From Candidatus Thorarchaeota archaeon (GTDB lineage: Archaea > Asgardarchaeota > Heimdallarchaeia > Hodarchaeales > Hodarchaeaceae): a stretch of DNA of 32,000 nucleotides. Positions within the stretch are counted from its first letter, which is position 1. Every line of letters starts with the position of its first letter. A model generated the notes under the pieces. The model was not told the origin of the DNA, did no database searches, and saw only the letters and a list, made by a program, of their open reading frames with translations. The translations under genes were made by a program, and so were the position numbers. Shown here one piece after another: positions 1 through 32,000 of this stretch. The stretch is from the NCBI GenBank assembly GCA_048882505.1, contig JBHLRO010000001.1, positions 390,001 through 422,000 of the forward strand, in the 5' to 3' direction.

Positions 1-777
1 AAATGAATTACTTAACATGATCAAACCATAAGGTAGAATGGACCCGAAGAAAGCAAGACCTATCCCGAGGACAAGAAAATCTATTGACAACAAAGTATTG
101 ATAGAAAATGTGCTCAGTTCGGGAGGTAAGGGAAGAAGGAACTGTAAGAGAAGGAGAGGAAGACTTGCTATAAACCCCCATATAAGAACCCATGATATTG
201 ACAGAGCAGGAGGTATATTTCGACGGGATTCGCTCGTATAAGCACCCACAAGAAGGTATAGAGCGTACACAGATCCATTGAACACAGCCAATAAATCGCC
301 GCCAAATGAGGAAAGAAATGAATCCCACTCCCAAGGACGGGTTAACACTACAATTCCTGTGAATGCCAACCCAAGAGCAAGTAGCTTTGATCTCGTCATC
401 CTTTCTTTTAATAATAAAGTTCCAAGTAATAGAGTAACAAATGGATGGACTTGTACAAGGAGGGCAGCTTCTCCGATTGGGGTTTTTAAGGCAATTGCAC
501 TAAGATAGGCCACAATGCTAAGTGTGAATAGAAAACCTTGAATGATATAAGGGATCTGATATTGTAGACTAGTAAAAACTATACCTCGATTACGGATCAA
601 AGAAATAAGAAGGAAAGAACCCCCCCAAATTGCTCCAATGAATAAACGTATAAAGGTTTGTTCTACACTGGAGGCTCCTATGTCTCGCAATAAAGCTGAG
701 AATACTGGAATCGATCCAAACGTAAACCCAGCTAGTACTGCCACGAAGTACCCAGGTAACCTGCTTTGTGATACCAT
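1..777 (-). CDS. EamA/DMT-family drug/metabolite transporter (3' end runs off the window)
   Basis: Hand-translated open frame from ATG at 777 to base 1 with no stop: MVSQSRLPGYFVAVLAGFTFGSIPVF...EQTFIRLFIG...AALLVQVHPFVTLLLGTLLLKERMTRSKLLALGLAFTGIVVL...GDLLAVFNGSVYALY...GLAFFGSILPYGL. It carries EamA repeat signatures (P-x-F/V-T...LLKER; GDLLA) and many hydrophobic segments. It is absent from the ORF track because it has no stop in the window. Confidence 0.85.
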   Translation of the reverse strand, partial: MVSQSRLPGYFVAVLAGFTFGSIPVFSALLRDIGASSVEQTFIRLFIGAIWGGSFLLISLIRNRGIVFTSLQYQIPYIIQGFLFTLSIVAYLSAIALKTPIGEAALLVQVHPFVTLLLGTLLLKERMTRSKLLALGLAFTGIVVLTRPWEWDSFLSSFGGDLLAVFNGSVYALYLLVGAYTSESRRNIPPALSISWVLIWGFIASLPLLLLQFLLPLPPELSTFSINTLLSIDFLVLGIGLAFFGSILPYGLIMLSNSF

Positions 778-801
778 GTGAATCACTGCAATCAATAACG
801 G

Positions 802-1284
802 CTATTCAGTTGCATTTGGGGGTGGCAAGCGCCTCATCATTTCGTTATCCATAGCAGAATAACCCATTTTTTCATAAACTGCGCGAGCTATTTCGGTAGT
901 GTGCAAAGATGTCAAAGAAACTTGTTGTTGTTTGAGAAAGTCATGAATTTTTTCTAGCAACTTCATGGCGAGCCCTTGGTTTCTCCACTCCTTGCGAGTA
1001 TACATATTCATAACGTATGCTTCTCTGCCAGAAGGATTCTGTGGAGAAGGAGGTTTTTGGAGGAAAATTAGCCCGCTTGATGCGACTATCAGGTTGTCTG
1101 AAAATGCGACCCAAGAAAGGAATTTTCCAGAAGGAATGTTTGTACGAAAGAATGATCTTAAAGAGTTCCTGAGTAATTGCTCGTCCTTTCTGGATGGAAT
1201 TGCGTTCATTTCGTAAAACAGTTGAACACGAAGCTCTACGAGCTCTGAAATATCTTCAATGCCTGCTCGTCGAATAATAATCAT
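802..1284 (-). CDS. GNAT-family N-acetyltransferase
   Basis: 160 aa. IRRA...D start, acetyl-CoA motif A (NMYTRKEWRNQGLAMKLL) and motif B (ARAVYEKMGY). It ends 24 nt upstream of the EamA gene on the same strand. Confidence 0.9.
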   Translation of the reverse strand: MIIIRRAGIEDISELVELRVQLFYEMNAIPSRKDEQLLRNSLRSFFRTNIPSGKFLSWVAFSDNLIVASSGLIFLQKPPSPQNPSGREAYVMNMYTRKEWRNQGLAMKLLEKIHDFLKQQQVSLTSLHTTEIARAVYEKMGYSAMDNEMMRRLPPPNATE

Positions 1285-1449
1285 AATAGATCTCTTCTCT
1301 GGAGCACCAATGGTAATTCTGATTACTAGACAGCAGAAATACCAAACAAATTTAGATGATACCTCAGTTGGCGTAGGGTAAAAAAAACTTCAGAAGCGCT
1401 ATCTAACTTACATCTTTTTAATTTATTATCAGAATTATTTCATAGCAAA

Positions 1450-2910
1450 GTGTCTAACCATAAGAGTGTAATTGAAAAGCGGAGCTACCAAACCCAGATC
1501 CTAAAACGGCTTCGGGATAATTTTGACCACGATCCCAAACAACACACCATTGCTGAGATAGACACCGGGATGGGGAAGCGTGTTCTAATGTACCTTCTGA
1601 TGAAAGAGACCCTTCCCTCTCAACGCACGCTCTTATTACTTCATTCAACCACCAGCTTCTCAGAGACGATTCATTACTTCAATGAAGAATATGGGGGTTT
1701 TCCCGAAAATTCCTTCCAATATATTAGCTCTCGCACTCCAGGGTGGCTTAGGAAAAAAATCCTCTTAGACGATAAGTCACGCATAATTGCGGCAACGCCT
1801 CAAGCGTTCGCCAACGCCTTCGATAAGCTTTCAGGCTCAGAAAAACCAACATTCGACGTTGTCATCATCAACGAGATTGATAAGATTGTCAGACGACAAG
1901 GCGATTCTCGCCTCCTGATTTTTCCTTACAATTCTCTGATCCCTTATTTCATCGAGACAGGCAGTTGGATTCTGGGAATGACAGGGACAATACGAGACAC
2001 CCATATCCTGTATGATCCACACACAGAACAACTTGAAATTCGTCCCGAAGCTGTCACGATAGATAAACGGATTCCAGATCTCTTTATTCTTCGAATGGAT
2101 ACTATCCTGGCCGAGACAGACATAGAAGACTATATCCAATATACGCAGATTCAAATGTTCCCTATCCAGCCAGAACCAGCCCTAAACAAGATTTTAACGC
2201 TTATCGATGACGCCATAAAGGGATTAAGGGAGCATGTTATAGAAGAGACATTAGAAGACCGTCCTACGCTATTAGATGCTATCCCCGAAACACAGGTCGC
2301 ACGTGTTGCTTCAATGTTAGAGGCACGGGATAGTAAAAAGCTGATGGGACTTCTATTAACCCGAAAATATTGTACAGCTATGCAATCCCCCAAATTTCGG
2401 AAGTTCTTGTTCCGCTTGAAGCAGTTTGGCATCACCAAAGACATAATTGATGCCGTCCCTCCAATAAGTCTTAAAGCCAATAAGGTATTAGAATTGCTAA
2501 AAGAACGACCTCAAGATTCAAAAACCGTGGTTCTATGTTCTTATCTCGATACCGCTCATCTTCTTGAGGAGGAAATCGGCTCAATAGGCATCACACCCTT
2601 TCTTGTGACTGGTGAAATCCGCCATAAAGGAGAAGTTCTCAATGACTTCAAGGAATATTCTGGCACGGCTACATTGGTGGTGACAAGCGTTGGTGAGCGT
2701 GATATTGACATCCCTCAAGCAGACCTGTTGATTGTGTACGATGTTGTCAATACTGTAAAAACAATGTACCAACGCATGAAACGGACACGTGGAGGACGAG
2801 TTTTATGTTTGTGCTATCAGGATACCTTTGAAGAACGGAAAGTTTCCAGGTTATTGAGAGAAATCACTCAACGTTATCCGTGGTCTTCTATAATTGAGTC
2901 TCCAAAATAA
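1450..2910 (+). CDS. Superfamily-2 helicase-like protein (Hef/FANCM-type core) with divergent catalytic motifs and no nuclease domain
   Basis: 486 aa, GTG start. Motifs occur in SF2 order: Q motif RSYQ, motif I DTGMGKR, Ia/Ib AATPQ, II NEID, III TGT, IV VVLCSY, V TSVGERDIDIP, VI QRMKRTRG. Confidence 0.75.
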   Translation: MSNHKSVIEKRSYQTQILKRLRDNFDHDPKQHTIAEIDTGMGKRVLMYLLMKETLPSQRTLLLLHSTTSFSETIHYFNEEYGGFPENSFQYISSRTPGWLRKKILLDDKSRIIAATPQAFANAFDKLSGSEKPTFDVVIINEIDKIVRRQGDSRLLIFPYNSLIPYFIETGSWILGMTGTIRDTHILYDPHTEQLEIRPEAVTIDKRIPDLFILRMDTILAETDIEDYIQYTQIQMFPIQPEPALNKILTLIDDAIKGLREHVIEETLEDRPTLLDAIPETQVARVASMLEARDSKKLMGLLLTRKYCTAMQSPKFRKFLFRLKQFGITKDIIDAVPPISLKANKVLELLKERPQDSKTVVLCSYLDTAHLLEEEIGSIGITPFLVTGEIRHKGEVLNDFKEYSGTATLVVTSVGERDIDIPQADLLIVYDVVNTVKTMYQRMKRTRGGRVLCLCYQDTFEERKVSRLLREITQRYPWSSIIESPK

Positions 2911-2975
2911 TTTTCGGCTATCCCCACATTTACACTTATATTGAGAAACATTTAGGGATTCTTGATCTAACATCG

Positions 2976-3674
2976 TTATAGGAAAAACGTCAGACCACCC
3001 CCAGTAAGGAGGAGGAGAATACACGATCCAAAAACCGCTCCCCATATTCGCGGATCCCAATTCAATACCTTTGCTCCATCAAGAATACCTATGGGAAGTA
3101 GATTAAACGTAGCGAGAAACACGTTTAGTCCCACGCCCATTATGCCCAGGATTATCATCCACGAGGCGATCTCAGGCGTAGTGTTCGAGAAAATCCAACC
3201 TAACCCATGAATTGTCATGAAAAATCCCGCTAGAATGAGGTTGGAGATCGGACCTGCCAACGAGACTCTCCCTCGAATACCTGAGGATGCACTGGCCTCT
3301 CCCCACCAAAAAACTGCTCCTGTTGCGAGAATAGGAAATCTTATGATTATGGAAATCAGTGTCATCATGAGAGCTTCTTTTGCTAACCTATATTCGGCTC
3401 TCGCGCCATATCTTATGGCCGCAAACTTATGAGCAAGCTCATGTGTGAAAAAACTTAAACCAAAAATGAAGAAAAACAGAATTAACTCATCAGAGAGCCG
3501 CCCCTCTCTAATAATGGAATCAAGGTAAAAGAGATATACGATCACTGCACAACTGATCATCCATCCAATCCCAAGTTCAGAGATCTCATTGAGAGACAGG
3601 TGAAATCGATCTAAAAAGGATTTTCGTGCATAATCTGCGTCCAATCTTTCTTGCCAATCTGATTTTTTCTCCAT
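2976..3674 (-). CDS. M50-family (site-2 protease-like) intramembrane zinc metalloprotease
   Basis: HELAH (HExxH) in a hydrophobic segment, SLAGPISN, and NLLPIGILDG (NxxPxxxLDG). I prefer the ATG at 3674 (MEKKSDW), 4 nt after the upstream stop, over the ORF-track start at 3791, which overlaps the upstream gene. Confidence 0.85.
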   Translation of the reverse strand: MEKKSDWQERLDADYARKSFLDRFHLSLNEISELGIGWMISCAVIVYLFYLDSIIREGRLSDELILFFFIFGLSFFTHELAHKFAAIRYGARAEYRLAKEALMMTLISIIIRFPILATGAVFWWGEASASSGIRGRVSLAGPISNLILAGFFMTIHGLGWIFSNTTPEIASWMIILGIMGVGLNVFLATFNLLPIGILDGAKVLNWDPRIWGAVFGSCILLLLTGGGLTFFL

Positions 3675-3678
3675 TCCT

Positions 3679-4089
3679 TTAACCACCATCAGTACATATG
3701 TGATCTCCTCGTAGGTAGTGTTTGCCACAGAGGTATTGTCCACATAGCCCGCAACGGAATGGCTTATGGATTTGTCTGCCACAAGCTCCACAATATGCCA
3801 TTTCAGGTTTTTCTGCTGAAGAAGGCTCCACTTCCCTAAATGTCTTTACTACCCGGAATTCTGAAAGATCAGGTGCAGCCTCATATTCCGCGGTGTAACC
3901 CTTTATCCTTTCGGGGGCAAACAAAAGATAAGCAAAAAACACGCCTACCCCGATGGTCACAATTCCTAAGAATATATAATATTCCCCAATGCTGACTTGT
4001 GGTATGAAAACGGACCCCAGGAATGTAAAACCGAGACCAACTATCCCCAATATTCCAAATCCAATCAAAAACTTCTTATGCAAGTACAT
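3679..4089 (-). CDS. Two-TM membrane protein with a C-terminal AN1-type zinc finger
   Basis: 136 aa. Two hydrophobic helices, then CGACGRQIHKPFRCGLCGQYLCGKHYLRGDHIC, which matches the AN1 pattern C-x2-C-x(8-12)-C-x2-C-x4-C-x2-H-x5-H-x-C. Confidence 0.75.
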   Translation of the reverse strand: MYLHKKFLIGFGILGIVGLGFTFLGSVFIPQVSIGEYYIFLGIVTIGVGVFFAYLLFAPERIKGYTAEYEAAPDLSEFRVVKTFREVEPSSAEKPEMAYCGACGRQIHKPFRCGLCGQYLCGKHYLRGDHICTDGG

Positions 4090-4102
4090 TCAAAGAATCA
4101 TC

Positions 4103-4765
4103 CTAATTTCGTGGAGGTAGGATGTCTAATAGGTCTGTGAGCGAATTAATGACCATTACATTTGGAATTATCTGTTCGAAATCTTCCTCATTAAACATTC
4201 CTCTACGCCCGATAAAAAAGATGCCATTAGCCTGACTTCGTCGCGCATCATTCAAACTGTCACCCACGAAAATTAGTTCATTCGGACTTAAATTGTATCT
4301 ATTCATAATATATTCAAAATGATCTCTTCCCTTTTCAAAGCCAGGTCTCCAACCAAGCACATCATGTACAAAACGAGACAATTCTTTACGTTCAAGATAT
4401 TCCTTTATTATATCTTCAAATGTTCCGCTAGAAATTCCTAATTTATACCTACGACGATTAAATTCCATTAAAACCTGCGGGGTCTCCTTGAAGGGATCTT
4501 GATCGTAGATTCGTTCAATTTTCATTTGTTCAAATTTCTCAACTATCTCAGCGTTTTCGTCAGTGGATCCTGGGGCTATAATCTCCATCTGTTGAACAAA
4601 GGGGAGTCCCGTTGTTTTCCTGTACACTTCAGTGGCTTGATATTGTGACATTCCATGATAGTGAATGAGTAACTGGACAGCATTTTTCTCAAGGAATGGC
4701 ATGGAATCTATACAGGTTCCGTCAAAATCCAATAGAATATAACGGAAATTTTGAAAAGGCGGCAA
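4103..4765 (-). CDS. HAD-superfamily hydrolase (phosphoglycolate-phosphatase-like, class IA)
   Basis: Motif I LLDFDGT, motif II ISSG, motif III Lys (FEKG), motif IV FVGDSLND. TTG start, with no Met before motif I. Confidence 0.9.
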   Translation of the reverse strand: MPPFQNFRYILLDFDGTCIDSMPFLEKNAVQLLIHYHGMSQYQATEVYRKTTGLPFVQQMEIIAPGSTDENAEIVEKFEQMKIERIYDQDPFKETPQVLMEFNRRRYKLGISSGTFEDIIKEYLERKELSRFVHDVLGWRPGFEKGRDHFEYIMNRYNLSPNELIFVGDSLNDARRSQANGIFFIGRRGMFNEEDFEQIIPNVMVINSLTDLLDILPPRN

Positions 4766-4942
4766 CTAATAACCCTGACTTCTTATTTTACCAGGTTGCT
4801 ATATAAGCAACTTTTACGAGGACAGACCTAAAAAGAAATAACTAGATTGATTAAATACGTATTCATGGATAATGAGTGTGTTTTCTAAATAGTGATAGTA
4901 ACCCAAATCAAACTAGATAAAAATTGAAGCAAAGAAAGGCAT

Positions 4943-4967
4943 AGAAAAAAAGGGGGAGGGGGGGAGG
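4943..4967 (-). terminator. Probable archaeal pyrimidine-tract/oligo-U terminator of the first subtilase gene
   Basis: The minus strand reads CCTCCCCCCCTCCCCCTTTTTTTCT, starting 14 nt after the subtilase stop. Oligo-U tracts are established archaeal terminators. Confidence 0.55.
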
Positions 4968-4980
4968 TATGTACTAGTCT

Positions 4981-7356
4981 TTAGACATAATAGACTCTTA
5001 GATTCCAGGATTCAACATTTCCATAGGTTTCGTAACCCAGTAGGAGTACTAATACCCATTGAATGTCCTGACTATCAATAAAAACTCCTTCAGGAGATCT
5101 TAATGACGCTCCAGAGACTTCAACATGAGTGTCGATTCCGTCATCCCAAAGAATAATCATGTCCAGATCGCTTGTGGGATATTTGGTCCAGTCATTTTCC
5201 CACCAAAGTTCCACAATGACACCATCAGTACCGTACCCAACAGGAATCCAGCCAATTCCAGCACCCGTTACTAAAGTGCCGAAATATGACTCGTTGGGAC
5301 TTTGGGGTTCAGTTTCCTCCGTTACGGTGATCGTTATTTCACCCGAAATACGCCCAGCACTGGTCCAATCGTTTTCGAGCACGATTTCCATGTAGCCTGG
5401 TTGTATGATCTGATTATACCAGTCACCACCGAAGTATGTAGCACCAATCCAAGTTGTACTGTAATCCTCTATCCAGAAAGTCGCTTCACCGTATACATTT
5501 GCACTGTCCAGGAAATAATCGTATCCAGAACGGACAGCGCTCCCAACATAAAGTTCAAATGTATTCAATCCGTACGGATTTCTTACCGTTCTTACGTTAG
5601 AGATGTCAATAGTAATACTATCCGTTGCCTCAGTCACTTCGATATAGAAATGCTTTGCAAGCCCAGGATCAAGATTCTTCACCGAATAAGTGAACGTCCC
5701 ACTTCCCACAATTCCAGTATTCATTCCTTTGGGCGGTACTGGTGTGTTTGGGGCTGGGGCAGGGATCGGAGGATGGGGGGTTCCCCAAAATGGGTCATTC
5801 ATTAGCGCGTTCATCGAATTCCCTGCATTAAGATAACCTGCTCCTTGATCAATCTCATCAAATCCTGGAAGCCAGGTCGCTCCTTCTCTGAGTGCTTCTT
5901 TATAGTCATATGGAGATGCTCCTGAGCCTTCTCCGACGGTATTAAGTAGGGCTACGGCTCCTGAAACTGCAGGACACGACATCGATGTTCCTGAAGCCCA
6001 TGCTATGAGCGAGGCACCTGGAAAGGCGGGATGGATATAGGCGGATAGCACGAAGATTCCTGTTGCAGAAAGGGTAGGTTTGAAACGTCCGTCAGCTGTC
6101 GGACCACGGCTACTGAATGCATAAATCTGAGGAGTATCACTGACGAAGAGTTGATGTCCAATTCCTGGGATTCCATAATCATTATCCCAGAAAACCCTTG
6201 TATTTACTGGATGTGCAGCAGCTCCTACTGCGATTGAGGTATGTGCTGTACCAGGACTGCCAACAGATTCAGAAGCAGGTCCATCATTACCAGCGGAAGT
6301 AACTACTGTAATTCCTTTAGAAGTCGCCAAATCTACAGTCTGGTCTTCTAAGTCACGGCCATCATAACCAGTACCACCACCAAGGCTCATACTGATCACA
6401 TCGACATCGTAAGCTCCAGTATCATGCAGATCAATCGCAAAATCAATTGCATTGATAATATCAGACTCGGGTACACCTGCTCCCGTATGGTCAAAGACTT
6501 TAATGCCATATATTTGGGCCAATGGAGCCACACCAAAAAGTGGGATAATATGATATCCAGGATACCCAATGGAGGAGGCTTCTGGAGGAGGAGCGGCGTA
6601 TTGAGCAATTGCTTTATATAGAGGATCGCTAGAATGTACAAGAATTCCACCTGCACCCGCTACTATCCCAGCAACATGTGTTCCATGCCAATGGTTATAT
6701 GGATTATCAAAACCTTCAAACTCTGTTCCAACATCGCTGGTCAGATCTACTCCACCGATTACTGGACCATAGGGATACCATCCGAGCAGGGCATGATTAG
6801 CAAAAACTCCTGTGTCAATAATTACCACTAAGGAATCTTGGCCAAAATTACCTGTACCCCATACCGGACCTGCGCCCATCGCAATAGGATTCCAATATGT
6901 ATTTGGCTCCATTAGTGGAACCAAAGCTTCAATTTGATCGGGAGTAAGACCTACAATCTGATCTTCTTCTACGTTGAGTTCAGAGATCGCTCCATTTCGA
7001 AGTGCCATGTCATCAATAGCAGAGGGATATCTAAATTCATCGACAGAAATCTTCTTCACATTATAATGTGATCTTAACACTGTAACCGTATTCGGTGAGA
7101 TTTCCGCAGATAATCCATTGACATGTTTGAACGAATGAAATACTGTTCCACCAGATGATTCTATTTCAGAAATAACCGATGAATAATCGTGGTCGATTGT
7201 TTCGATCAGGACCCTTTGAGGATTTCCTTTGTTCAGAGCAATTTTCTTCATTAACTCAGAAGAGACGGTCATTTGTGTCCGAGTCGTAACTATGGGGATT
7301 AGGAGCGACAGTGCAAGACCGAAAATTATCACACTCATCAAAATTCTTCTTTTCAC
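4981..7356 (-). CDS. Secreted S8 subtilisin-like serine protease, paralog 1
   Basis: 791 aa. Signal-like N-terminus (MKRRILMSVIIFGLALSLLIP), I9-type propeptide (FKHVNGLSAEI), triad IDTG / HGTHVAG / GTSMSCP, oxyanion AGNDG, FSSRGP, and C-terminal beta-rich domains. GTG start with a GGTGA RBS at 7363-7367. Confidence 0.95.
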   Translation of the reverse strand: MKRRILMSVIIFGLALSLLIPIVTTRTQMTVSSELMKKIALNKGNPQRVLIETIDHDYSSVISEIESSGGTVFHSFKHVNGLSAEISPNTVTVLRSHYNVKKISVDEFRYPSAIDDMALRNGAISELNVEEDQIVGLTPDQIEALVPLMEPNTYWNPIAMGAGPVWGTGNFGQDSLVVIIDTGVFANHALLGWYPYGPVIGGVDLTSDVGTEFEGFDNPYNHWHGTHVAGIVAGAGGILVHSSDPLYKAIAQYAAPPPEASSIGYPGYHIIPLFGVAPLAQIYGIKVFDHTGAGVPESDIINAIDFAIDLHDTGAYDVDVISMSLGGGTGYDGRDLEDQTVDLATSKGITVVTSAGNDGPASESVGSPGTAHTSIAVGAAAHPVNTRVFWDNDYGIPGIGHQLFVSDTPQIYAFSSRGPTADGRFKPTLSATGIFVLSAYIHPAFPGASLIAWASGTSMSCPAVSGAVALLNTVGEGSGASPYDYKEALREGATWLPGFDEIDQGAGYLNAGNSMNALMNDPFWGTPHPPIPAPAPNTPVPPKGMNTGIVGSGTFTYSVKNLDPGLAKHFYIEVTEATDSITIDISNVRTVRNPYGLNTFELYVGSAVRSGYDYFLDSANVYGEATFWIEDYSTTWIGATYFGGDWYNQIIQPGYMEIVLENDWTSAGRISGEITITVTEETEPQSPNESYFGTLVTGAGIGWIPVGYGTDGVIVELWWENDWTKYPTSDLDMIILWDDGIDTHVEVSGASLRSPEGVFIDSQDIQWVLVLLLGYETYGNVESWNLRVYYV

Positions 7357-8111
7357 ATGTGTTCACCTTTTTTTATATTAAGAACACGAAGCTATTCTAG
7401 AAAGCAGGATTTGGGCAAGACATTTTCAGTTTTAGAATTGCATTTGCTAATGCTTCTAATAGCTCGTTATTCCTATTCGTTTCGACTTTATTACAATTTC
7501 ATTATGTACTAGAGAAAAACGCTATTAGCAAGCAATAGAGATTTGCTGATAAACTCTCTAGTCACCTATGAAACAAAATACGGATTTCGCTGTCCGTTCT
7601 TTAAAAGATTTCGAGATAAATTTTGTAGAACAATAGTAGGACTGATTCTAATCAGTGAAATATAGCATGTACGATTAGGTAAGATCAGTGTCTTACAGGT
7701 TACACACTGCAAAAACTTATAGATAAAGGAAAGAATGCAGAAAAACCTGACAGAGGAATTTCATTCAAAACCATATGATCAAATTTTAAGAGAGGGACAG
7801 CACTTTTTCAAGATCGATAGGAGACTAGTGGAATGGACGTAGTCAGCGGCACTCGAATAATATTCTCAAGATTTCCTGACGTCAATTGTATAATGTATTA
7901 ATCAGCTATACATATAGCGGATATAATTTATATTTAGAAAGTGATGGATTCAGAAATTGCTTTTCCTGCGTTTTATTACCCTTGAATTGCGGGTTTCTAC
8001 ACATAATTTTTTTGAAAATTCCAAAACTAGAAAAATTTCCTGCATATACTCCCTTTAGAGAGTTCATCCTCAGATTTTTTACGAAGTTCTTATTGATTCT
8101 TACCTTCTTTT

Positions 8112-8241
8112 CGATTCAAGCGCGATTCAAACGCTTGGGTCGTTGATGGATTCCAAACCAATGGACTCGACGAACCTTGGCAGTTAGATGTCTCCTACCT
8201 ATGAGGATTCACACCTCATTCTCCCCTCCTCCCATTTTTTT
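8112..8241 (+). other. Candidate structured RNA element (two hairpins followed by a C-run/U-run)
   Basis: An 11-bp stem CGATTCAAGCG (8112-8122) / CGCTTGGGTCG (8132-8142) includes two G-U pairs that form only on the plus strand. There is a 6-bp stem ATGAGG/CCTCAT (8201-8219), then CTCCCCTCCTCCCATTTTTTT (8221-8241). Confidence 0.25.
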
Positions 8242-8555
8242 CGCTAACCTCTCTATTCAGATAAATTTATTCATTTTGTCTCCAACAATTTTCACTGCGG
8301 TGATTTGAGAGAGCAAGGACCCATTGATGTATCTACACACTCTGTGTGGCCATATGGAATTTGTGTAGGTTCATTAAAACAAGAAGAGAGCTTATCATAT
8401 CATCGTGTGGACTGAGAAAAATAGCCACGCTTTGGATGAACGAGCATGAAATTTCGTGAGGTTTGGTATCGAGGAATTATCCCGGATAGCTCCCTGTTTT
8501 AACGTTCAAAGATTCCCATATCAGAGCTGCAAAAGAAACGTGTCAATTGAGTTAC

Positions 8556-8578
8556 GAAAAAAGAAAAAAAAGGGGGAA
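8556..8578 (-). terminator. Probable pyrimidine-tract/oligo-U terminator of the second subtilase gene
   Basis: The minus strand reads TTCCCCCTTTTTTTTCTTTTTTC about 30 nt after the stop. It has the same C5-then-U-run layout as the element after paralog 1. Confidence 0.55.
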
Positions 8579-8607
8579 TGGAATTAAACAATAGAAGAAG
8601 GATGATC

Positions 8608-11097
8608 CTAACCGAGATAGTGTACTTCTAATGTCCAACATTCTCTGATTCCGAGGGTCTCGTAAGCAATTACGAGTACGAGGACTTCCGCGATGTCCGT
8701 GGCTTCGATACGGACTTTTTCTGGTGAATTCAACGTTGCACCAGAATAATCCCAGTGTAAACCGTCATCGGTGTCAAACCATGACACAATCATATCTAGA
8801 TCGGTTGCAGGATACCTAGTCCAATCATGCCTCCACGAAAGATCAAGTTGTACCCCAGCAGGGCCAAATCCGACCGATTCAAAGCCCCAAGACTCGTGGT
8901 TGTTAAGTTTACCGCTGTACACGTCGTCTGCTTTCATGCCGGGTCCTTCAACGATAGAGATTTCGACTTGCCCTGATATGGCATCAAAGGAGGTCCAATC
9001 GTTCTCAATCACTATTCGGACGTAACCTGGCATCAATGGCAGATCATACAGTAGGTCATCGTCATCTGCGTCGTACGCACCCGTACCTGTCGTACTTAGG
9101 TCCTCTATGGTAAAACTAGCGTCTCCAAAGACGTTTACCGTGTCAAGGTAAGAGACCAGCGTTGTTCGTACCGCGCTTTGGACATATACTTCGAACGAGT
9201 TCAAACCTAAGTTGGTTCCTAGGTCAATGTTCGAGAATTCTAACGAAATCTCTTTCAGATAATCCGTTGCTCTGAAGTAAAGATGACGCGCATGTCCAGG
9301 AAGGAGTTCCTTGATATTGAGAGTATATGTCTGTTCACGGGTTTTCTTGTGATACCAACCGTGCCACCAGGAGAATCCCTTAAATGGTATTTTTGTACCC
9401 TTCGGTCTAGCGGGCCACGACCAGTAATGATGACGAAGTCTGGGGTGTTCTGATCCCAGGTGTTTGTCAGCGAGTAACTTTGCCATCGATTTGCCTGCAT
9501 CCAAAAACCCTGCGCCTTGATCATATTTATCGTACCCTGATAATTTCTCAGCACCCTTGACAAGCGCTTGCTGATAATCATATGGAGAGGCTCCAACAGT
9601 TTCGCCATGATGATTCAGTAAGGCAACCGTTCCCGATACTGCAGGACATGCCATGGAAGTTCCTGAAGCCCATGCCAGGCCATACCCAGAACCTGTAATT
9701 GCCGAGAGAACGTAAATGCCGGTTGCGGAGAGAGTCGGTTTTCCGCGCCCGTCAGAAGTTGGGCCACGACTACTGAACGCATAGATTTGGGGTTCATCAC
9801 TTGTGAACAAGAAGTCGCCGATTCCGAGAATCCCATATTGAGCAACATCCCAAAAGATGCGTGTGTTTACAGGATGGGCCGCAGCTCCAACAGCTATGGC
9901 TGTGTTTGCACTACCTGGGCTACCTACCGTCATGGAAGCAGGACCATCATTTCCCGCGGAGGTGACTACTGTGATTCCAAGCGAAGTTGCATAATCCACT
10001 GTTTGATCCTCGAGATCGCGACCATCAAAAAGGGTCGAGCCACCAAGACTCATACTGATAACATCAACATCGTAAGCTCCACTAACATGTAGACTTATCG
10101 CGTGCTCAATTCCAGCAATGATGTACGATTCTGGAACCCCTGCACCAGTATGGGGGAACACTTTAATTCCATATAAATCCGCGGATGGTGCCATACCCAG
10201 AAGGGGCATTATTCTCTCAGAAGCATTGTTAGGATTGACTAAAAGTGAACCACCTGTGTGATATTCCCACGACATTGCTAATAAATCATCGTAAGGGAGG
10301 ATAATTGCCGCATGTCCGGCTACAATACCTGATACGTGTGTCCCATGCCAATGATTTGAGGGAAGATCAAAGCCTTCAAACGCTGTACCCACATCGGGGC
10401 TCATATCGACACCGCCAATCACGTTTCCTGTGAGCATTGTATGATTGGACTGAATTCCGGTGTCAATTACAACTACCAACGAATCTTGTCCGAAGTTTCC
10501 AGTCGACCAGATTGGTACGGGATTCATCGAGAAATAGTTGTAATAAGTCTCTGGATTCGATTCCAATACATTCAAAGGAAGAGTTTTAAGACGATAATTG
10601 TCCATATTAAGATTCAAGGTTTCCTCAGTTTTCATAAACGTATCTAAATCGGTTCCTCTGTCAAGGGAAGGTTGTTGAGACAATGAGGCGGGGATTCTCT
10701 GAGAATCAAGGGATACCAAGACAATTCCTGGCAGTCTCGCAATTTGCATGATCACTGAGTCGGGAATGGACGCTGCAAGTCCATTAGCATATTGGAAAGT
10801 TCGAATGTTGATAGCACCCAGCTTTGTGATAGCTTCGATTATAGGATCGTATTCCTGGGTTTCTGTTTGAATCAGGACATTGATCATTTCACCTTGATGG
10901 GTTGCAACATAATCTAGAAGAGTGGGGCTTATTGCCGGAGTTACTGGGATTACTGGGTCGATGGTACGAGAACTCTCTATATACTGAGGAACGGAAAGTA
11001 AAGGCGTTAGAACAAGGGAGCTGGCCAAAAGCACAGCGAAAGCTAACAACAGTCTGTTTGATACCTCAGTATTAGTTTTCGTCTTTAATAAATACAT
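8608..11097 (-). CDS. Secreted or membrane-anchored S8 subtilisin-like serine protease, paralog 2
   Basis: 829 aa. Hydrophobic N-terminal segment, propeptide (FQYANGLAASI), triad IDTG / HGTHVSG / GTSMACP, and AGNDG. Long blocks are near-identical to paralog 1 (e.g. GAYDVDVISMSLGG, DGRDLEDQTVD). Confidence 0.95.
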   Translation of the reverse strand: MYLLKTKTNTEVSNRLLLAFAVLLASSLVLTPLLSVPQYIESSRTIDPVIPVTPAISPTLLDYVATHQGEMINVLIQTETQEYDPIIEAITKLGAINIRTFQYANGLAASIPDSVIMQIARLPGIVLVSLDSQRIPASLSQQPSLDRGTDLDTFMKTEETLNLNMDNYRLKTLPLNVLESNPETYYNYFSMNPVPIWSTGNFGQDSLVVVIDTGIQSNHTMLTGNVIGGVDMSPDVGTAFEGFDLPSNHWHGTHVSGIVAGHAAIILPYDDLLAMSWEYHTGGSLLVNPNNASERIMPLLGMAPSADLYGIKVFPHTGAGVPESYIIAGIEHAISLHVSGAYDVDVISMSLGGSTLFDGRDLEDQTVDYATSLGITVVTSAGNDGPASMTVGSPGSANTAIAVGAAAHPVNTRIFWDVAQYGILGIGDFLFTSDEPQIYAFSSRGPTSDGRGKPTLSATGIYVLSAITGSGYGLAWASGTSMACPAVSGTVALLNHHGETVGASPYDYQQALVKGAEKLSGYDKYDQGAGFLDAGKSMAKLLADKHLGSEHPRLRHHYWSWPARPKGTKIPFKGFSWWHGWYHKKTREQTYTLNIKELLPGHARHLYFRATDYLKEISLEFSNIDLGTNLGLNSFEVYVQSAVRTTLVSYLDTVNVFGDASFTIEDLSTTGTGAYDADDDDLLYDLPLMPGYVRIVIENDWTSFDAISGQVEISIVEGPGMKADDVYSGKLNNHESWGFESVGFGPAGVQLDLSWRHDWTRYPATDLDMIVSWFDTDDGLHWDYSGATLNSPEKVRIEATDIAEVLVLVIAYETLGIRECWTLEVHYLG

Positions 11098-11585
11098 TTT
11101 TCTGTCCTCTATGGGAAGTTTTCTTTCTGTTTGGTAGTTAAATTACCTGGCCCATTAAGCCATATGGAAATATACTAGAAAACCAAAGATTCTTTCCAAA
11201 AAAGGTCTGAAAAATGGAGAGACTCTCTGGATCCACTATATTCGAGGCCAGTTCTAACACCAGATTCATTTTAAAAGGGTTTCTAGACTTTTAATCATAA
11301 ACTGTTCTGATTAGAGGCCATCGGTGAATTTAACGGTACAGGTGAATACCTGGCCAGATTGTATAGGAAAGGGTAATCAAAACAACCTACACTTCCCGAA
11401 GGAGAGATTTCTCGCATTTGGAGGATTAAATGAAATAGGATTATCGAGAAAATTATAAATAGGAGACTAAATATATCCAAAATACATCTAGGATAGTGGA
11501 AAAATAGTTTTTATTCCAAGGTTAAAAAGAAATGGAGCACTGACACAATGATTAACCTTTCTTCCTTGATCACCATTCCCAAGAG

Positions 11586-13253
11586 GTGAGTCTGGCGCGA
11601 ACGTTGGACACAGTCTGGTCGGGGATTTTCCTAGTAGGAATCGGAACTATTGGATTATTCTGGATTATTCCAACATTCTTTGTTCGCGTTTCCTTGGATC
11701 CGATCTATAACGCAATTTCAATAGTCCTGATATCCCTGGGCGTGGCAGGAATCGTTGTTTATTATTTCCTCTATAAGAATGAAAGAACTCAAATTCTTGG
11801 AGGTTTGATCTCACTCCGTGACAGTGGCCTAAAGGTCTTTCTGGAGAGGTATGAAGTACTATTGTACGGTCGTGATGCTGGCGAACTCCCCAGGATTAGT
11901 GGATTGGCTTTCAACCACAAGGCGCTGGCAATCGTTCAACCTGCGAATTTGGAAGAATTACGAAGAATCATTGTATTTTGCAATAAGTTTAGAATTCCCA
12001 TTATACCACGGGCATCTGGTACAAGTGGGTATGGAGGAGTCATTCCAATTGTTTCGGGTGTTATAGTAAGCTTGCGAGAGTTCAATAGGATTCTTATGAT
12101 AAATAAGGAAGAAAAGGCTGTAGAAGTGGAATCTGGTGTCGTTTGGGCTAGGATGATCCATAAACTGGAACAAGAGGGTTTGACTCTTGAATGTTATCCA
12201 TCATCCAGTCTCTCTTCAATGGTAGGGGGATGGATCGCCCAAGGAGGGTACGGAATAGGTAGCAGCAAGTATGGGAACATTAAGAACTCGGTTCTTTCTG
12301 TTACTCTCATCGACTCAAAAGGAGAAGAAGTAATTTTCCACGAACCTGAGGATGTTGTAGGGAGCTACGGAACATTAGGCTTTATACTTAGAATCAAACT
12401 CAAAGTTTTGACGAAAGATAACATGAACCATCTGGCGTTTACAGCGAAGCAGGAGACCGTGCTATTCCAAGCCGCGCAGGCTTTTCAATCGTTGAGTCCA
12501 TACTTCTTGCGTTATGTTGACCAAAGGAATCTTAAGCCCCTTTCCCAATCTCAGTTTGGTTTTATTCCTGAAGACCACAAACCACTTGGGGGCGGGATTT
12601 TATCAATTACTTTTAGAGGGGAAAACGAGAATCCTGCCAGAATTGAAGAAATCGTTCAAAACTATAACCTTGTCCAGCTATCAGAGGCCTGGGCAACTGA
12701 ACTTTGGAAGGATCGGTTCTATACGCTTCGAATGAAAAGGCGAGGTCCCTCGCTAATCATTGCGGAAGTAAATGTTCCAACCCACGCATTGGTTGAATTC
12801 CTTGAAAGTTTAAACCGTCAATTTGGGCCAAATCGGTTTACGAAAGAATTTATTACAAATATGGGGGATCAAACCACTGTAATGCTCTGGTTTCTCGAGG
12901 ATATTAGGAAGGCGATTCTACCAAGGTTGGGTTCACTCACTTACATGTTTCGTTCATTAAGACCTTATATCGTTTTTCAAATTGCCCGATCTTTCGGAGG
13001 CCAAGCATATAGTACCGGATTGTGGTTCAGTCCGTATTCGAAAAGCGTTCTCGGGCCCAGTTTGGCCCGATTTAGCGACCTTAAGAAGCAATTGGATCCT
13101 TATAGACTCTTTAATCCAGGGAAAATTTGGGCACCTTACTTCCCTAGATTTTTCCCGATAATTCCATTTTCAGTTGTGGTCCGTTTATTCATACCGATTT
13201 TGTCATTCCTTCATCGAATACTCCCTCAGAAACTCAAAAGAGCCATTTTTTAG
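11586..13253 (+). CDS. FAD-linked oxidase/oxidoreductase (VAO/PCMH, GlcD-like) with two N-terminal TM helices
   Basis: 555 aa. PRASGTSGYGG, VEVESGVVW, YPSSSLSSMVGGWIAQGGYG, GSYGTLGFI and C-terminal DPYRLFNPGK are typical of the FAD-binding PCMH plus FAD-oxidase C-terminal architecture. Confidence 0.85.
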   Translation: MSLARTLDTVWSGIFLVGIGTIGLFWIIPTFFVRVSLDPIYNAISIVLISLGVAGIVVYYFLYKNERTQILGGLISLRDSGLKVFLERYEVLLYGRDAGELPRISGLAFNHKALAIVQPANLEELRRIIVFCNKFRIPIIPRASGTSGYGGVIPIVSGVIVSLREFNRILMINKEEKAVEVESGVVWARMIHKLEQEGLTLECYPSSSLSSMVGGWIAQGGYGIGSSKYGNIKNSVLSVTLIDSKGEEVIFHEPEDVVGSYGTLGFILRIKLKVLTKDNMNHLAFTAKQETVLFQAAQAFQSLSPYFLRYVDQRNLKPLSQSQFGFIPEDHKPLGGGILSITFRGENENPARIEEIVQNYNLVQLSEAWATELWKDRFYTLRMKRRGPSLIIAEVNVPTHALVEFLESLNRQFGPNRFTKEFITNMGDQTTVMLWFLEDIRKAILPRLGSLTYMFRSLRPYIVFQIARSFGGQAYSTGLWFSPYSKSVLGPSLARFSDLKKQLDPYRLFNPGKIWAPYFPRFFPIIPFSVVVRLFIPILSFLHRILPQKLKRAIF

Positions 13254-13274
13254 GAGTTTAAACACTATTCATGC

Positions 13275-14069
13275 TTATTCTTCATTTTGATCTGAAATTC
13301 CTTCTGAACAATGTTTTTGGACAAACTCATGGATTTTTTCAAATGCTTCTTCGGCCTCCTCGGAATAAAAAAACCATCGGGCCCCTTTCTCATGGGTATA
13401 ACGTTCTTTTAGAGGAGTGTTGACTAGTTTATCATAGATGAAATCAGAAGAAGTATGATCATCTTTATGATGAATGATCAGGGTAGGCTGAGATATGAGA
13501 GAAAGCCGCTGGTTTGTAAATCCGATGATCCGATATAGTTCTATTAGGGCCTCAGTAGGTCGTTTTGTATAGAAAAACTGGCCATCCTCATCCATTGAAT
13601 CTAAAGAACCAAGATCAGAGACTGTTTGGAAATCTTTTTTGAAATATTTAATGAAAGGTAATATTGTTTTTACCATGGCTGAGGGGGCGTGATGACTTGG
13701 CGTAATCAGAATTAAACCATGAATGTTTTCTCGTTCAGGAGATGCTGCGAGCATTACTGCTAGAATAGAGCCAAGTCCAACTCCTATAATTATACACCGT
13801 TCGTAGGTTTCCCTTAAATAAACAAATCCCGCTCTTGCATCGGCATACCAGTCGAGCCATGTGGTATTCCGTAAATCTTCTGGATGAGAGCCGTGTCCCG
13901 GAAGAAGCGGCGCAATGCCAGAATACCCTTTGTTGCGCAAATAAGCTCCAAGTGGCCTGACCTCGGAGGGACTTGTTGTAAACGAATGAATAAGTAGACA
14001 TCCTATGGATTGATTCTTGCCATACCCCTTGAATTCAAATGGTAACGCTACTGGGTCGATCTCGTGCAT
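13275..14069 (-). CDS. Alpha/beta-hydrolase, carboxylesterase (Est30/YvaK-like) fold, apparently lacking the catalytic Ser and His
   Basis: GCLLIHSFTTSPSEVRPLG, APLLPGHG, WLDWYADA and PTLIIH match the family. The nucleophile elbow reads GVGLGS. Confidence 0.75.
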   Translation of the reverse strand: MHEIDPVALPFEFKGYGKNQSIGCLLIHSFTTSPSEVRPLGAYLRNKGYSGIAPLLPGHGSHPEDLRNTTWLDWYADARAGFVYLRETYERCIIIGVGLGSILAVMLAASPERENIHGLILITPSHHAPSAMVKTILPFIKYFKKDFQTVSDLGSLDSMDEDGQFFYTKRPTEALIELYRIIGFTNQRLSLISQPTLIIHHKDDHTSSDFIYDKLVNTPLKERYTHEKGARWFFYSEEAEEAFEKIHEFVQKHCSEGISDQNEE

Positions 14070-14170
14070 GAACTCCGCTCGGTAGGTTTCTACGAGACTT
14101 TTTTAATAAGCTTTATTGAACTAGTTAGACTGAAGATAGTCGTGTATGTAACTTAAGAATTCACCGCCAT

Positions 14171-14956
14171 ATGGGAAAGATCATGTCTTCGGGTCACCAA
14201 TTTCAAACAGGTCTTCGTAGCTTGGATATTTTTTTAGGGGGCGAGGATAATCCTGGCCTACCAGACAAAAGCGTCATTCTTGTTCTTGGCCAACCAGGTA
14301 CCAAATTCGTAGAATTTACGACTCAAATCCTTTTTCGAATTCTTGAGCGGGGCTCGACTCAAAAAGTCATTTACCTTAGCTATGAAAAAAAACTTGAAGA
14401 TATAGTTGAAGAAATGCAAGTTTATAATTTTAACCTGGAGAATTACATCAAGGACGGTAAATGGGAATTTATGGACGCTTTCACCGCCAGAATTGCAGCT
14501 GAAAGTGCTGTTATCGGATTACATAATCTTCCTGGCGCAAATTTTGGTAAAGAGTACGCCCAAGACTCGTTGAGATATTTTAGCAGGCAATTTATTCCAG
14601 AAGTTCTCAAATATGATAGTATTTGTACTTGTATTCACTCTATGTCTTCATTGATTAGAAGTAACTCCATAGAATCTGTAAGCATTGCTATTGAGACCTT
14701 AAAACATATAGTAAGGGGCCGTTCTGGGGTTCATTTTATATTAATGGTTAAAAACATGCATGACCCTCCTATTGAGGTTTTATCGTCTCATCTTGCAGAT
14801 TTCGTCTTCGAAATTTCTTTCGGTAGAGTAGGTGGCGGCAAAATTCAAATCAATTTTGCAGTAAGAAAATCATGGAAATCCACACTGCTTCCGATCTCCG
14901 TCCCAATGACCATTGACCGTAGAGGAATCCGTCTCGAAACGGTGGTACGAGTATAA
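14171..14956 (+). CDS. KaiC/RAD55-like RecA-fold protein with degenerate Walker motifs
   Basis: TGLRSLDIFLGG, GLPDKSVILVLGQPGT, IYLSYE, ADFVFEI and RGIRL follow the single-domain KaiC/RAD55 pattern. Confidence 0.75.
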   Translation: MGKIMSSGHQFQTGLRSLDIFLGGEDNPGLPDKSVILVLGQPGTKFVEFTTQILFRILERGSTQKVIYLSYEKKLEDIVEEMQVYNFNLENYIKDGKWEFMDAFTARIAAESAVIGLHNLPGANFGKEYAQDSLRYFSRQFIPEVLKYDSICTCIHSMSSLIRSNSIESVSIAIETLKHIVRGRSGVHFILMVKNMHDPPIEVLSSHLADFVFEISFGRVGGGKIQINFAVRKSWKSTLLPISVPMTIDRRGIRLETVVRV

Positions 14957-15084
14957 TCAATATCCCTTTGTAGTGTTAAATAATCGGATAGTTTTGAGGA
15001 ATTACTCTCGATAATTCGAAATAACTCGAAGTAATATTTTACGCCATTGACTCCGTAAATAGGCCTCAAGTCCTTAAATCACTC

Positions 15085-16014
15085 TTACTTGAAGAAAACA
15101 TTGTTTGGCCGAACATTAGGATATCTACGGTAGGACGAGATAGAGTAAACGAAATTAATCATGTCCCGTCGAAGGGGGGGTAGCTTATATAGAACTACGT
15201 TAGGTTTAGTATCCGATAGATCAATGAGGGCATATTTATACCGGGCCGCTGGACCTGGATTAACATAAATGCAGTTCGTGGTTTCCTTAACTAGAGGGAT
15301 TTCATGATAGTGCCCAAAAACTGCGATGTCTGGATTAAAAAACTGTATCAGCTTGGAAACTGTGGCCGACCCGCCTTGACCTATTCCTGATTGTTTCTGT
15401 ATTTCAAACTCAGGGGGTTCATGAGTGATTAGAATTCGCGTAATTTTTGGATCTGAGGAATCGAAATCCCTACTACTATTGAATAACGGATTTGTTCTTT
15501 CCCTATACTTAAGGGGGTGATATTCGCGATCACAGAGGGGCATTTTAGATCGTGAACTATCTAATTCAGAACCACCTACTCCAATGAATTCGATATCATT
15601 TAAAACAACCTTTGCGCAGTCCAAGAAGTACGTCTCGGCCTCCGAATGTTGCAGGATTGTTTCTCTTACCTCGATACAATCAACATTTCCAGGGACATAT
15701 ATTATTGGAATACTAAGAGTTCCCAAAAGCCCTAGTATTTTCTTAATGGAGTGTTTTTGTATTGAAAGAAACTTTGACCTTCCTTTTCCTTTGTATACCC
15801 AACTTGTATAGCCAGTTTTAGATAAAGCTCTCAACGGGTGTTTTATCATGAATTCAAACATCAATGAGACCTGGGTGGTCGCGGGCATATCACCAGCAAT
15901 CAGGATTAAATCAAAGTTTAATCCTCGACTATTTATATGCTTCATAACAGTAGAAAGGGCGGTTAAATTTCCATGAATGTCGGAGAGGACTAATATTCTC
16001 ACATTAATGCCCAC
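15085..16014 (-). CDS. Calcineurin-like metallophosphoesterase (Icc-related)
   Basis: Complete motif set: SDIHGN, AGDM, PGNVD, THEPP, GHYHE, VNPG. Confidence 0.9.
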   Translation of the reverse strand: MGINVRILVLSDIHGNLTALSTVMKHINSRGLNFDLILIAGDMPATTQVSLMFEFMIKHPLRALSKTGYTSWVYKGKGRSKFLSIQKHSIKKILGLLGTLSIPIIYVPGNVDCIEVRETILQHSEAETYFLDCAKVVLNDIEFIGVGGSELDSSRSKMPLCDREYHPLKYRERTNPLFNSSRDFDSSDPKITRILITHEPPEFEIQKQSGIGQGGSATVSKLIQFFNPDIAVFGHYHEIPLVKETTNCIYVNPGPAARYKYALIDLSDTKPNVVLYKLPPLRRDMINFVYSISSYRRYPNVRPNNVFFK

Positions 16015-16062
16015 TCATTTGATTGATCCTGCTGTTCTCAATACTTCTGCAATAGATCCCTG

Positions 16063-16617
16063 TTATCTAACTTCGTAATGTTGTTCCTTACGTTCCACAA
16101 TTTTTTTTCCGATTTCTTGGAACGGTTCCAAATTATTCTCTAAATAAAGGGCACTTGCTTCAATTAGAGGGGCCACATCCATACTATGTTTCAATAACGT
16201 TTCCCCCATTTTCATTCCTTCTGAGGTAGTTACTGGATCCTGTAATGTGTTTCGTAAGTCTATTTTATTTGCAACTAGGACGCAGGGAATAGAACCCGTT
16301 TTCTCAAGCACTTCATTCATCCAATTTGGAACGTTCTCGAAAGTTCCTCGACGAGAACAATCATACACAATTACCGCACCGTCAGCTCTGGCATAAAATT
16401 GTTTTCTGATAGTGCTAAAGGTCTGTTGCCCTGAAAGGTCCCAGATCTGCATGATCAGAGTGTGGTTGTCGACCTTGAGACTTTTCTTGCCAATATCTAC
16501 ACCAACAGTAGCTCTGTATCCAGTAAGGACCGTACCCCCCAAAAAAGACTGAACAAAAGTAGTTTTCCCGACTGCGTAATCTCCACACATTACGATTTTG
16601 GTTCCAATGGTTGCCAT
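16063..16617 (-). CDS. Rab-like small GTPase (Ras superfamily)
   Basis: G1 GDYAVGKT, G2 ATVGVD, G3 WDLSGQ, G4 NKID, G5 EASA. Rab-type segments MQIWD, FYARADG and VYDCS. No C-terminal cysteine. Confidence 0.92.
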   Translation of the reverse strand: MATIGTKIVMCGDYAVGKTTFVQSFLGGTVLTGYRATVGVDIGKKSLKVDNHTLIMQIWDLSGQQTFSTIRKQFYARADGAVIVYDCSRRGTFENVPNWMNEVLEKTGSIPCVLVANKIDLRNTLQDPVTTSEGMKMGETLLKHSMDVAPLIEASALYLENNLEPFQEIGKKIVERKEQHYEVR

Positions 16618-16653
16618 GGTGGACTACCAATAACTGAATAATTTACTGGGTGC

Positions 16654-16935
16654 TTAGCGATAATGATGCCCCGTTTGTAACAGACGGTCATCGATTTCAT
16701 CTTCATCTACCACTAGATCGAAGCCTGCACCTATCCGTAGGCCGTTCTTGAGCTGGTATCCAGATTTGCAAATGTTCTCAGCCTGGCGACGTGCTGTACG
16801 CCGCAGGACTAAGCCAATCCCCTCTAAGTATTCGAGTTTTGCCGATTGAGTTACTTCATCAAGGTGGAGAACTGCATCGCCAGATCGTTCTCTAACCTCC
16901 GTAAACTCTCCATCTTTAAATATGAGCCTAACCAT
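16654..16935 (-). CDS. Small protein, probable single-domain gelsolin/cofilin-fold (Asgard ProGel-like) actin regulator
   Basis: About 93 aa, with AGGAGA upstream of the ATG at 16935. SGDAVLHLD-x5-KLEYLEG-x5-RRTARRQAENI resembles the gelsolin-repeat pattern (D-hydrophobic-D strand, second strand ending in G, long basic helix). The CDS is well supported; the fold assignment is pattern-level only. Confidence 0.5.
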   Translation of the reverse strand: MVRLIFKDGEFTEVRERSGDAVLHLDEVTQSAKLEYLEGIGLVLRRTARRQAENICKSGYQLKNGLRIGAGFDLVVDEDEIDDRLLQTGHHYR

Positions 16936-17258
16936 CACCAAAAATCTCCTTAAAGCAGATCAAAGCTTTGAGAACGATCGCATATGTATCATCCTTAAGC
17001 CAGATAACATAAAAGTCTAGAGCTATTACTCTATAAATACATTTGTTAAAAACTCCTGAAATATGACAGTAAAATCGACCTTGTCCTACGGTTTGTTCGC
17101 CCATTTAGGAATTATAATCGTAATCTATGTTAGATATCATAGTAATTCTCCCAACAATCTTTCTATGATCAAGTACGAAGATAATGAACCAGAAAATCAG
17201 CTTAGATCCAAGGTAAATTAATGAATAGATTTCTACGGATTCGCAAAAACAGATTCAA

Positions 17259-18155
17259 CTACTTATTTGGTTTTTCCAACTCATATAGTTTGGAAAGAAG
17301 ATCTTCATGCTGGGGCGTTATCTTCTTAGGAAAAACATAGCGGATTCTAATCATCACCCGATCACCAGCAATGGGGTCGATAAAGCTTAAGACTGTTCCA
17401 TCAGGCGTGTTAGGTTTAATACTACCAGATAGACTATTCCCTTGTGGTGTTTTGATATTTATTTCGTTGGTTCCTTTCAAGGCCAGAAATATGGAGATGG
17501 GGATGGTTATGATATCGTCATTAACTTCAATTAATACCAATAAATCTCCGGCTGGCCCACCATATTTCCCTTGGTTTCCTTTCCCAGGTATCCGAAGTGT
17601 CTGACCGTTTTTGACATCCTTTGGTATTGGGATTCTGATTCGCTCTTTTTTAGAGGAACCGTCTTGATATTTTCGAGTAAGGCTAATTGTGCGGCTTATT
17701 TTGGATTTGGAGGTATCTTTCAATTCTGATAGCTTTATCTTAAGAGGAATTTTGACATCCGTCCCTCTCTTAGGTATATTACGAGATTCGAATCTTGTAG
17801 AACCGCCAAACGGGGATCCTTGTCTGGAAAATGATCCAAATATATCATCACCTCCAAATCCTCCGAAGAATTGCCTGAAAATCTCCATAGGATCGATTCC
17901 CATTCCACCTGCTCCTTGGCCGAACGCTGAATGGCCAAAATTATCATAGTTTCGGCGTTTTTCCTTATCCGAAAGAACGGAATAGGCTTCACCGATTTCC
18001 TTAAACTTTTCTTCAGCGTCTTTTGGATCAATCCTGCTTTCTTTGGCTCGATCAGGGTGGAATTTCAGAGCGAGCTTTCTGTAGGCTTTCTTGATATCTT
18101 TCTCGGATGCATTTCTTGGTACTCCCAGTACATCGTAATAATCTTTACGCCGCAA
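17259..18155 (-). CDS. dnaJ: Class B (zinc-finger-less) J-domain co-chaperone, DnaJ/CbpA-like
   Basis: [15 protein letters not shown] (HPD), AYSVLSD, a G/F-rich region, then C-terminal domains (LRIPGKG, GGPAGDL). No CxxCxGxG repeats. Confidence 0.9.
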
Positions 18156-18352
18156 GCAAAAACGACCCTAGTCTCTATCTTTTTTCATGGGTGCGACCAA
18201 ATTAAATCTTATTCTTTTTTATTGATTTAAGCCAAGATGGGATCATTTCCTCTAGGGCTTCTGACCTCCGAATAAGGTAGGTTTTACACCCTGATTTAAA
18301 AATCTTCCCTTTTTTCCCTTCCTTTTCCTATACGAAACAGAAATAAACATTC

Positions 18353-18685
18353 TTAGCTCTTGATGGCTCGCTGAATCTCACTTTCAACTTTTCGCATATT
18401 GGCTCCGATGATTCTCGATATCAGCTTATTCCCCCTGAGAATAGCAAAAGTTGGGACTCCCCGAACTTTCAACATCTGACCAACGTTGGGATTGTGATCT
18501 ACATTTATCTTTACAAAATCAGCATCGGTATATTTCTCACTTAGCTTTTCAAAAATTGGTGCACTAACACGACACGGAGCACACCAATCCGTAAAACAGT
18601 CAACAACTAAGGGACGGGGCGTATCAACCTGTACGTTCTGTTTGATTATACTAACAAATTCGTTTTCGTCAATGACTTTAACCAT
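18353..18685 (-). CDS. trxA: Thioredoxin
   Basis: WCAPC active site, KINVD and cis-Pro motif GVPT. I prefer the ATG at 18685 (MVKVID), which has a GGTGA RBS, over the ORF-track start at 18742. Confidence 0.92.
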   Translation of the reverse strand: MVKVIDENEFVSIIKQNVQVDTPRPLVVDCFTDWCAPCRVSAPIFEKLSEKYTDADFVKINVDHNPNVGQMLKVRGVPTFAILRGNKLISRIIGANMRKVESEIQRAIKS

Positions 18686-19097
18686 AAGGATTTCACCTGG
18701 ATAATTAGTACAAATTTCGCACACAGCGGTGGAGTAAAACATTCACCAGTTACCAAAATTTAATTTGGCTGAAAGATTGAATTGGGGGATTCCAAGTCAA
18801 TTAGAGCGATCTCTCGAATTAACATAAACCCTTCTCTACGAAGGTCGCTGCACAAAAGAGTTCAACGCTTTTCTTGACTTTTCTTTCCCCGTACGATAAG
18901 AATTCCTTGGTTTTCGGTAGTTTTAGTTTCATAAATAATCATGTGAATTCCAATGTTGTGACAAAGGTAATATCCTCGCAAGTAATACATTTATCACACT
19001 CTCGCCATCATTGAAAACACATTAGATTGTCTCCCATGATATGTTCGATCAATATTAAACCACCATTCGTGGTGTTACCAATCACGAGGATTTAGTA

Positions 19098-19913
19098 ATG
19101 GCTCTGTTTTCCTTCATCGATCCGTTTCTTCCATTAATAAACCTTCTTTTCTTTATTCTCGGAGTTCCATTTGTCCTTTGGCTAAATAACAAAACTAGAA
19201 GCGACTGGATTTGCCTTTGTCTTGGAATCGCGTACATGATACTCTATGGAGTCATTGTTCAACCGGAAGTTGATGATTGGATATTCTTCTTCCTTGGACT
19301 GAGCGTAGGTTATATCACAGATTACTGGGGAGTATCCTCAAAGAAGTGGAAATACCATCCGTGGGATCCCGACTTTGGTTACTCATATTACGTTGGATTT
19401 TCATGGGGTATGATTTCGATCTTCACTTACAACATTAGTAGGGCTTTACCAGTATATCCGAGCTTGATTTTTTTACCTGGAATTCTTTTCATGGCCCCCA
19501 TGGTCGTTTTGGAATGGAAATATGGGGAAACTCGACGAACTCAATATTTTTTATTTGCGCGAGCATTTTTCACCTTCCTAGCATTTGCCGTCTCAAATAA
19601 TCTTGCTCTCCTCTTCATTGGCTGTTTTGTAGGATCTTATATTGAATTTACGGGTGTTGAATGGATTAAAAACTGGTTATATATTGATTCCATGAGCTAC
19701 ATCTTCATATCATTTGGATATTCTCTGATATTGCTTTTCTCCAAACTTCTAGTGGACGTGTTGAATCAAACTCCTATTGACATTTTGGTTGTGATTTTCT
19801 TTCTTTCTGCGATAGGGGCATTTGCGATAGACACTTTCTGGGCCCAAAAGTTCGTACCAATCGATCAGACCAAAGCTAGGCGGGCAGCAGAAGAGTATTA
19901 TTCACGAAGGTAA
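19098..19913 (+). CDS. Uncharacterised polytopic membrane protein with an internal duplication
   Basis: 271 aa, many hydrophobic aromatic-rich helices. Two related segments: GYITDYWGVSSKKWKY and GSYIEFTGVEWIKNWLY. Confidence 0.75.
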   Translation: MALFSFIDPFLPLINLLFFILGVPFVLWLNNKTRSDWICLCLGIAYMILYGVIVQPEVDDWIFFFLGLSVGYITDYWGVSSKKWKYHPWDPDFGYSYYVGFSWGMISIFTYNISRALPVYPSLIFLPGILFMAPMVVLEWKYGETRRTQYFLFARAFFTFLAFAVSNNLALLFIGCFVGSYIEFTGVEWIKNWLYIDSMSYIFISFGYSLILLFSKLLVDVLNQTPIDILVVIFFLSAIGAFAIDTFWAQKFVPIDQTKARRAAEEYYSRR

Positions 19914-19918
19914 CATAT

Positions 19919-20236
19919 TCAGGGAATAGAGCAACCGCCGCCGATTGGAGGAAAAAATGAGATCTCACAAGATTGAGTGATCGTAGTAAATATTCCGTCA
20001 AGGGCATGGATGTTTCGACCATCCATCAATACAATAAAATCTGGTTTTAACGATTTTCCTTCTAAAAAAATCGTATCAGCTCCTTGGCCCAACTTTGTGT
20101 TAAACAAGGGAAATATGTGTAGTATAGGAGTCGGTTCTGGAATTTGAAGATCAATATTTTCAGGAAAAATGTCCTGTAATGAGGCAAAGAAAGTAAGCGT
20201 GACGTGAATGATGAGTACAGTCCTCCTATAACACAA
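19919..20236 (-). CDS. MoaD/ThiS/SAMP-family ubiquitin-like sulfur carrier with a C-terminal extension
   Basis: TFFASL start motif, DGRNIHALDG-x2-T, and FFPPIGGG followed by CSIP-stop. It lies directly downstream of an AOR-family gene. The start codon is uncertain. Confidence 0.85.
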   Translation of the reverse strand: MCYRRTVLIIHVTLTFFASLQDIFPENIDLQIPEPTPILHIFPLFNTKLGQGADTIFLEGKSLKPDFIVLMDGRNIHALDGIFTTITQSCEISFFPPIGGGCSIP

Positions 20237-20240
20237 GGGA

Positions 20241-22688
20241 TTACATACGAGACCTAATAATCTCCTTTAATCGTTTGGTAGCCTCGAGAGGATCCGCAGA
20301 TCGGGTTATTGCGCCTCCTACGATCAGTATATCTGCTCCAGCATCGATAGCTTCTGGGATGGTCTCGGCCTTAAGTCCTCCAGCTACCGCAATTGGGATT
20401 GAAACGGATTCTTTTAATTTTTTTAATGTTGGAAAAGGGATTTTATCAAAATCAGATCTTAATTGTTGATCTATTCCAATATGCAGACCAACAATGTCCA
20501 CTCCAATCTTTTCAAGTTGAATTGCCCGCTCTATCGGATTTTTTACTCCAATTAAATCTGCAAAAATCTTAACACCAAACTTCTCTCCGGCGCCCACGGC
20601 ATCTTCAAGCGTTTCATCAGGAGCAATTCCCAGGATGCACACTATATCCGCCCCAGCCAGAGCGGCCATTTCAGTTTCGAGAAAACCCGTATCCATGGTT
20701 TTTAGATCAGCTACAATCACTTTGTGAGGGAATAAGTGCCTTAATTGTGTAATAATGCCCATTCCTACCGCTTTGATCAGAGGAGTTCCAGCTTCAATCC
20801 AATCAATTCCGCCCAATGCGCTTCTTTTGGCAATCTTGATGGCTTCTTCTGTATCACGCAGATCCAAAGCCACCTGCAGCTTGGCAGCGGTTCGGAGAGG
20901 CTTTAGCGAAAGTTCCTCTAGTTTTCGTTCAGAGGGAACACCTAGTTCATCCCATCCTCGCAGACGATAATATTCTGAGAGTAGGTCGTCAATGTCAGCT
21001 AACAAACCTTTAGCGGGGCCCTGATCTAGGGGCTCAACCAGGAAACGTTTAGGTAATGAATCATCCAATCTGGTTAATCCTTCTCTAAGATTAAACAATC
21101 GTTCTAGGTTATATATTCGTTCTCCGATCTTTCTAAACTCATTCACGTCAATAAAAAAACCTGTTGCCGTTGTCAGTAGTCTGGCAAACAATTCAATTTC
21201 TAATTTCAGCGTAGAAAATGTAGCCATTGTTGTAAATTTACAAAATTCCGCAGAATCTAGTACGGCAAATATGTCCTGCATTTTACTGACTAATTCTGCT
21301 TTCCCGTCATCTGTAAATGGGTCGACAAAATGGGGGAGACTCAGTACTTCTTGGATAATAGTATACGCCCTTAAATGTGTTGCCCCGCTTGTTGAGGTAG
21401 CATAGCTTAGAGCCATTCCCCTGATCCCGCGTGGATCATAAGCGGGCATCTCAAGGCCCTTGATGTGTATAGCGAAGTCTCCTGAACCGTGACCTGTCTC
21501 TTGGGCAGCCTTCCGAACTCCATCAGCGAGTAAGTTTCCCTCATCCTCGCGATACGCAATCTTTCTAACCAAAGCTAGAAGTTTCTCTCCATCTCCAAAT
21601 TGAGGCGCATTCGAAACCAGGCCTTTTTCTCCACACTCCATGTACCATCCTATCGCGTTTCCTGTAGAGATTGTATCCATCCCAAGGGTGTTGCAAAGCT
21701 CATTGGCCTCAAAAATATGTTTCAGGCTGCTAATCTCGCAATTAGGCCCAAAGGCCCATACTGTTTCAAATTCTGGCCCCTCTGTTTCTACCCCCTCGTA
21801 ATTACTCACACGTCCACAGCCTATTGAACACGCACGACATGGCTCAATTTTCTTGAGATATTTTCGAACCGTTTCTCCCGCGACCTCTCTAATACCCTCA
21901 AATACTCCCGCTTGAAAGTTTTTAACCGGTAATGCCCCGTGCTTATTAACCAGGTTGGCAAGGATTAAGGTGCCATAGCGCCTCATGCCTGTGCCAGTGA
22001 CAGGATGCCCCTTGAGAACCTTGGCAAATTCCTTATTCGCTTGCCTGTAAGCAAATGGATTTGCAACGGTGACTGGTTTAGTACCCTGAACTAAGATTGC
22101 CTTCAGCTTTTTAGACCCCCAGACTGCTCCCACCCCTCCACGTCCAGCTGTTCGGGGTCCATTTCTTACACAGGCATAACGAACAAGATTTTCACCAGCC
22201 GGGCCAATTGCAGCAATCGAATGTAGAGGGTGTCGAGACCTTAGGATCTCCTCCGTTTCATCAATCAGTTTTCCCCAGAGATCCGAAGCATCTTCCAAGG
22301 TAACTTCTTCATCTTTTACCCTTAGATATACTGGTTCATCTGAGATACCCTCTATTATGATGCCATCATATCCAGCCCGTTTTAACTCTATTCCCAATTT
22401 ACCCCCACAGTGCGTATCGTTAAGTGTGTACTCTGTTAGGGGACTTTTGAAAACCATAGACCATCTAGAGGATGTAATTGAGTTTGTCCCTGTCATTGGA
22501 CCTGTCATCAGGGCTATCTTGTTATTTTCGCCTAAAGGATCAATTCCCGGTGAAAGTTCATCATATAGCAATTTGGCTCCCAAACCCCTGCCTCCAAGGA
22601 AATGTTGAGCAAATTCCATATTTAAAGGCTCTATTGTGATTTTCTTATCTTTTAGGTGGACTCGAATTAGTTTTCCTTGATAAGTCAC
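20241..22688 (-). CDS. aor-hps: Fusion of a tungsten-type aldehyde:ferredoxin oxidoreductase (AOR family) and 3-hexulose-6-phosphate synthase (HPS)
   Basis: 815 aa in one frame. N-terminal ~600 aa: GGRGLG, GRGGVGAVWGSKKLKAI, CRACSIGC plus DSAEFC (four [4Fe-4S] Cys), GPEFET, GMDTIS, PAYDPR, GATHL, EYYRLRGWD. C-terminal ~213 aa (20244-20882): KLQVALD, EAGTPLIK, ADLKTMDTG, HIGIDQQ, AVAGGL, VGGAIT. The PLIK and HxGxDQQ motifs fit HPS rather than keto-gulonate decarboxylase. Confidence 0.93.
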   Translation of the reverse strand: MTYQGKLIRVHLKDKKITIEPLNMEFAQHFLGGRGLGAKLLYDELSPGIDPLGENNKIALMTGPMTGTNSITSSRWSMVFKSPLTEYTLNDTHCGGKLGIELKRAGYDGIIIEGISDEPVYLRVKDEEVTLEDASDLWGKLIDETEEILRSRHPLHSIAAIGPAGENLVRYACVRNGPRTAGRGGVGAVWGSKKLKAILVQGTKPVTVANPFAYRQANKEFAKVLKGHPVTGTGMRRYGTLILANLVNKHGALPVKNFQAGVFEGIREVAGETVRKYLKKIEPCRACSIGCGRVSNYEGVETEGPEFETVWAFGPNCEISSLKHIFEANELCNTLGMDTISTGNAIGWYMECGEKGLVSNAPQFGDGEKLLALVRKIAYREDEGNLLADGVRKAAQETGHGSGDFAIHIKGLEMPAYDPRGIRGMALSYATSTSGATHLRAYTIIQEVLSLPHFVDPFTDDGKAELVSKMQDIFAVLDSAEFCKFTTMATFSTLKLEIELFARLLTTATGFFIDVNEFRKIGERIYNLERLFNLREGLTRLDDSLPKRFLVEPLDQGPAKGLLADIDDLLSEYYRLRGWDELGVPSERKLEELSLKPLRTAAKLQVALDLRDTEEAIKIAKRSALGGIDWIEAGTPLIKAVGMGIITQLRHLFPHKVIVADLKTMDTGFLETEMAALAGADIVCILGIAPDETLEDAVGAGEKFGVKIFADLIGVKNPIERAIQLEKIGVDIVGLHIGIDQQLRSDFDKIPFPTLKKLKESVSIPIAVAGGLKAETIPEAIDAGADILIVGGAITRSADPLEATKRLKEIIRSRM

Positions 22689-22960
22689 GTTTTAATACCG
22701 CCAAAGAGAGGAATCTTCAGTTCCGAAGGTCATGTGCGACCGAATTTTTATCCTCTAAATCGTTTTCTGGAGGAATTTCAAATCTCGATGAGATTAACCT
22801 TGTCCAGTACTCCAATTTCGATGGTTGTAAATCGACTTTGAGCTACACCATTCACCTAATTTAACTCAACTCCACCGTTTATGGCCGTTAAGATAAAATT
22901 AGATCATTTAAGGCCAGAGTTTCAAATTATAAAAACCGAGTTCGTGGTTTGAGATTTGAG

Positions 22961-24112
22961 TTACTGGATATTCGCGTGTTCTCGGCGCATCTCTGATTCC
23001 GAAATCCTTAGGTCATGAGCTAATTGGGCTACACATGAATCCATGAATATAGCAGTTACATATTCAAAGGAAGGTAAAAGTATACGGAGATCCGAGATTT
23101 GACGCAGTTCGACGGCCCGAGACTCAGTTCTGCCCTCTAGTTTAATGAAAATATCACTATTTTGAGCTAATCGTGATTCAGGAAATGATGTAAGTCCGAC
23201 AACATTCATTTCTGCTGATCTGGCGCTTCCTACTCTTTCGAGTGTACTAGTGGAATTTCCCGATCCAGAGATCGCAATAAGCATGTCATCTGAATCCCTG
23301 AAACGCCAATCATAGTTTGATTTTATATTTACAGAACAATGGATCAATCTAATCGACGTCATACTCCCTATGATAGCATCCAAGCCACTACCGTAAATAT
23401 ACACTTTTTTTTCTGGCTTGTTCGAATATCTTTCAATCAAACGGATGAATTTGGAGAGAACTTCTTCATTATCGTTTATATATGCTAATGTTGCTTCAGA
23501 AGCAGATAGCACCCTATTGACTCCGTCGTTGAACCCTTTTATGGTAGAATCATCATTTAATCCTGAGAAAATACCCATTCCCACCAAGAGAGAGTTCATC
23601 TCAAACATGGTTCCCATGGGAGTGAGGGGGGCATGGTTCGAGCTACTTTCTTCTTCAAATCCAGCAATAACGGGATATGGAATCTCAATGATGGTGTCTG
23701 CTAATCGTGCAGCTTTAGAACGGGGGTCTCGTGTCATAACGAGGATTTTTGCCCCTCGCTGGATCGAATCATCTAGTGATTTGCAGGTGAAAGGCGTCCA
23801 GCCTGATCCAGTGACCCCGATGACCACATCATCCTTCCTCACGGGTTTTGCTAAACTTTTACCCAAGTAACTTATTCGAAAGCCTATATTCTTTAAAATC
23901 TCCCCTAGTAACATTCCTACCTTTCCAGAACGTCCCATTCCCACGATATGGACAAGGTTTTGCTTTTCTCGTGCTCTGGACAAATATTCGCAAAATTCCA
24001 TTAAGGGAGGGGGAGCTTGATTAATAAAATTTACGGCCTTCTTACCAGCCTTGAGTAAACGATGATAAGCTGAATAAAATGAGGAAAGTTGGTTGGAGTC
24101 GGTTGATATCAC
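22961..24112 (-). CDS. phi: 6-phospho-3-hexuloisomerase (PHI), tandem double-SIS form
   Basis: 383 aa, about twice a normal PHI. Domain 1: GMGRSG, TGSGWT, PLTPMGTMFE. Domain 2: YIYGSG, ISGSGNS, TSFPESRLA, C-terminal EHANIQ (PHI HANLE-like). It lies next to an HPS domain. Confidence 0.85.
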   Translation of the reverse strand: MISTDSNQLSSFYSAYHRLLKAGKKAVNFINQAPPPLMEFCEYLSRAREKQNLVHIVGMGRSGKVGMLLGEILKNIGFRISYLGKSLAKPVRKDDVVIGVTGSGWTPFTCKSLDDSIQRGAKILVMTRDPRSKAARLADTIIEIPYPVIAGFEEESSSNHAPLTPMGTMFEMNSLLVGMGIFSGLNDDSTIKGFNDGVNRVLSASEATLAYINDNEEVLSKFIRLIERYSNKPEKKVYIYGSGLDAIIGSMTSIRLIHCSVNIKSNYDWRFRDSDDMLIAISGSGNSTSTLERVGSARSAEMNVVGLTSFPESRLAQNSDIFIKLEGRTESRAVELRQISDLRILLPSFEYVTAIFMDSCVAQLAHDLRISESEMRREHANIQ

Positions 24113-24209
24113 GCTGTACCCTCAGGTCTGATGATCCCGATATTGGATCTAAATTCTTTTCAATCCTCCTGAAACTCTCACCACGTATTGCTAGTCGGAG
24201 AAACCATGG

Positions 24210-24788
24210 ATGTCCTGGAAAATTACTCTCGGTAAGCCAACGAATCCATATATCATTGGAAAAAGGTGGGTTAAGAAAAGATACACCAAGAAAGACCGTA
24301 TTTCAAAAAGCCATCATCAAGAGTCTGGCTGTCCTGGCGCAATCTACGATATTGGAGAACACTTCCTCCCTGATTCACCTAGCAAGCGGACTCACCTCTG
24401 GATATGTATGGCAACTGGCAAGCTCTTCAAGAAACCCCCAAAGATTTCTCCATCACGCACTAAAGTTATTGTAAAAAAGCCTAGACCAATAAAGATTGCT
24501 CCAAAACCAAAATCACCCGAAAAGGTAAAACCACCAAGAGAAAAAGCCGAAATACCAGCTCCCGAACCTGAACCAGCGACAATCGCAGCGAAATTCGATA
24601 AAACAACCTCCGTAGGTGAGGTCAAGGGTATTGGAAAGGCGGCCTTTGAAAAGCTTTCTGAAGTGGGGATAAATACTATCCAAGATCTTTTAAGACACCA
24701 CAGTCAAGAGATAGCAACCTTGATCGGTCGTAAATCGGATGTGCAGATTAAGAAGTGGCAGGCCACCGCGAAGGAAATGATCAGTTAA
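24210..24788 (+). CDS. Hypothetical protein: basic N-terminal domain, Pro/Lys-rich linker and C-terminal helix-hairpin-helix domain
   Basis: 192 aa with a GGAG RBS. VGEVKGIGKAAFEKLSEVGINTIQDLL is an HhH (RadA/Rad51 N-terminal-like) pattern. Confidence 0.75.
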   Translation: MSWKITLGKPTNPYIIGKRWVKKRYTKKDRISKSHHQESGCPGAIYDIGEHFLPDSPSKRTHLWICMATGKLFKKPPKISPSRTKVIVKKPRPIKIAPKPKSPEKVKPPREKAEIPAPEPEPATIAAKFDKTTSVGEVKGIGKAAFEKLSEVGINTIQDLLRHHSQEIATLIGRKSDVQIKKWQATAKEMIS

Positions 24789-24815
24789 ATTTAACTACAG
24801 GTTTGTTAAGAAAAG

Positions 24816-32000: not shown

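What the first reader, a model, noticed from the sequence alone, without database searches (positions are those of the whole stretch)
20241..22688. In-frame fusion of a tungsten aldehyde:ferredoxin oxidoreductase with hexulose-6-phosphate synthase
Seen: one uninterrupted 815-aa frame. An AOR-family enzyme with all four [4Fe-4S] cysteines and the Glu/Tyr/His active-site motifs ends at ...GVPSERKLEELSL and is joined by about 7 residues (KPLRTAA) to a complete HPS barrel. Established: many archaea run the RuMP pathway in reverse (PHI then HPS) to make ribulose-5-phosphate, releasing toxic formaldehyde, and AOR/FOR-family tungstoenzymes oxidise aldehydes including formaldehyde. The HPS fusions I know are Hps-Phi (Thermococcales) and Fae-Hps (methanogens, which capture formaldehyde on H4MPT); I do not know a characterised AOR-HPS fusion. 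Inference: this is a third solution to the same problem. Formaldehyde released by HPS would be oxidised to formate on the same polypeptide, yielding reduced ferredoxin, so pentose synthesis becomes a source of low-potential electrons.
Basis: partly seen in the sequence, partly recalled or inferred. Interest (0 to 1): 0.9.

Follow-up and report, generated by a model that had tools for sequence, protein, structure and literature searches.

The report
Aldehyde oxidoreductase fused to hexulose-phosphate synthase
One archaeal gene joins the enzyme that splits a six-carbon sugar phosphate into a pentose phosphate plus toxic formaldehyde to a tungsten-type enzyme able to oxidise aldehydes; the fusion is real, conserved across many archaeal lineages, and apparently undescribed. 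It probably shows how these cells dispose of formaldehyde when they make pentoses.

Summary
Window 20241-22688 (-) is one 815-aa frame with AFOR_N, AFOR_C, a 7-residue linker and a complete hexulose-6-phosphate synthase (HPS) barrel.

- **Not an artefact.** About 90 protein clusters from independent assemblies share the architecture, with an almost invariant linker length. Source names place them in Heimdall/Hodarchaeales, Thor-, Bathy-, Nezha-, Hadarchaeota, Methanomethylicia, Thermoplasmata and DPANN.
- **Co-evolution.** The two halves give congruent trees, and one origin is not rejected.
- **Catalytic residues.** All catalytic residues checked in both halves are invariant in 69 fusions.
- **Clade.** The oxidoreductase half resembles broad-spectrum AOR (1AOR), not FOR.
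- **Genome context.** In this 94.6%-complete genome the fusion carries the only HPS. No transketolase, transaldolase, G6P dehydrogenase or Fae was found. A two-SIS PHI gene and a MoaD-like gene stay linked to the fusion in relatives.

The best reading is reverse RuMP pentose synthesis, with formaldehyde oxidised in situ to formate plus reduced ferredoxin. Metal, substrate and channelling are inferred.

I found no paper describing the fusion, and public names are inconsistent. This scan noted the same fusion on three other genomes. I rate it a new variant of known HPS fusions (Fae-HPS, HPS-PHI).

The parts
20241..22688 (-). Whole AOR-HPS fusion gene: 815 codons plus stop, GTG start
22080..22676 (-). 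AFOR_N domain (residues 5-203), the pterin-binding N-terminal domain of the AOR family
   Evidence: Pfam PF02730, E 9.6e-74
20904..22040 (-). AFOR_C domains 2 and 3 (residues 217-595). They hold second-shell T240, E308, Y417 and H438.
   Evidence: Pfam PF01314, E 2.9e-136. Alignment to 1AOR. Residues invariant in 69 fusions. Residue roles from PMC12096430.
21816..21839 (-). C284-x2-C287-x3-C291, three of the four [4Fe-4S] cysteines. The fourth, C483, lies at 21240-21242.
   Evidence: Aligned to the PfAOR CxxCxxxC...C motif. Invariant in 69 of 69 fusions.
20883..20903 (-). Linker KPLRTAA (residues 596-602) between the AOR C-terminus and HPS strand beta-1
   Evidence: The segment covering residues 590-612 is 23 residues long in 64 of 69 fusions and 24 in the other 5.
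20244..20882 (-). 3-hexulose-6-phosphate synthase barrel (residues 603-815), with D609, E632, D661-x-K663-x-x-D666, H736 and G770-G771
   Evidence: TIGR03128 at 207.1 bits versus cut-off 200. Residues invariant in 69 fusions. Model TM 0.95 to M. gastri HPS 3AJX.
19919..20236 (-). MoaD/ThiS-like small ORF directly downstream. Homology starts about 30 codons into the ORF, and the protein ends ...PPIGGGCSIP.
   Evidence: Weak Pfam ThiS match. Conserved immediately downstream of the fusion in 10 related Asgard loci at 43-51% identity, and a ThiS-family gene is adjacent in Nezhaarchaeales.
22961..24112 (-). Two-SIS-domain 6-phospho-3-hexuloisomerase (PHI)-like gene, 272 nt upstream and co-directional. 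It is the only PHI-like gene found in the genome.
   Evidence: TIGR03127 matches both halves, 137.6 bits in total, which is below the cut-off of 160. Stays linked to the fusion in relatives.

Best explanation
The gene encodes a bifunctional enzyme of the reverse ribulose-monophosphate route for pentose synthesis.

1. The neighbouring two-SIS PHI converts fructose-6-phosphate to arabino-3-hexulose-6-phosphate.
2. The C-terminal HPS barrel cleaves this to ribulose-5-phosphate plus formaldehyde.
3. The N-terminal AOR-type pyranopterin/[4Fe-4S] module, held by a short linker of fixed length, oxidises the formaldehyde to formate and passes two electrons to ferredoxin.

Removing formaldehyde detoxifies the cell and pulls the otherwise unfavourable cleavage forward. 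It plays the role that Fae plays in Fae-HPS of H4MPT-containing archaea.

Shown here: the architecture, its conservation, intact catalytic residues in both halves, co-evolution of the halves, linkage to PHI, and the absence of detectable alternative pentose routes and of Fae.

Inferred: that formaldehyde is the AOR substrate, that transfer between the sites is direct, that the metal is tungsten, that the acceptor is ferredoxin, and that formate is excreted or used by the two PurP-type formate-dependent purine enzymes of this genome.
For: **Architecture and family scores.**

**Spread.** 90 of the 120 listed clusters carry AFOR plus OMPdecase domains. Source names span at least eight archaeal lineages.

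**Linker.** Its length is nearly invariant.

**Catalytic residues.** T240, E308, Y417, H438, the four Cys, and HPS D609, E632, D661, K663, D666 and H736 are invariant in 69 fusions.

**Relationship of the AOR halves.**
- Queried alone, the AOR half hits fused proteins first: 632 and 622 bits, against 542 for the best stand-alone AOR.
- In the AOR tree, 42 of 44 fusions form one clade (SH-aLRT 93) and all 44 lie in a starred clade.
- In the HPS tree, 43 of 44 form one clade (SH-aLRT 94) with the same sub-clades.
- The AU test does not reject a single clade that includes the Hadarchaeal forms (p 0.81).

**Own genome (94.55% complete).**
- The fusion holds the only HPS; the other OMPdecase hit is a 256-aa ORF.
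- Not found: Fae (23), Transketolase_N (25), G6PD (26), transaldolase (27).
- Present: RpiA (67).
- Across the genus, Fae is found in 0 of 22 genomes. Transketolase appears only on one short contig of a MAG with 9% contamination.

**Synteny.** The fusion, the MoaD-like gene and the two-SIS PHI stay together in related Asgard loci. PHI-like genes also lie near the fusion in Hadarchaeia and in locus L089.

**Structure.** AlphaFold2 gives pLDDT 93.6 and pTM 0.91 for the whole chain. Each half matches solved AOR or HPS structures at TM 0.95.

**Literature.**
- AOR-clade enzymes oxidise formaldehyde: 4.14 U/mg for A. aromaticum AOR (PMC6365974).
- The Fae-HPS fusion is thought to capture released formaldehyde at once (PMC5241800).
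Against: - There is no biochemical evidence for any member.
- The AOR half is of the broad-spectrum type, so formaldehyde specificity is not implied by its clade.
- Tyr312 of PfAOR is Phe307 in this protein and in 11 of 69 fusions.
- I could not read the model's coordinates or its error map, so the distance between the two active sites and any tunnel are unknown.
- Seven species of the same genus lack the fusion. They carry a stand-alone, divergent HPS-like ORF of 227-259 aa, so the fusion is not obligatory. Two further genomes have no HPS match at all.
- Absences rest on Pfam and NCBIfam searches of a 94.55%-complete MAG.
- No WtpA tungstate-binding protein was found in the genus.
- One true stand-alone AOR (P0155) sits inside the fusion clade.
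Confidence: 0.72

Rival explanations
1. The enzyme runs in the assimilatory direction. The AOR module uses reduced ferredoxin to reduce formate to formaldehyde, and the HPS barrel condenses it at once with ribulose-5-phosphate. Fusion would keep free formaldehyde low and pull an unfavourable reduction.
For: AOR-family enzymes reduce non-activated acids with low-potential donors (PMC9295118 abstract; PMC12096430). HPS and PHI are reversible (PMC5241800). A fusion would help this direction at least as much as the other. Some carriers, named Bathyarchaeota, Thorarchaeota and Methanomethylicia by their sources, belong to lineages with C1 metabolism; that point rests on my own knowledge.
Against: In this genome, and in 21 of 22 genomes of the genus, no transketolase was found. 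In this genome no transaldolase was found either, so ribulose-5-phosphate could not be regenerated and the cycle could not turn. I also found no formate dehydrogenase alpha subunit, FocA-type formate channel or formate-THF ligase that would supply or handle formate. This was not examined in other lineages.
Confidence: 0.1
2. The two halves are not a metabolic couple. The AOR half oxidises other aldehydes, for example from amino-acid fermentation. It is fused to HPS for co-expression or stability, or the pair serves only as a general defence against external formaldehyde, fixing it or oxidising it.
For: The AOR half is of the broad-substrate type, and the genome has eight further AOR paralogues. 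Within the genus the fusion is replaceable by a stand-alone HPS-like gene.
Against: Formaldehyde is the only aldehyde that HPS makes or uses (established enzymology). The linker length is nearly invariant, and both halves have co-evolved across distant lineages since what looks like one origin. The fusion carries the only HPS of a genome with no other pentose route detected. A split variant keeps the two genes abutting.
Confidence: 0.12
3. The frame is an assembly chimera or a sequencing artefact that joins two neighbouring genes.
Against: The same in-frame junction occurs in about 90 clusters from four independent data sources, in 18 of 400 Asgard species genomes, and on single-contig genomes. 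The linker is conserved and composition is uniform across it.
Confidence: 0.01

Closest known systems
Fae-HPS bifunctional enzyme of methanogens and other H4MPT-using archaea (NCBIfam NF009833; e.g. M. hungatei Mhun1628; PMC5241800)
   Same: HPS is fused to an enzyme that takes up formaldehyde, in archaea that use the RuMP steps in reverse to make ribulose-5-phosphate. The proposed logic, immediate capture of released formaldehyde, is the same.
   Different: The partner here is a ~600-aa redox enzyme of the AOR family, not the ~160-aa Fae. The partner sits N-terminal in both fusions. The product would be formate plus reduced ferredoxin, not methylene-H4MPT. No Fae was found in this genome or its genus. 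The NF009833 match covers only the HPS part.
HPS-PHI fusion of Thermococcales (NCBIfam NF041755; structure 9LJ9)
   Same: The HPS barrel is 51% identical over 211 columns to 9LJ9, and the role in pentose synthesis is the same.
   Different: PHI is not fused here. It is a separate two-SIS gene next door. HPS-PHI offers no built-in fate for formaldehyde.
Aldehyde:ferredoxin oxidoreductase sensu stricto (P. furiosus AOR, PDB 1AOR; also 9MQX, 9G7J, AorB 8C0Z)
   Same: 526 bits and about 44% identity to 1AOR. Model TM 0.95 and rmsd 1.3 A. All four [4Fe-4S] cysteines and the Thr/Glu/Tyr/His second shell are kept. A MoaD-like gene lies beside it, as in the aor operon of A. aromaticum.
   Different: It carries a C-terminal HPS domain found in no solved or reviewed AOR. 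The fused AOR halves form their own clade, apart from nearly all stand-alone AORs sampled. Phe stands at the Tyr312 position in this copy.
Formaldehyde:ferredoxin oxidoreductase (FOR, PDB 1B25)
   Same: Same family and chemistry. It is the named formaldehyde oxidiser of Thermococcales.
   Different: It is clearly more distant: 352 bits against 526 for AOR. The 2025 review doubts that formaldehyde is FOR's native substrate.
HPS-MenG/RraA-like fusion (NCBIfam NF005442; M. hungatei Mhun0647)
   Same: It is another HPS fusion, and it is the usual HPS form in most other Asgard genomes surveyed, as ORFs of 437-473 aa.
   Different: Its partner domain has no known function and follows the HPS barrel rather than preceding it. 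It has no redox module.

Membership tests
AOR/WOR family, AOR sensu stricto-like | AFOR_N plus AFOR_C domain pair | tested here: met
   PF02730 at 247.9 bits and PF01314 at 455 bits
AOR/WOR family, AOR sensu stricto-like | Four cysteines ligating one [4Fe-4S] cluster | tested here: met
   C284, C287, C291 and C483 align to the PfAOR cluster cysteines and are invariant in 69 of 69 fusions
AOR/WOR family, AOR sensu stricto-like | [quoted passage not shown] | tested here: met
   T240, E308, Y417 and H438 by the alignment. All four are invariant.
AOR/WOR family, AOR sensu stricto-like | Closer to AOR than to FOR, GAPOR, WOR5 or BamB | tested here: met
   1AOR 526 bits, 9MQX 505, 9G7J 474, 8C0Z 435, 1B25 (FOR) 352, WOR5 210, BamB 184. 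Foldseek gives the same order. No formal tree with named reference clades was built.
AOR/WOR family, AOR sensu stricto-like | Tungsten-bis-pyranopterin cofactor and aldehyde-oxidising activity | not testable with these tools
   Needs purified protein. WtpA was not found in the genus, so the metal is open.
3-hexulose-6-phosphate synthase (TIGR03128, RuMP_HxlA) | Score at or above the curated equivalog-domain cut-off | tested here: met
   207.1 bits against 200. 211.3 bits in the genome search.
3-hexulose-6-phosphate synthase (TIGR03128, RuMP_HxlA) | OMPDC-suprafamily catalytic set: Asp-x-Lys-x-x-Asp, a metal-binding Glu, a catalytic His, and the phosphate-binding glycine loops. The assignment of roles is from my own knowledge of KGPDC and HPS. 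| tested here: met
   D661-L-K663-T-M-D666, E632, H736, G770-G771 and G791 are invariant in 69 fusions
3-hexulose-6-phosphate synthase (TIGR03128, RuMP_HxlA) | HPS fold | tested here: met
   TM 0.95 and rmsd 1.3 A to 3AJX; 51% identity to the HPS part of 9LJ9
3-hexulose-6-phosphate synthase (TIGR03128, RuMP_HxlA) | Hu6P aldolase activity | not testable with these tools
   Needs an enzyme assay
Fae-HPS bifunctional enzyme (NF009833) | An Fae (PF08714) domain fused to HPS | tested here: not met
   There is no Fae domain in the protein. NF009833 matches only profile positions 169-375, at 154.9 bits against a cut-off of 274. No Fae was found in the genome or the genus. The protein works like Fae-HPS but is not a member.
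HPS-PHI bifunctional enzyme (NF041755) | A PHI (SIS) domain fused C-terminal to HPS | tested here: not met
   Only profile positions 4-212 of 391 are matched, at 207 bits against a cut-off of 500. PHI is a separate neighbouring gene.

The most novel reading that the evidence does not exclude
In at least some carrier lineages the fusion would run backwards as a natural formate-assimilation module. Ferredoxin-driven reduction of formate to enzyme-held formaldehyde by the AOR half would be followed at once by condensation with ribulose-5-phosphate. This would be a natural counterpart of engineered formate-to-formaldehyde-to-sugar routes. For this genome my evidence speaks against it, since no way to regenerate Ru5P was found, but it is not excluded for lineages with a full non-oxidative pentose pathway.
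Probability: 0.1. Interest if true: 0.9.

Novelty: new variant of a known kind. Interest (0 to 1): 0.68.

Why it matters
Many archaea lack the pentose phosphate pathway and make ribulose-5-phosphate by running HPS and PHI in reverse. This releases one formaldehyde per pentose. For archaea with H4MPT, the Fae-HPS fusion suggests where that formaldehyde goes. For archaea without Fae, its fate has largely been guessed.

A conserved fusion of HPS to an AOR-type oxidoreductase, probably of single origin, is Rosetta-stone evidence that an AOR-family enzyme is the physiological formaldehyde sink there. It implies that unfused AOR or FOR paralogues may do the same job in Thermococcales and elsewhere. 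It would also give one AOR clade a defined physiological substrate, in a family whose native substrates are mostly unknown.

The prediction is directly testable: ferredoxin or viologen reduction dependent on hexulose-6-phosphate.

The proteins are currently named 'orotidine 5'-phosphate decarboxylase', 'aldehyde ferredoxin oxidoreductase', 'DUF561 protein' or 'hypothetical'. Metabolic reconstructions of Asgard, Bathyarchaeia and other MAGs are therefore likely to misread them.

Tried and rejected
- **Complex prediction.** The AOR half (1-597) against the HPS half (603-815), both from alignment A1, returned 'no answer' with a score of 0.00. It counts neither for nor against docking.
- **Geometry of the model.** The AlphaFold2 model's coordinates and error map are not available in the Python box. 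I could not measure the distance between the two sites or look for a tunnel.
- **The search for related loci in genome contigs.** With a junction-spanning query it returned mostly HPS-only loci, because its patterns came from the HPS side. Only 5 of 80 loci spanned the junction, so it is not a prevalence estimate.
- **Independent second origin in Hadarchaeota.** The free HPS tree suggested this, but the AU test does not support separating them (p 0.81). I do not claim convergence.
- **Co-occurrence within the genus.** Fae and transketolase are absent from carriers and non-carriers alike, so they do not explain who has the fusion. FolD is found in 11 of 13 carriers and 2 of 9 non-carriers, but these genomes are close kin and this is not an independent test.
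- **Tungsten uptake.** WtpA was not found in any of 22 genomes of the genus. TupA and ModA were not searched.
- **Literature.** Seven full-text searches found no description of the fusion. Orita et al. 2006 (PMC1482999) is not held.
Full report
**Observation.** The window holds one uninterrupted 815-codon frame at 20241-22688 on the minus strand.
- Pfam finds AFOR_N (residues 5-203), AFOR_C (217-595) and OMPdecase/HUMPS (603-806).
- The NCBIfam equivalog-domain model for 3-hexulose-6-phosphate synthase, TIGR03128, matches residues 604-811 at 207.1 bits, just above its cut-off of 200.
The junction lies at window 20883-20903.
- GC content is even across it.

Comparative evidence is decisive instead.
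- A search restricted to the linker and HPS part, admitting only proteins of 448-1427 aa, returned 90 clusters (at 90% identity) that carry both AFOR and OMPdecase domains. They come from NCBI, JGI, ENA and Logan assemblies.
- Source names place them in Heimdallarchaeota/Hodarchaeales, Thorarchaeota, Thermoplasmata, Methanomethyliaceae/Verstraetearchaeota, Nezhaarchaeota, Bathyarchaeota, Aenigmarchaeota/Nanohaloarchaeota and Hadarchaeota.
- In an alignment of 82 full-length members, the join between the AOR C-terminus and HPS strand 1 has almost no length variation. The segment matching residues 590-612 is 23 residues long in 64 of 69 short forms and 24 in the other 5.
- Among 400 species genomes of the same phylum, 18 have a stop-free match spanning the junction. 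Thirteen of these are in the 22 genomes of the window's own genus, some assembled as single contigs.

**Both halves look functional.**
- The AOR half aligns end to end with P. furiosus AOR (1AOR, 526 bits).
- It keeps the four cluster cysteines (C284, C287, C291, C483).
- It also keeps T240, E308, Y417 and H438. These are the equivalents of Thr243, Glu313, Tyr427 and His448, which a 2025 review lists as the conserved second-shell residues.
- These residues, and HPS residues D609, E632, D661, K663, D666, H736 and G770-G771, are invariant in 69 fusions.
- One difference: Tyr312 of PfAOR is Phe307 here and in 11 of 69 fusions.
- The half is clearly closer to broad-spectrum AOR than to FOR (352 bits) or WOR5 (210 bits).
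- AlphaFold2 on the 69-row alignment gave mean pLDDT 93.6 and pTM 0.91.
- The AOR body superposes on 9MQX and 1AOR at TM 0.95, and the barrel on M. gastri HPS 3AJX at TM 0.95. No solved chain covers both parts.
- A pTM of 0.91 for a chain whose larger module is 73% of its length suggests a defined mutual orientation. That is my inference, because I could not read the coordinates or the error map.

**Evolution.**
- Queried alone against 1.84 billion representatives, the AOR half hits two fused proteins first (632 and 622 bits). The best stand-alone AOR scores 542 bits.
- In a quick ML tree of 118 AOR domains, 42 of 44 non-redundant fusions form one clade (SH-aLRT 93). All 44 lie within a starred clade (96) that also contains three shorter proteins and one long-branch paralogue from this genome.
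- Of the two shorter proteins I followed up, P0156 is the upstream part of a split fusion and P0155 is a genuine stand-alone AOR.
- The HPS tree puts 43 of 44 fusion barrels in one clade (SH-aLRT 94), with the same two major sub-clades as the AOR tree.
- The Hadarchaeal type sits apart on a long branch. The AU test does not reject one clade of all fusions (p 0.81), and the constrained tree was in fact better.
- The simplest reading is one ancient fusion whose halves then co-evolved, with spread across phyla by descent and transfer.

**Genomic context.** The window's genome is 4.32 Mb in 83 contigs and 94.55% complete.

| Searched in the own genome | Result |
|---|---|
| OMPdecase-family hits | Two: the fusion and a 256-aa ORF |
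| AOR paralogues | Nine |
| Fae | Not found |
| PHI | Only the two-SIS gene 272 nt upstream |
| Transketolase_N | Not found |
| G6P dehydrogenase | Not found |
| Transaldolase | Not found |
| Ribose-5-phosphate isomerase A | Present |

- Across the 22 genomes of the genus, Fae is absent from all. Transketolase appears only on one short contig of a MAG with 9% contamination.
- The reverse RuMP route is therefore the only pentose route I can detect, and it passes through this protein.
- The fusion, a MoaD-like ORF directly downstream and the two-SIS PHI stay together in Asgard relatives at 43-70% identity, although PHI changes side and strand.
- A two-SIS PHI-like gene follows the Hadarchaeal fusion, a ThiS-family gene abuts the Nezhaarchaeal one, and a single-SIS gene lies 2.5 kb from another.
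- MoaD-like genes accompany aor operons elsewhere, for example aorD and aorE of A. aromaticum.

**Mechanism.** Formaldehyde is the only aldehyde HPS makes or consumes.
- AOR-clade enzymes oxidise formaldehyde, for example at 4.14 U/mg for A. aromaticum AOR.
- In methanogens, the Fae-HPS fusion is interpreted as immediate capture of formaldehyde released during Ru5P synthesis.
- I therefore read the protein as F6P -> (PHI) Hu6P -> (HPS) Ru5P + HCHO -> (AOR) formate + 2 reduced ferredoxin.
- From established thermodynamics, Hu6P cleavage is unfavourable and the formate/formaldehyde couple is very negative. Oxidation would therefore pull the cleavage forward as well as detoxify. The electron yield, two per pentose, is small, so 'a source of low-potential electrons' is true but probably secondary.
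- The fate of formate is open. I found no formate dehydrogenase alpha subunit, formate-THF ligase or FocA. The genome does have two tandem PurP-family genes for formate-dependent purine synthesis, and a FolD. Use of the formate for purine C1 units, or its excretion, is speculation.

**Rivals.**
- *Assimilatory direction* (formate reduced by the AOR half, formaldehyde fixed by HPS). This is chemically possible, since AORs reduce acids. It cannot cycle here without transketolase and transaldolase. I give it 0.1 overall.
- *A non-metabolic or purely defensive fusion.* This fits poorly with the fixed linker, the co-evolution of the halves and the fusion being the sole HPS. However, seven congeners do without the fusion and carry a divergent stand-alone HPS-like gene of 227-259 aa.
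- *A chimera.* This is excluded for the family.

**Novelty.**
- Seven full-text searches found no description of an AOR-HPS fusion.
- Metabolic papers on Asgard and Brockarchaeota discuss HPS fusions (HPS-PHI, Fae-HPS) and AORs separately.
- A 2025 review of obligately tungsten-dependent enzymes contains neither 'hexulose' nor 'fusion'.
- Database names are inconsistent.
- The library misses most subscription journals, so a prior mention cannot be excluded.
- This scan had already flagged the same fusion on three other genomes, with the same reading. Those are unchecked AI notes and are not independent evidence.
- I class it as a new variant of a known kind: a further HPS fusion beside Fae-HPS, HPS-PHI and HPS-MenG.

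**Not done or inconclusive.** The complex-prediction job gave no verdict. Active-site distance, metal identity, substrate kinetics and expression remain open.

Noticed in passing
window 22961-24112 (-): The neighbouring PHI-like protein has two SIS halves, each matching TIGR03127 (76 and 65 bits in the genome search; 137.6 bits for the whole protein, below the cut-off of 160). M. hungatei has two separate PHIs, PHI-a and PHI-b, that are active only together (PMC5241800). This gene may be a fused form of such a pair.
   Followed up: partly
window 19919-20236 (-): The MoaD/ThiS-like ORF ends ...PPIGGGCSIP, a Gly-Gly followed by a 5-residue tail. It has no ATG or GTG in frame; the only starts are TTG at 20236, 4 nt after the fusion's stop, and TTG at 20107 and 20092. 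Homology to relatives begins about 30 codons in.
   Followed up: partly
P0036-P0043 (988-1004 aa); locus L090:698-3676: Long forms carry about 185 extra residues between AOR and HPS. The insert is a second, shorter HPS-like segment that keeps WxE..SPLIK and the D-x-K-x-M-D motif. Members of one such cluster are named Aenigmarchaeota or Nanohaloarchaeota (DPANN) by their sources.
   Followed up: partly
L096:3001-5505 and L097:201-2705: This is a split variant. An in-frame TAG interrupts the conserved ...YYKLRGW(V)*LDGIP... motif near the AOR C-terminus, and the next codon is TTG, so gene callers report a 562-aa AOR abutting a 271-aa HPS. The layout is identical in an ENA and a JGI assembly. It could be a true fission, stop read-through or a pseudogene.
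   Followed up: partly
G065:C1:1043270-1050721 (same genus, single contig): The fusion's HPS domain appears interrupted. Profile positions 1-65 end at 1043869 and positions 70-205 resume at 1050308, about 6.4 kb away. This may be an insertion or a misassembly.
   Followed up: no
G057, G058, G060-G064 (same genus): Seven congeners lack the fusion and carry a stand-alone HPS-like ORF of 227-259 aa scoring only 117-126 bits on TIGR03128 (cut-off 200). FolD (PF02882) is found in 11 of 13 fusion carriers and 2 of 9 non-carriers, but these genomes are close kin, so this is not an independent test.
   Followed up: partly
G000:C3:132818-134415 and C3:120188-120643: Two tandem PurP-family (DUF1297) genes, and a FolD about 12 kb away, lie in the window's genome. 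No formate-THF ligase, formate dehydrogenase alpha subunit or FocA was found.
   Followed up: no
window 24816-26957 (-): An alpha-glucan phosphorylase (DUF3417 plus Phosphorylase domains) lies just upstream of PHI on the same strand. Together they form a possible glycogen-to-pentose neighbourhood, as another first-stage note suggests (e1-5415956). I did not test whether it is conserved.
   Followed up: no
public records of P0025, P0052, P0060, P0080, P0305 and others: Fusion proteins are named 'orotidine 5'-phosphate decarboxylase', 'aldehyde ferredoxin oxidoreductase', 'DUF561 domain-containing protein', '3-hexulose-6-phosphate synthase' or 'hypothetical protein'. None is named as bifunctional.
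   Followed up: yes
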